Assembly (NCBI GenBank): GCA_944393205.1
Contig: CALXZI010000002.1
Span: forward strand, 500-64,499
DNA length: 64,000 nucleotides
Source of the DNA: an uncultured Alphaproteobacteria bacterium
GTDB taxonomy: Bacteria; Pseudomonadota; Alphaproteobacteria; RF32; CAG-239
Direction: 5' to 3'
Position 1 is the first letter of the stretch. Every line of letters begins with the position of its first letter. Of this stretch, positions 1 through 64,000 are shown piece after piece. The notes beneath the pieces are model-generated. The model ran no database searches and was not told where the DNA came from. It was given only the letters and a program-made list of their open reading frames with translations. The translations under genes and the position numbers were made by a program.

Positions 1-542
1 TCTTTTGCCAGAGTCTGAACAGTTTCGAGGTCGTTGACCTTATGGAAGTGCTGCCCGAGCACCAACTGTCCTTTCCCTTTCAGGAAATTGAACACCTGCG
101 GGTTGAGGCTCTGCTGATCCGCGGTCACGCCGCATTCCCCGTCGCTGATGAGCTTTTGCGGAACCATCAGGATATTTACCTTATCCTTCAGTCCTGCAAA
201 TTGCGGCAACTTATCTGTTGCCTCGGTTGGTTCTAATTTGCGTTTTGCAAACTGAAACCAAAACTCATCGGGCAAGGTGCCGGCTTTGAGTTTTGTCAGA
301 ACGTCCGAGCTTTCCTTTTCAATCTGGCGCCGCATTTTGAACGGCACTTTCACGAGCACGTTGCTCATAAAATCCAGATTTTTAATAATGTTTTCTTGCT
401 CGGCTTCATACTCTTCTTCAGAGTTTTTTTCCGGCATAACGGCGAGGAGTTTATCCGCCACCTCTGCGGCGACAGCCGTGAATATGCCATGACCGAAAGC
501 GTTTCTTTCGGCGATAAACAAATTTTGAATCCTTGTTTTCAT
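1..542 (-). CDS. hypothetical protein, partial (N-terminal ~180 codons; 3' end lies beyond the window edge)
   Basis: Minus-strand reading frame from ATG (complement of 540-542) runs uninterrupted to position 1. Hand translation reads MKTRIQNLFIAERNAFGHGIF...HKVNDLETVQTLAK. It is absent from the supplied ORF track because no stop codon falls inside the window. It sits downstream of the terminator hairpin at 651-674. Confidence 0.45.
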   Translation of the reverse strand, partial: MKTRIQNLFIAERNAFGHGIFTAVAAEVADKLLAVMPEKNSEEEYEAEQENIIKNLDFMSNVLVKVPFKMRRQIEKESSDVLTKLKAGTLPDEFWFQFAKRKLEPTEATDKLPQFAGLKDKVNILMVPQKLISDGECGVTADQQSLNPQVFNFLKGKGQLVLGQHFHKVNDLETVQTLAK

Positions 543-645
543 CTTTTAATAATTTTTAAATTAATAAATATCTTACATAATGTCTCACATTTTGGACATA
601 TTGTCAATATTTTTTCAAAAAAAAGCCATTTAAATGATAAAAAAA

Positions 646-676
646 CAAAAAACCAGAAGTAAAAACTTCTGGTTTT
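646..676 (-). terminator. rho-independent terminator-like hairpin (aaccagaag / loop taaaaa / cttctggtt) following the 694-1128 gene
   Basis: Perfect 9-bp inverted repeat 651-659 / 666-674 flanked by A/T runs, immediately 3' of the minus-strand ORF ending at 694. Confidence 0.6.
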
Positions 677-693
677 CTAAAAGACAAGCTTAA

Positions 694-1128
694 TTATTCA
701 AGGTAACCGTAGATTTTTTTTGTTTTTCTGTTGTAACGATACGGCACGAACCGAACCTTTTCGCTGTTTTTGTCAAAATCAACACATTCGGCAAAGCCCA
801 AAACATTCGGCGCCAGTTCAACCAAGAGATGAAAAGCATCGTCGCCATGGTTGACGGCCAGAATGTTCCCATCGTGTGTGTTCATTAATCCGTGTTTTTT
901 AACCCACAAATCATGCGGATGCCGAAAAACGGGAATCAAAGTTTCATTGCCGTTGTAATGCGAAAACAAGTACTGCACATGATATTTGTTTCCTCTTTTA
1001 AATAACTTGTCTAAATCATGCTGGCGCATCAAATGTAATTTGCGGCGCGAGCAATGAACCCAATGTCTGTTGTAAGCAAAAAAGACCTGATTTTTTTTTG
1101 CAAACAACGCTGTTGCTTTTTCTTCCAT
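694..1128 (-). CDS. hypothetical protein (144 aa)
   Basis: Complete ORF followed by a strong hairpin terminator. No family recognised from sequence. It occupies the position upstream of rplK where nusG/secE normally sit. Confidence 0.5.
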   Translation of the reverse strand: MEEKATALFAKKNQVFFAYNRHWVHCSRRKLHLMRQHDLDKLFKRGNKYHVQYLFSHYNGNETLIPVFRHPHDLWVKKHGLMNTHDGNILAVNHGDDAFHLLVELAPNVLGFAECVDFDKNSEKVRFVPYRYNRKTKKIYGYLE

Positions 1129-1379
1129 AATATAACAAAAATTGAATTAAAAATTACGTAACTTTTTAAACTTATTCGTTCTTTTGAGGTTTGTCAACCT
1201 TTCAAGATAAATATACTTGCAAAAAAGTCTTGCATTTTTTAGCGCTTATGTTAATGATAAACCACGTTTTGAAAAAGAGATTCGCTTTTTCAAGCGTTAA
1301 TTGTTTGTTTTAACGTAATTTCGTGGGAGGGCAGCCATGCTCTTAACAACCACGAAACCTGATTTATGAGGTATGAAAA
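1129..1379 (+). promoter_or_regulatory. rplK-rplA promoter / leader region (possible L1 autoregulatory leader)
   Basis: 250-bp AT-rich untranslated region immediately 5' of rplK. Contains ttgcaa and TTATGTTAAT-like elements. The L1-binding structure was not verified. Confidence 0.25.
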
Positions 1380-1817
1380 ATGGCTAAGTCTAAAAAGAAA
1401 ATTTTAGGTTTAATCAAGCTTCAGATCCCCGCCGGCAAAGCCAACCCGTCTCCTCCGGTTGGTCCTGCTTTGGGTCAGAAAGGCTTGAATATTATGGAAT
1501 TTTGCAAAGCTTTCAATGCAGAAACCCAAAAAATGGAACCGGGAATTCCCGTTCCGGTCATTATCACGGCATATGAAGACAAAAGTTTCACTTTTATCAC
1601 CAAACTGCCGCCGGTTGCCTATTACATTAAAAAGGCTGCCAATGTTCAATCAGCTTCCAAGGAACCTGGAAAGTCTTTTGCCGGTCAGATTACTCTGGCT
1701 CAAGTAAAAGAAATCGCCGAAACCAAAATGCCGGATTTAAACTGCTCAACGGTTGAATCCGCCATGAATATGGTTAAAGGGCAGGCAGTATCCATGGGCA
1801 TCAAGGTTGTGGAGTAA
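1380..1817 (+). CDS. rplK: 50S ribosomal protein L11
   Basis: Protein [46 protein letters not shown] is the canonical L11 N-terminus. Followed 4 nt later by rplA. Confidence 0.97.
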
Positions 1818-1821
1818 GACA

Positions 1822-2505
1822 ATGGCTGGAAAAAGAATCGTAAACGCTTATAAAAACGTTGATAAAAACAAAGCCTATGCTTTGAAAGACGCTGTTAAGC
1901 TCGTAAAAGAAAACGCAACAGCCAAGTTTGATGAAACAATTGATGTTGCCATCAACTTGGGTGTTGATCCGAAATATGCCGACCAAATGATCAGAGGTGT
2001 TTGCCAATTACCGCATGGCAATGGCAAAACCGTCCGCGTGGCTGTGTTTGCCCAAGGCGAAAAGGCCGATGAAGCCAAAGCCGCCGGTGCTGATATCGTT
2101 GGCGCAGAAAATCTGGTAGATTCAATTTTATCCGGTAAGATTGAATTTGATCGTTGCATCGCCACGCCTGATATGATGGGTATGGCCGGTCGCGTCGCCA
2201 GAGTTTTGGGTCCGAAAGGCTTAATGCCGAACCCGAAATTAGGGACGGTAACCGCTGATGTTGCGACAGCCGTACAAAAAGCTAAAGCCGGTGAAGTTCA
2301 GTACCGTGTTGAAAAATCCGGTATTGTTCATGCCGGAATTGCCAAAGCTTCGTTTAGCGAAGATAAAATTTACGATAATGCTAAAATGTTTATTGAAACC
2401 ATTATCAAAGCTAAACCGCAATCCTTAAAAGGGACATATTTAAAGAAAATTTCTTTAAGTTCCACCATGGGTGTTGGCGTTAAGGTTGACAGCCAAGCGC
2501 TGTAA
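1822..2505 (+). CDS. rplA: 50S ribosomal protein L1
   Basis: ATG at 1822 with GGAG immediately upstream, overlapping the rplK stop. Protein [11 protein letters not shown]...[13 protein letters not shown]...[10 protein letters not shown] is typical L1. The ORF-track start at 1807 is an upstream in-frame extension. Confidence 0.95.
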
Positions 2506-2525
2506 AATCTTGAATAAAAACCTTA

Positions 2526-2557
2526 AAAAGCACCGCTAATATATTGGCGGTGCTTTT
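2526..2557. terminator. bidirectional rho-independent terminator between rplA (+) and the HD gene (-)
   Basis: aaaagcaccgc / loop taatatatt / gcggtgctttt: 7-bp GC-rich stem with A-run 5' and T-run 3'. Confidence 0.7.
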
Positions 2558-2592
2558 CTATTGTGTGAATTGTAAGGTTTTGACTTTTAATA

Positions 2593-3276
2593 TCAAATAT
2601 GTCTTGTAAGCCAACCGTCCAAATATTCTGACCATTGAGGTGTCCCCATTTCCGTGAAAAATTCTCGCAAAAAAGCCACTAAAAAATCATGACGTTCTTG
2701 AGCCATTTTCTTTGCAGTTTGGGTTTGCATGGTATTTTTTAATTTCAGCAACTTGTCAAAAAAATGATTGATGCACGGATCTTGTGCTTGTTTGTACTGT
2801 TCAAGCGTCTGGTTTTCATCTGGAAAAAAATCAGGCTTAAATAATGGCCGATGTTTAGCCGTGTTATAAGCAATTGTGCGGCAAATGCCAATAGCACCGA
2901 TGGCATCAAGCTTGTCAGCGTCAGAAAGGACCATCTGTTCAAGCGTGTCAAATTTAGGGTTGGCGCCTGATTTGGAAAAACCGATAGCATCAATTGTCGT
3001 TAAGATTTGTTGTATTTTGTTCTCGGGCAAGTTGAGCGTATGTAAAAAATTGTTAGCGCGCTGACCGTCGGGATTGATTTTATAATCATCCACATCGTGT
3101 AAAAGGGCTGCCATCAATACCACAAAGGCGTCAGCTTCTTTTTCATAAGATAAAATTTTTTCAGCATTATGATAGACGCGTTCAATATGGTCAACACCAT
3201 GGCCGGAAGATTCTTTTTCCATGATTTGCTTAACAAATTGATAAGTTTTTTCAAGCATAAGAAACCTCATATACAT
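2593..3276 (-). CDS. HD-domain phosphohydrolase
   Basis: HGVDHIERV...LLHDVDD motif (His...HD metal-binding signature of the HD superfamily). Confidence 0.75.
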   Translation of the reverse strand: MYMRFLMLEKTYQFVKQIMEKESSGHGVDHIERVYHNAEKILSYEKEADAFVVLMAALLHDVDDYKINPDGQRANNFLHTLNLPENKIQQILTTIDAIGFSKSGANPKFDTLEQMVLSDADKLDAIGAIGICRTIAYNTAKHRPLFKPDFFPDENQTLEQYKQAQDPCINHFFDKLLKLKNTMQTQTAKKMAQERHDFLVAFLREFFTEMGTPQWSEYLDGWLTRHI

Positions 3277-3289
3277 ATTGCATTATCTG

Positions 3290-3596
3290 AAGTATAAAAT
3301 TTCGCCCAAACAAGTCAAGTTTTTCTTGACATATCCTGATTTTGTATATATAAGACACTTGCTTGAACAGATACAATGCATCTGTTCGCACTGTCCAAGA
3401 CCGTAGGCGGCCTCTAAAAAAGCGAATCATCAGAGCTTTGGTCTTAATTTCCTACGCAGACGGAGTAGCAAGATTTTTTAATCCTTTTTTCTCCCGGACA
3501 GGTTAGGTGCCATATTAAGGTTTGGAAACAAGCTAAAATATGGTTGTGGTAAAACAATATTGTCAGAAATGATAATATTATAATTGGAGACAATAA
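3290..3596 (+). promoter_or_regulatory. rplJ-rplL promoter and L10 leader (autoregulatory leader region)
   Basis: About 300 bp of untranslated, structured sequence between the divergent HD gene and rplJ. A long leader upstream of rplJ is conserved as the L10(L12)4 autoregulation site (established knowledge). Structure not modelled. Confidence 0.4.
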
Positions 3597-4079
3597 GTGA
3601 ACCGCGATGAAAAGAAAGAACTCTTAAACGAGCTGCACGAGCTGTTCAACAATTCTGAAGTCGTCGTCATTTCGCATTATAAAGGTTTGACGGTGGCCGA
3701 AGTTTCTGAATTGCGTAATGTTGTCCGCAAAGCGGGTGCTGGGTTTAGAGTTACCAAAAACCGGATTACGAAACTGGCTCTTAAAGACACAAAGTTTGAA
3801 GGTTTGGCTGATTTATTCACCGGTCCGACGGCAATCGCTTTTGCCCAAGATCCTGTTTCAGCCTGCAAAGCTTGTGTTGAATTCGCAAAAAACAATGAAA
3901 AATTGGTTATTGTCGGTGGCGCACTGTCAACCGGTGTTCTGACCCTCAATGAAATCAAACGTTTGGCCACCATTCCGTCTATGGACGAACTGCGCGCCAA
4001 GATCATTGGTCTGCTTCAGGCTCCTGCCGCCCAATTGGCAAGAGTTACCAAAGCATACAGCGAAAAAGAAGCTGCATAA
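3597..4079 (+). CDS. rplJ: 50S ribosomal protein L10
   Basis: GTG start at 3597 with GGAGA 7 nt upstream. Protein ...LLNELHELFNNSEVVVISHYKGLTVAEVSELR... is L10-like. Confidence 0.93.
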   Translation: MNRDEKKELLNELHELFNNSEVVVISHYKGLTVAEVSELRNVVRKAGAGFRVTKNRITKLALKDTKFEGLADLFTGPTAIAFAQDPVSACKACVEFAKNNEKLVIVGGALSTGVLTLNEIKRLATIPSMDELRAKIIGLLQAPAAQLARVTKAYSEKEAA

Positions 4080-4130
4080 AGTTTTATGTAATTTGTTGAA
4101 ATTTAATTTTAATTTAGTTGGAGAAATAAA

Positions 4131-4505
4131 ATGGCAGATTTAGCCAAATTAGTAGATGAATTATCAGCTTTGACCGTTATGGAAGCTGCTGACTTGTCCA
4201 AAATGTTAGAAGAAAAATGGGGCGTTTCCGCCGCTGCTGCTGTTGCAGTCGCTGCTGGCGGCGCTGCCGGCGGTGCCGCTGCTGCTGAAGAAAAAGACGA
4301 ATTTGATGTTATCTTGGCAGAATCCGGCGCTAACAAAATTAATGTCATTAAAGAAATCAGAGCCATTACTCAATTAGGCTTGAAAGAAGCCAAAGATTTG
4401 GTTGATGGCGCACCGAAGACGGTTAAAGAAGGCGTTGCTAAAGCTGAAGCTGAAGAAATCAAAGCTAAACTTGAAGCCGCTGGCGCTAAAGTTGAATTGA
4501 AGTAA
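4131..4505 (+). CDS. rplL: 50S ribosomal protein L7/L12
   Basis: [44 protein letters not shown]...GAKVELK is an alphaproteobacterial-style L7/L12 with an Ala/Gly hinge. Confidence 0.97.
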
Positions 4506-4523
4506 TTTCTTTAAGACAACAAA

Positions 4524-4552
4524 GAAAACCTGCTTTTGGGCAGGTTTTTTTG
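4524..4552 (+). terminator. rho-independent terminator after rplL
   Basis: aacctgc tttt gggcagg followed by a run of 7 T. Confidence 0.8.
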
Positions 4553-4824
4553 TTGTTCAAAATTCAGACATTCGGAATTGCCGGTACAAAATTTATCGCC
4601 ATAAACAGAAGGCGAAACGTAAAACCGAACATTATTTCCGAATATATCTTTTAAATCGCTTTTATGTTTTTTAAGGAGGCTAATAATATCCTTAAGACTA
4701 TTGACGGTTAAGAGCATAATAATTTTTTATCATGCATGATAAATAAAATTTCAAGAAATGCAAAAAAAACACTTGATTATTTTTTATTTCTGGAATATCT
4801 GTTGCTTGTCTTTTAATAAAAAGT

Positions 4825-4910
4825 GCGGCCGTGGCGGAATTGGTAGACGCGTAACGTTGAGGTCGTTATGAACTAAGTTCGTGAAGGTTCAAGTCCTTTC
4901 GGCCGCACCA
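4825..4910 (+). tRNA. tRNA-Leu (anticodon GAG), type II with long variable arm, CCA encoded
   Basis: Hand-folded: acceptor GCGGCCG/CGGCCGC, anticodon stem TAACG/CGTTA with loop TTGAGGT (U33, GAG, G37), long variable arm, T-loop TTCAAGT, terminal ACCA. Confidence 0.85.
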
Positions 4911-4975
4911 AGTTTCTTTCTTAAAATTAAACCATATCCTTATCCGAGGGTGCTTTTTAAGCAGAGGAGGTCGTC

Positions 4976-5929
4976 ATGTTGAGAATCTACAAATCCGAAG
5001 ATGGCGGAAAACTTGTTAAGCTTAAGAAAAACCGTATAACTCCGCTTTCATGGTATAATTTGATTAATCCCAGCACGGAAGAAATGGAAAAAGTTTCCGC
5101 GCAATTAAATCTTGATGCCGATATGCTTAAAAACGCCTTGGATTTTGACGAGCGTTCGCGGGTTGAATTTGAAGACGGCGTATTATCTCTGATTGTTAAT
5201 CTGCCGTGGATGAATGATGATGGTAAATTTGACACTTTGCCGTGCGGACTTTTTTTCACCAAGCATAATTTTATGACCATTTGTTCACATGAAAATCGGA
5301 TTATCGGCGCATTTAATAAAAATACCGCCAAAACTTTTGATACGCGTGAACGCGGTCGTTTTTTGTTAAGCATATTGTCAAAGTGCACGCAATTTTACCT
5401 GAAATATCTGGCGATGCTCAATCAAAAAACCGAAGAAATTGAATATTCTTTGCGCAAAACGACCGAAAATAAAGTGCTTTTTAAACTGATGGAAATCCAA
5501 AAGGCGCTGGTTTATTTTACAACAGCCTTAAAAGACAACCATCTTGTGTTGCTAAAGATATTGCGTATGATTAATTCACCGGCTATGCGTAAATTGGTTA
5601 AATTTACTGATGACGATATTGATTTGCTGGAAGATGTAATTGTAGATAACAAACAAGCCATAGAGATGGTGGATATGCACCGTTCCATTTTAGAAGGCAT
5701 GATGGATGGTTTTGCATCCATCATCAATAACAATTTAAATCTGGTTATGAAATTTTTGGCCGCTATTACGATTGTTTTATCCATTCCGACCATGTTGGCA
5801 AGTTTTTGGGGGATGAATGTTTCCGTTCCCGGAGCCGATAATCCGCATGGTTTTTTGATTGTGATGGGTGGATCAGTGCTTGCGACGATTTTAATCATTA
5901 TTTATTTTCGCAAGAAAGGAATGTTTTAA
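4976..5929 (+). CDS. corA: magnesium/cobalt transporter CorA
   Basis: Two C-terminal TM helices with the GMN motif (LASFWGMNVSVPG). Confidence 0.9.
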   Translation: MLRIYKSEDGGKLVKLKKNRITPLSWYNLINPSTEEMEKVSAQLNLDADMLKNALDFDERSRVEFEDGVLSLIVNLPWMNDDGKFDTLPCGLFFTKHNFMTICSHENRIIGAFNKNTAKTFDTRERGRFLLSILSKCTQFYLKYLAMLNQKTEEIEYSLRKTTENKVLFKLMEIQKALVYFTTALKDNHLVLLKILRMINSPAMRKLVKFTDDDIDLLEDVIVDNKQAIEMVDMHRSILEGMMDGFASIINNNLNLVMKFLAAITIVLSIPTMLASFWGMNVSVPGADNPHGFLIVMGGSVLATILIIIYFRKKGMF

Positions 5930-5962
5930 ATAAAAAATCTCTACGCCGAAAACAGAAAATAT

Positions 5963-5988
5963 AAAAGCACACCCTTTGGTGTGCTTTT
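5963..5988. terminator. bidirectional terminator between convergent corA and TauE-family gene
   Basis: aaaagcacacc cttt ggtgtgctttt: perfect 8-bp stem with A-run and T-run flanks. Confidence 0.75.
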
Positions 5989-6007
5989 ATTGCGTTTTAA
6001 GCAAAAT

Positions 6008-6856
6008 TTATAACCAATTTAAGAAACGCCCGCCGGCATCAAAAATAATTTTGAAGAACAACAATGCCAAAACGGTCAGAATCACAACTCGGATGATTTT
6101 ATTCCCGTTTTTAATGGCCAATCCGGCCCCTACATAGTTTCCGGCAATACTGAAAATAGCCACTGTTAATCCGAGCGGAATCAACACCACGCCGTTATAT
6201 AAAAAGATCATTAAAGAGGATATATCAGCTGTCATATTCACAATTTTAGCATTTCCTTCGGACTGTAGCAATCCCATTTTAGCAATACCGGAATAAACCA
6301 AAATCAGAAAAGTGCCTGAAGCCGGTCCGTAAAATCCGGCATACATGGCCAAAAACAAAGTTGAGATTGAAACAATGATATATTGCCATTTACGTGAAAT
6401 CGGCTTAACGTTTTTCGGCTCCAGATCCTTTTTAAGCAAAACATACATCGCTATGAGCGGCAACAGAATCAGCAGTAGAATTTTAAAAATTACTTCATTA
6501 ACCATCAAAGCAAAATTAGCACCCAAGATACCGCCGACAATTGCCGTCAGTACGCCGATGATGGCTAAATTATAATCAATGCACTTATGTTTGCAATAAC
6601 GTATGGTAGCCACGATAATACCGCAAGTAGCTGAAAGCTTGTTGGTAAATACGGCCGAATGAGCGGGTAACCCAGCAATCATATATGCCGGAAGTGAAAT
6701 CAATCCGCCGCCGCCGCCAATTGAATCGACCACGCCGGCCAAAAAAGCAAAAGGACAAACGATTAAAAACATAGATAAAGTAAGTTCTTCCATGGGACGC
6801 CTCTCATAATGATACGACACTTTACTGATAATGAAATATATTTTTTCTTGTGTCAA
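6008..6856 (-). CDS. TauE/SafE family sulfite/anion exporter (DUF81) membrane protein
   Basis: Polytopic membrane protein with GGGGG-containing repeats (VVDSIGGGGGLISLP) typical of TauE/SafE. Confidence 0.7.
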   Translation of the reverse strand: MTQEKIYFIISKVSYHYERRPMEELTLSMFLIVCPFAFLAGVVDSIGGGGGLISLPAYMIAGLPAHSAVFTNKLSATCGIIVATIRYCKHKCIDYNLAIIGVLTAIVGGILGANFALMVNEVIFKILLLILLPLIAMYVLLKKDLEPKNVKPISRKWQYIIVSISTLFLAMYAGFYGPASGTFLILVYSGIAKMGLLQSEGNAKIVNMTADISSLMIFLYNGVVLIPLGLTVAIFSIAGNYVGAGLAIKNGNKIIRVVILTVLALLFFKIIFDAGGRFLNWL

Positions 6857-6955
6857 GTGTGAGATTCCGCCTGTGTACAGGGGTTAAAGAGTATTTTCCT
6901 GTATATATTTCAAAAAGAATCTTTTAATGCCTGATAAAATTCATATAATATCATA

Positions 6956-7462
6956 ATGTTTTTTATGGGAGAGTGTATTTTGATTTTAGGCATAAGTATT
7001 GCGGTTTTGGCATTTGTTGTTGATCAGGCAAGCAAATGGTGGGTCGCCGCTTTTTTGTCCGAACGCTCGTTGCCTTTGGCGCTAACTCCGTTTTTTAATC
7101 TGGTGGAAGCATGGAATACCGGCGTCAGCTTTTCTATGTTTGACGGCGGCGGTATTATGGGAGCGGTTTTGTTATCTGCTTTTGCTTTGGTGGTGGTGGT
7201 GTTCCTGTTATCGTGGCTTCATCACGAATCTGCCGCGTCGGTACAGGTCGCTTTGGGATTGATTATCGGCGGTGCATTAGGCAATGTTTTTGATCGCCTG
7301 CGCTTTGGAGCCGTATATGATTTTCTGGATTTTTATTATCGGAATTGGCATTGGCCGGCGTTTAATGCCGCGGATGCTTTTATTTGCATCGGCGCAGTCG
7401 TTATTGTCATTCACAGCCTTTTAAACCATAAAAAACAATCATTAAAGGAGATTGACAAATGA
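6956..7462 (+). CDS. lspA: lipoprotein signal peptidase II
   Basis: 4 TM segments with motifs NTGVSFSMF, GNVFDRL and FNAADAF (LspA conserved regions). Confidence 0.85.
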   Translation: MFFMGECILILGISIAVLAFVVDQASKWWVAAFLSERSLPLALTPFFNLVEAWNTGVSFSMFDGGGIMGAVLLSAFALVVVVFLLSWLHHESAASVQVALGLIIGGALGNVFDRLRFGAVYDFLDFYYRNWHWPAFNAADAFICIGAVVIVIHSLLNHKKQSLKEIDK

Positions 7463-7623
7463 AAAAGATGTTGAGTTTGATGTTAGTGTTATCCGTTGTG
7501 TTAAGTGCGTGCGGTCTGACCAAAAAAGATTTAGGGCTAAATCGCAGTACACCGGATGAAACAAAAGTAGAAATCCGTCAGCCGCTTGACCTTCCGCCGG
7601 ATTTTGATACATTGCCGGAATAA
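7459..7623 (+). CDS. small lipoprotein (54 aa)
   Basis: ATG overlaps the lspA stop. Protein MKKMLSLMLVLSVVLSACGL... has a signal peptide plus lipobox LSAC. Below the ORF-track length cutoff. Confidence 0.5.
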   Translation: MKKMLSLMLVLSVVLSACGLTKKDLGLNRSTPDETKVEIRQPLDLPPDFDTLPE

Positions 7624-7646
7624 AAGTGTATATCTTGAGGTAGAGG

Positions 7647-9011
7647 ATGAAGAAAACAATATATCTTATTGTTTTGTATGTTTTGTTTTTTCCGCTGTTA
7701 GCTTGGGCGGAACTTCTTCCGATGGAAGAATTTTCGCTTCCGAACGGTCTACGCGTTATTGTTATATCAAATCACAAAGCTCCCATTGTCAAACAAATGC
7801 TGTGGTACAAGGTGGGAAGTATTGATGAACCGGTAGGAAAAGGCGGCGTTGCCCATCTGTTGGAGCATTTAATGTTTCGCGGCACCAAAAATATTCCGGA
7901 TTCTGGTTTCAATGAAATCGTGGCACGGCACGGTGCTGACAGCAATGCTTTTACCTCAACGGATTTTACGGCATATCACGAGCTTTCGGATATCAGTCGT
8001 CTTGAGGTCATGATGGCGTTGGAAGCCGATCGGATGGTTAATCTTGAGTTTGAACCGGAAGCTTTTAAGGCCGAGCGGCAAATTGTTTTTCAAGAACGCA
8101 AACAACGTATTGATAACAACCCAACGGCTCAATTTGGCGAACTTCTGAACACAATGCTGTGGCAAAAATCGCCGTATGCCCGTCCGGTGACTGGAACTGA
8201 AGAGGAGATTTTAAATCTGACGCCGGCCGACGTTCGCTCTTTTTACCAAACGTATTATTCACCGGCCAATGCCGTGTTGGTTTTATCCGGCGATATCAAT
8301 CTTACAGAGGCCCAAATTTTAGTGCAAAAATATTTTGGTTCCATCACAAAAAAAACGCCAAAATCAGATAAAGACGATGCTGATGAAAGAGAACGTCTCT
8401 CTGCAGGCAAATATCACACAACGGTTCAAATGCAAATGCGCCATCCCGAAGTTCGGACGCCGCGGGTGGTCAGACAATATCTCGTGCCATCTTTAAAAGA
8501 AGATGTGCGTAAGGCATATGCTTTAATGGTATTTGCGCAATATCTCGGTGGTGGCGACTCTTCCTTTTTAAATAAAGAATTAGTGCTGTCCGGACGAGTA
8601 GCTGCTGCGGCGGCCTCGTACAGCTTGTTGTCACGCGGGGCAGGGGTCTTTGCGGTTTCGGCAGTGCCGATGCGCGCACAAACGGCGTTAAAGACCGAAA
8701 CCTTACTGTCGCAAGCCGTGCAACAAGCGATGAATGCATTGGATAAAGAAAGTACCGAGAAAGAAAAACAAAAAATTCTCTCCGGCTTGGTGTATATCAA
8801 AGATAATCCTTCTGATGCGGCGATGCTTGTCGGACAAATGGCGGCTTTGGGCTTTTCTCTTGCCGATATTAACGCTTATGAAGACAATATTCGGCAGGTA
8901 ACGACAGAGGAAATCAAAACCATAGTGCTTGATATGATTGAAAATGCGCCTTCGGTAACTGGTTTTTTATTGCCCGCTGAATATGCGGCAACAACCACGG
9001 AGAATGATTGA
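7647..9011 (+). CDS. M16 family zinc peptidase (pitrilysin-like, active subunit)
   Basis: Signal peptide and inverted zinc motif HLLEHLMFRGT (HxxEH). RBS GAGGTAGAGG. Confidence 0.85.
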   Translation: MKKTIYLIVLYVLFFPLLAWAELLPMEEFSLPNGLRVIVISNHKAPIVKQMLWYKVGSIDEPVGKGGVAHLLEHLMFRGTKNIPDSGFNEIVARHGADSNAFTSTDFTAYHELSDISRLEVMMALEADRMVNLEFEPEAFKAERQIVFQERKQRIDNNPTAQFGELLNTMLWQKSPYARPVTGTEEEILNLTPADVRSFYQTYYSPANAVLVLSGDINLTEAQILVQKYFGSITKKTPKSDKDDADERERLSAGKYHTTVQMQMRHPEVRTPRVVRQYLVPSLKEDVRKAYALMVFAQYLGGGDSSFLNKELVLSGRVAAAAASYSLLSRGAGVFAVSAVPMRAQTALKTETLLSQAVQQAMNALDKESTEKEKQKILSGLVYIKDNPSDAAMLVGQMAALGFSLADINAYEDNIRQVTTEEIKTIVLDMIENAPSVTGFLLPAEYAATTTEND

Positions 9012-10435
9012 TGTTTAAGGCGTCATTAAAAAACAAATGGTTGACGGCTCTGGCAAATATAGCTGTGCTTGCCGTTTTGATATGTGCCGTTCGCACGGCT
9101 TGGCTTGTATATCATCAGCAAGGGCTTGATGTTGATAAAATTTTCGCCGAATCTATGTTAAAAGAAAAATCTTTTACAAAAATGCCGGTAGAAATAAAAA
9201 CCCCGCTGGGCATTAACTTTTGGTTGATTGAAGATCATACGGTGCCGATTGTTGCTGTAAGCTTTATTTTTGAACGCGCCGGACGTGCTTATGATCCGGA
9301 TAAGAAAACGGGAAGAGCTTTAATCGCAGCCAATATGTTAGTCTACGGCGCCGGAAGCCGCGATCGTCAAGACTTTCAGGAAATGCTGGAATTAAACGGT
9401 ATTCGTATGGGGTTTTCGGCCGGTCGCGAAGATTTGTCCGGCATGGTAATTACACCGACCGTCAACCAAAGCACGGCTTTTACCCTGTTGCGCGATGCTC
9501 TGACATCACCGCGTTTTGATTTGGCTGATTTACGTGTGGAGCAGACGCAGAGTGCCGAGGCCTTGCAAATACAACAAGAAAATCCATCTTCGGTTTTAAA
9601 TTTGGCATTCGCTAAAGAAATTTTCGGAGCCGAGCATCCCTTTGCACGCAACCCGTTGGGCAAAGAAGAAGATATCTTCAATTTAACTGCCGAGGATTTG
9701 TATGATTGGCTGAAGAGTTCTTTAGCAAAAGATGTTTTAATCATTGGCGTGGCCGGAGACATAACGCCGGAAGCGGCGGCCTCCGCCGTTGACGGAATTT
9801 TTGCCGCATTGCCGGAACATAACGCTAATAAAGATATTCAATCGCCGGATATAAAATTTGAACCGCGCGTTAAACACCTTGAGCGCGATACGGCGCAAAC
9901 GATTGCTGTTTTTGCCGCAGCCGGTACCGAACGTTTTGCTCCGGATTTTTATCCTTTATATATGGCAAATCATGTGTTCGGAGGTTCCGGTTTGACATCG
10001 CGTTTATCGCTTAAAGCCCGTGAAAAAGAAGGATTGACTTACGGCATATACACTTATTTATCCACCGATGAAAAAACACCGTTGATTTTAGGTCAATTTT
10101 CGGCCACACCGGAAAATTACCCGTTGTTGCAAAAGATTTTGCAAGAAGAATGGCAGGCGTTTGCCCGTAACGGTTTAACGCCGGAAGAACTGGAAACGGC
10201 GCGTAATTATCTGTTGGCTTCGTATAATTTACGCTTTGATTCCGTTGCCGGTCTTGCCGATATGTTAACGGCGATGCAAAAATACCGTCTGGGTTTGGAT
10301 TTTTTGCAAAAAAGAAACGATTATGTTCGTGCCGTGACATTGGAGCAGGTTAATGCCGCCGCCGCTAAATATTTTTCTGTTCAACCGGTTGAAATGCATA
10401 TCGGTCAAGGTAACAATATGGCAAAAGATGATTAA
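9008..10435 (+). CDS. M16 family peptidase, second (non-catalytic-type) subunit
   Basis: Translationally coupled (4-bp overlap) to the preceding M16 gene. M16 fold-like sequence without HxxEH. Confidence 0.75.
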   Translation: MMFKASLKNKWLTALANIAVLAVLICAVRTAWLVYHQQGLDVDKIFAESMLKEKSFTKMPVEIKTPLGINFWLIEDHTVPIVAVSFIFERAGRAYDPDKKTGRALIAANMLVYGAGSRDRQDFQEMLELNGIRMGFSAGREDLSGMVITPTVNQSTAFTLLRDALTSPRFDLADLRVEQTQSAEALQIQQENPSSVLNLAFAKEIFGAEHPFARNPLGKEEDIFNLTAEDLYDWLKSSLAKDVLIIGVAGDITPEAAASAVDGIFAALPEHNANKDIQSPDIKFEPRVKHLERDTAQTIAVFAAAGTERFAPDFYPLYMANHVFGGSGLTSRLSLKAREKEGLTYGIYTYLSTDEKTPLILGQFSATPENYPLLQKILQEEWQAFARNGLTPEELETARNYLLASYNLRFDSVAGLADMLTAMQKYRLGLDFLQKRNDYVRAVTLEQVNAAAAKYFSVQPVEMHIGQGNNMAKDD

Positions 10436-10454
10436 AAAGGAGCAAGAAAGAAAA

Positions 10455-12107
10455 ATGTTCGGATTAAATAAAAACAAACAAAACACCAAGGCTTGGAAAA
10501 AATTGGTCAGTGAATACAAACGGTTTAAAAAAGTTGAAATGCGAGATTTATTTGCCGCTGATAATAAACGGGCGGCAAAGTATACGTTGCGTGTGAATGA
10601 TTTGATTTTGGATTATTCCAAAAACCGTTTTGATGAGAAAGTTTTGGCTTCATTGCTGGCTTTGGCATACGAACGTAAAATTCCCGAAAAAATCAACTCT
10701 ATGTTCACCGGTGACAAAATAAACATAACCGAAAAACGTTCCGTTTTACATGTTGCGTTGCGCAATCGTTCGGGGCGGGCTGTGTTAAGCGGTGGCCAAG
10801 ATGTTATGCCGCAAATTAATGAAGTCTTGTTAAAAATGAAAAAGTTTTCCGATGCGGTCCGCTATGGCGAATTCAAAGGCTACACCGGTAAAAAATTAAC
10901 CAACATCGTCAATATCGGCATCGGCGGTTCGGATCTGGGACCGGTCATGGTTTGTGAGGCGCTGCGCAAGTATTGTGCTAAAGATATTAATTGTTATTTT
11001 ATATCAAATATTGATGGTACTGCCTGTGCCGAAATATTAAATAAGCTTGATCCGGAAACGACCTTGTTTATCATTGCCTCCAAAACATTTACCACGATTG
11101 AAACTTTAACCAATGCTAAAACTTGCCGCCGTTGGCTGGTTAACGCGTTGGGTGAACATGCCGTTGACAAGCATTTTGTTGCACTTTCCACCAATCGGGA
11201 AGAGGTCGTCAAATTCGGTATTAATCCGGATAATATGTTTGCATTTTGGGATTTTGTCGGCGGCCGCTATTCTCTATGGTCAGCAATCGGATTGATTATA
11301 TGCATTGCCATCGGTTTTGAAAATTTTGAAAAACTTTTGGAAGGTGCTTATGCCATGGACGAGCATTTCCGTACGGAGCCGTTGGCAGAAAATATACCGG
11401 TAATTATGGCACTGTTGGGCATTTGGTATAATAACTTTTTTAATATTCATCGTTATGCGGTTATTCCTTATGACCAATATTTGCGTTTTCTGCCAGCTTA
11501 TTTGCAACAGTTGGATATGGAAAGCAACGGCAAATCGGTTGATAGAGAGAATAACTTTGTCAAATACGCCACCGGTCCGGTATTGTTCGGCGGTGCCGGT
11601 ACTGATGTCCAACATTCATTTTTCCAACTGTTGCACCAAGGGACAGAAATGGTTCCGGTTGATTTTATCGTGCCGGCAATATCGCACAATGAAATCGGCA
11701 ACCACCACGAAATTTTGCTTTCCAATGTGTTGGCGCAAGGAGAGGCGTTAATGAAAGGGAAAACAGTTGCTGAAGCTGCAGAAGAATTGCACAAAGCCGG
11801 AAAAAGCAAAGAAGAAGTGGAAGCCTTAAAAAAATATAAGAGTTTCAGCGGTAATCGGCCGTCCAACACCTTGTTGCTTAAGAAAATTGATGCTTTTTCA
11901 TTAGGGATGTTGATTGCTTTATATGAACACAAGGTTTTTGTTCAAGGGATGATTTGGAACGTTAATTCGTTTGACCAAATGGGAGTGGAACTTGGCAAAC
12001 AAATGGCATTGAAAATTTTGCCGGAGTTGGAAGGTACATATTTTGCTGATAAGCACGATTCTTCAACGCTGGCTCTGATTAAAGCCGTCCGCAAGTTTCG
12101 CAAATAA
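10455..12107 (+). CDS. pgi: glucose-6-phosphate isomerase
   Basis: Start chosen at ATG 10455 with AAGGAG upstream. Protein contains IGIGGSDLGP and other PGI signatures. Confidence 0.92.
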   Translation: MFGLNKNKQNTKAWKKLVSEYKRFKKVEMRDLFAADNKRAAKYTLRVNDLILDYSKNRFDEKVLASLLALAYERKIPEKINSMFTGDKINITEKRSVLHVALRNRSGRAVLSGGQDVMPQINEVLLKMKKFSDAVRYGEFKGYTGKKLTNIVNIGIGGSDLGPVMVCEALRKYCAKDINCYFISNIDGTACAEILNKLDPETTLFIIASKTFTTIETLTNAKTCRRWLVNALGEHAVDKHFVALSTNREEVVKFGINPDNMFAFWDFVGGRYSLWSAIGLIICIAIGFENFEKLLEGAYAMDEHFRTEPLAENIPVIMALLGIWYNNFFNIHRYAVIPYDQYLRFLPAYLQQLDMESNGKSVDRENNFVKYATGPVLFGGAGTDVQHSFFQLLHQGTEMVPVDFIVPAISHNEIGNHHEILLSNVLAQGEALMKGKTVAEAAEELHKAGKSKEEVEALKKYKSFSGNRPSNTLLLKKIDAFSLGMLIALYEHKVFVQGMIWNVNSFDQMGVELGKQMALKILPELEGTYFADKHDSSTLALIKAVRKFRK

Positions 12108-12123
12108 CAACAGGAATTGAAAC

Positions 12124-13977
12124 ATGACAATCCGTATTTTACCGGATAATCTGATAAACCAAATTGCTGCCGGCGAAGTGATAGAGCGTCCGGCTTCCGT
12201 GGTCAAAGAGCTGGTGGAAAACGCCATTGATGCCGGTGCTGAAAATATTGAGGTCGGCTTGGTTGGCGGCGGTAAAAACCTGATTGCCATAACCGATGAC
12301 GGTAAAGGGATGTCTGGCGAAGAATTAAATTTGGCTGTTGAACGTCATGCGACTTCAAAACTTCCCGACGATGATTTGTTTAATATCAAACATTTAGGTT
12401 TCAGAGGTGAGGCACTGCCATCCATTGCCGCTGTTTCGCGTATGACCATCACCACACGCCAAAAAGCTTCTGAAAACGCTTGGCAATTAAGCATAACCGG
12501 CGGTGTGAAATCAGAAATGCAACCGGCGGCTTTATCCAGAGGCACCAATATTGAAGTACGCGATTTGTTTTATGCCACGCCGGCGCGTTTAAAATTTCTG
12601 AAAGCAGATAGTGCCGAAGCGGCGCAATGCATTGATATTGTCAACCGCATAGCCATGGCCAATCCGCACATAGCTTTTTATCTGACAAGCGAAGGACGTA
12701 AACGCATATCCTTAAATGCCTGTTCGGGTGAGCTTTTGGAGGCAAGGTTAAAACGCATTAGCGAGGTGATGGGCAAAGAATTTGCTGATAATTCAATTTT
12801 AATAAACGCTTCACGCGAACACATTCACATCAGCGGCTATGTCAGTCTCCCGACTTTAAATAAAGCCAATTCCTTGGCGCAATATTTATTTGTCAACAGC
12901 CGTCCTGTGCGCGATAAACTCCTTTTAGGCGCAATCAAAGGCGCCTATCAAGATGTTTTAGCATCAAACCGCTATCCGTTATGCGCGTTGTTTATTGATG
13001 TTGATCCGGCTTATGTTGATGTCAATGTGCACCCGACCAAAGCCGAGGTTCGTTTTTATGATGCCGCAGCTGTCCGCGGTTTATTGGTCGGCGCCATTCG
13101 CCACGGACTTGCTTTAGGTGATAAAGTTGTGGCCGACACGTTGGATTTGTCGGCTTTCGTGCATGACAATGTTCCGTCTTTTAATCCGTCGCAAACGCAG
13201 ACAACATCGGTACAACCACAAAAGCTTTCTTTTGCCGAAGATGCTTATGAGATGAAAATGCCGGAACCCAAACTTCATACGCTGTTACCGCCGTTTTCAG
13301 CGACGCGCCGTGTGCAAAATCCATTGCCGGAATTGGAACGCCTTTATTCGGTCAAAACCGAAGAATCGGCTTCGGGTGTTCCAACTGATGAAATCGGTCC
13401 GTTGGGTTTGGCTAAAGCCCAGTTTCATGATACTTACATCATATCTCAAGCCGAAGACGGCATTGTCATCATTGATCAGCATGCCGCCCACGAGCGGATA
13501 GTGATGGAAAAGTTAAAAAGCTCTTTGGCGTCCGGTCAAAAAGTAGTCACCCAAATACTTTTGATTCCGGAAATTGTGGACTTAAGTGCCTCGGAAAAAG
13601 AAAACATTCTTTCGCAAGCCGAAAATTTGGCCAAAATGGGGTTGGTGGTTGAAGAATTCGGCCAACAAGCGGTCATCGTCCGTGAGATTCCGGCATTGAT
13701 AAGCGGTGCCGACATCCGCCGCTTGGTGATGGATTTGGCGGCTGAAATCGCCGAATGGGGCGGGGAGTTTTCCTTAACCGACAAACTGCATCACATCTGT
13801 GCGACCATTGCCTGCCATGGCTCCGTGCGTGCCGGACGGCGTTTAAATATTGATGAGATGAACCGTCTGTTGCGCGATATGGAAAAAACCGAACATTCCG
13901 GCCAATGCAATCATGGACGCCCGACCTATGTTGAATTAAAATTAAGCGATATTGAAAAACTCTTTGCCCGCCGTTAA
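12124..13977 (+). CDS. mutL: DNA mismatch repair protein MutL
   Basis: N-terminal GHKL ATPase motifs (IRILPDNLINQIAAGEVIERPASVVKELVENAIDAG) and C-terminal dimerisation domain. Confidence 0.93.
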   Translation: MTIRILPDNLINQIAAGEVIERPASVVKELVENAIDAGAENIEVGLVGGGKNLIAITDDGKGMSGEELNLAVERHATSKLPDDDLFNIKHLGFRGEALPSIAAVSRMTITTRQKASENAWQLSITGGVKSEMQPAALSRGTNIEVRDLFYATPARLKFLKADSAEAAQCIDIVNRIAMANPHIAFYLTSEGRKRISLNACSGELLEARLKRISEVMGKEFADNSILINASREHIHISGYVSLPTLNKANSLAQYLFVNSRPVRDKLLLGAIKGAYQDVLASNRYPLCALFIDVDPAYVDVNVHPTKAEVRFYDAAAVRGLLVGAIRHGLALGDKVVADTLDLSAFVHDNVPSFNPSQTQTTSVQPQKLSFAEDAYEMKMPEPKLHTLLPPFSATRRVQNPLPELERLYSVKTEESASGVPTDEIGPLGLAKAQFHDTYIISQAEDGIVIIDQHAAHERIVMEKLKSSLASGQKVVTQILLIPEIVDLSASEKENILSQAENLAKMGLVVEEFGQQAVIVREIPALISGADIRRLVMDLAAEIAEWGGEFSLTDKLHHICATIACHGSVRAGRRLNIDEMNRLLRDMEKTEHSGQCNHGRPTYVELKLSDIEKLFARR

Positions 13978-14052
13978 TCCTTGCCTTGAAATTTTTTGAG
14001 CTGTGATTATCTGAAACACTGAAAACAGTTTCAACAAAGGAGTTTTTTTATC

Positions 14053-14373
14053 ATGGGAACATTGCTCAAATATCTTTTATATGCCTTGATAATCATTGTG
14101 ATTTATCTGTTAGGTGTCGGTTTTTACGAAGGTACGTTCAACCGCGATTCAACGGTTGGGGAAATTTCTTCCGATGTGGCACAGGGGACTAAACGTGTCA
14201 TCCGCGATGGCTATGATTCAACCAAAGAGACCATTAAAGACGGTTATCAGGCTGCTAAAGACAAAATTGAAGAACATAAAGACGAAAATAAATCTGCCGA
14301 ACCGGCATCCAAACTTGAAGAAGAACCATCTTCTGCACAAACTTCCGCATCCGGTGGTTTTGTTGAAAATTAA
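14053..14373 (+). CDS. hypothetical membrane-anchored protein (106 aa)
   Basis: N-terminal TM helix then a charged, low-complexity domain. Has its own terminator at 14392-14417. Confidence 0.5.
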   Translation: MGTLLKYLLYALIIIVIYLLGVGFYEGTFNRDSTVGEISSDVAQGTKRVIRDGYDSTKETIKDGYQAAKDKIEEHKDENKSAEPASKLEEEPSSAQTSASGGFVEN

Positions 14374-14391
14374 TTTCCTGAAGTAACCTAT

Positions 14392-14417
14392 AAAATCCCT
14401 CTGTCGGGGATTTTTTT
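14392..14417 (+). terminator. rho-independent terminator
   Basis: aaaatccc tctgtcg gggatttt followed by more T. Confidence 0.7.
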
Positions 14418-14600
14418 GTGTTGTTTTAAAATAGGACAAACTCCGCTTGTAAAAAAGAGGAATGCAGGTTTTAATCTTGGTAAAATAGGATTTATTACTC
14501 AACAAACATATAAAAACACTTGCAAACGCAAAAAATAAATGCTTTCTTCTTATAAGAAGGGCAATGCTTTCAAAACAAATATATCAAAACCGGAAATTAT

Positions 14601-14852
14601 ATGAAAGTTTTGGGCATCGCTCAATATTATAAAATCATCTTCATGCTTTTCCCTGGGATTATTTATGGCTATAAAGCCAGTAAAGCACAACATCTCGGCT
14701 CGGAAATCCCACTGCCGCCGATTATGTATATGCAGATTGTAAGCTATATATATTGGGGTGTTTTATTGCTTTCTTTAATTTGGGCGACATATCAGAGCTT
14801 TGGCAAACAAAAACCAAACGAGGCGATTGCGGCCGGCCGCAAAAATCCATAA
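14601..14852 (+). CDS. possible small membrane protein (83 aa)
   Basis: Two predicted hydrophobic helices. No RBS check, no homology; may be spurious. Confidence 0.2.
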   Translation: MKVLGIAQYYKIIFMLFPGIIYGYKASKAQHLGSEIPLPPIMYMQIVSYIYWGVLLLSLIWATYQSFGKQKPNEAIAAGRKNP

Positions 14853-14918
14853 CGCTCTTTAGACATGGTGTTATCTTTTTTTGAAGTATTGAAAACGCAG
14901 AAATCAGGCAATTAAAAG

Positions 14919-15356
14919 TCATTTGGGGGAATCGGCTTTTTCTTCATCGGAGATTTTTTCCACAATGACGGCAGATTTCTTGAATTTTTTCCATTTGTTT
15001 TGAATTTCTTGCCAGAAAGTAAGTTTGTCTTCGCAAGTTTTGGTGGTTTCATTCCATTCGCGGCCGTTTTCTTCACATTTTATCCGGTCCATATTGGCGT
15101 AACGATACCAACCGTATGCGCCGCAACCGATGATAACGACAATCAAAAGAATTTTGATAATGTTTTTTAAAAAGAACCATACGCCCCATAAAAACACAAT
15201 ACCGAGCATAATCGTTTTGTTTAAGAATGCATCTTTTTCCAAAACAAACGCCAGAAATCCGTAATAAGCCAAAAGCACAATGGCCAGCACACTCACCGGC
15301 GATCGCAGGCATAAACGCCATAATCTGTTTGCCAAGTTTGTTTTATCATTACTCAC
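14919..15356 (-). CDS. hypothetical membrane protein (145 aa) with Cys-containing C-terminal domain
   Basis: Three hydrophobic segments followed by CEENGREWNETTKTCEDK. Orphan. Confidence 0.45.
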   Translation of the reverse strand: MSNDKTNLANRLWRLCLRSPVSVLAIVLLAYYGFLAFVLEKDAFLNKTIMLGIVFLWGVWFFLKNIIKILLIVVIIGCGAYGWYRYANMDRIKCEENGREWNETTKTCEDKLTFWQEIQNKWKKFKKSAVIVEKISDEEKADSPK

Positions 15357-15604
15357 CGGTAATCATCTCCAATTCATTTTACAATCTCTAATATATTTTT
15401 ATATGGAAATAAAAAAAAAGCAAGATTTAGCGCAAAAATGCAACAATAAAAAACCTACGTTTTAACTTGATGCAGCAGAGAGTGTAGAAAGCTTCTTATA
15501 TAAAGCAGAATATTTAATCTTGCGTGATTGACAAAAATATGCTATGAATAAAAACAGATGTTTTAATCAAACGTACCCCTGATGTTTATACAAGGAGAAT
15601 CGGA

Positions 15605-18600
15605 ATGGATGAGCAGAGTTTAAGAGATGTTTTTAAGAATTTTATCCTTCAATCGGAAGAACTTGCAATCGCTGATTATGACGAAAATATGGAGATGGAG
15701 ATTTTAATTAATAATCGTGATAAGCGTAAAATTTTCCAATTGCTTTTGGATAATATGCCGGATTATAGAAGTTCTCAAGGCTATATTCACGACTATGTTC
15801 AGGCCTTGTCCTTTTTCTCCAAAGAGCAGATGAAACAAGTATTGCAAACTGTTTTATCCGGTAGTGTGACAGATACAGAATCTCCTCAACGTTTTGCAAT
15901 CATTATGGAAAGTATAAAGACCGGTAAATTATCTCTTGAAGAAACCCAAGATATTGCTCCGGAAAATTTTAGCCGAACGCTCATAAAAAATTGTTATGAT
16001 AATCAGGATTTGTTTATGAACACCAAAGGGTTTCAGCAAATATACAAAAAGATAGAGCAACTGCAAGCTTATTATAATGAGCGTGTCAGTCACAAACTTT
16101 ATGAAATGTCCCACGAAGTGTATAAAAGTACGCTAGGCGATAAGGAAGATTATTGGGACGCTCATGTCTTTACAAGAACGCTTTTAGAACAACATTCCAC
16201 ATGGCAGAATACGGCGGCTTCTTTGTTAGATGAACTCCTTCAAGAAGGATATTATAAAAAATATTATAACATTGAATTTTATAATGCTACCTTGCGTGAT
16301 TTTTTTCCGGAATTAAAAGAAAAAATAGATACGGTTATCACTAGAGATACTTTGAAAGATATGTTGGAGCGAAACAAACGCGAGTTGTTTATCCGTAAAT
16401 GTTTGCGAAATACCGAGATTGACGGCCAGAAAATTGAGCGGTTTGACAGACGCTTGATTAAAGATATTGCCAATACCGATTTGCAAGACCCCAAAGTCAT
16501 TAGTAAAATGGTTCAGTTGTTTTATAAAGTCAACTCACGTCCGGAAACATACGGTTCAAGTTATAATATTTTTTATCCTAATGAGATAACGGCGCAGTTG
16601 GTAAAATTGGATGATAAGTATGTTCAAGATTGGATGTGGCCGGTTCTATCCGAGGTTCGCAAGGAGATTATAGGCACAAGAACCTGTGATCCCAAAAAAT
16701 TATTTGACGCTTGCAAAGCATGGAAACTAAATCCGAAATTCTGGAAAAAAGAGGCAATAAAAATCGGCAAAATGCCTTTGAAAGCCCGAATGGTTGCCAG
16801 TGCAATTTTGAATAGCATTGATGAAGAAGGACATGAAAATTATTCACAAGATTGGATACGCGACAAAAGTTTACGTGCTGATTTTTGGCAGAAAATGGCC
16901 GAAGCTCAAAACATGGGCTGGGATAATGCCATTGTCAAATACTGTAACGATGATGTAAGCAGTAGGCGTCGTTTTTTAAGCTGTTATCAGTCGGTTTTAT
17001 CCGGAGACGAGAGTAAGCTAATTGCCAGAACATCCACATTAGATGAACTCATAACGCACCAAGATAGTATCAAACATCAAATGCGGCGCTTGGTTTATTC
17101 CACACCGAAAGAAAGAGAATATTTTATCAGCAATTATAATATAAAAAAATGGGATGATTTTAATCTTTCGGCGCAACAACGGTGTACAAACCTGATTATA
17201 TCCTTTTTAGGAAAGGAACAAGGACTTTCCGAAGTTAAGAACTGGCGCTTGGATGAAAAGTACAAAGAGTTGTATGCACAAAATCAGGACTGGATTGTAC
17301 CGGCGAGTTTTATTACAGCCCAAACATTTGGGTGTTATTTTCCAACGTATTTGAAAAAAACATCACCTTATATGGATGTGCATGATGCTGTGTATTGGTT
17401 GCCAAAAGATTTATCGCCTGAAAATCGGGACTCATTCAGGCAGTTTATGCTCAACAACATTATTTATGTAGATGACTCGGGAAAAAGGCATCATCGTCCG
17501 ATACAAGAATTGTCTACCATTGCACGTAACTGGAACAGCTTAAAACCGGAAGAACAAAAACAAAAATATAGCGAAGTGCTGGCCATATGTCGCGCTCATG
17601 TTTACGAAAATCAAGAATTTTCTAATTTTGCGGCCGAGGCAGTGCGTTTTGGCGTCAGTGAAAGCGAATATAAAAATTGTGAAGACATCTATAAGGCAGG
17701 TTTAAATGTTCCGGAACCGTTTGACAGTGCAAAAACATATAAATTCGGCAAATATACGGGACGTTTTTTGCCACGTGATGATGTACGGACAGGGTTTTTC
17801 GGCGAACATACCGATTGCTGCCAACGTTTTGGAGGTGTCGGCCATGCCTGTGCGGAATCAACTGTCAAAGACGATTATTCGCAGTTGTTTGTTATTGAAA
17901 ATGAAAAGGGGAATATTGTCGCTGGTAGTTGGACATGGGAAAATACCGAGGGAAAATATCGCGATGTCTGCTTTGATAATATTGAGGCCATCGGCGAATT
18001 TAAAAGTCATCCTATGGTTAACAAGATATATGAAATGGCGGCTAAAGATTTATGTGAGACGCAAAACGTGCGGAAGGTGACAGCCGGTATAGGTTATCAA
18101 GATGCTGACACTTCGCGTTATGAAGTCACGGAAAGCATTCCTCTGCCATCATTGTACGGCAATCAGTATACGGATGCGCATTCACAAGTGTTAATACGTG
18201 AAAACAAAAATGCCTTGCCGCTGGATAAAAGCAAGGAAAGCGAACGCTATGTTCGCGATGCCTGCTTTTTAGATGAGGAAATAATGGATAAAATTTCCGA
18301 AAAGTGTTTTCCAACCTCGGATGCAAATTTACAAACGCCGAGGCGTATTGAAGGGAAAGTTTTAGTAGATAAAGAAAAAGGCGTTGTCGGGTATTGTTTG
18401 TATGACAGTAAAGAAAAAGAGATTTATGATATGGCGGTTTTACCGCAGTATCGTAAAGATAAAAATAAATCTTCGTTAAAATTATTGGGCGAGGTCATTA
18501 AACATGTGCGCAAAGAAGGCGGCGAATGGTCGGCCGAGTTACGCGATAAAACCACGCTACGTTATATGGAAGCTATGAAAGAACGTGGTTTGGTATCAAT

Positions 18601-18739
18601 GCAAATACAGGATATTGACCACGAAATGAGCGACGGTAGCAAGGTTTATCGGGTTACATTCAGCCCCATCATAAGAAAAGAATCCAAAGAAAAGCAAATA
18701 AACCGCATAACGACCGTCAATAATGATGAACGAGGATAA
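15605..18739 (+). CDS. large orphan protein (1044 aa), candidate secreted effector; possible GNAT-like C-terminal domain
   Basis: Long uninterrupted AT-rich ORF with no signal peptide or TM. Internal motif GEHTDCCQRFGGVGHACAES. C-terminal stretch GYCLYD...IYDMAVLPQYRKDKNKSSLKLLGEVIKHVRKEGG is reminiscent of the acyl-CoA N-acyltransferase fold (weak). Followed by the terminator at 18774-18814. Confidence 0.6.
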   Translation: MDEQSLRDVFKNFILQSEELAIADYDENMEMEILINNRDKRKIFQLLLDNMPDYRSSQGYIHDYVQALSFFSKEQMKQVLQTVLSGSVTDTESPQRFAIIMESIKTGKLSLEETQDIAPENFSRTLIKNCYDNQDLFMNTKGFQQIYKKIEQLQAYYNERVSHKLYEMSHEVYKSTLGDKEDYWDAHVFTRTLLEQHSTWQNTAASLLDELLQEGYYKKYYNIEFYNATLRDFFPELKEKIDTVITRDTLKDMLERNKRELFIRKCLRNTEIDGQKIERFDRRLIKDIANTDLQDPKVISKMVQLFYKVNSRPETYGSSYNIFYPNEITAQLVKLDDKYVQDWMWPVLSEVRKEIIGTRTCDPKKLFDACKAWKLNPKFWKKEAIKIGKMPLKARMVASAILNSIDEEGHENYSQDWIRDKSLRADFWQKMAEAQNMGWDNAIVKYCNDDVSSRRRFLSCYQSVLSGDESKLIARTSTLDELITHQDSIKHQMRRLVYSTPKEREYFISNYNIKKWDDFNLSAQQRCTNLIISFLGKEQGLSEVKNWRLDEKYKELYAQNQDWIVPASFITAQTFGCYFPTYLKKTSPYMDVHDAVYWLPKDLSPENRDSFRQFMLNNIIYVDDSGKRHHRPIQELSTIARNWNSLKPEEQKQKYSEVLAICRAHVYENQEFSNFAAEAVRFGVSESEYKNCEDIYKAGLNVPEPFDSAKTYKFGKYTGRFLPRDDVRTGFFGEHTDCCQRFGGVGHACAESTVKDDYSQLFVIENEKGNIVAGSWTWENTEGKYRDVCFDNIEAIGEFKSHPMVNKIYEMAAKDLCETQNVRKVTAGIGYQDADTSRYEVTESIPLPSLYGNQYTDAHSQVLIRENKNALPLDKSKESERYVRDACFLDEEIMDKISEKCFPTSDANLQTPRRIEGKVLVDKEKGVVGYCLYDSKEKEIYDMAVLPQYRKDKNKSSLKLLGEVIKHVRKEGGEWSAELRDKTTLRYMEAMKERGLVSMQIQDIDHEMSDGSKVYRVTFSPIIRKESKEKQINRITTVNNDERG

Positions 18740-18773
18740 AATATTAACTTTTGAACAGTAAAATCAATTTTAG

Positions 18774-18814
18774 GCCGCTTTTTTTGCCCATAGAGAAAAA
18801 AGCGGCGTTTTATA
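18774..18814 (+). terminator. rho-independent terminator after the 1044-aa gene
   Basis: ggccgcttttttt / loop / aaaaaagcggc then gtttta: 11-bp stem. Confidence 0.7.
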
Positions 18815-18904
18815 CTGGGTATAAATTTCAAAAAAAACTTTTGTCCGAAAGCGATTTTTGCTATATTGCCGGCAGTTGAAAAATTAAAATATGAGGAAAA
18901 ATCT

Positions 18905-21721
18905 ATGGAAGAAAACGAAATTGCCGGCGTGCCGACCGCGGCCGAGAACATTACCCCGACCATGATTACCGAGGAAATGCGCCGCTCATATCTTGATTAT
19001 GCCATGAGCGTGATTGTTTCCCGTGCGTTGCCGGATGTTCGCGACGGCTTAAAACCGGTGCATCGCCGTATTATTTATGCGATGTATGAAAACGGCTATG
19101 ACTGCACCAAACCTTATCGCAAATCTGCCCGTATCGTCGGCGAGGTTTTGGGTAAATACCACCCGCACGGCGACAGCTCGGTTTATGAGGCTATGGTGCG
19201 CATGGCGCAACCGTTTTCCATGCGTCTGCCGCTGATAGACGGGCAGGGCAACTTCGGTTCCATGGACGGCGACGGCGCCGCGGCTATGCGTTATACCGAA
19301 GCCAGACTTGCCAAGGTCGCCCACAAGCTGATTGAAGACATTGAGTACGACACGGTTGACTTTATGCCCAACTATGATGAAAGCGTGCAGGAACCGACGG
19401 TTTTGCCGGCGCGTTTTCCGAATTTGCTGGTCAACGGTTCCAACGGTATCGCCGTCGGTATGGCAACCAACATGCCGCCGCACAACTTGGGCGAAGTGAT
19501 TGATGCCTGCTGCGCTTATATTGATAATCCTGACATCACGCCCGATGAGCTGGTCAATATCGTTCCGGGGCCTGATTTCCCGACCGGTGGTTTGATTTTG
19601 GGTCAAGGCGGCGCCAAATCGGCTTATCTGACCGGCCGCGGCTCGGTGATGATGCGCGCCAAATGCACGATTGAAGAAATCCGCAAAGACAAAGAAGCCA
19701 TCATCGTCCATGAGATTCCGTATCAAGTCAACAAAGCCGCGCTTGTTACCCGCATTGCCGAGCTGGTTAAAGAAAAACGGGTGGACGGCATCTCCGACAT
19801 CCGCGACGAGTCCGACCGTCAGGGCGTGCGCGTGGTGATTGAAATCAAAAAAGATTTTCAAGCCGATGTGGTGTTAAATCAGCTTTATAAATACACACCG
19901 TTGCAAACGAGTTTCGGCATGAATATGTTGGCGATTAATCACGGCCGCCCGATGATGATGACCTTAAAGGAAATCATTGCCGCGTTTGTGGAGTTTCGTG
20001 AAGAGGTGATTCGTCGCCGCACGATTTATAAATTAAACAAAGCCCGCGACCGCGCCCATGTGTTGGTTGGTTTGGCGATTGCGGTTGAAAACCTTGATCC
20101 GGTGATAGAATTAATCCGCACCGCGCCCAGCCCGCAGGAGGCTAAAGACGCGCTGCTTGCCAGAGCGTGGCCAGCCGGCGATGTTGAAGCTTTGGTCAAA
20201 CTGATTGACGAACCGGATCGCAAGGTGGAAAACGGAGTTTATCGTTTGTCTGAAGATCAGGCTAAAGCGATTTTGGATTTGAAACTGCAGCGTTTGACCG
20301 GTTTGGAGCGTGAAAAAATCCATGAAGAATTAACCGGCCTCGGCGAAGATATTAAAGAATATCTTTCCATTTTAGCCTCGCGTGAAAAACTTTACGGCAT
20401 CATGCGCGATGAGTTGGTTGAAGTCAAAGATGAATACGCCACCCCGCGTTTGACTAAAATTGAAGACATTGAATATGACACCGATGTTGAATCGCTTATC
20501 CAGCGTGAAGAAATGGTGGTAACCGTTACCGAAGCCGGCTATATCAAACGCGTGCCGCTCAACGCCTATAAAGCGCAAAAACGCGGCGGCAAGGGAAAAT
20601 CCGGCATGGCAACCAAGGAAGAAGACTTTGTTACCCGTTTGTTTGTGGCCTCAACCCACACGCCGGTATTGTTCTTCTCTTCCAAGGGTTTGGTTTATAA
20701 GATGAAAGTTTATAAATTGCCATTGGGGTCGCCGACCTCCAAAGGCAAGCCGTTTATCAACCTGTTGCCGCTTGATGAGGGCGAGAACATCACCGCCATA
20801 ATGAAGTTGCCGGAAAACGAAGCAGATTGCCGCGATTTGTCAATCATGTTTGCCACGGCTCAAGGCAATGTCCGCCGCAACTCGCTGATGGATTTTGTTA
20901 ATGTCCAATCCAACGGCAAAATCGCCATGAAACTTGACGAGGGCGACAAACTGGTCAATGTGATGCTCTGCACCGAAGCCAACGATGTGATGTTGGCAGC
21001 CAAGAGCGGCAAGTGCATACGTTTCCCCGTAACCGAGGTTCGCGTGTTTGTCGGCCGCAACTCCACCGGTGTGCGCGGTATCAAGCTGGCAGAAGGCGAC
21101 GAGGTGATTTCCATGTCAATGTTGAAACATACGGATGCCACCTCCGAACAGCGTGATGAATACTTAAAAGTTTCTTCCGCCTTGAAACATATGCAGACCG
21201 AAACCGGCGACGATGTGACGATTTCGCCCGAACAAACCGGTCTCCTTTCGGTTTTGAATGTTGAACAGTTTAAGGCGATGCAGGAAAATGAAGAGTTTAT
21301 TTTAACCGTTACTTCTTCAGGTTACGGCAAACGGTCGTCGTCATACGAATATCGTGTAACCGGCCGCGGCGGGCAGGGCATTGCCAACATGGAAATGTCA
21401 GCGCGCAACAAAGAAGTGGTCAGCTCGTTCCCGATTGAAAACGATAATCAGATTATGATGGTTACCGACGGCGGCAAACTCATCCGTATGCCGGTGGAAG
21501 ACATCCGCATTGCCGGCCGCAAAACCCAAGGGGTGATTTTGTTCCGCACCGCCGAGGACGAACGCGTGGTTTCAGTTACCTGGCTCAATGCCGATGAAGG
21601 CGATGACGAGGAGTTGGAAGAAGAAACCGGTTCTGAAGTTTTAGGCGAAAGCGCCGCCGATGTGGACGAAGCCGCGGTTGACACGGTTAACGAACCGGAA
21701 ACCACGCCGGAAGATGAATAA
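18905..21721 (+). CDS. gyrA: DNA gyrase subunit A
   Basis: Start at ATG 18905 (GAGGAAAA upstream). QRDR-region motif AAMRYTE, the GyrA-box region, an acidic C-terminal tail. Confidence 0.95.
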
Positions 21722-21733
21722 TTCTGCTATGTT

Positions 21734-21770
21734 AAAGTTAAAGCCGTCTGAAAAAAAGCGGCTTTAACTT
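21734..21770. terminator. long hairpin between convergent gyrA and pilin gene (putative bidirectional terminator)
   Basis: 12-bp perfect stem aagttaaagccg / cggctttaactt with a 12-nt A-rich loop. No clear U-tract. Confidence 0.45.
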
Positions 21771-21791
21771 TATGACGGATAAAAAACAAAA

Positions 21792-22427
21792 TCATCCGCC
21801 GGTTTTATAGTTCCATAAAAACATAAATCTGCATGTGTCTGTACTGTCAGAACAATATGAACATAAATCATGCATTTGTGACAAAGTTAAGTTTTTCAGG
21901 CAGTAAGAAGATGTCCGGGTACAATAATTGTCACCATACACTCTGTTTCCTTGTGCATTGCCGTCTTCGGTACTTTTTCCGAATTGTGTCACCCAAAGCA
22001 TGCTGCTGCGAAGTTTTGCCATTTGGAACAAGTTGAGACAAATATCTGCAGCATTTTTATCAATATAAATTGTAAGTCCGAAATATTGTGGTCTTATGGG
22101 GGTGTCTTCAATATTGTGGTAAATACCGATTTGGTTGTCAAAAATATCATAAATATAACCGGGATGTTCCGGTTTTATCATTTCTTGTGGAATGGCACCG
22201 ATTTTCTGAAACAACTGCACAAGACTGAGAGAGGTAAAGTTTTCCCTATCCAATTCATCATTATAAAGTGTAACATAGTCTAATATGCTGCCGATTTGTT
22301 CGGTCTGCCTATTAAGCTTATATTTCATCATAGCCTTGGAATAGCCGGAAACAGCTCCGACACTTAAAATGCCGATGATAGCTAAAACACCCAGCATCTC
22401 AACCATGGAACGACCTTTTTCACGCAT
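21792..22427 (-). CDS. type IV pilin / pseudopilin-like protein, paralog A (211 aa)
   Basis: N-terminus MREKG|RSMVEMLGVLAIIGILSVGAVSGYSKAMMKYKL: short basic leader, Gly, Glu at +5, hydrophobic helix (class III signal). C-terminal Cys pairs. RBS AGGAG. Confidence 0.7.
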   Translation of the reverse strand: MREKGRSMVEMLGVLAIIGILSVGAVSGYSKAMMKYKLNRQTEQIGSILDYVTLYNDELDRENFTSLSLVQLFQKIGAIPQEMIKPEHPGYIYDIFDNQIGIYHNIEDTPIRPQYFGLTIYIDKNAADICLNLFQMAKLRSSMLWVTQFGKSTEDGNAQGNRVYGDNYCTRTSSYCLKNLTLSQMHDLCSYCSDSTDTCRFMFLWNYKTGG

Positions 22428-22470
22428 TGTTTTCTCCTAAAAAACAGCAAAAGTATCTATTTTCCCGATA

Positions 22471-22520
22471 TTCTAAACCGTTTTTTTTTTTTGCAATTTT
22501 AAAGAGTCTCGTGGGGATAA
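22471..22520 (-). promoter_or_regulatory. conserved 50-bp promoter/operator block upstream of pilin paralog A (identical copy at 49047-49096)
   Basis: 100% identical 50-mer containing a 12-nt homopolymer. In gene sense it ends with ...TTGCAAAAAAAAAAAACGGTT then TAGAAT (candidate -10), 43 nt before the start codon. Confidence 0.6.
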
Positions 22521-22688
22521 ATTTCTACTTATTTTTACTATCATACTGCCGAGGGTACTTTCCTTTTTTTCTATCGTCATGCCTCCGAGGTGTTGAAAAC
22601 ACCGAGGATAAGGCATCTCTTATCCATACTTGCGACAGGTGCTTGCCCTTGAGTGTTTGCGCACTTTTGAGCTCGTGAGTGTTTTATT

Positions 22689-22717
22689 ACAAAAAACCGC
22701 CGTATAAAGCGGCGGTT
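22689..22717 (-). terminator. rho-independent terminator of the 22722-23252 gene
   Basis: On the minus strand: aaccgccg ctttata cggcggtt followed by TTTTTT. Confidence 0.75.
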
Positions 22718-22721
22718 AAAT

Positions 22722-23252
22722 TTAAATTCCCCAATCAGGTTCACTTTCACGATGAGCATTGTGTTTGTACAGCCATAAAGCCAGCTTTTCACAATTATCC
22801 TGAAGTTTTTCATACATATCCGGATAATGCGAACAAAAATTTTCAAGATCGGCAATAAAACAAGCCAACTCTCTCTTGGTTTTGCAAATCGGTGCAAAAA
22901 ACAATAAGCTTTCTCCGGCAACGGCCACAACCACATTTTGCTTGGGAAAGATGTCCCCGATTTTAACCTTGTCCATTTCACGGGCATTGCGTCGCAACGA
23001 GGCAATCATATTATTGCCAAGATACAACACAGTATCAGGCAACAGCAAACTTTCACCATCGCGGGCGACGAGCTCATTTTCATGTGGACGGACAATCCCC
23101 CATGAAAATCCGGGAATCATGTCATCACCGCCTTTGGGAGTAACAACAAAAACGTCTGCGTTAATACGCAAAAAATTCAATAATCTTTTCATAATTGAGA
23201 AATAATTCATAACCGTGCTTTTACAAGTGGCATAAAAAGAAGCATCTGTCAA
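22722..23252 (-). CDS. hypothetical protein (176 aa)
   Basis: Complete ORF with its own terminator. No family recognised. Confidence 0.45.
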   Translation of the reverse strand: MTDASFYATCKSTVMNYFSIMKRLLNFLRINADVFVVTPKGGDDMIPGFSWGIVRPHENELVARDGESLLLPDTVLYLGNNMIASLRRNAREMDKVKIGDIFPKQNVVVAVAGESLLFFAPICKTKRELACFIADLENFCSHYPDMYEKLQDNCEKLALWLYKHNAHRESEPDWGI

Positions 23253-23325
23253 TTATAATCTCGGGCATTGCATTTTTATTGTGTTTTGTTTATTTTTGAT
23301 TATGATACGTCCAAAGGAAAAGAAT

Positions 23326-24912
23326 ATGATACGCATTCAAAACATCAAAGCGCCGCTGACGGCGGATTTGACGACTATAAAACAACTGGCGGCTGCCAAA
23401 ATGAATATTTCCGCAAAAGAAATTTTGGAATGTCGGCTGGTTAAAAAAGCCGTTGATGCCCGCCGTAAAAACGATATTCACTATGTCTGCACTGTCGCTT
23501 GCAGGCTTAAAAATGAGAAAAATATTTATTTTGACAAAGACATAGAGCCGGCGCCTGATGAAGAAGTTTATACTTTGCCGCGTAAGACGACTGCTTTGCC
23601 GCCGGTCGTCATCGGCACCGGTCCGGTGGGAATGTTGGCAGGTCTGGCTTTGACTGAAGCCGGTTTAAAACCGCTGCTTTTGGAACGCGGCCGCGATGTT
23701 GAACGGCGCAAAGCCGATGTGGATGCCTTTTGGCAGAGCGGAAATTTAGACATTGTTTCTAACGTGCAGTTCGGAGAGGGCGGCGCCGGCACGTTTTCCG
23801 ACGGCAAATTGGCAACCGGCATCAAAAAAGACCAATATACCCGCAAAGTATTGGAAGAATTTGTTGCTGCCGGTGCGCCGGAAGAAATTTTGTATCTCGC
23901 CAAACCGCACATCGGTACCGATAAACTGGTGAAAATGGTCAAAAATATCCGCCGCAAGATTGAAAATTTGGGTGGAAAATATTTATTTGAACACAAGGTG
24001 ACGGGTTTTGTGGTGCAAGATGATGTCTTAAAAGCCCTGAAGATAGAAAAACCCGATGGCACGCAAGATGAAATCGCCTGTGAAAAAGCGATTCTGGCCA
24101 TTGGCCACAGTGCGCGCGACACTTTTGAAATATTGTATCAACAAGGGGTTAAAATTGAACAAAAGCCTTTTGCCGTCGGCGCCAGAATAGAACACCGGCA
24201 AAGCCTGATTAACAAAGCCCAATATGGCAAAGAAAAAGTGGCGTTTTTGGGCGCGGCAGATTATAAACTGGCGGTTCATCTGCCAAACGGCCGCTCGGCA
24301 TATACTTTTTGCATGTGCCCAGGCGGTCGGGTGGTGGCGGCGGCTTCCGAAACGGGAAGGGTCGTCACCAACGGCATGAGCGCCTATGCCCGTGATGAAG
24401 AAAACGCCAATGCGGCACTGTTGGTCGGCGTCGGTACAGAAGATTTTGCTTCCAAACATCCTTTGGCAGGCATGTATTTTCAGCGCAAAATTGAGGAACG
24501 CGCGTTTGCTGTCGGCGGCGGAAATTATAATGCGCCGGCACAGTTGGTCGGTGATTTTTTGAACAACAGAAAAAGCAAACGCTTTGGCGAGGTCAAACCA
24601 TCATATCGTCCTGATGTTTCATTGAGCGCCATAAGCGAGGTTTTGCCGGAAAATATCACAGAAACATTGCGCGCCGCCATTGTGGAAATGGATAAAAAAT
24701 TGCATGGCTTTGCTACGCCCGATGCCGTGTTGACGGCGCCTGAAACCCGCAGTTCATCACCGATACGTATTGTTCGCGATGAAACCGGCCAAAGCAATCT
24801 GAAAGGGCTATATCCGTGTGGCGAGGGCGCCGGTTATGCCGGCGGCATTACTTCAGCCGCCGCCGACGGTTTAAAAACAGCCGAGGCTTTGGTCAAATCG
24901 TTAAAAGATTAA
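23326..24912 (+). CDS. FAD-dependent oxidoreductase (NAD(FAD)-utilising dehydrogenase, COG2509-like)
   Basis: Start at ATG 23326 (AAGGAAAAG upstream). Dinucleotide-binding motif VVIGTGPVGMLAGL and C-terminal GEGAGYAGG motif. Confidence 0.7.
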   Translation: MIRIQNIKAPLTADLTTIKQLAAAKMNISAKEILECRLVKKAVDARRKNDIHYVCTVACRLKNEKNIYFDKDIEPAPDEEVYTLPRKTTALPPVVIGTGPVGMLAGLALTEAGLKPLLLERGRDVERRKADVDAFWQSGNLDIVSNVQFGEGGAGTFSDGKLATGIKKDQYTRKVLEEFVAAGAPEEILYLAKPHIGTDKLVKMVKNIRRKIENLGGKYLFEHKVTGFVVQDDVLKALKIEKPDGTQDEIACEKAILAIGHSARDTFEILYQQGVKIEQKPFAVGARIEHRQSLINKAQYGKEKVAFLGAADYKLAVHLPNGRSAYTFCMCPGGRVVAAASETGRVVTNGMSAYARDEENANAALLVGVGTEDFASKHPLAGMYFQRKIEERAFAVGGGNYNAPAQLVGDFLNNRKSKRFGEVKPSYRPDVSLSAISEVLPENITETLRAAIVEMDKKLHGFATPDAVLTAPETRSSSPIRIVRDETGQSNLKGLYPCGEGAGYAGGITSAAADGLKTAEALVKSLKD

Positions 24913-25013
24913 ACACATTAAAGCTTATGGCATAACTTATTAAATGTGCTTGCAAAGCCAAACAAACGGGCTAAAATTCATCACATAAAAACTATGAAAA
25001 ACGGTAAAAACTG

Positions 25014-26372
25014 ATGACGGACCAAAACTTACTTTTTTATATTGTTTCAATATGTTGCGCGGCACTATTAATGTTGTGCATTAGCTTTGCGCTACTTTAT
25101 TTCAAACGTGCGCAAAAACTCCGTAATCTGGAATTGTTTAAGGCGCAGGCCGATGTTTTAAGCCAAGAAAAAGAGCGCGTCTTGGCGGAAGTTTCCGTCC
25201 GTTGTGAAAATCTGGCGGCCGAAAATGCCAAGCTTTTGGAAGAAAACACCAAAATAAAATCGGATATAGACAATCAAAAACGGTTTATGGAAGAAAAACT
25301 GGCTTATCTTGAGAAAAACAAAGAAGAATTAGCCTTAAAATTCCGCGACATTTCAAACGAGGTCATCAAAGCCCAAAACAGCCGTTTCGGCGAGGAACAG
25401 AAAAACGCGTTTAATTTGATGTTAAAGCCTTTCCAAGAACAAATGTCGGAGTTCAAAAACAAGGTTGAGAGCGTCCATCAGGACAGCTTGAAAAACAAAA
25501 GTTCGTTTGATGAGCAATTCAAAACGCTGCTGACCTTAAACCAAAATTTAAGCAAAGACGCTGAAAATTTGAGCGCCGCTTTGAAAGGAAATAAAAAAAT
25601 TCAAGGCAACTGGGGCGAGTTTCAGTTGGAGCGTATTTTGGAAATTTCCGGCTTGGAAGAACATATTAACTATGAAAAACAAGAAACTTTCCGCAATGAA
25701 GAAAATCAAATGCTGCGTCCGGACGTGATTATCAGGCTTCCCAACGAACGCAGCGTGATTATAGATTCCAAGGTTTCCTTAAATGATTACGTCAATTATG
25801 TGAATTGCGAAGATGAGGCGTTGCGTCAGGTGTATCTAAAAAAACACATCCAATGCATCAGAAGCCATATTGATGAATTGTCCGGCAAAGATTATCAAAA
25901 ACTTATCAAAAACAATGCGTTGGATTACGTGGTGATTTTTATTCCGATTGAAAGCGCTTATGTGGAGGCGGTCAAAGCCGATAACACGTTATATGATTAC
26001 GCTTATAAGAAAAACATCGCCATTACCACGCCGTCGTCGTTGCTGCCGATTTTGCGCACGATAGAAAACCTCTGGCAAATTGAAAATCAGAATAAAAACG
26101 TGGCGCGTATTGCCGAGTTGGGCGGTTCTCTTTATGATAAATTGTTTAATTTTACCGAAGATATGCAGCGTATTGATAAATCGCTTGACGCGGCGCGCAA
26201 AAATTATGATCAGGCCATGAAGAAACTTTCCACCGGCAAAGGAAACGCCTTGTCATTAGCGGCTCAACTCAAACAACGCGGCGCCAAAACCGGCAAAACG
26301 ATAGAATTGGAATATGATGAAGAAAACGAAATCAAAGAACTAACGGATATAAACGAGGTAGTCAATGACTAA
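25014..26372 (+). CDS. rmuC: DNA recombination protein RmuC
   Basis: N-terminal TM, long coiled-coil, then the conserved RmuC C-terminal domain (NWGEFQLERIL..., DYVVIFIPIESAY). Confidence 0.8.
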   Translation: MTDQNLLFYIVSICCAALLMLCISFALLYFKRAQKLRNLELFKAQADVLSQEKERVLAEVSVRCENLAAENAKLLEENTKIKSDIDNQKRFMEEKLAYLEKNKEELALKFRDISNEVIKAQNSRFGEEQKNAFNLMLKPFQEQMSEFKNKVESVHQDSLKNKSSFDEQFKTLLTLNQNLSKDAENLSAALKGNKKIQGNWGEFQLERILEISGLEEHINYEKQETFRNEENQMLRPDVIIRLPNERSVIIDSKVSLNDYVNYVNCEDEALRQVYLKKHIQCIRSHIDELSGKDYQKLIKNNALDYVVIFIPIESAYVEAVKADNTLYDYAYKKNIAITTPSSLLPILRTIENLWQIENQNKNVARIAELGGSLYDKLFNFTEDMQRIDKSLDAARKNYDQAMKKLSTGKGNALSLAAQLKQRGAKTGKTIELEYDEENEIKELTDINEVVND

Positions 26373-27453
26373 AAAAATCATCTTTACGGGCGGCGGTTCG
26401 GCTGGTCATGTAACGCTTAACTTAAATTTAATCCCGTTGTTTTTGGAACAAGGCTGGCAGGTACGTTATGTCGGCTCTTATCAGGGAATTGAAAAAGATT
26501 TAATTGCTAAATTGCCGAAAGTGACGTATTATCCGATATTCACCGGCAAATTGCGGCGTTATTTTTCATGGCAGAATTTTTGGGATATGCTCAAAATCCC
26601 GTTCGGAATTTTGCAGGCGGTTTGGATTGTGTTTAAGGAAAAACCGGATATTGTTTTTTCCAAAGGCGGGTTTGTTTCGTTTCCGGTGGTGGTAGCGGGA
26701 AAACTAAACGGCTGTCCGGTGGTGATGCATGAATCCGATGTTACCCCAGGGCTTGCCAACAAAATGTCTTTGCCGTTTGTCACCAAGTTTTTCACCACCT
26801 TTGAAGATACAATCAAATATGTCAAAGATAAGAAAAAAGTTGAATATATCGGACCGGTGCTTTCTGATAGATTATTAAACGGCGACAAAGCGCGTGCGTG
26901 CCGATTTTGCGGTTTTAAGGCCGATAAACCGATTGTCATGGTCATCGGCGGCAGTTTGGGCGCCAAAAGCTTAAATCAAGCCGTACGCGACAATTTGCCC
27001 GAATTGTTAAAGCATTATCAAATCATCCATATTTGTGGCAAGGGACAAATTGAAGAAAACGGTGATTGTGAGGGTTACAAGCAGTTTGAATATGTTGATG
27101 CCGAGCTTAAAGATTTTATGCAAGCTGCTGATGTTGTGGTTTCGCGTGCCGGTTCAAATTCCATTTTTGAGCTGTTGAGTTTAAACAAACCGATGGTTTT
27201 GGTGCCGTTGCCTACGGGGTCTAGCCGCGGCGAACAGATGCTGAATGCAAAGTCTTTTGAAGCACGCGGCTATTGCCAAATCATTGCCGATGAAAAATTA
27301 AGCGACGGTATGTTATTTTTAGATACGTTGGCGGAAGTTTATCAAAATCGCGAAAAATATGTTAAAAATATGAAAAACGGCGGATTTAAGGCAATAGACA
27401 ACAAAACTTTGGCGCAAAAAATACAAACATTTGCTGAAAATAAGGAACAATAA
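26365..27453 (+). CDS. murG: MurG-like glycosyltransferase (GT28), Bacilli/Staphylococcus-type
   Basis: Matches FTGGGSAGHV, YYPIFTGKLRRYFSWQN, FSKGGFVSFPVV, HESDVTPGLANK, GGSLGAKSLN, SRAGSNSIFELL and the LVPLP...SRGEQ..NA block. This closely mirrors remembered S. aureus/streptococcal MurG rather than proteobacterial MurG (from memory). Confidence 0.7.
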   Translation: MTKKIIFTGGGSAGHVTLNLNLIPLFLEQGWQVRYVGSYQGIEKDLIAKLPKVTYYPIFTGKLRRYFSWQNFWDMLKIPFGILQAVWIVFKEKPDIVFSKGGFVSFPVVVAGKLNGCPVVMHESDVTPGLANKMSLPFVTKFFTTFEDTIKYVKDKKKVEYIGPVLSDRLLNGDKARACRFCGFKADKPIVMVIGGSLGAKSLNQAVRDNLPELLKHYQIIHICGKGQIEENGDCEGYKQFEYVDAELKDFMQAADVVVSRAGSNSIFELLSLNKPMVLVPLPTGSSRGEQMLNAKSFEARGYCQIIADEKLSDGMLFLDTLAEVYQNREKYVKNMKNGGFKAIDNKTLAQKIQTFAENKEQ

Positions 27454-27454
27454 G

Positions 27455-28534
27455 ATGAAAGTATTGGTTGGATTAAGCGGGGGGGTTGATTCTGCGGCAA
27501 CGGCATATTTGTTAAAGAAAAACGGTTTTGAAGTTATCGGCGCCACCATGTCCATTTGGGATAAAAACACCGATTTCGGAATCAATCCAAAAAATAAAGG
27601 ATGTTTCAGCCCGCATCAGGAACAAGATATCGCCGAAGCCAAAAAAGTGGCTGAAAATCTGGATATTCCTTATTATGTTCTTGATTGCAGTAAAGAATAT
27701 AAAAGAATCGTTTTGGAAAATTTCAAAACAGAATATTTGGCTGGACGGACGCCAAACCCATGTGTGATTTGCAACTCAAGCATTAAGTTTGATGCATTGC
27801 CGCGAACGGCAGCTGCAAATGGTATAACCTTTGACAAATTTGCAACAGGCCATTATGCCCGCATCGGTCATGATAAAGAGAGTGGACGTTGGCAATTGTT
27901 CCGCGGTTTGGAAAAAAAACGCGATCAATCATATTTTTTGTATCGTCTGACGCAAGAACAATTAAGTAAAGCGGTTATGCCTCTCGGACGATATACCAAA
28001 AAAGAAGTACGCCTTTTTGCCGAAAAAGCAGGTCTTGATATTTATGATAAAAAAGACAGTCAGGATTTTTATTCAGGTGTCATAAATGATATTTTGCATA
28101 TGCCGCCGGAAAAGGGAAATTTTGTAACAAGAGACGGTAAAATTTTGGGCCGCCACGAGGGAATCTGGAATTATACCGTCGGTCAACGCCGAGGCATGGG
28201 GCTTTCGGCAGAAAAGCCCTTATATGTTTTGGAAATTCGCCGCGAAACCAACGAGGTTGTCGTTGGCTTTGAAGAAGAAGGGGGATGTAAGGGGTTGACG
28301 GCGGAAGGAATAAGTTGGCTTTCCGTGCCGAAAATTACGGAAGAAATGGATTTAACAGTCAAAGTTCGTTCTGCGCAAGATCCGTTTAAAGCGCATATTA
28401 TACCTCAAGCAGATGAAAGTCTCCGCATAGATTTTTTCACGCCGCAAAAAGCAGTTGCTCCCGGACAATCGGTTGTTTTATATGACGGCGATATGGTTTT
28501 AGGCGGCGGTTTTATTAAAGAAACTTTTGCTTAA
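27455..28534 (+). CDS. mnmA: tRNA-specific 2-thiouridylase MnmA
   Basis: Start at ATG 27455. PP-loop VGLSGGVDSA. Catalytic Cys residues in NPCVICNSSIKF. Confidence 0.9.
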   Translation: MKVLVGLSGGVDSAATAYLLKKNGFEVIGATMSIWDKNTDFGINPKNKGCFSPHQEQDIAEAKKVAENLDIPYYVLDCSKEYKRIVLENFKTEYLAGRTPNPCVICNSSIKFDALPRTAAANGITFDKFATGHYARIGHDKESGRWQLFRGLEKKRDQSYFLYRLTQEQLSKAVMPLGRYTKKEVRLFAEKAGLDIYDKKDSQDFYSGVINDILHMPPEKGNFVTRDGKILGRHEGIWNYTVGQRRGMGLSAEKPLYVLEIRRETNEVVVGFEEEGGCKGLTAEGISWLSVPKITEEMDLTVKVRSAQDPFKAHIIPQADESLRIDFFTPQKAVAPGQSVVLYDGDMVLGGGFIKETFA

Positions 28535-28553
28535 AGCACATAAGGCATCAGAC

Positions 28554-29171
28554 ATGGCCGATTTTTCGTTTGAACTTCTAAAACGCCGTATACCGAAACA
28601 ACATTATTGTCGCGATCCTTTCAAAATTGCCAAAGAAGAATTGTTGGGGGCATATTTGTGTTCAAAAATTGACGGTGTGTTGACTGCCGGCAAAATCACC
28701 GAATTGGAGGTGTATATAGGCAGTTGCGACAAGGCTTGCCACGCTTATCCGAACAAACTGACAAAACGTACGGCGACAATGTTTCGGCAAGGCGGCTGTG
28801 CTTATGTCTTTTTCGTTTACGGCATGTACAATCAATTTAATGTAGTGGTTGGTCCTGAAGGTCAAGCTGATGCGGTTTTAATTCGGGCGTTGGAACCGGT
28901 GGTCGGAATTAAAGAAATGCAAAAACGCCGACAAACCGAAGTGTTGGAAAATTTAACCACGGGACCGGGAAAATTGTGTCAAGCATTGGGCATTACCGCC
29001 AAAGCCCATGACGGTGTTGATTTAAGCGGTAATTTGCTTTGGCTTTCACCAAATATCCAAAAATATGAGTTTAATGCCGTGCCGCGGGTAGGGATTGATT
29101 ATGCACAAGAGTATAAAGATAAACCATGGCGTTTTTATATTAAAAATAATTCGTTCATCAGCCGTCGCTAA
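28554..29171 (+). CDS. mpg: DNA-3-methyladenine glycosylase (Mpg/AAG family)
   Basis: Start at ATG 28554 (TAAGG upstream). Motifs GKITELEVYIGSCDKACHAY, VYGMYNQFNVV, AVLIRALEP, GPGKLCQALGI. Confidence 0.8.
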   Translation: MADFSFELLKRRIPKQHYCRDPFKIAKEELLGAYLCSKIDGVLTAGKITELEVYIGSCDKACHAYPNKLTKRTATMFRQGGCAYVFFVYGMYNQFNVVVGPEGQADAVLIRALEPVVGIKEMQKRRQTEVLENLTTGPGKLCQALGITAKAHDGVDLSGNLLWLSPNIQKYEFNAVPRVGIDYAQEYKDKPWRFYIKNNSFISRR

Positions 29172-29274
29172 ATTTACATTTTTTAAATGGTTTGCTTGTT
29201 ATAAACATAATAATGTTTGACAAATAAAAAAAAATTATAGTATTTTAACAATAAAGAAAACGAGGAGAATACGG

Positions 29275-29793
29275 ATGCTCGGAAGATATCAATATACGGC
29301 AAGCACATTGACCCCCGGGGAAGAAATTGAATTGGTCGGCAGATTGCATTATTTTGCTTTAATTATTCCTTGTTGTTTGACCTGTTTGTCGTTTTTTGCC
29401 GTATTTGCAGCGTTGAGCTACACTTCAACACTGATGCGTTACCGTCAACCGTTGTATTACTTTGTTGTTTGGCTTCCGGTAATAGCCTTGTTGATATTTA
29501 CGATGGCCGCATGGCTGAAACGCAATTTAATTGAGATGGTCTGCACCAACAAACGCGTAGTTAAGAGAACGGGGATTATTAATGTGACCACCGAAGAACT
29601 GCACCGCGAAAGAATTGAATCGGTTGAAATCCGCCAAAGCATATTGGGACGTATTTTTAACTACGGCGATATATTGTTTTCCGGTACCGGAACGTCCAAA
29701 GTTGTTTTTCATTTTATCAATCAGCCGCGGTTGATGAAACAAATTATTGATGCGGTAATCAATCGCCCGTTGTCGTTGCGTCCGACAACTTAA
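29275..29793 (+). CDS. bacterial PH-domain (bPH_2, YdbS/YdbT-like) membrane protein
   Basis: Two TM helices followed by the bPH fold signature (KRVVKRTGIINVTTEELHRERIESVEIRQSILGRIFNYGDILF). Confidence 0.65.
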   Translation: MLGRYQYTASTLTPGEEIELVGRLHYFALIIPCCLTCLSFFAVFAALSYTSTLMRYRQPLYYFVVWLPVIALLIFTMAAWLKRNLIEMVCTNKRVVKRTGIINVTTEELHRERIESVEIRQSILGRIFNYGDILFSGTGTSKVVFHFINQPRLMKQIIDAVINRPLSLRPTT

Positions 29794-30394
29794 ACAATAT
29801 TTCTTTTAAATTGGCAAAAGATTTTTCAGCGGCCGTTTCCCAGAAGCGGTCGTATTGTTTTTGGTGATGTTCAACATCGGGCGTGTCGCTGATAAGACGC
29901 AAAATCAGACATGGCGTTTGGTAAATATAACAAGTCTGCGCCACGGCGGCGGATTCCATATCAACGGCTAAAGCATCAGGAAAGTGTTTGAGGATATCGG
30001 CCTGATCTTCAGGCGAGGAAATAAATTTATCACCGCTGACAATCAAACCTTTTTTGATATTTTTCTCAAGAAAAGGTTCAAATTTTGCATCGCTTGCATA
30101 AAAAAGCGGAAACCCTTGAACTTGACCGTATAAGTTTGGTTTGCCGCACCAAACGTCATGATAAGCCAGGGTTTTGCCACAAACGACATCACCGATTTCA
30201 AGCGAAGACTGCAAACCGCCGGCGACACCGGAGTTGATAATCAAATCCGGATGATGGTTATGGATTATTTCGGCGGTTTTTAAGGCGGCGGCAACCTTGC
30301 CGATACCTGATGCTGCAATGATGACATCATTGCCGGAAAATTGTTTCAACAGCGCGATTTCTTTATCCATGGCAGCGACAACGGCAATTTTCAT
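29759..30394 (-). CDS. mtnN: 5'-methylthioadenosine/S-adenosylhomocysteine nucleosidase
   Basis: MKIAVVAAMDKEIALL...IINSGVAGGL is a Pfs/MtnN signature. The 3' end overlaps the convergent bPH gene by 35 nt. Confidence 0.85.
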   Translation of the reverse strand: MKIAVVAAMDKEIALLKQFSGNDVIIAASGIGKVAAALKTAEIIHNHHPDLIINSGVAGGLQSSLEIGDVVCGKTLAYHDVWCGKPNLYGQVQGFPLFYASDAKFEPFLEKNIKKGLIVSGDKFISSPEDQADILKHFPDALAVDMESAAVAQTCYIYQTPCLILRLISDTPDVEHHQKQYDRFWETAAEKSFANLKEILFKLSDATTTGD

Positions 30395-30535
30395 GAGTAT
30401 ATCTCCTTAAAACTTTATCACATTTATGAAGATTTGCTTGACAGATGTCAAGAACAATGATACGCCAAAAAAGAAAATGTGTGGATTTAACCGACTTGTC
30501 CGGCACTATAAACGGACTAAAAAGGAGATTTTACA

Positions 30536-31549
30536 ATGCAAAAAACAGCAGAATTCGTATCTTTAGGGCACCCCGACAAAACCGCTGATTATATTTCAAG
30601 TTACATTTTGGACCGCATGATGGAACAAGACAAGAATGTCCGTTATGCGGTGGAAGTGATGATTAAAGGCAATACCGTTGTGTTGGGTGGCGAGGTGTGC
30701 GGCCAAGTAAGTTTTGATAAAATAGAAGAATATGTTAGAAACGCTTTGTGTGAAATCGGCTATACGCCGCAATATGCAAAATTGTGGGGCGACAATGCTG
30801 TCAATGTTGAAAAATTAAGGCTCGTTAATCTCATCGGTCGTCAATCTGCTGAAATTTTTTGCGGCGTAAAAAGCGGCGGTTGGGGCGATCAGGGCGTTTT
30901 TGCCGGTTATGCCTGCAAAGGCAAGGGAAATATTCCGCCCGAATTGTATCTGGCGCGAAAATTAAACCGTGCTTTGTATAATAGGGCACAGCAAAGCGAC
31001 AATTTGGGGCTGGACATCAAAACCCAAATCACGTTGGATGATAACAATCATGTTCAAACCGCCATAGTTGCCGTTCCGATGAAAAATAAAGAGGATTTGT
31101 CCGGATGGGTTGCCGATGTGCTTAATCAAGAACCGCAACGACTGATTGTCAACGGCACCGGTTTGTACACCTGTCATTCTTCCATTGCCGATTGCGGCAT
31201 TACCGGCCGCAAACTGGCGTGCGATTTTTATTCGCTGGCATGTCCGGTCGGCGGCGGGTCGCCATGGGGTAAAGACGCCGGTAAAGCCGACGTGTCTTTA
31301 AATATTTTGGCGCGGCGGTTGGCAGTCAAATATTTAGAGGATAATGACGAAGCTTTTGTGTTTCTTTCGTCTTGCATCGGGCTTTCCGATTTACCGAGTG
31401 CCGTACTGCAAACCGTTAAAGGAGGCAAGACAAAGCGGCAAAATATACAAGAGGATTTCAGCCCTGCGGCGGTCATTTCGGCTTTAGGCTTGGATAGACC
31501 TGTTTTTGCCGCGCTCTGCCGCAACGGCATCACCGCTCAAAACACTTGA
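30536..31549 (+). CDS. metK: S-adenosylmethionine synthetase-like protein, divergent and short (337 aa)
   Basis: MetK motifs GHPDK, GDQGVFAGYA, DIKTQITLDD, ADCGITGRK, GGGSPWGKD are present. It is about 50 aa shorter than canonical MetK and divergent elsewhere. Confidence 0.65.
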   Translation: MQKTAEFVSLGHPDKTADYISSYILDRMMEQDKNVRYAVEVMIKGNTVVLGGEVCGQVSFDKIEEYVRNALCEIGYTPQYAKLWGDNAVNVEKLRLVNLIGRQSAEIFCGVKSGGWGDQGVFAGYACKGKGNIPPELYLARKLNRALYNRAQQSDNLGLDIKTQITLDDNNHVQTAIVAVPMKNKEDLSGWVADVLNQEPQRLIVNGTGLYTCHSSIADCGITGRKLACDFYSLACPVGGGSPWGKDAGKADVSLNILARRLAVKYLEDNDEAFVFLSSCIGLSDLPSAVLQTVKGGKTKRQNIQEDFSPAAVISALGLDRPVFAALCRNGITAQNT

Positions 31550-31606
31550 CAATCAAGACCGGAAACAATAGTTTTGAGAAAATATTTCAAAAAACGGAAT
31601 AATTAA

Positions 31607-33868
31607 ATGAAACATGAGCTTTTAGCACCGGCCGGTGATGCGGAAGCTGGTTATGCAGCGTTGTATTACGGCGCCGATGCCGTATATTTAGGACTACAAA
31701 AGTTTTCCGCACGGGCGACGGCAACCAATTTTGACGAGCCGACGTTAGACGCGTTTACGGCTTATGCCCATCATTTAAAACGCAAGGTCTATGTGGCGTT
31801 AAATACGGTCTTACAAGAAGATGAGCTTACGGAATTGATTGAGGCGCTTGACATATGTTCGCGCTGCAACGTTGACGCGTTGATAATTCAGGATTTGGGT
31901 GTGGCGCGCGTCGTGCGCGAAAGTTATCCCGAACTGGAGATGCATGCCAGTACGCAAATGGCGGTACACAATCGGGAAGGGGCTTTGTACTTAAAAAAAC
32001 TCGGCTTTTCGCGTGTGGTGCTGGCTCGTGAACTGACTTTGGATGAAATTAAAGACATTGCCGCAATTCCGGACTTGGAAACCGAGGCTTTTATTCATGG
32101 TGCCTTGTGCTATTCATACAGCGGCTTGTGTCAGTTTTCTTCATTGGAAACAGGCCGCAGCGCCAACCGCGGCAAATGTCTTTATCCGTGCCGAGCCTGT
32201 TTTACCGGAGATTTGGGCAACAAACACATCTTTTCCATGAAAGATATGGCATTGCGGGAGGATATCTTAAAAATGCCGGTGACATCCTTAAAAATTGAAG
32301 GACGCAAAAAATCAGCGCTGTATGTGGCCGCCGTTACCGATTATTATCGCCGGATTTTAGACAGCAAAGGCGCCGATGCCCATCGTGAAGAAAACATTAA
32401 ACAGATTTTTTCACGTCCGTGGTGCAAGTTTCATTTCAATGGCAGAAACAAAGATATTATTGATTCAGGCTTTGTCGGTCACCGCGGGTTGCCGATCGGG
32501 CAGATAAAGAAAATAGGCAGAAATGACGTTGGTTTTCAAACGATGCATAAAATTTCACGACATGACGGTTTGCAAATAGACGTCCCCGGACTAGAAAAAC
32601 CGTTTGGATTTTCGGTACAGAAAATAACCGTCAACAAGAAAAGCGTCATTTCAGCAGACAAGGGGAGTTATGTTGAAGTAGAACTTCCGAAAAAATATCC
32701 GCAGCTAAAGACGGGATTAAATGTTTATCTGGCTTCTTCAAGTGCAGTGAAAGGGGCTTATGATTATACCAAGCCCAAACCGGATGCGTTTCGTAATTTA
32801 AGTGATGTTGATATCAGGGTTGAGATTACGGAAAACAGGATAACGGCTGAATGCGGCAAATATTTAGCAACGGCGGAAGGAAATTTTCGTCCCGCTGATG
32901 ATGCAAAAAAGACCGAAGAGGCTGTCCGCCTTTCATTTGCCAAAACCGGCGGAACGCCGCTGCGTTTAAATTCGCTTGTCATAAACAATAAAGACAATCT
33001 GTTTGCACCCGTTTCGGTTGTTAATCAACTGCGCCGCGAACTGTATGAAAAAATCAAGCCGCAACATAAACAAGGGGTGTTGCCGCCGTTGCCTTCGGCG
33101 CGGAAAGTTAATGCACCGCAATGGATTGTCAAAACCGATGATTTAACTTCCTTATCAGAGCTTGATTTAGCAAAATTTGCTGAAGTGGTTTACCAGATTT
33201 CGCCGCAATCATCGCCCGAAGAACTGCAAAGTTTTCCGTTGCAAAAAATCAGACTGGCGTTACCGAGTGTTTGTCGCAAGCCGGAAATTTATCAAAAGGC
33301 AATAGAAGCTTTTAGAAAAGCCGGCTATCACAAATGGGAAGTTGCCAATTGGTGGGGGTTAAATGTTCTGTCCGGAGAAACCGACATCAGTTTTGATACG
33401 CCATTATATATGTTTAATACCCAAGGTATGGCTTACGCTGCGGAAACAGGGGCAAAACGTGTGTCTTTCGCATTGGAAGACACATTGGAAAACATAAAGG
33501 AATTAACCGCGAAGGCGTCGCTGGCAACCACGTTTGTCGTTTACCAAAATGCACCTCTGTTCATCAGCGCCGGCTGTGTGCGCGATAATGATTGCAAACA
33601 TTGTACCGGCGGCGAAAAACGCTACAGCCTGCAGCAAAACGGCCGACAATATGAGGCAGTTTCTAAAAATTGCCAAGTCATGGTTTTTGATAAAAATCCG
33701 TTATGCTTTGCCAAGGAGGCGTCTGCGGTTGAAACGGATTTTTACCGCATGGATTTTATTTACCGCAAATACCAACCGTCAGAGGTTAAAAAAATCGCCG
33801 ATAAACTGATGCACTTTGAAGATGTGGGTAATGTCAACAAAGGAAATATAAATAACCGTAAAATCTGA
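31607..33868 (+). CDS. peptidase U32 family protein (large form, 753 aa)
   Basis: N-terminal U32 core (ELLAPAGD...YLGLQKFSAR...EAFIHGALCYSYSGLCQFSS). Confidence 0.8.
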   Translation: MKHELLAPAGDAEAGYAALYYGADAVYLGLQKFSARATATNFDEPTLDAFTAYAHHLKRKVYVALNTVLQEDELTELIEALDICSRCNVDALIIQDLGVARVVRESYPELEMHASTQMAVHNREGALYLKKLGFSRVVLARELTLDEIKDIAAIPDLETEAFIHGALCYSYSGLCQFSSLETGRSANRGKCLYPCRACFTGDLGNKHIFSMKDMALREDILKMPVTSLKIEGRKKSALYVAAVTDYYRRILDSKGADAHREENIKQIFSRPWCKFHFNGRNKDIIDSGFVGHRGLPIGQIKKIGRNDVGFQTMHKISRHDGLQIDVPGLEKPFGFSVQKITVNKKSVISADKGSYVEVELPKKYPQLKTGLNVYLASSSAVKGAYDYTKPKPDAFRNLSDVDIRVEITENRITAECGKYLATAEGNFRPADDAKKTEEAVRLSFAKTGGTPLRLNSLVINNKDNLFAPVSVVNQLRRELYEKIKPQHKQGVLPPLPSARKVNAPQWIVKTDDLTSLSELDLAKFAEVVYQISPQSSPEELQSFPLQKIRLALPSVCRKPEIYQKAIEAFRKAGYHKWEVANWWGLNVLSGETDISFDTPLYMFNTQGMAYAAETGAKRVSFALEDTLENIKELTAKASLATTFVVYQNAPLFISAGCVRDNDCKHCTGGEKRYSLQQNGRQYEAVSKNCQVMVFDKNPLCFAKEASAVETDFYRMDFIYRKYQPSEVKKIADKLMHFEDVGNVNKGNINNRKI

Positions 33869-33937
33869 TAAATTGTTCTTGATATAATAAAATAAAAGAT
33901 TAATATTTAGCCAAACAATCATAAACGGAAAAAACAA

Positions 33938-34678
33938 ATGTTGGAAGAAAAAAAGACAGATAGTTTCAAAGATACAATCAAAACAATCATTTATGCGGTT
34001 TTAATTGCGGTTGTCATACGTAGTTTTTTGTTTGAGCCGTTTCGTATACCGTCCGGTTCCATGTATCCCACGTTGGAAGTCGGGGATTATCTGTTTGTTT
34101 CCAAATACACTTATGGTTATTCGCGCTATTCTTTTCCGGCCGGGATAATTCCGTTTAAGGGACGGATATGGGAATCTCTGCCCGAACGCGGCGATATTGT
34201 CGTTTTTAAATTCCCGCAAGATAATAAGACCGACTTTATCAAAAGAGTGATCGGTTTACCCGGCGATACAGTACAAATTCGCCGCGGTCGTCTTTATATC
34301 AACAATAAAATGGTGGAACGCAAAAAAATCGGTGAATATAAAATCAGTGAATTTGTCATTCGCCCGGAATTATATACGGAATATGAAGAGACATTGCCCA
34401 ACGGGGTAAAACACCGTATTTTGGAAGTGTCCGACCATGAGCCGCAGGTTGATAACACTACCAAAGTTACCGTGCCCGAAGGTCATGTTTTTGTGATGGG
34501 TGACAACCGCGACCGCTCGGACGACAGCCGTGTCAGCGTCGGTTTTGTACCGGTAGAAAATTTAATTGGCAAAGCACGCTTTTTATTCTTTTCGCATAAC
34601 GACAAAGGTGCATGGTATAAACCTTGGACATGGCCGAAGATTATTCGTTGGTCAAAGATTTTTGACACGCTGCATTGA
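33938..34678 (+). CDS. lepB: signal peptidase I
   Basis: TM anchor, catalytic Ser (IPSGSMYPTL), Lys box (KRVIGLPGD) and GDNRDRSDDSR motif. Confidence 0.9.
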   Translation: MLEEKKTDSFKDTIKTIIYAVLIAVVIRSFLFEPFRIPSGSMYPTLEVGDYLFVSKYTYGYSRYSFPAGIIPFKGRIWESLPERGDIVVFKFPQDNKTDFIKRVIGLPGDTVQIRRGRLYINNKMVERKKIGEYKISEFVIRPELYTEYEETLPNGVKHRILEVSDHEPQVDNTTKVTVPEGHVFVMGDNRDRSDDSRVSVGFVPVENLIGKARFLFFSHNDKGAWYKPWTWPKIIRWSKIFDTLH

Positions 34679-35349
34679 AATCGGATAAAAACATGGAAGA
34701 TTTGGAAAAGACATTAGGTTATCACTTTAAGGATAAAAACCTTTTAAGACAGGCGCTGACACACAGCAGTTGCAGTTCCGATGTTTCCAAAAATTACGAA
34801 CGGCTTGAATTTTTAGGTGACCGTGTTTTGGGTGTGGCTATGGCGCATTTGTTGTACAATCTGTTTCCCGATGATCCGGAGGGCAATTTGTCGCCGCGCC
34901 ACACGCGTTTGGTGCGCAAAGAAACGGTGGCAGCCGTTGCCCGCGAGTTGGGGCTTAATCATTACATCCGTGCCGAAAACAAAAATCTGCGTGACAATGA
35001 AAATGTTTTGTGTGATGTGGCCGAGGCGGTTATCGGCGCCATTTGCATTGAATCCGGTTTTGCAACGGCCATAGATTTTGTTGACCGCCATTGGCGCCAT
35101 CTGATCAATCAGAATGCCGCGCCGCAGATAGATAACAAAACAACCCTGCAGGAAATGGCGCACCGTTTGAAATACGGCAATCCGGTCTATCAACTGGTGC
35201 GTAAAGAAGGTTCGGAACACGAACCGCTGTTTTATATGGAAGTTGAAGTCGGTGAAGATAAAAAAGCCATCGGTTGCGGCAAAAATAAAAAAGCAGCCGA
35301 GCAAGACGCCGCGGCTAAACTGATTGAAGAGTTAAACAACAATGGATAA
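34675..35349 (+). CDS. rnc: ribonuclease III
   Basis: RNase III signature ERLEFLGDRVLG and C-terminal dsRBD. Overlaps lepB by 4 bp. Conserved lepB-rnc-era order. Confidence 0.92.
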   Translation: MKSDKNMEDLEKTLGYHFKDKNLLRQALTHSSCSSDVSKNYERLEFLGDRVLGVAMAHLLYNLFPDDPEGNLSPRHTRLVRKETVAAVARELGLNHYIRAENKNLRDNENVLCDVAEAVIGAICIESGFATAIDFVDRHWRHLINQNAAPQIDNKTTLQEMAHRLKYGNPVYQLVRKEGSEHEPLFYMEVEVGEDKKAIGCGKNKKAAEQDAAAKLIEELNNNG

Positions 35350-36277
35350 GATGGCAGATAAATCATCAGAACAATCCGTGGGCAATATCACACGTGCCGG
35401 CTTTGTCAGCTTGATTGGTGCGCCGAATGCCGGAAAATCCACCATCACCAACAATTTTGCCGGTTCAAAAGTTTCCATCGTTTCACCCAAAGCGCAAACC
35501 ACCCGCACGATTGTGAAAGGGATAGGTATATATAATAAAACGCAGATTATCTTTTTAGACACCCCAGGCATATTCAAACCCAAACGCCGCTTGGATCGTG
35601 CCATGGTCGCTTCGGCTTGGGGCGGCTTAAAAGACGCCGATATTGTTGTTTTGGTGGTGGATGCCAAACGCGGTTTTGATGATGAAACCAAAGCGATTGT
35701 GGAAAAACTCAATCAAGATAAAATTGAGGCGGTTTTAGTCTTAAACAAGGTGGATTTAATCCGCAAGGAGAATTTGTTATCATTAAGTGCGGCCTTAAAT
35801 CAAACGGGGAAATTCAAAGAAACTTTCATGATTTCGGCTTTAACCGGCGAGAATATTGATGATTTTTACCGCTATTTGGCCGACAACCTGCCGGAAAGCC
35901 CGTGGTATTATCCCGAAGACCAAATGTCGGACATGCCGCTGAAACTTTTGGCCGCTGAAGTTGTGCGTGAAAAATTGTTTTTATACCTGCGTCAGGAACT
36001 GCCGTATTCTTTGACGGTTGAACCGGAACTCTGGCTGCGTCGCGACGATGGATCGGTGCGGGCGGAAATGACGATTTATGTTGAACGCGATAATCAAAAA
36101 ATCATTGTTTTGGGGAAAGGCGGTAGCATGATAAAAAAAATCGGGCAGGCCGCGCGCCGAGAGTTGGAAGAAATGTTGGAAGACCGGATACACCTGTTTT
36201 TATTTGTCAAAGTTCGTGAAAACTGGATTAACGATCCGGCGCGTTACAACCCGTGGGGGCTCAATTTCAACAGCTGA
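35342..36277 (+). CDS. era: GTPase Era
   Basis: G1 GAPNAGKST, G3 DTPG, G4 NKVD, C-terminal KH domain. An alternative start at 35351 is possible. Confidence 0.9.
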   Translation: MDKMADKSSEQSVGNITRAGFVSLIGAPNAGKSTITNNFAGSKVSIVSPKAQTTRTIVKGIGIYNKTQIIFLDTPGIFKPKRRLDRAMVASAWGGLKDADIVVLVVDAKRGFDDETKAIVEKLNQDKIEAVLVLNKVDLIRKENLLSLSAALNQTGKFKETFMISALTGENIDDFYRYLADNLPESPWYYPEDQMSDMPLKLLAAEVVREKLFLYLRQELPYSLTVEPELWLRRDDGSVRAEMTIYVERDNQKIIVLGKGGSMIKKIGQAARRELEEMLEDRIHLFLFVKVRENWINDPARYNPWGLNFNS

Positions 36278-36296
36278 ACAGCGGCTTGATGCATAA

Positions 36297-38975
36297 CTAC
36301 AAAGCAGCGTTTTCAATAGTTTGTTCCAACATACTGTCAATTAAAAATGATGAAAAAACCAAACCATCTTCAAAATGATAACTATACAGCACATAAAAAG
36401 GTACGCTGGAACGATGGTAACGGCGAAGCATTTTTGCAGCTTCCAAAGAGTTACCGCGGATGGAAAGAGGGATGTATTCAAAGTTATACGCTTTGGCCCA
36501 ACGCTTAATATGATGTTGGTTAAGCACCGTTATATTGTTAAAATGACTTAAAGGACTCCAATCGGCAGTTATCCCGATCAGCACAACTTTTCCTTCTAAA
36601 ATTTTATTTTTTATAACCGTTTCCGATATGTCATGCGTTTCCGGATATTCAGTGGTATAAGAGGTGTTTTTGCCGATTATCCAAACCATCCCAATTGCCA
36701 GCGAGATAAAAACAATGGCTGCGATTTTTGCTGTTATTGCTTTTTTCCGAACCGATAATTTGAGCTGTGATAAAGCCAGTAAAAATGAAAAAGCATAATT
36801 AAAGACAAATCCGGCTAAAGCAACTAAAATCAACACTTTTAAAAAGTTTATAAAAGAAATCTGCAAAAAGAAGATTAATAAAAGCCATAAAATGATACCC
36901 AATACGGCAAATATGCCGATAATTTGTAAAAGCCGACGTATCTTTTCTGAAACGTTTTTTTCCAAATGTAGCTTATATTTTGGCTGCAAGAGTAAAAACA
37001 GAGCGGACATACCGGCTGCGCAAACATTAAAAAACATAAAAACAAATTTTTCCGGCATCGTTAACAAAGCTGTAAAACAATCTCTCAAAAACGGCGTAAA
37101 AGAATACGGCAACAGAACGGTTAATAAAATTCCGCCAATAAAACCCTTAAGTTTAAGATTGGTTTTAAACATAACCGGAAGATATTTCAGAGAAAACAGC
37201 AATCCAATAAACAAAAGTATTACCGCGGAAAGATAATAAAAATTATTATATTGCAATCCCCAAATCAAAAAATCATAACGTTCGCGCGCCCAAATCAAAA
37301 CCGCGGCAATGCTATTACATCCGGCAAATACACCGACAATCATGGTTCTGAAATAAAGGGCCGTATTCTTTATACGATTGGTCGCCGATAACGGAAACAT
37401 CCAAAAAGGGAATGCTATCGGCATCAAGTTAAATAAAAGACCAATTAAAAATCCATACAAAACCACTTTAAAGTCGGATATTTCAACTTGTTCGGTACCG
37501 GGCTTAAAATCGGTTAATATTATTTTCTGACGTAGACTGGTATAAGCATTAAGCCGGACAGTCATTTCAAATTTGCGACCATACAAATCATTTTGATGGT
37601 TTTCAGGCACAACGGTAACATAAATTTTTGACCCTTGCACGGAAATTTTCGGTGCTTCAAAAAGCGTATGTTGTCCATCATCCAAAAATAAAGAAAAATT
37701 GTCAATCGTGCCGGAATATTCAAAAACAAAACGAATTTTATCCAATTTCTTTCCGTCTTCAGCCCGTGTTGTATTGATACTTTTCAGTTGTATTCTGTCA
37801 TTATTTTCCGGCGGCAGATTATAATAATTTTGTTTAACAAAATTCATCACGCTGGAAGAAGCATTTTCTTGAGCTTTATCAATCGTAAGTTCGGGAAGAA
37901 ATTCCATTTGTTGACAATTTAATTCATAATCGCAGCTTTGGAATGTAACTTTTGCCTTTAACTTAATACCCTGATGCGCGTTCTCTGTCCGTAAAATTAT
38001 CGGAAAAGCAGGATCGCCGGCATAAGCGCCGATCATGGATGCATCAGCCACTTTAACAGGAATGGGGTAAAAAACATCATATGATTCAATGTTTTCACGT
38101 TCATATAATTCAATTTTAGGCTTTAACAATCTATCTGACAAATCATTAGCCAAAATAAAACGATGATTTGGAATCTTAACATGCACAGCCGCCAACAAGT
38201 TTGATTTGTCGGCGATTTCCGCCGTATCAGAAATCAACCGAACCGCAAAGCCGTCTTTACTCTGCCATTCACCGACGCCGGCATTGCCGACAAACGGATT
38301 AGGCAAAGAATAACCATAAAAAGGAATTTTAGAAAATTCCAACTTTCCGACCATGGAACGAAATTTATCAAAGGCGGTTTTTTTCTTTTTATTATCCAAT
38401 TTTCGCTGCCGATAAGCTTCCATGGCTTTAATATCACGAGGATTGCTTCCGTAACTTAAAACTTTTTTAAAATCATAAATGACAGCAAATTGCCCTTCTG
38501 GCGCTTCAACATAGTCGTGTTGTCCAGGCAAATCATAATCTTCTTCATTAACAATCAAAGGCGGCTCTTTAGGCGCCAAAAGTTCTTCTTTAATTTCTGT
38601 GAATTTTTTACTGCCGGCACGATAAGCGTTAACGGCTTGTCGGACAAATTTTGTTCGTTCATAAATTTCTTGCTGAGTCAATTCAGGAAAAATTGCGGCG
38701 ATATCTGTGCTGAAATCGGCTTCAATTAGTTTTCCGGGATATTTTTCATCAAAATATTTTCCGATAATAAGCATCCGTCCGATAGGACTGTTTTCACCAT
38801 CTTGTAAAAGTTCACGAAGACGAGCCGCATCCGGTAAATTTGTTTTTCCGCTCACGGCAGGTTGTTCGTACGCAGGTTCTTCATTAAAATCATAAACAAC
38901 TTCAGCGGCAAGCGACGCTGAAATATTGAAACAAAAAAACAAAAACACTATATATTTTAAAAACATGGCGCGCAA
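36297..38975 (-). CDS. DsbD-family-like membrane protein (892 aa) with redox-dead C-terminal thioredoxin-like domain
   Basis: Signal peptide. Periplasmic N-domain with a TFQSCDYELNC motif resembling the DsbD-alpha CxxxxxC region. About 8 TM helices. C-terminal thioredoxin-fold stretch VVLIGITADWSPLSHFNN aligns to the DsbD-gamma ADWCVACK region with SPLS in place of CxxC. Comparison made from memory. Confidence 0.5.
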   Translation of the reverse strand: MRAMFLKYIVFLFFCFNISASLAAEVVYDFNEEPAYEQPAVSGKTNLPDAARLRELLQDGENSPIGRMLIIGKYFDEKYPGKLIEADFSTDIAAIFPELTQQEIYERTKFVRQAVNAYRAGSKKFTEIKEELLAPKEPPLIVNEEDYDLPGQHDYVEAPEGQFAVIYDFKKVLSYGSNPRDIKAMEAYRQRKLDNKKKKTAFDKFRSMVGKLEFSKIPFYGYSLPNPFVGNAGVGEWQSKDGFAVRLISDTAEIADKSNLLAAVHVKIPNHRFILANDLSDRLLKPKIELYERENIESYDVFYPIPVKVADASMIGAYAGDPAFPIILRTENAHQGIKLKAKVTFQSCDYELNCQQMEFLPELTIDKAQENASSSVMNFVKQNYYNLPPENNDRIQLKSINTTRAEDGKKLDKIRFVFEYSGTIDNFSLFLDDGQHTLFEAPKISVQGSKIYVTVVPENHQNDLYGRKFEMTVRLNAYTSLRQKIILTDFKPGTEQVEISDFKVVLYGFLIGLLFNLMPIAFPFWMFPLSATNRIKNTALYFRTMIVGVFAGCNSIAAVLIWARERYDFLIWGLQYNNFYYLSAVILLFIGLLFSLKYLPVMFKTNLKLKGFIGGILLTVLLPYSFTPFLRDCFTALLTMPEKFVFMFFNVCAAGMSALFLLLQPKYKLHLEKNVSEKIRRLLQIIGIFAVLGIILWLLLIFFLQISFINFLKVLILVALAGFVFNYAFSFLLALSQLKLSVRKKAITAKIAAIVFISLAIGMVWIIGKNTSYTTEYPETHDISETVIKNKILEGKVVLIGITADWSPLSHFNNITVLNQHHIKRWAKAYNFEYIPLSIRGNSLEAAKMLRRYHRSSVPFYVLYSYHFEDGLVFSSFLIDSMLEQTIENAAL

Positions 38976-39056
38976 AAAAATGTTTCATTTATATTGCGCT
39001 TATGATATAATAAGGATGTTGAAGAAACAAATATAATTTTAGGATATGTACAATAA

Positions 39057-39626
39057 ATGGGGACTATAAGCGATAAATCTTTGGCCGGAAATTTTTTGGT
39101 ATCCATGCCTGGTATGGATGATGAACGCTTTGCGGAAAGTGTCGTATATATTTGTTCGCACGGCAAAGAAGGAACCATGGGTTTTATTGTTAACAAAAAA
39201 TTGAAAGATTTTTCATTTTCAGATCTGGCAATAAACATTCCGACCAATATACCGGACAAATTGGAATCAATGTTTTTGTATCAGGGAGGACCGCTGGAAA
39301 AAATTCGCGGTTTTGTCTTGCATAGCGCCGAATATAACAAACCCGGAACATTTCAGATAGATGATAAAGTCGCTGTTTCTTCTTCTTTAGATGTTTTGAC
39401 AGATATTGCTTATGGCCAAGGTCCGAAAAACAACTTGATAGCTTTGGGGTATTCCGGTTGGGAACCAATGCAGCTTGAAACTGAATTGATATATAACAAA
39501 TGGCTGATTGTGCCGTCAAACACAGACTTGCTTTTTAACACGCCGGATGAACAAAAATGGCAACGAGCCATGGATGAAAGCGGCGTGGATATTACGCGTT
39601 TCATTAATGCCACTGGCCACGCTTGA
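39057..39626 (+). CDS. YqgE/AlgH family protein (UPF0301)
   Basis: N-terminal LAGNFLVSMPGMDDERFAESVVYICSH plus GTMGFIVNK are family signatures. Confidence 0.8.
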   Translation: MGTISDKSLAGNFLVSMPGMDDERFAESVVYICSHGKEGTMGFIVNKKLKDFSFSDLAINIPTNIPDKLESMFLYQGGPLEKIRGFVLHSAEYNKPGTFQIDDKVAVSSSLDVLTDIAYGQGPKNNLIALGYSGWEPMQLETELIYNKWLIVPSNTDLLFNTPDEQKWQRAMDESGVDITRFINATGHA

Positions 39627-39818
39627 TAAAAAAGCGTCAATCTTCAAGATATTTGAAATCCAATCCTAAACGGATGTTCATTAGGCGGTTGCTATAGTGC
39701 AAAACGCATATTTGTGCCATTTGAGAAAGTGTTATTTTTACGCAAGCAACATCATCCGCAATACGGTTTTGCGGCCGTTTTATATCATCACAATTATTGA
39801 AAAGAGGCTTATAATGCT

Positions 39819-40262
39819 TTACTCCAAATTTTCAATCGTACGATTGTTGGTTGCTAAATCCTTAACCAAAAATGTTGTAAATTCGGCTTTGGAATGCCTT
39901 TGGAAAATCAATTCATGTCCCAAACAAAGCCCTACCATAATATTAAAATCCGTATTTGCGTTATTCAAATATTCTGCTTGTGAAATAGGGTCGCAACAAG
40001 GGCCGGCCAAATCTTCTGCAATTTCGCTACCGTCAAGGCCGCTATCCCGACATCCTAAAGTAAAAACCTCAAATCCGGCAGCACGTAGCAATTCCGCCAA
40101 TTTGTCGGCATATGGTTGCACGGCAACGCAATTTGCAATTCCCAAACGTTTAAAACCGGAAATGTGGGCAAAATTAATCAACTCCTGCAAACGAGATTTG
40201 TTAGTGGATTTTGCCGTTCTGTACATTAAATCTTTATCAAAAGAAGAATACACGCAAGTCAT
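39819..40262 (-). CDS. hypothetical Cys-containing protein (147 aa), possibly DUF1847-like
   Basis: Preferred over the overlapping plus-strand 204-aa ORF on amino-acid composition. Sits directly downstream of rpoD on the same strand with AAAGG RBS. Family call is tentative. Confidence 0.4.
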   Translation of the reverse strand: MTCVYSSFDKDLMYRTAKSTNKSRLQELINFAHISGFKRLGIANCVAVQPYADKLAELLRAAGFEVFTLGCRDSGLDGSEIAEDLAGPCCDPISQAEYLNNANTDFNIMVGLCLGHELIFQRHSKAEFTTFLVKDLATNNRTIENLE

Positions 40263-40283
40263 GTCCAGAAACCTTTCTAAAAG

Positions 40284-40305
40284 GGCAGGCTATTTTAAAC
40301 CTGCC
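40284..40305 (-). terminator. stem-loop between rpoD and downstream gene (weak terminator/attenuator)
   Basis: ggcagg / 10-nt loop / cctgcc followed by CTTTT on the minus strand. Confidence 0.3.
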
Positions 40306-40313
40306 GCATAGTT

Positions 40314-42398
40314 TTATTGATCCAAGAATGAACGTAAACGACGCGAACGACTCGGATGTTTCAGTTTTCTCAAAGCTTTAGCCTCAATCTGACGGATGCG
40401 TTCACGTGTTACGTTAAATTGTTGACCGACTTCTTCCAAAGTGTGATCAGTGTTCATACCAATGCCGAAACGCATACGCAAAACACGTTCTTCACGCGGC
40501 GTTAAGGAAGATAGAATCTTTGTGCAAGTGTCTTTTAAGTTGGCATGAATAGCTGAATCCAAAGGTTGTAAAGCACCTTCATCGGCAATAAAATCACCCA
40601 AAGAAGAATCTTCTTCATCTCCAACCGGCGCTTCAAGGCTGACCGGTTCTTTGGCGATTTTCATAACCTTGCGAATTTTTTCCAAAGGCATGGATAATCG
40701 TTTGGCTAATTCCTCGGGAACCGGTTCCCGTCCCATTTCCGCCAACATTTGCCGCGATGTGCGCACCAATTTATTAATTGTTTCAATCATATGAACCGGA
40801 ATTCGGATGGTGCGTGCCTGATCGGCAATAGAGCGGGTGATAGCTTGACGTATCCACCATGTGGCATAAGTAGAAAATTTATAACCGCGGCGATATTCAA
40901 ATTTATCAACAGCTTTCATTAAACCAATATTGCCTTCCTGAATCAAATCCAAGAATTGCATACCACGGTTGGTATATTTTTTAGCAATTGAAATAACTAA
41001 ACGCAGGTTAGCCTCAATCATTTCTTTTTTAGCACGCTCTGCTTCACGTTCGCCACGTTTAATGGTATCAACCATCTTACGATATTCACTGATTGGCAAG
41101 CCGCATTCTTGCGACATTTGAGCAATTTCATCGCGCAGACTGGCGATTTCTTCGCCATAATTTTCCACAAACATTTGCCAATGTTTATCTTTTTTGTGAG
41201 CAACATTATCTGTCCAATTGGGGTCTAGTTCAGATTTTTGATAAGCGGCCAGAAAATCCTCTCTTTTAATCTTACAAGAGAGAGCATAACGTAAAAGTTT
41301 CCCCTCCGAGCTCATCAAGCGTTGATTCAGTTCGTTAAGTTGCTCCACCAGTTGCTCAATACGTGAAGCATTCAAATGAATAGAACTCATCAATTCAATT
41401 AAATCTTTTTTGACCTGAATATATTTTTTTTCAACCGAAGGAGCAATTTTGCGTCCGGACAGAATGGCGCCCATACGCTGTGTTTGAATTTTTTTCAAAT
41501 CATCATAATAGCTGGATATTTTGTTTAAGATTTCTAAAACAGGTTCCAACAAAGCTGTTTCCATGGCCGAAACAGAAGTAGAAACGTGACCGGCACCGCT
41601 ATCGTCGTCCTCGCTGTCGGTTTCTGATTTTCCGGCATCTTCGCTTTCCAAAGCACCTTCATCTTCATCGGCTTCGGCGTCGGCGATATCTTCCACCTCA
41701 TCAACGGCATCGCTCAATTCAATATCCGTATCCAAATCGTCATCAATTTCATCAAGGTTTTTTTCGGTTAACTCTTTAGCGACTTTATCCAGATCGTCAA
41801 CTTGCGTTTCTTCCTCGTCATAAACCATTGCTTCGCTATCATCGCCGTACATCATTTCCAGATCAATGATATCGCGTAACTGCATGGTACCGCCGACCAG
41901 TTCATCACGCCAACCGGCAATGGCTTTCAAGGTCATCGGGCTTTCGCACAAACCACTAATCATCACGGTTTTTCCGGCTTCTATACGTTTTGCAATAGCA
42001 ATTTCCCCTTCGCGGGAAAGCAATTCAACCGTCCCCATTTCTTTTAAATACATCCGAACAGGATCATCGGAACGACCGAGTTCTTTTTCATCAAAGTTGC
42101 CGCTTTCTTCGGCATAATCTTCTTCCTGTTCTTCAGCTTCGGCATCGTTTTCAAACGCGTCGGTTTCGGATTCGGAGATAAGACTGATACCCAAATCCGA
42201 AATTCCGGACATAATATCTTCAATCTGTTCGGACGATTCTTTTTCCGGCGGCAGAGCCTTGTTAAGCTCTTCAACCGTGATATAACCGCGTTCTTTGCCT
42301 TTTTGAATTAAATTTTTGACGGCGCTGCCAAGCGAATCAATCAATGGAAAATCGGTATTGTTTCCATCGTAAAAGTCTTGATTTTCTTTTTCAGACAT
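40314..42398 (-). CDS. rpoD: RNA polymerase sigma factor RpoD (sigma-70, 694 aa with acidic non-conserved insert)
   Basis: Regions 1.1 to 4.2 recognisable ([19 protein letters not shown], rpoD box, [27 protein letters not shown]). Confidence 0.95.
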
Positions 42399-42631
42399 AA
42401 CGTTCCTTAAATTAATTTAAGCAGAGTCTGTCCGACTCCGTAGAGTTGCTAGCTGCGTTCCTTTTAATGACTCTTATGACAAATGTCAAGCATTACCATA
42501 AAAATATAAGGTGTTTTTTTCTTTTTTAAAGAGCATAACCGAATCGTTAAGAAAACACTTGCAATGAAAATATTTTGTTTTATGCTGACAGCAGTTTTGT
42601 GTATCAACCCCTGTAAGCAAGGAACACCATA

Positions 42632-44056
42632 ATGACCAGAACCAGATTTGCGCCCAGTCCGACTGGCTATATGCACATCGGCAATCTGCGCACGGCTTTA
42701 TACGAATATCTTATTGCCAAATCCCAAAACGGCGGTTTTATCCTTCGCATTGAAGACACCGACCAAAAACGCTATGTGGAAGGCGCTACGGAAATCATTT
42801 ATAATACCTTAAAACAAGTTGGGCTGAATTGGGACGAAGGACCGGACATCGGCGGCAATTACGGACCATATGTCCAATCCCAAAGAAAAGCCTTGTATGC
42901 TGAATATGCTCATAAATTGGTTGAACTTGGTGGGGCACACTATTGTTTTTGTTCAAAAGATGAGGCGGAAGAACAAAAAGAAGAAGAGGCAAATATTAAA
43001 TTTGACGATCCTTGCAAATTTTTAAAGCTTGAAGAAGCTAAAAAGCGCATTACTGCCGGCGAACCATATGTTATCCGCCAAACCATCAACAAAAAAGGAA
43101 CTTCCGTTTTCAAAGATATGGTTTATGGTGAGATTGAGATTGATTATGACGAGTTAGACGAGGGGGTTTTGTTAAAATCCGACGGTTTCCCGACATATAA
43201 TTTTGCCAATGTCGTGGATGACCATCTCATGAACATCACGCATGTGGTGCGCGGCAACGAATATATATCATCAACACCTAAATATAATCTGATTTACGAA
43301 GCATTCGGCTGGCAACCGCCGGTTTATGTGCATGTGCCGCCGGTAATGAAAGATGCGCAACACAAGTTAAGCAAGCGCAACGGCGATGCTTCGTTTCAAG
43401 ATTTGGTCGCCAAAGGCTATCTGCCTGAAGCAATTTTAAATTATATTGCGTTGCTGGGGTGGAATCCCGGAACCGAGCAAGAGATTTTTTCATTGGAAGA
43501 ATTAAAAAAAGCTTTTTCTATGGAACGCCTTGGTAAATCTCCGGCCATATTTGATATCGCCAAATTGACATGGATGAATGGCTGTTATATTCGGGCTCTG
43601 TCACCGGCGGATTTCCACCGGTTGGCATTGCCATATTACGAAAAATGTTTTACACGCCGGCTTAATCTGGAATTTTTAAGTACGGTGCTACAGCCGCGTG
43701 TGGAAACCATGAACGATATTTATACCCAAGCGGATTTTTTGGAAAAATTGCCGGATTATGATATTTCTTTGTTTCAAAACAAAAAAATGAAAACTGATGA
43801 AACTGTCGCTAAACAAACATTGGCTTTAGGTCTACAAGTTTTGAAAGATACATCCGTTTGGAATAATGAGAATTTATTTAATATTTTAAAAGATTTAGCA
43901 CAGCAAAATGGCTTAAAAAACGGACAAATGCTTTATCCGGTGCGGATTGCTCTTTCAGGGAAAGAAACAACTCCAGGCGGCGCAACCGAATTGGCTGTTG
44001 TTTTAGGCAAAGAAGAAACCTTAAACCGTATTCAAACAGCCTTAAATAAATTATGA
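42632..44056 (+). CDS. gltX: glutamate--tRNA ligase
   Basis: HIGH motif (SPTGYMHIGN) and KMSKS-like KLSKR. Class I GluRS architecture. Confidence 0.92.
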   Translation: MTRTRFAPSPTGYMHIGNLRTALYEYLIAKSQNGGFILRIEDTDQKRYVEGATEIIYNTLKQVGLNWDEGPDIGGNYGPYVQSQRKALYAEYAHKLVELGGAHYCFCSKDEAEEQKEEEANIKFDDPCKFLKLEEAKKRITAGEPYVIRQTINKKGTSVFKDMVYGEIEIDYDELDEGVLLKSDGFPTYNFANVVDDHLMNITHVVRGNEYISSTPKYNLIYEAFGWQPPVYVHVPPVMKDAQHKLSKRNGDASFQDLVAKGYLPEAILNYIALLGWNPGTEQEIFSLEELKKAFSMERLGKSPAIFDIAKLTWMNGCYIRALSPADFHRLALPYYEKCFTRRLNLEFLSTVLQPRVETMNDIYTQADFLEKLPDYDISLFQNKKMKTDETVAKQTLALGLQVLKDTSVWNNENLFNILKDLAQQNGLKNGQMLYPVRIALSGKETTPGGATELAVVLGKEETLNRIQTALNKL

Positions 44057-45045
44057 GAAAAATTGTAATTTACGGAGCCGGACGGGTTGGCACTTGTTTG
44101 ATGGCCGAGCTATCTTTACACGCTTCATCCGATAGAGTTGAAGTGATTATGTATGCACCACACAATTCTCAACGTTTGTTAGGCGCAAAACTGGATTTGG
44201 AAGATGCTGCTGTAATGGTTGCGGCTCAAAGCAAATACCATTTTAGAATCACGGATAATCCGGAAGATTTTGCCGGTGCTGAAGCGGTGTTGGTAAGTGC
44301 CGGCGGCACGCCGTCTAAAGAAGATTATGCCCGTGCGGCCGAGCAGGGGATTGACGACCGAACGGTTCAGGGAATGTTTAATATTGATATTATGCAGGCT
44401 TTTGCTCAAAAAATGCAAAATTGTCCGCAGGCTGTCATTTTTGTATTAAGCAATCCGGTAGATATGATGTGCAATATCATCCGCAAACTGCTCCCAACGC
44501 ATCAGGTTTACGGCTTGGGCTGTTGGTTAGACACTATGCGTTTTCGCCGTGAGTTGTGGCAACTTCTCCGACCAAGCAATTCCAAACTGTCGCCGGAGGA
44601 CATCAAATCATACATCATCGGACACCATAATGACACAATGTTTGTTTGGCAAAAAAGTCTGGAAGGGATTCCCGCGTCGGCACAGCAAATTGCAAAAGCT
44701 CTGCAAAAAACCCGCGACCGTGGTTTGCTAATCACACAAACAGCCGCAAAAGCATCTGTGCCGCAAGCAAACACCGGTTCATGTTGGGCACCGGCACTTA
44801 TGGTAAGCAAGGTGTTACAAGCTTTTATCAACGGTAAATTGTTTTTACCGATGAACAGGAATATTCTGCCGCAAGAAAGTGAAGAACTTGCCGGTGCTTA
44901 TGTTCAACTTCCGTGCTTAATTACCCGTAAAAAAGTAAAACCGATTCCGGCTGATTTAACGCATCAAGATATTGCCAATTTGCGCATTTGCCTTGAAAAA
45001 AGCCGAGCCAATGCACAAAAGTTGCGTCAATTTATAGAAATCTAA
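44053..45045 (+). CDS. lactate/malate dehydrogenase family protein, divergent
   Basis: Rossmann motif IVIYGAGRVGT, NPVDMM, LDTMRFR and GHHNDT (catalytic His region). Substrate-loop Arg motif absent. Translationally coupled to gltX (ATGA overlap). Confidence 0.55.
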   Translation: MRKIVIYGAGRVGTCLMAELSLHASSDRVEVIMYAPHNSQRLLGAKLDLEDAAVMVAAQSKYHFRITDNPEDFAGAEAVLVSAGGTPSKEDYARAAEQGIDDRTVQGMFNIDIMQAFAQKMQNCPQAVIFVLSNPVDMMCNIIRKLLPTHQVYGLGCWLDTMRFRRELWQLLRPSNSKLSPEDIKSYIIGHHNDTMFVWQKSLEGIPASAQQIAKALQKTRDRGLLITQTAAKASVPQANTGSCWAPALMVSKVLQAFINGKLFLPMNRNILPQESEELAGAYVQLPCLITRKKVKPIPADLTHQDIANLRICLEKSRANAQKLRQFIEI

Positions 45046-45073
45046 AAAAAATCCCCGTAATAGGGATTTTTTT
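45044..45073. terminator. bidirectional terminator between convergent LDH-like gene and argS
   Basis: aaaaaatccc cgtaata gggatttttt: perfect 10-bp stem including A/T runs. Confidence 0.75.
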
Positions 45074-45079
45074 AAGTTA

Positions 45080-46816
45080 TTAAGCTTTGAGCATAGCTTC
45101 CGGCGCTTCAATACCCAAAAGATAAAGCAGTTGTTTTAACATATCGCGCACCAAACGCGCCAATTTCAGGCGTGAGGCTGCAATTTCCGCAGTTTGCGCC
45201 GTCATAATCGGGCAGGTATTGTAAAAATTGCTGAAATTCTGCGCCAACGTATAGGCATAATCAGTAATAATGCTGGGCTCTTTTTCTTCATGCGCACGGA
45301 AAATAATATTGCCGAACTGCAAAAGTTTCAAAGCCAGCGAACGCTCGTCATCGTTTTCAATAACAATATCGCCTTCTTCTAGATTTTGCGCCTTGGCTTT
45401 ACGTAAAATAGAGTTGATACGGGCAATGGCATATTGAATATAAGGGCCGGTTTTACCGTCAAACTTGGCAAAATCTTCCAATTCAAAAACATAACCGGAG
45501 CCGATATTGTTTTTTAAATCTTGAAATTTGATAGCGCCCAAGGCAATTTGCGAAACCAGTTTTTCAATCTCGTCAGCGCCGTAACCTTCAATCTCGTCGG
45601 GTTTGGGCATAGATTGACGCACTTTTTCTTTACTTAATTCAATCAAATCTTCCAAATTCATCACGCCGCCGTCGCGGGTTTTGAAAGGCTTACCGTCTGC
45701 GCCGTTAACCGTACCGAACCCAATGTGCGTCAACTTGACATTTTCAGCAATACCGAGCATCTGCACCACTTGAAACACCTGTTCAAAATGTAGCGTTTGC
45801 CGCTTGTCAACCACATAAATGATTTCATCGGCATGCAAATCTTCTACCCGCATTTTGATGGTGGCAATATCAGTCACCTGATAACCAACCCCGCCGTCCG
45901 ATTTGACCAGAATAACCGGCGGCATCGGTTTGTTTGTTTCCGGTAAACGAACAATTGTCGCACCGTCATCAACCTCCGACAACCCTTTTTCTTGAGCCTG
46001 CTTGATAACTTCGCCGCAAGCTGCATGAGCATCGCTTTCGCCGAGCCACAAGTCAAAATGAGCATCCAATTCGGCATAAATTTTCTTGACATCCGCCACC
46101 GACACATCGCGCAAATATTTCCAAGCCTTGCGGTATTCAGGATTGCCGTTTTGCAAATCAGCAGTAATCTGTCGTGCTGTTTCTTTGGCTATCTCATCTT
46201 CTTTACAACGAATATTCGCTTGCTTATAAAAAGCGGATATGGCGGCGACATCATAAGTTTCCACCTTGTCAAGATTACCGTCTTGACGGATAATTTCGGC
46301 AATAATCATCCCCATCGGTGTTCCCCAATCACCAAAATGCACATCAGAAACCACCTCATTGCCGACAAATTGCTCAATCCGACGGATGGATTCGCCGACC
46401 ACAGCCGAGCGCAAATGCCCAACATGTAAGGCTTTGGCGACATTCGGCCCGCCAAAATCCATCACAACTTTACTCGGGCTTGCGCTTTTTTCGCAACCGA
46501 AACGCTCATCTTGTGCCATCGAGTCGGCAAGTGCGCCGATAAAGCCGTTTTGCAAACTGATATTGATAAACCCCGGACCATCAACAGAAACCGCAGCAAT
46601 ATCAGCATCTGCTTTGAGATGTTCGGCAATATTTCCGGCAATCTCGCGCGGGTTTTTATGCAAAATTTTAGCCAGTGCCAATGCGCCGTTACATTGAAAA
46701 TCGCTCAAATCAGGACGATCAGACGGCTTCACGAAAGCAAATTTTGCGTCCAGTTCAAGTTCTTGAAATATTTTTTCCAGTTTTTGGTTCAGTTTTTGTT
46801 CAATAGATAAGCTCAT
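45080..46816 (-). CDS. argS: arginine--tRNA ligase
   Basis: HVGH motif (ALHVGHLRSAV), class I ArgS layout, C-terminal DALR anticodon-binding region. Confidence 0.92.
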   Translation of the reverse strand: MSLSIEQKLNQKLEKIFQELELDAKFAFVKPSDRPDLSDFQCNGALALAKILHKNPREIAGNIAEHLKADADIAAVSVDGPGFINISLQNGFIGALADSMAQDERFGCEKSASPSKVVMDFGGPNVAKALHVGHLRSAVVGESIRRIEQFVGNEVVSDVHFGDWGTPMGMIIAEIIRQDGNLDKVETYDVAAISAFYKQANIRCKEDEIAKETARQITADLQNGNPEYRKAWKYLRDVSVADVKKIYAELDAHFDLWLGESDAHAACGEVIKQAQEKGLSEVDDGATIVRLPETNKPMPPVILVKSDGGVGYQVTDIATIKMRVEDLHADEIIYVVDKRQTLHFEQVFQVVQMLGIAENVKLTHIGFGTVNGADGKPFKTRDGGVMNLEDLIELSKEKVRQSMPKPDEIEGYGADEIEKLVSQIALGAIKFQDLKNNIGSGYVFELEDFAKFDGKTGPYIQYAIARINSILRKAKAQNLEEGDIVIENDDERSLALKLLQFGNIIFRAHEEKEPSIITDYAYTLAQNFSNFYNTCPIMTAQTAEIAASRLKLARLVRDMLKQLLYLLGIEAPEAMLKA

Positions 46817-46837
46817 AAGTTGTTCCTTGTCGTAAGA

Positions 46838-47170
46838 TTATTTAACACATTTGTAATAAGCATGCGAAGGTAAAAACAGTTTGCATGAAAATGAAGTCTT
46901 CTTCACCCATTCGGCGTGTGTGCCGGTCTTGTGTTTTTTGCATTCGGCATCGGCCAAATTTTGCAAAGTCTGTTTATCTGTCCACAAACCGTTATAACAA
47001 ACAGCCGGCGCTGAAGGTTTGGATTTTCCGACATAAAGGCGGCTGATATCCTGCGCGCCGGCATTGCGTCGTCGGTCAACAAACGGCTCAAAAAGCGAAC
47101 AGGCGGAAAGTCCGCACAAAATTAAAACCGCAAGAGTGATTTTTAGACTGGACAATTTCAAAAACTCCAT
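46838..47170 (-). CDS. small Cys-rich lipoprotein (110 aa)
   Basis: Signal peptide with lipobox LSAC. Six further Cys. Confidence 0.5.
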   Translation of the reverse strand: MEFLKLSSLKITLAVLILCGLSACSLFEPFVDRRRNAGAQDISRLYVGKSKPSAPAVCYNGLWTDKQTLQNLADAECKKHKTGTHAEWVKKTSFSCKLFLPSHAYYKCVK

Positions 47171-47216
47171 TAAATTAATAACAATGTTTAAGCATAATAT
47201 ACAAAGAAGATTTTAA

Positions 47217-47819
47217 ATGCAAAGCGAAAATGAATATATCGGCGATGATAAGTTTAAAAAATTTTTGGCTCATTATGAATGCCCGATGCCGTTAAATGTG
47301 GTGAAAATGCGTTTTGCCGGCGCCGTATGCAGCCCGAACTTAAACCTTCGCCCCACTGACGTTATTTCCTCATTATGGGCAGAAAACCAAGCGCCGCGGC
47401 TGGAAACCAAAAAAGAGGCCGAGCTGTTTTTCAAGTTTTTTATGGGTTTGTGGGATGAAATGTTTAAACTCGTCCGTGCCAACAAACTCACATTGCCCAA
47501 GTTTGGCAAATCCGAGATGGCAAATTTGAGTTTAAGATGCCGCAACCGGCATGAAGAACTGGAGCAGGGGTATCTTGAGGGATTTTGGGGCGGAAAAGAA
47601 GATTTGAACATTCCAGCCTACATTGCCGAAATTTTGGATTCTCTTTCCGAACTTGCCGATGTTTACATGGCTTTGGCTAAAAAAGCCGCCGACAAGACAG
47701 ATGATGAATTGCTTAAAACCGCTGCGCACACTGATAAAATGGCCGAGCGCGCCATCGGTTTCATTATAGAAAATTCCGTGCTACCGCGGATTGAAGAATT
47801 GCAAAGAAAAGTCAATTAA
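47217..47819 (+). CDS. hypothetical protein (200 aa)
   Basis: Complete ORF, no family recognised. Confidence 0.5.
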   Translation: MQSENEYIGDDKFKKFLAHYECPMPLNVVKMRFAGAVCSPNLNLRPTDVISSLWAENQAPRLETKKEAELFFKFFMGLWDEMFKLVRANKLTLPKFGKSEMANLSLRCRNRHEELEQGYLEGFWGGKEDLNIPAYIAEILDSLSELADVYMALAKKAADKTDDELLKTAAHTDKMAERAIGFIIENSVLPRIEELQRKVN

Positions 47820-47840
47820 TTATCACAAGGAGTTGAAGTT

Positions 47841-48377
47841 ATGGAACTTTTAGAAGGGCTTTTAACCAGACGTTCGGTGCGTCAATTTGCTGCGGATAAA
47901 AAAGTCAGTAAAAAAGATATTGAAGAAATCTTAAAAGCGGCCTCATACGCGCCATCAGCACATAACAAACAGCCGTGGGAGTTTGTCGTGATTGAAGAGC
48001 CGGAAAAGTTAGCGGGTTTCCGTACAGTACAACCTTGGACGAGCTTTGCCAAGAACGCCTCATGCGTGATTGTTGTTTGCGGCAACACCGACGAAAGTTT
48101 TCATCGCGAAAAAGAAAACGAAACCTGGAATTTCGCCGATGTGGATTGCTCTTTGGCAGCACAAAACATTTTACTTGCCTGCCATGCCAAAGGTTTGGGC
48201 GCTTGTTTCTGCGGTGCAGCACCGATGCCGTTGGTAATTGACGGTGTGCGTAAGTATTTAAATTTGCCGGAAAACATCCGTCCGCTGGCAATTATTCCGA
48301 TCGGTTATCCGGCAGAATCTCCCAAACAACCGGAAAACCGCTATAATCCGGCCAAAGTTCATTGGGAAAACTGGTAA
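47841..48377 (+). CDS. nitroreductase family protein
   Basis: LTRRSVRQF...APSAHNKQPWEFVVI signature of FMN nitroreductases. Confidence 0.85.
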   Translation: MELLEGLLTRRSVRQFAADKKVSKKDIEEILKAASYAPSAHNKQPWEFVVIEEPEKLAGFRTVQPWTSFAKNASCVIVVCGNTDESFHREKENETWNFADVDCSLAAQNILLACHAKGLGACFCGAAPMPLVIDGVRKYLNLPENIRPLAIIPIGYPAESPKQPENRYNPAKVHWENW

Positions 48378-48392
48378 AACACGTCCGTTTAA

Positions 48393-49004
48393 TTATTTCC
48401 ATGTAACATATAAACGGCATTTTGTGGAATTTTCGGTGCATTGGTGACAAAGCATGTCTATATCATTAAGAGACATGTTATATAAACAATTGTCTCCCTC
48501 ACAATAAGCATCGCCATAAAAATGCCCGAAATCTTCTTTTTGCTCTTCGCCGTCCTCATTGATTGAATATCCATCGGTAAAGATATAATATATTTCCGAA
48601 TGCATTGTTTTGTATACGTTTAAGAGGTTTGCACAGATTTCTTTTTGGCTGCCGCCGATGTCAAACCTGTATCCTATGCCGTAATAGGGTGATTGCCCGT
48701 AAAACCATATCAATGCGCCGAAAATATCGGTTAAATAGGCGCTTCCCTCGCGTTGTAGCTCAATACCGTCCGGTAAAAGATTGAGCTTGCTTAAGAGTTG
48801 GGCATAATATTCATCTCCGGTTTCAGGAAAGTCCGGTCGCAGCTGCATGGCATTGTTCAAAAGAATGGTCATGGCTTCCGCCTGCTTATTGAGCTTATAT
48901 TTAAGCATGGCCTTGGAATAACCGCTGATAGCCCCGACGCTTAAAACCCCGATAATTGCTAAAACACCGAGCATCTCCACCATACTTCTACCACATTCGC
49001 GCAT
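48393..49004 (-). CDS. type IV pilin / pseudopilin-like protein, paralog B (203 aa)
   Basis: N-terminus MRECG|RSMVEMLGVLAIIGVLSVGAISGYSKAMLKYKL is nearly identical to paralog A over the first ~40 residues. C-terminal Cys pairs. Confidence 0.7.
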   Translation of the reverse strand: MRECGRSMVEMLGVLAIIGVLSVGAISGYSKAMLKYKLNKQAEAMTILLNNAMQLRPDFPETGDEYYAQLLSKLNLLPDGIELQREGSAYLTDIFGALIWFYGQSPYYGIGYRFDIGGSQKEICANLLNVYKTMHSEIYYIFTDGYSINEDGEEQKEDFGHFYGDAYCEGDNCLYNMSLNDIDMLCHQCTENSTKCRLYVTWK

Positions 49005-49046
49005 AATTTTCTATCCAAATTGCAAAACAAACATATTTTCTCGTCA

Positions 49047-49096
49047 TTCTAAACCGTTTTTTTTTTTTGCAATTTTAAAGAGTCTCGTGGGGATAA
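49047..49096 (-). promoter_or_regulatory. conserved 50-bp promoter/operator block upstream of pilin paralog B (identical to 22471-22520)
   Basis: Identical 50-mer, 42 nt upstream of the start codon. Candidate -10 TAGAAT conserved in both copies. Confidence 0.6.
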
Positions 49097-49186
49097 CTTA
49101 CAACCGGCAGAAGTTATTGTGCGTATCGCCACATATCCAAAAATGCGAATATAATATTATAGACGCAACAGTAAACAAATCCGGCT

Positions 49187-49636
49187 TTATAAAGAATTTT
49201 TGATTTTTTGCACTTCAGCCCGAGCCAAAGCATCCACCCGTTCGTTTTCAGGGTGTCCGTTATGACCTTTGACCCACACCCAACGGATTTCATGCCGTTT
49301 GATCAATTCATCAAGTTTTAGCCACAAATCAACATTTTTCACACCATCTTTTTTATTGGAAACTTTCCAGTTGTTGCGTTTCCAGTTCGGCATCCATTCG
49401 GTAATGCCGCTCATCACATATTTACTATCGGTATAAAGGGTAATGTTACAGTTAGTCTTGAGAGCTTGCAAAGCTTCAATAACTGCCGTTAATTCCATAC
49501 GATTGTTAGTGGTTTGAGCTTCGCCGCCGCTTAATTCTTTTTCAATATCTTTATAACGCAGCAATACGCCCCATCCGCCAACGCCAGGGTTCCCCGAACA
49601 AGCGCCATCCGTAAATATTTCAACTCTTGCCGTCAT
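49187..49636 (-). CDS. rnhA: ribonuclease HI
   Basis: [16 protein letters not shown] and YTDSKYV motifs with catalytic DEDD residues. Confidence 0.92.
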
Positions 49637-49639
49637 GGT

Positions 49640-58943: not shown

Positions 58944-58988
58944 CATGGTAAATAACGTTGTTATATTTATATTATCTTTTCTTTGACG

Positions 58989-59594
58989 TCAACTGGTTTT
59001 TTGTGTTTTTTGCATAATTCTTTGATAACAAGCAAAAGCCTGATCATCACGGCAATATTTTTCCACTTCGGCAAACGTCAACCATTGTACGTCGGCGTTT
59101 TCATCTGTTTTTGCTTTTAAAGGCTGATTTTCATCAGCTTCAAACCAATAAGTCAGATTATAATGCAAATGATTTGGCACAAATTTTCCGTGTTTATAAT
59201 GTTCAGCCACGCTCAAAACCGCCAAATCAATGGGTGAGGGCGACAACAACCGGAAGTTTTGCAAAGAACTTTCTTCTTTGATTTCCCGAACAATAACTTC
59301 AAACAAATCCTGATTTCCGTCGGTATGACCGCCAAGCCAAGCCCAAAACTTATATAAATTATGAAATGCCATCAAAACTTTATTATGCTTTAGATTAACT
59401 ATCCACGCTGAAATTGTTATGTGGCCGATAAGATTGTCCCGAACATAAGCAAAACCGCCAAAAGCCTCAAGAAATTGCAAAAAGGAGAGGCGCCCAAACT
59501 CTTCTTTTTCATCAAAGGCGTTATAGGCAGATAAAAACGCTGATAATTCAGTAAAGTTATTTAATAAATTCTTTTGAGCTTTCATCAAAAACAA
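58989..59594 (-). CDS. NUDIX hydrolase
   Basis: Nudix box GGHTDGNQDLFEVIVREIKEESSL (GX5EX7REUXEEXGU). Confidence 0.8.
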   Translation of the reverse strand: MFLMKAQKNLLNNFTELSAFLSAYNAFDEKEEFGRLSFLQFLEAFGGFAYVRDNLIGHITISAWIVNLKHNKVLMAFHNLYKFWAWLGGHTDGNQDLFEVIVREIKEESSLQNFRLLSPSPIDLAVLSVAEHYKHGKFVPNHLHYNLTYWFEADENQPLKAKTDENADVQWLTFAEVEKYCRDDQAFACYQRIMQKTQKTS

Positions 59595-59932
59595 ACCTCA
59601 TATTTAAAACAACAAAAAAATATCCGGTAGATAATCAGGCGTCAAGTGAAAACGCCGCCAAAGTTAAAAGTTAATATTTTGACAAATGAGATTTTGCTAC
59701 CACAAGACATTGAATCAAATAAATAAATTCAAAAAAGGGCGTTTGTTGCACTATATAAATTTGTCGCATAATGTTTATTATGTATACAAATACAATCCAA
59801 GCCGAGTATACTTTATTGCCACATCATGTTTCGTCCTGATATTATTATCCGAATCATTCTGACATTATTATGTTTTAGCGCTCACGCCGAGCAAAATTCA
59901 TTTCAAGATGATTTTATACGCTCATCTCGTTT

Positions 59933-60865
59933 TTAACGTTCCAGAAATTTACGAAATTCAATCTTTGCAATTTTATAAAGCATCTTTCCGACATGACCGC
60001 GTTCCGGAATAATTATCAGTTTTGATTTCGGTAAACCTTTATGAAGCCGATACGCACCTTTGAGCGGACAAACAAAATCCAACCGGTTATGAACGATTAT
60101 TGTCGGAATATTTTTTATTTTTCCGACATTTTTAATGATTTCGTCATCTTTAAGCATAAAATTTTGCGCCGCATAATGCATATATATCCTATTGACAGTC
60201 AAATCCTCGTCTTCAACAACTGTCAGATTGTTCCATTTTGGCGACAAACTGCCACAAACACGCTCATACCAACCGTAATAATTGATAGCATCCAATTGTT
60301 TTTTCTTGCTTTTTGAGTTGATTTCTGCGTCAAAATAAGTTGGAATATCCATTTTCCCGGCTTTATTTTTGAGCGTTTCCACAAAATCCGGATAAAAATA
60401 CGAATTGCCTTCAAATTCCCAAAAACGTGCGTCTTTGTCGGCTAAAAATATTTGTGATAATAAAAGTTTTTCCACCATTTGCGGATGTTTTTCAGCAAAA
60501 AGCAAGGCCAACGTTGAGCCCCACGAAGCGCCGCGTAAAACAATTTTTTCTTTTATTTTCAGAAATTTAATAAGATTTTCTACATCTTTGAGTAAACTTT
60601 GCGTATCGTTATTTTTCAAACTTCCCATCGGCAGCGATTTGCCGCAGCCGCGTTGATCAAAAACAATCACCCGATATTTTCTTAAATCGGCAAATGCGGC
60701 ATGAGAAGCTTTGCCCGAACCGCCTGGGCCGCCATGGAACACCAACACAGGCTTTCCCTGTGGATTGCCAAACTCCATAAAAAACACTTGATGCCCTTCT
60801 CTTTCTGGTAAATATCCTTGATGAAAAGGTTTCGGTTCAAACCATTTTTTCCACCATTCTGTCAT
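59933..60865 (-). CDS. pip: proline iminopeptidase-like alpha/beta hydrolase (S33)
   Basis: VLVFHGGPGGSG, DQRGCGKS and nucleophile elbow GASWGS. Confidence 0.8.
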   Translation of the reverse strand: MTEWWKKWFEPKPFHQGYLPEREGHQVFFMEFGNPQGKPVLVFHGGPGGSGKASHAAFADLRKYRVIVFDQRGCGKSLPMGSLKNNDTQSLLKDVENLIKFLKIKEKIVLRGASWGSTLALLFAEKHPQMVEKLLLSQIFLADKDARFWEFEGNSYFYPDFVETLKNKAGKMDIPTYFDAEINSKSKKKQLDAINYYGWYERVCGSLSPKWNNLTVVEDEDLTVNRIYMHYAAQNFMLKDDEIIKNVGKIKNIPTIIVHNRLDFVCPLKGAYRLHKGLPKSKLIIIPERGHVGKMLYKIAKIEFRKFLER

Positions 60866-60893
60866 GTTCTTTCCTTAATTGTTTATAATTAAC

Positions 60894-62492
60894 TTAAACT
60901 GTTTTATCAAAGCCTTCCTGTGTCAAAGATGCCTTAATCAACGCTTGTGTATAAACTTCACGCGGGTGTTCAAAAATTTCTTCGGCGCGGTTGTTTTCCA
61001 CAATTTTTCCATCCTTCATGACCACAATGCTATCAGCAATCGCCTTAACGGCACGCATATCATGCGAGATAAACACATATGCCATACCGGATTTTTGTTG
61101 TAAGTTTTTTAAGAGCTCCAATATTTGCGCTTGCACAGTCACATCTAGCGCAGATGTCGGCTCATCCAACACAACGACTTCAGGATCAAGAATAAGAGCC
61201 CGAGCAATAGCTATTCGTTGTCGTTGTCCGCCCGAAAACTCATGCGGATATTTATACAAATCGGTAGCAGATAACCCAACCTCATTAAGCATTTCGGCCA
61301 CCTTGGTTTTAACCTCATCGTTTTTAAGGTTCGGAAAATGTACCCACAGCCCTTCCCCCACAATTTGCAGCACATTTAGGCGCGGATTAAGCGAATTGTA
61401 AGGATCCTGAAACACAATTTGCACATTTTGGCGAAAATCCTTATGATTATAAGCTTTGCGCCAAACAAATCGTCCCTCATACTTGATAAGATTTGCAAGA
61501 GCCATTCCTAAAGTGGTTTTGCCGGAACCGCTTTCTCCAACCACCCCCAACGTCTGACCGCGATAAATATTAAAAGACGCATGATTAACCGCATAAATAT
61601 TTTGTGTTACTCTGCCCAAAAATGTTTTCTTCAGCGGGTATGAGACCGTAACGTCTTGTGCCGAGACCAAAACATCATCATTGCTTTTATGACATTTTTT
61701 CAACGGGAAATATGATTTTATTAAAGATTTTGTATAATTCTTGCTCGGATGAGTAAATATGCTTTCAACCGCCCCTTGTTCTATAATTTTTCCTTGATAC
61801 ATCACCAATATCCTATCCGCAATGCGTCTGATTAAATGCAAATCGTGACTGATAAAAATGATAGACATATCAAGCTGTTTTTTTAATTCAGCCAACAAAG
61901 TAATGATTTGTTCTTGTATGGTAACATCCAAAGCCGTTGTCGGCTCATCGGCAATTAAAATTTCCGGATTGTTGGCAATTGCCATGGCAATCATCACACG
62001 TTGTCGTTGTCCGCCGGAAAGTTCAAATGGAAATGCCCGATAACGTCGTGCCGGATTTTTAATGCCAACCGTTTTTAACAGCCTTAAAGTTTTGTTTCGT
62101 GCTTTTTTAAGCGATAGTTTTTGATGAAAGCAAATTGTTTCGGCAATTTGATCACCGATACGGTGCAAAGGATTTAATGATGACATAGGCTCTTGAAACA
62201 CAAAACCGATTCTGCCGCCGCGCACAGTGCGTAAGGTTGCCGCATCCGCGCCGATAAGTTCCTCACCGTTTAACATAACCGATGCTTCTTTGTTATGAAA
62301 TGCTTTAGGATACGGCAACAATCCCAAAATAGATAAAGCCGTTACTGATTTTCCGGATCCGCTTTCTCCGACAATCCCCAACACTTCTTTGGATTTCAAA
62401 ACAAAAGAAACATCTTTGGCAGCGGTAAAAACCTCATTTCCATTTTTAAAACAAACCGATAGATTTTTAACTTCCAGCAAATTTTCCGTCAT
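60894..62492 (-). CDS. yejF: ABC transporter ATP-binding protein with duplicated NBDs (YejF-like peptide/microcin importer ATPase)
   Basis: Two Walker A sites (GESGSGKS twice), two LSGGQRQR signatures. Confidence 0.85.
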   Translation of the reverse strand: MTENLLEVKNLSVCFKNGNEVFTAAKDVSFVLKSKEVLGIVGESGSGKSVTALSILGLLPYPKAFHNKEASVMLNGEELIGADAATLRTVRGGRIGFVFQEPMSSLNPLHRIGDQIAETICFHQKLSLKKARNKTLRLLKTVGIKNPARRYRAFPFELSGGQRQRVMIAMAIANNPEILIADEPTTALDVTIQEQIITLLAELKKQLDMSIIFISHDLHLIRRIADRILVMYQGKIIEQGAVESIFTHPSKNYTKSLIKSYFPLKKCHKSNDDVLVSAQDVTVSYPLKKTFLGRVTQNIYAVNHASFNIYRGQTLGVVGESGSGKTTLGMALANLIKYEGRFVWRKAYNHKDFRQNVQIVFQDPYNSLNPRLNVLQIVGEGLWVHFPNLKNDEVKTKVAEMLNEVGLSATDLYKYPHEFSGGQRQRIAIARALILDPEVVVLDEPTSALDVTVQAQILELLKNLQQKSGMAYVFISHDMRAVKAIADSIVVMKDGKIVENNRAEEIFEHPREVYTQALIKASLTQEGFDKTV

Positions 62493-63505
62493 TTGTTTTT
62501 CCTCGTGTCAAAAGCATCACGCACGCCTTCACCGATAAAAATAAGCATAGTCAACAAGCCGGATAAGACAATAAAAACTGTTATTCCAATCCAAGGAGCC
62601 TGCAAATTATCCTTGCCCTGACGCACCAAATCGCCCAGAGACGGATATTCGCCAGATAAGCCCAAACCAAGAAAATCTAACGACGTCAAAGCAACAATAG
62701 ATTCAGAAAGAATAAACGGAATAAATGTGATACTTGTCACTAAAGCGTTGGGCAGAATATGGCGAAAAATAATTCTGAAATTGCCGACGCCTAAAGCTTT
62801 TGCCGCCGTGACATATTCAAAATTACGGGTTCGTAAAAACTCGGCGCGTACCATAGTGGTCAGTGATGTCCATGAAAACAACATCAAAATTACCAAAATC
62901 GTCCAAAACGTTGGCAGAAAAATGCTGGCAACAATAATCAAAATAAATAACTGTGGCAGAGATTCCCAAATTTCAATAAATCGTTGCAAAATGATATCGG
63001 TTTTACCACCAAAATATCCCTGAATCGCCCCCACCACAATTCCAACAACCGATGAAAATAACGTTAAAAGAAAAGCAAAAATAACCGACAATCGTATACC
63101 GTACAATATTCTGGCCACAATATCCCTGCCCTCATCATCAGTACCGAGCCAATGGCGTTTGTCGGGTGCAGACGGCGCCGGTGTATCTATTTCATAATCC
63201 ACCGTGTTATATGAAAACGGTATCGGCGGCATAATCATCCAGCCTGCACGATTAATATTTTGGACGATATAAGGATCTTTGTAATCTGCCGGCGTCGGAA
63301 AGTCGCCACCCCAAAACTCATCGGTATATGTTTTGAAAATCGGAAAATAAAACTCGTTGTTATATTTTACAAGTAATGGTTTATCATTGGCCAAAAATTC
63401 TGAAAACAACGAAACGACAAAAATGCTCAAAAAAAGCACAGACGCCGTTACCGCCCGATGGTTTTGGGCAAACGTTCTCCATCGTTTTTGCCAAATAGGA
63501 CTCAT
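62489..63505 (-). CDS. yejE: ABC transporter permease (YejE/OppC-like)
   Basis: Long N-terminal periplasmic extension with HWLGTDDEGRD, then an OppC-type EAA-loop permease core. 4-bp overlap with yejF. Confidence 0.8.
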   Translation of the reverse strand: MSPIWQKRWRTFAQNHRAVTASVLFLSIFVVSLFSEFLANDKPLLVKYNNEFYFPIFKTYTDEFWGGDFPTPADYKDPYIVQNINRAGWMIMPPIPFSYNTVDYEIDTPAPSAPDKRHWLGTDDEGRDIVARILYGIRLSVIFAFLLTLFSSVVGIVVGAIQGYFGGKTDIILQRFIEIWESLPQLFILIIVASIFLPTFWTILVILMLFSWTSLTTMVRAEFLRTRNFEYVTAAKALGVGNFRIIFRHILPNALVTSITFIPFILSESIVALTSLDFLGLGLSGEYPSLGDLVRQGKDNLQAPWIGITVFIVLSGLLTMLIFIGEGVRDAFDTRKNK

Positions 63506-64000
63506 GGAATATCCTTATTTTGCTGCAAGGTTTCATTTTGCAATTCCGGCGTGTCCGTTGTTTGTAACTTGGCCTGTTCGGCATCATGATCTTTTTTAAT
63601 AACATCTATCGGATCCAAAAGTTTCATATGATTAATTGCATACCAACTGGCATACCATGCATCAAAGCTTTTTATATTTTCCGAAACTTGCTCATCAGAC
63701 AAATCAAGTGCAGATAAACCGCTGACCAAACCACTTTTAAGACTTTTATGAATATTGATACCATCAAGCCCCGAGCAATTTTTGTCTTTATATAAATATT
63801 CCCGAATAATACTATCAGATTCGCAAATTTCATTATTAAACGATACTTTCTGATTAAGAGGCGATTTAACAGCCAATGTCACCAATTTGTCATAAATAAA
63901 ATCATCAATAAACTTATCATATGATTTGACCTGAAAATTATTAATGCTTGACATACCTTCCACAATAAGGACTGTTTTGTTAAGCAAGCCCTCTTCTTCC
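63502..64000 (-). CDS. hypothetical hydrophilic protein, partial (5' end beyond window)
   Basis: Reading frame stays open upstream to the window edge (codons EEEG precede the track's TTG). 4-bp overlap with yejE. Not permease-like, so not the expected yejB. Confidence 0.4.
   Translation of the reverse strand, partial: EEEGLLNKTVLIVEGMSSINNFQVKSYDKFIDDFIYDKLVTLAVKSPLNQKVSFNNEICESDSIIREYLYKDKNCSGLDGINIHKSLKSGLVSGLSALDLSDEQVSENIKSFDAWYASWYAINHMKLLDPIDVIKKDHDAEQAKLQTTDTPELQNETLQQNKDIP

Follow-up and report, generated by a model that had tools for sequence, protein, structure and literature searches.

Why do two pilin genes whose products are 37% identical share the same upstream DNA, down to an uninterrupted 12-nt homopolymer, and what might that homopolymer be doing there? 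The genes lie on the minus strand of the stretch of DNA analysed here, 64 kb long and referred to throughout as the window. An earlier note had claimed an identical 50-nt block in front of both. The block is real and one base longer than claimed, an exact 51-nt repeat at 22470-22520 and 49046-49096 (two matches in the window, none in 100 shuffles) that stretches to 71 nt at 92% identity (22458-22528 versus 49034-49104). Its spacing from the two start codons is also the same to within a base, at 42 and 41 nt (43 and 42 by the start coordinate of the earlier note). On the plus strand both copies read ATTCTAAACCG, then T12, then GCAATTTTAAAGAGTCTCGTGGGGATAA. The two T12 runs are the longest homopolymers of the window, every other run being 9 nt or shorter, and the 64-kb window holds neither a third copy of the block nor a third pilin gene. 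The features that concern us are as follows.

21792-22427, minus strand: pilin paralog 1, 211 aa, with a type IV prepilin N-terminus and a predicted type IVb-like fold
22428-22469, minus strand: predicted 5'UTR of pilin 1, with a Shine-Dalgarno sequence (SD), AGGAG, at 22434-22438
22470-22520, minus strand: putative promoter block, copy 1; in gene sense TTATCCCCACGAGACTCTTTAAAATTGC-A12-CGGTT-TAGAAT, 100% identical to copy 2
22470-22475 (copy 2: 49046-49051), minus strand: -10-like hexamer TAGAAT; TAnAAT in all family members
22481-22492, minus strand: A12 homopolymer of copy 1, the putative promoter spacer (T12 on the plus strand)
22491-22496 (copy 2: 49067-49072), minus strand: TTGCAA, -35-like, 15 bp from the -10
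22504-22508 (copy 2: 49080-49084), minus strand: GACTC, a GANTC site, invariant across the family
22509-22520 (copy 2: 49085-49096), minus strand: distal conserved module TTATCCCCACGA, the sharp 5' edge of the cassette
22695-22717, minus strand: terminator-like hairpin of the upstream 176-aa ORF
48393-49004, minus strand: pilin paralog 2, 203 aa, 37% identical to paralog 1
49046-49096, minus strand: putative promoter block, copy 2
49057-49068, minus strand: A12 homopolymer of copy 2

The hairpin at 22695-22717 keeps read-through away from the pilin 1 promoter. The two loci are 100% identical over the 51 nt of the block, 52% over the 5'UTRs, 77.5% over the first 120 nt of the pilin coding sequences, 41% over the remaining coding sequence, and 33% further upstream of the block. 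The block is conserved more strongly than the pilin genes behind it.

A block shared by a large pilin family

Both pilins begin with M-R-E-x-G-R-S-M-V-E-M-L-G-V-L-A-I-I-G, and both carry a class III signal peptide (Gly at -1, Glu at +5, a hydrophobic alpha-1 N-terminus; G-RSMVE-MLGVLAIIGVLSVGA), the motif of which is the same in all nine family members that were aligned. The Pfam model PF07963 (N_methyl) scores 16.8 bits against pilin 1, under its cut-off of 21.2, and gives no match for pilin 2; the NCBIfam models match neither protein. The AlphaFold pilin model (pLDDT 79.3) consists of an N-terminal helix of 46 residues (9-54) and a beta-sheet, and its top match in the PDB is TcpA (8uhf, E = 6.6e-5), with the ETEC type IVb pilus subunit (9iuf), CofA, and S. 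Typhi PilS among the further top matches. By their prepilin N-terminus and predicted fold, both genes are type IVb-like pilins. Their family comprises 2372 database proteins at E < 1e-5, none of which has a curated family match, and a literature search with the N-terminal peptide returned no papers. Its members are single pilin genes amid housekeeping loci (neighbours include gyrA, RNase H, rplJL, htpG, and hda), at sites that differ between lineages, and paralogs are many per genome or sample, with at least four in one MAG and ~25 in one metagenome. The window itself is housekeeping DNA: no pilus-machinery genes were found in its 64 kb, and no regulator gene is present beside either pilin or anywhere among its annotated ORFs. 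Neither Pfam nor NCBIfam has a match for two of its large ORFs (15605-18739, 1044 aa, and 36297-38975, 892 aa). A HydF hydrogenase maturase is encoded in housekeeping surroundings at 55621-56865, and its presence indicates an anaerobic lifestyle for this alphaproteobacterium.

Further loci were gathered as contigs that carry a gene for exactly pilin 1, pilin 2, or one of seven other members of the family. An exact 20-mer search of the JGI metagenome collection gave no hits; a protein-guided scan of metagenome contigs was used instead and added 80 loci. One locus (L039) was set aside, as the sequence preceding its gene, at the end of the contig, resembles low-quality read-through. The exact 23-mer of the distal half has five matches in three other species-representative uncultured Alphaproteobacteria MAGs, all five directly upstream of pilins of the same family. 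At one of the loci gathered (L002), which carries the ortholog of pilin 2, the flanking DNA is 90% identical to the window and the block 100%. Of the 83 pilin genes for which 200 nt or more of upstream sequence is available, 70 have a recognisable block; the other 13 are genes whose block is variant or degenerate, together with the most divergent pilins. The earlier note had allowed that the block might turn out to be a widespread repeat unrelated to pilins. It is widespread, yet a pilin gene lies no more than 450 nt downstream in 84 of 84 copies (129 loci and the window). The 5' edge of the cassette is sharp (TTAT in the window's clade, ACAACTTAT in a distant clade), and the flanks upstream of it are unrelated, in dozens of contexts. 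Taken together, these comparisons support the block as a candidate pilin-specific upstream regulatory cassette. The host of the family is a lineage of uncultured, low-GC Alphaproteobacteria.

Metagenome contigs very often end in the block or just upstream of it (L011, L012, L014, L016, L025, L035, L124, and roughly half of L040-L119), in two cases right at the 3' end of the A tract. Because the cassette is present in many copies it interrupts assembly, and pilin copy number in MAGs is therefore underestimated. In the MAG BRZ_LA_bin12, a truncated pilin (L001:6828-7064) stops 38 codons past the cleavage motif; it is a pseudogene whose promoter is preserved, with an intact block and A12.

The pilin leaders vary from 6 to ~100 aa across the family. 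That of pilin 2 is short (MRECGRS, window 48975-49004), and that of its ortholog in BRZ_LA_bin12 (L002:185-330) is 37 aa longer (MRENGRSERLK...LCGRS), a difference that resembles the loss of sequence lying between two GGTAGAAGT (G-R-S) direct repeats. Long leader peptides are encoded by near-perfect hairpin-repeat DNA (ATATTCGGGCTTGACCCGAATAT, CCATCGGGTCAAGCCCGATGG) at L042, L049, L052, L054, L068, L075, L077, L079, L081, L082, and L089, and these repeats resemble in-frame MITE/REP-like insertions.

Spacing, tract length, and a candidate activator-dependent promoter

In gene sense the block of the window's clade reads TTATCCCC-ACGA-GACTC-TTTAAAA-TTGC-A12-CGGTT-TAGAAT, followed by ~36 nt of UTR, the SD, and the ATG. 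In the distant clade, whose pilins are ~48% identical to those of the window's clade, it reads ACAACTTAT-N10-GACTC-GTAAATA-TTGC-A10-CGCGAGC-TAAAAT and then the UTR. Invariant throughout are the -10 TAnAAT, TTGC, GACTC 7 nt upstream of TTGC, and the edge motif. Over the family the -10 takes the forms TAGAAT, TATAAT, or TAAAAT, all of which match TAnnnT, and it is from consensus and conservation that TAGAAT is assigned as the putative -10. The earlier note had pointed to a -10-like TAGAAT preceded by the A tract and TTGC(AA), an arrangement now seen to be conserved across the family, and to a shared operator of ~25 bp; the distal ~25 bp are indeed conserved across species, as an operator or activator site would be. 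The dyad or direct-repeat symmetry typical of many regulator sites was not found in the distal module. In one assembly (L010) TTAA replaces TTGC, and if that promoter is functional, TTGC would not be essential.

TTGC stands 17 nt from the -10 in 69 of the 84 copies (16 in ten, 18 in three, 15 in one, and 14 in one), and these 17 nt are built in two ways, as A12 plus 5 nt in the window's clade and as A10 plus 7 nt in the distant clade. No other single observation argues as strongly as this compensation that stabilising selection acts on the spacing, and so on the length of the tract. The host's own promoters are canonical, with TTGAC/T-N16-17-TAnnnT before tRNA-Ser, tRNA-Leu, rpoD, metK, U32, M16, and lepB (for instance, TTGACG-17-TAAATA before tRNA-Ser and TTGACA-17-TAAAAG before rpoD). 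A sigma-70 consensus scan with spacers of 16-18 nt did not report the pilin block, where TTGCAA and TAGAAT are 15 bp apart. Since TTGCAA-N15-TAGAAT is 1-2 bp shorter than the host promoters, the core promoter would appear to be off-register, which suggests either a need for an activator or a dependence on tract length. The conserved distal half, combined with the poor -35 spacing, would fit a bound activator that replaces the proper -35 contact; the short modal spacing would also fit a modal state that is weak or OFF, with slippage by +1 or +2 turning the gene on.

Several other assignments were considered and rejected. For sigma-54 (TGGCAC-N5-TTGCW; GG-N10-GC) a TTGCA is present, but CT stands 12 nt upstream and the nearest CACG is 13 nt away, not 4. 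Consensus elements for sigma-28, ECF/EcfG, RpoH, and the CtrA box did not, on manual inspection, fit the two clades alike. A promoter on the opposite strand would draw on the palindromic TTGCAA, yet its candidate -10 spacing is inconsistent between the clades (19 versus 21 nt). T12 as the intrinsic terminator tail of a plus-strand gene lacks both a preceding GC hairpin and a convergent gene, and a structured RNA finds no counterpart among the Rfam matches in the window, which are two tRNAs only.

Downstream of the -10, the 5'UTR of the distant clade holds a hairpin, CUUCUyAAA...UUUGAGrrG, in which the start of the leader pairs with the Shine-Dalgarno sequence (L017-L035 and many of L040-L119). 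U/C changes in it preserve pairing, and it is not evident in the window's clade. It may add a second, translational layer of control.

How stable is the tract? It is uninterrupted in all 84 copies, between TTGC(AA) and the -10, and ranges from 9 to 13 in the window's clade (clade 1) and from 8 to 11 in the distant clade (clade 2). Copies of the same locus could be compared among 39 independent consensus assemblies of seven loci.

Pilin 1: A12 in seven assemblies, A11 in one (L009)
P0005: A12 in two, A13 in one
P0069: A10 in seven, A9 in two
P0053: A10 in ten, no variant
P0115: A12 in four, A11 in one
P0045: A12 in two, no variant
P0009: A12 in two, no variant

A non-modal length occurs in five of the 39 (L009, L125, L038, L017, and L022), and every one is a change of ±1; in L009 the tract is the sole indel in 3.9 kb, besides three SNPs. 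Between loci the length is likewise steady, with A12 in 11 of 13 distinct loci of the window's clade (at least five species) and A10 in ~22 of 25 distant-clade paralogs of one metagenome, the others being A9 or A8. The ±1 differences in this comparison may be slippage or sequencing or assembly error, and they fall short of a programmed switch. The tract evidently mutates, or is mis-sequenced, more than its surroundings, and what the consensus assemblies signal, although a minority of ON cells would go unseen in them, is a maintained length rather than one that varies freely; stabilising selection on length is a stronger signal than variation.

We think it likely that the block is the shared promoter cassette of a large type IVb-like pilin multigene family, driven by an activator and containing an A spacer of constrained length. 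Judging from the position of the -10, transcription would start ~7 nt past TAnAAT, near 22463-22464 for copy 1. The rigid homopolymer would set a fixed 17 nt between the -10 and the invariant GANTC-N7-TTGC module, with the TTATCCCC/ACTTAT module further upstream. Its spacing being 1-2 bp short, the promoter would be intrinsically weak, and transcription would be driven by a trans-acting activator on the conserved distal half, overlapping the -35 region. The A tract would thus be chiefly a length-constrained spacer held by purifying selection. A 12-nt tract would also be expected to slip by ±1 at detectable frequency, and it is plausible that such slippage shifts the activator/-35 module against the -10, tuning or silencing single pilin genes. 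If the block is such a promoter cassette, GANTC-N7-TTGC-A(n)-N-TAnAAT is a searchable cis-element that marks a whole unannotated pilin family in uncultured Alphaproteobacteria. The block then provides a handle for finding the regulator and for testing pilus variation by promoter slippage in commensal gut bacteria, as well as a system in which to measure how firmly selection holds a hypermutable homopolymer at one length.

The same tract could instead be a true contingency locus, at which slipped-strand mispairing switches every pilin gene independently, a possibility that we take seriously but hold to be doubtful. Equally tentative is its fuller form, in which the 15-bp state seen in the consensus assemblies is OFF or low and A13-A14 is ON, giving a vlp-like combinatorial pilin repertoire. 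The homopolymer does sit exactly between the -35-like element and the -10, at a modal spacing of 15 that is suboptimal for the host, and it has no interruption in any of the 84 copies; ±1 variants occur both between samples and between paralogs, the paralogs are numerous per genome or sample, and the genes encode surface filaments, on which phase variation usually acts. Against this, the modal length is almost fixed (the 11 of 13 clade-1 loci and ~22 of 25 paralogs in one sample noted above), the 17-bp optimum with an intact TTGC is found in no copy, and the deviations are mainly contractions. Two haplotypes of P0115 differ by SNPs and a T6/T7 indel, yet both have A12. The flanking bases of the block are as invariant as the tract, whose purity is therefore nothing out of the ordinary; the window encodes MutL; and ±1 at a 12-nt homopolymer may equally be Illumina or assembly error. 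The phase variation suggested in the earlier note is thus not supported in the form given there: an uninterrupted tract does lie within the putative promoter spacer, but its modal length is conserved, is compensated in the distant clade, and varies only by ±1 in 5 of 39 assemblies, as expected of a spacer that is confined to one length and able to slip. A genuine multi-locus phase-variation system would, on this balance, be somewhat improbable. Still more speculative, and in our estimate unlikely, is a scheme in which gut-type Alphaproteobacteria carry several to dozens of orphan pilin cassettes, each OFF by default at 15 bp, turned ON by +1 or +2 slippage of the A tract, and possibly GANTC-gated. 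If it were true, cells would switch on different pilins, a Mycoplasma-vlp-style combinatorial surface variation in a Gram-negative commensal lineage.

Methylation, mobility, and descent as other accounts of the block

GANTC is the target of CcrM-type methylases. The invariant GACTC might make the block a methylation-sensitive promoter, in which a CcrM-type adenine-methylation site ties pilin transcription to replication or the cell cycle, in the manner of GcrA/CcrM in Caulobacter. The lineage is alphaproteobacterial, GACTC keeps the same position in both clades, and in two variant loci (L005@568, L036-38) it becomes GAATC, the N changed and GA-TC retained, although this variant may stem from a single evolutionary event. 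Within the window GANTC is two-fold rarer than expected (97 sites versus 186±12), but other pentamers of the same composition are likewise depleted; the sites are somewhat denser in intergenic DNA, and four of them form a cluster upstream of rpoD/gltX. CcrM and GcrA genes were not found in the 64-kb window. GcrA-activated promoters are reported to share an extended YGAKTCK motif, which the context of the block, (A/G)GACTC(T/G), does not fit. We regard a methylation-sensitive promoter as rather unlikely. The four GANTC sites that cluster in the 230-nt rpoD-gltX intergenic region, at 42424-42541, include one within the spacer of the rpoD promoter. Another short motif, CTNAG, occurs in the window at five sites (1384, 4873, 22225, 38673, and 58788; 22225 falls within pilin 1) versus 89.5±8 expected from dinucleotide shuffles, a strong avoidance, as a DdeI-type restriction-modification system would lead one to expect.

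Alternatively, the block might be primarily a recombination or mobility site rather than a promoter, the 5' edge at which a recombinase inserts, exchanges, or inverts pilin cassettes. Dozens of unrelated contexts show one and the same sharp 5' boundary, and the cassettes are scattered singly, at different sites in different lineages. The distant-clade edge motif CAACTTATGCA also occurs without a promoter, as one end of an ~85-nt element bounded by inverted repeats, and L010 joins pilin 1 to another upstream context with the breakpoint inside the tract, though L010 may be a chimeric assembly over a 23-nt shared stretch. However, the two copies in the window lie 26 kb apart as direct repeats that enclose essential genes, and recombination from one to the other would be lethal. 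The window yields no inverted partner of the block or edge and no recombinase domain among its annotated ORFs. A 3' boundary motif was also not found: there is no conserved 3' cassette boundary, and the sequences downstream are unrelated to one another, consisting for the most part of ordinary terminators or of the gene that follows. A promoter predicts just what is seen in the conserved -10, in its spacing, and in the unbroken run into the 5'UTR and SD, and we consider a recombination site quite improbable. An invertible promoter or shufflon was rejected, since the window offers no flanking inverted repeats and no nearby recombinase.

At L010:2889-2960, pilin 1 is joined to the neighbourhood of a HemN-like gene and a 447-aa ORF, and the block is a same-length variant, CCCCAAAAGACTCTTAAAAATT-A14; the locus is either a real recombinant or an assembly chimera. 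The promoterless edge motif is found at L041:38, L061:766, and L101:705, where the ~85-nt element is closed by an inverted copy, TATAAGGTTG; in inverted orientation this element precedes many cassettes. Elsewhere in the window, a 47-nt duplication at 98% identity (58619-58665 and 58828-58874, 209 nt apart) consists of the 3' end of tRNA-Ser(GCT) and its terminator, and could be the att-site remnant of an integrated element.

Finally, a functionless, neutral relic of recent duplication or gene conversion, which would be in keeping with the presence of two identical copies in a single genome, is effectively refuted: the neighbouring coding sequence and 5'UTR are far more diverged than the block, a recognisable block persists in a clade whose pilins are <50% identical, and the block is identical in other species despite flanks that are 90% identical. 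Its identity between diverged paralogs, and in species with such flanks, indicates that the block is under purifying selection. Gene conversion among paralogs could add to the identity within a genome; it cannot explain the conservation between species.

Comparison with known pilin and homopolymer promoters

Three groups of surface-protein promoters with homopolymers, and one of pilin promoters, bear on the activator-dependent promoter cassette that we favour. In the fim2 and fim3 promoters of Bordetella pertussis, a C-stretch lies between the site of the activator BvgA and the -10, and the spacing from upstream site to -10 decides activity. As in the pilin block, a homopolymer occupies the promoter spacer of a fimbrial subunit gene, several paralogous genes share the architecture, and an activator site (a putative one in our case) takes the place of the -35 region or overlaps it. 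The tract here is poly-A rather than poly-C, and fim tract lengths are far less uniform between loci and strains.

The vlp lipoproteins of Mycoplasma hyorhinis have a poly-A between the -35 and -10 of each promoter. Here too a surface-protein multigene family combines divergent coding bodies with a conserved promoter/5' region and an uninterrupted poly-A spacer. However, vlp tracts are ~17 long and visibly variable between ON and OFF clones, whereas the pilin tract has a fixed mode, compensated across clades, and its host is a Gram-negative alphaproteobacterium with MutL.

Promoter homopolymers in Neisseria meningitidis include the poly-G of porA and the poly-C of opc. In the poly-A of the nspA promoter of the same species, 5A versus 6A alters expression (PMC6389960). 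In such promoters a change of a single base adjusts how strongly a surface protein is expressed, more in the manner of a rheostat than of a strict switch; unlike the pilin family, these are single genes of a cultured pathogen with a measured effect, and the pilin tract, read from sequence, is twice as long.

Type IVb pilin promoters are served by AraC-family activators, as in tcpA/ToxT, bfpA/PerA, and cofA/Rns. Their cores are weak and need an activator just upstream of or overlapping the -35. The pilins of the window belong to the same fold class by predicted structure. They differ in being orphan singletons, not the first genes of pilus operons, and no ToxT/Rns-like gene or toxbox-like repeat was identified in the window. 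In architecture the block is of a kind with the Bordetella fim and Mycoplasma vlp promoters, and it also resembles the Neisseria homopolymer promoters. We class it as a conserved pilin promoter that is probably activator-dependent, with a homopolymeric spacer of constrained length.
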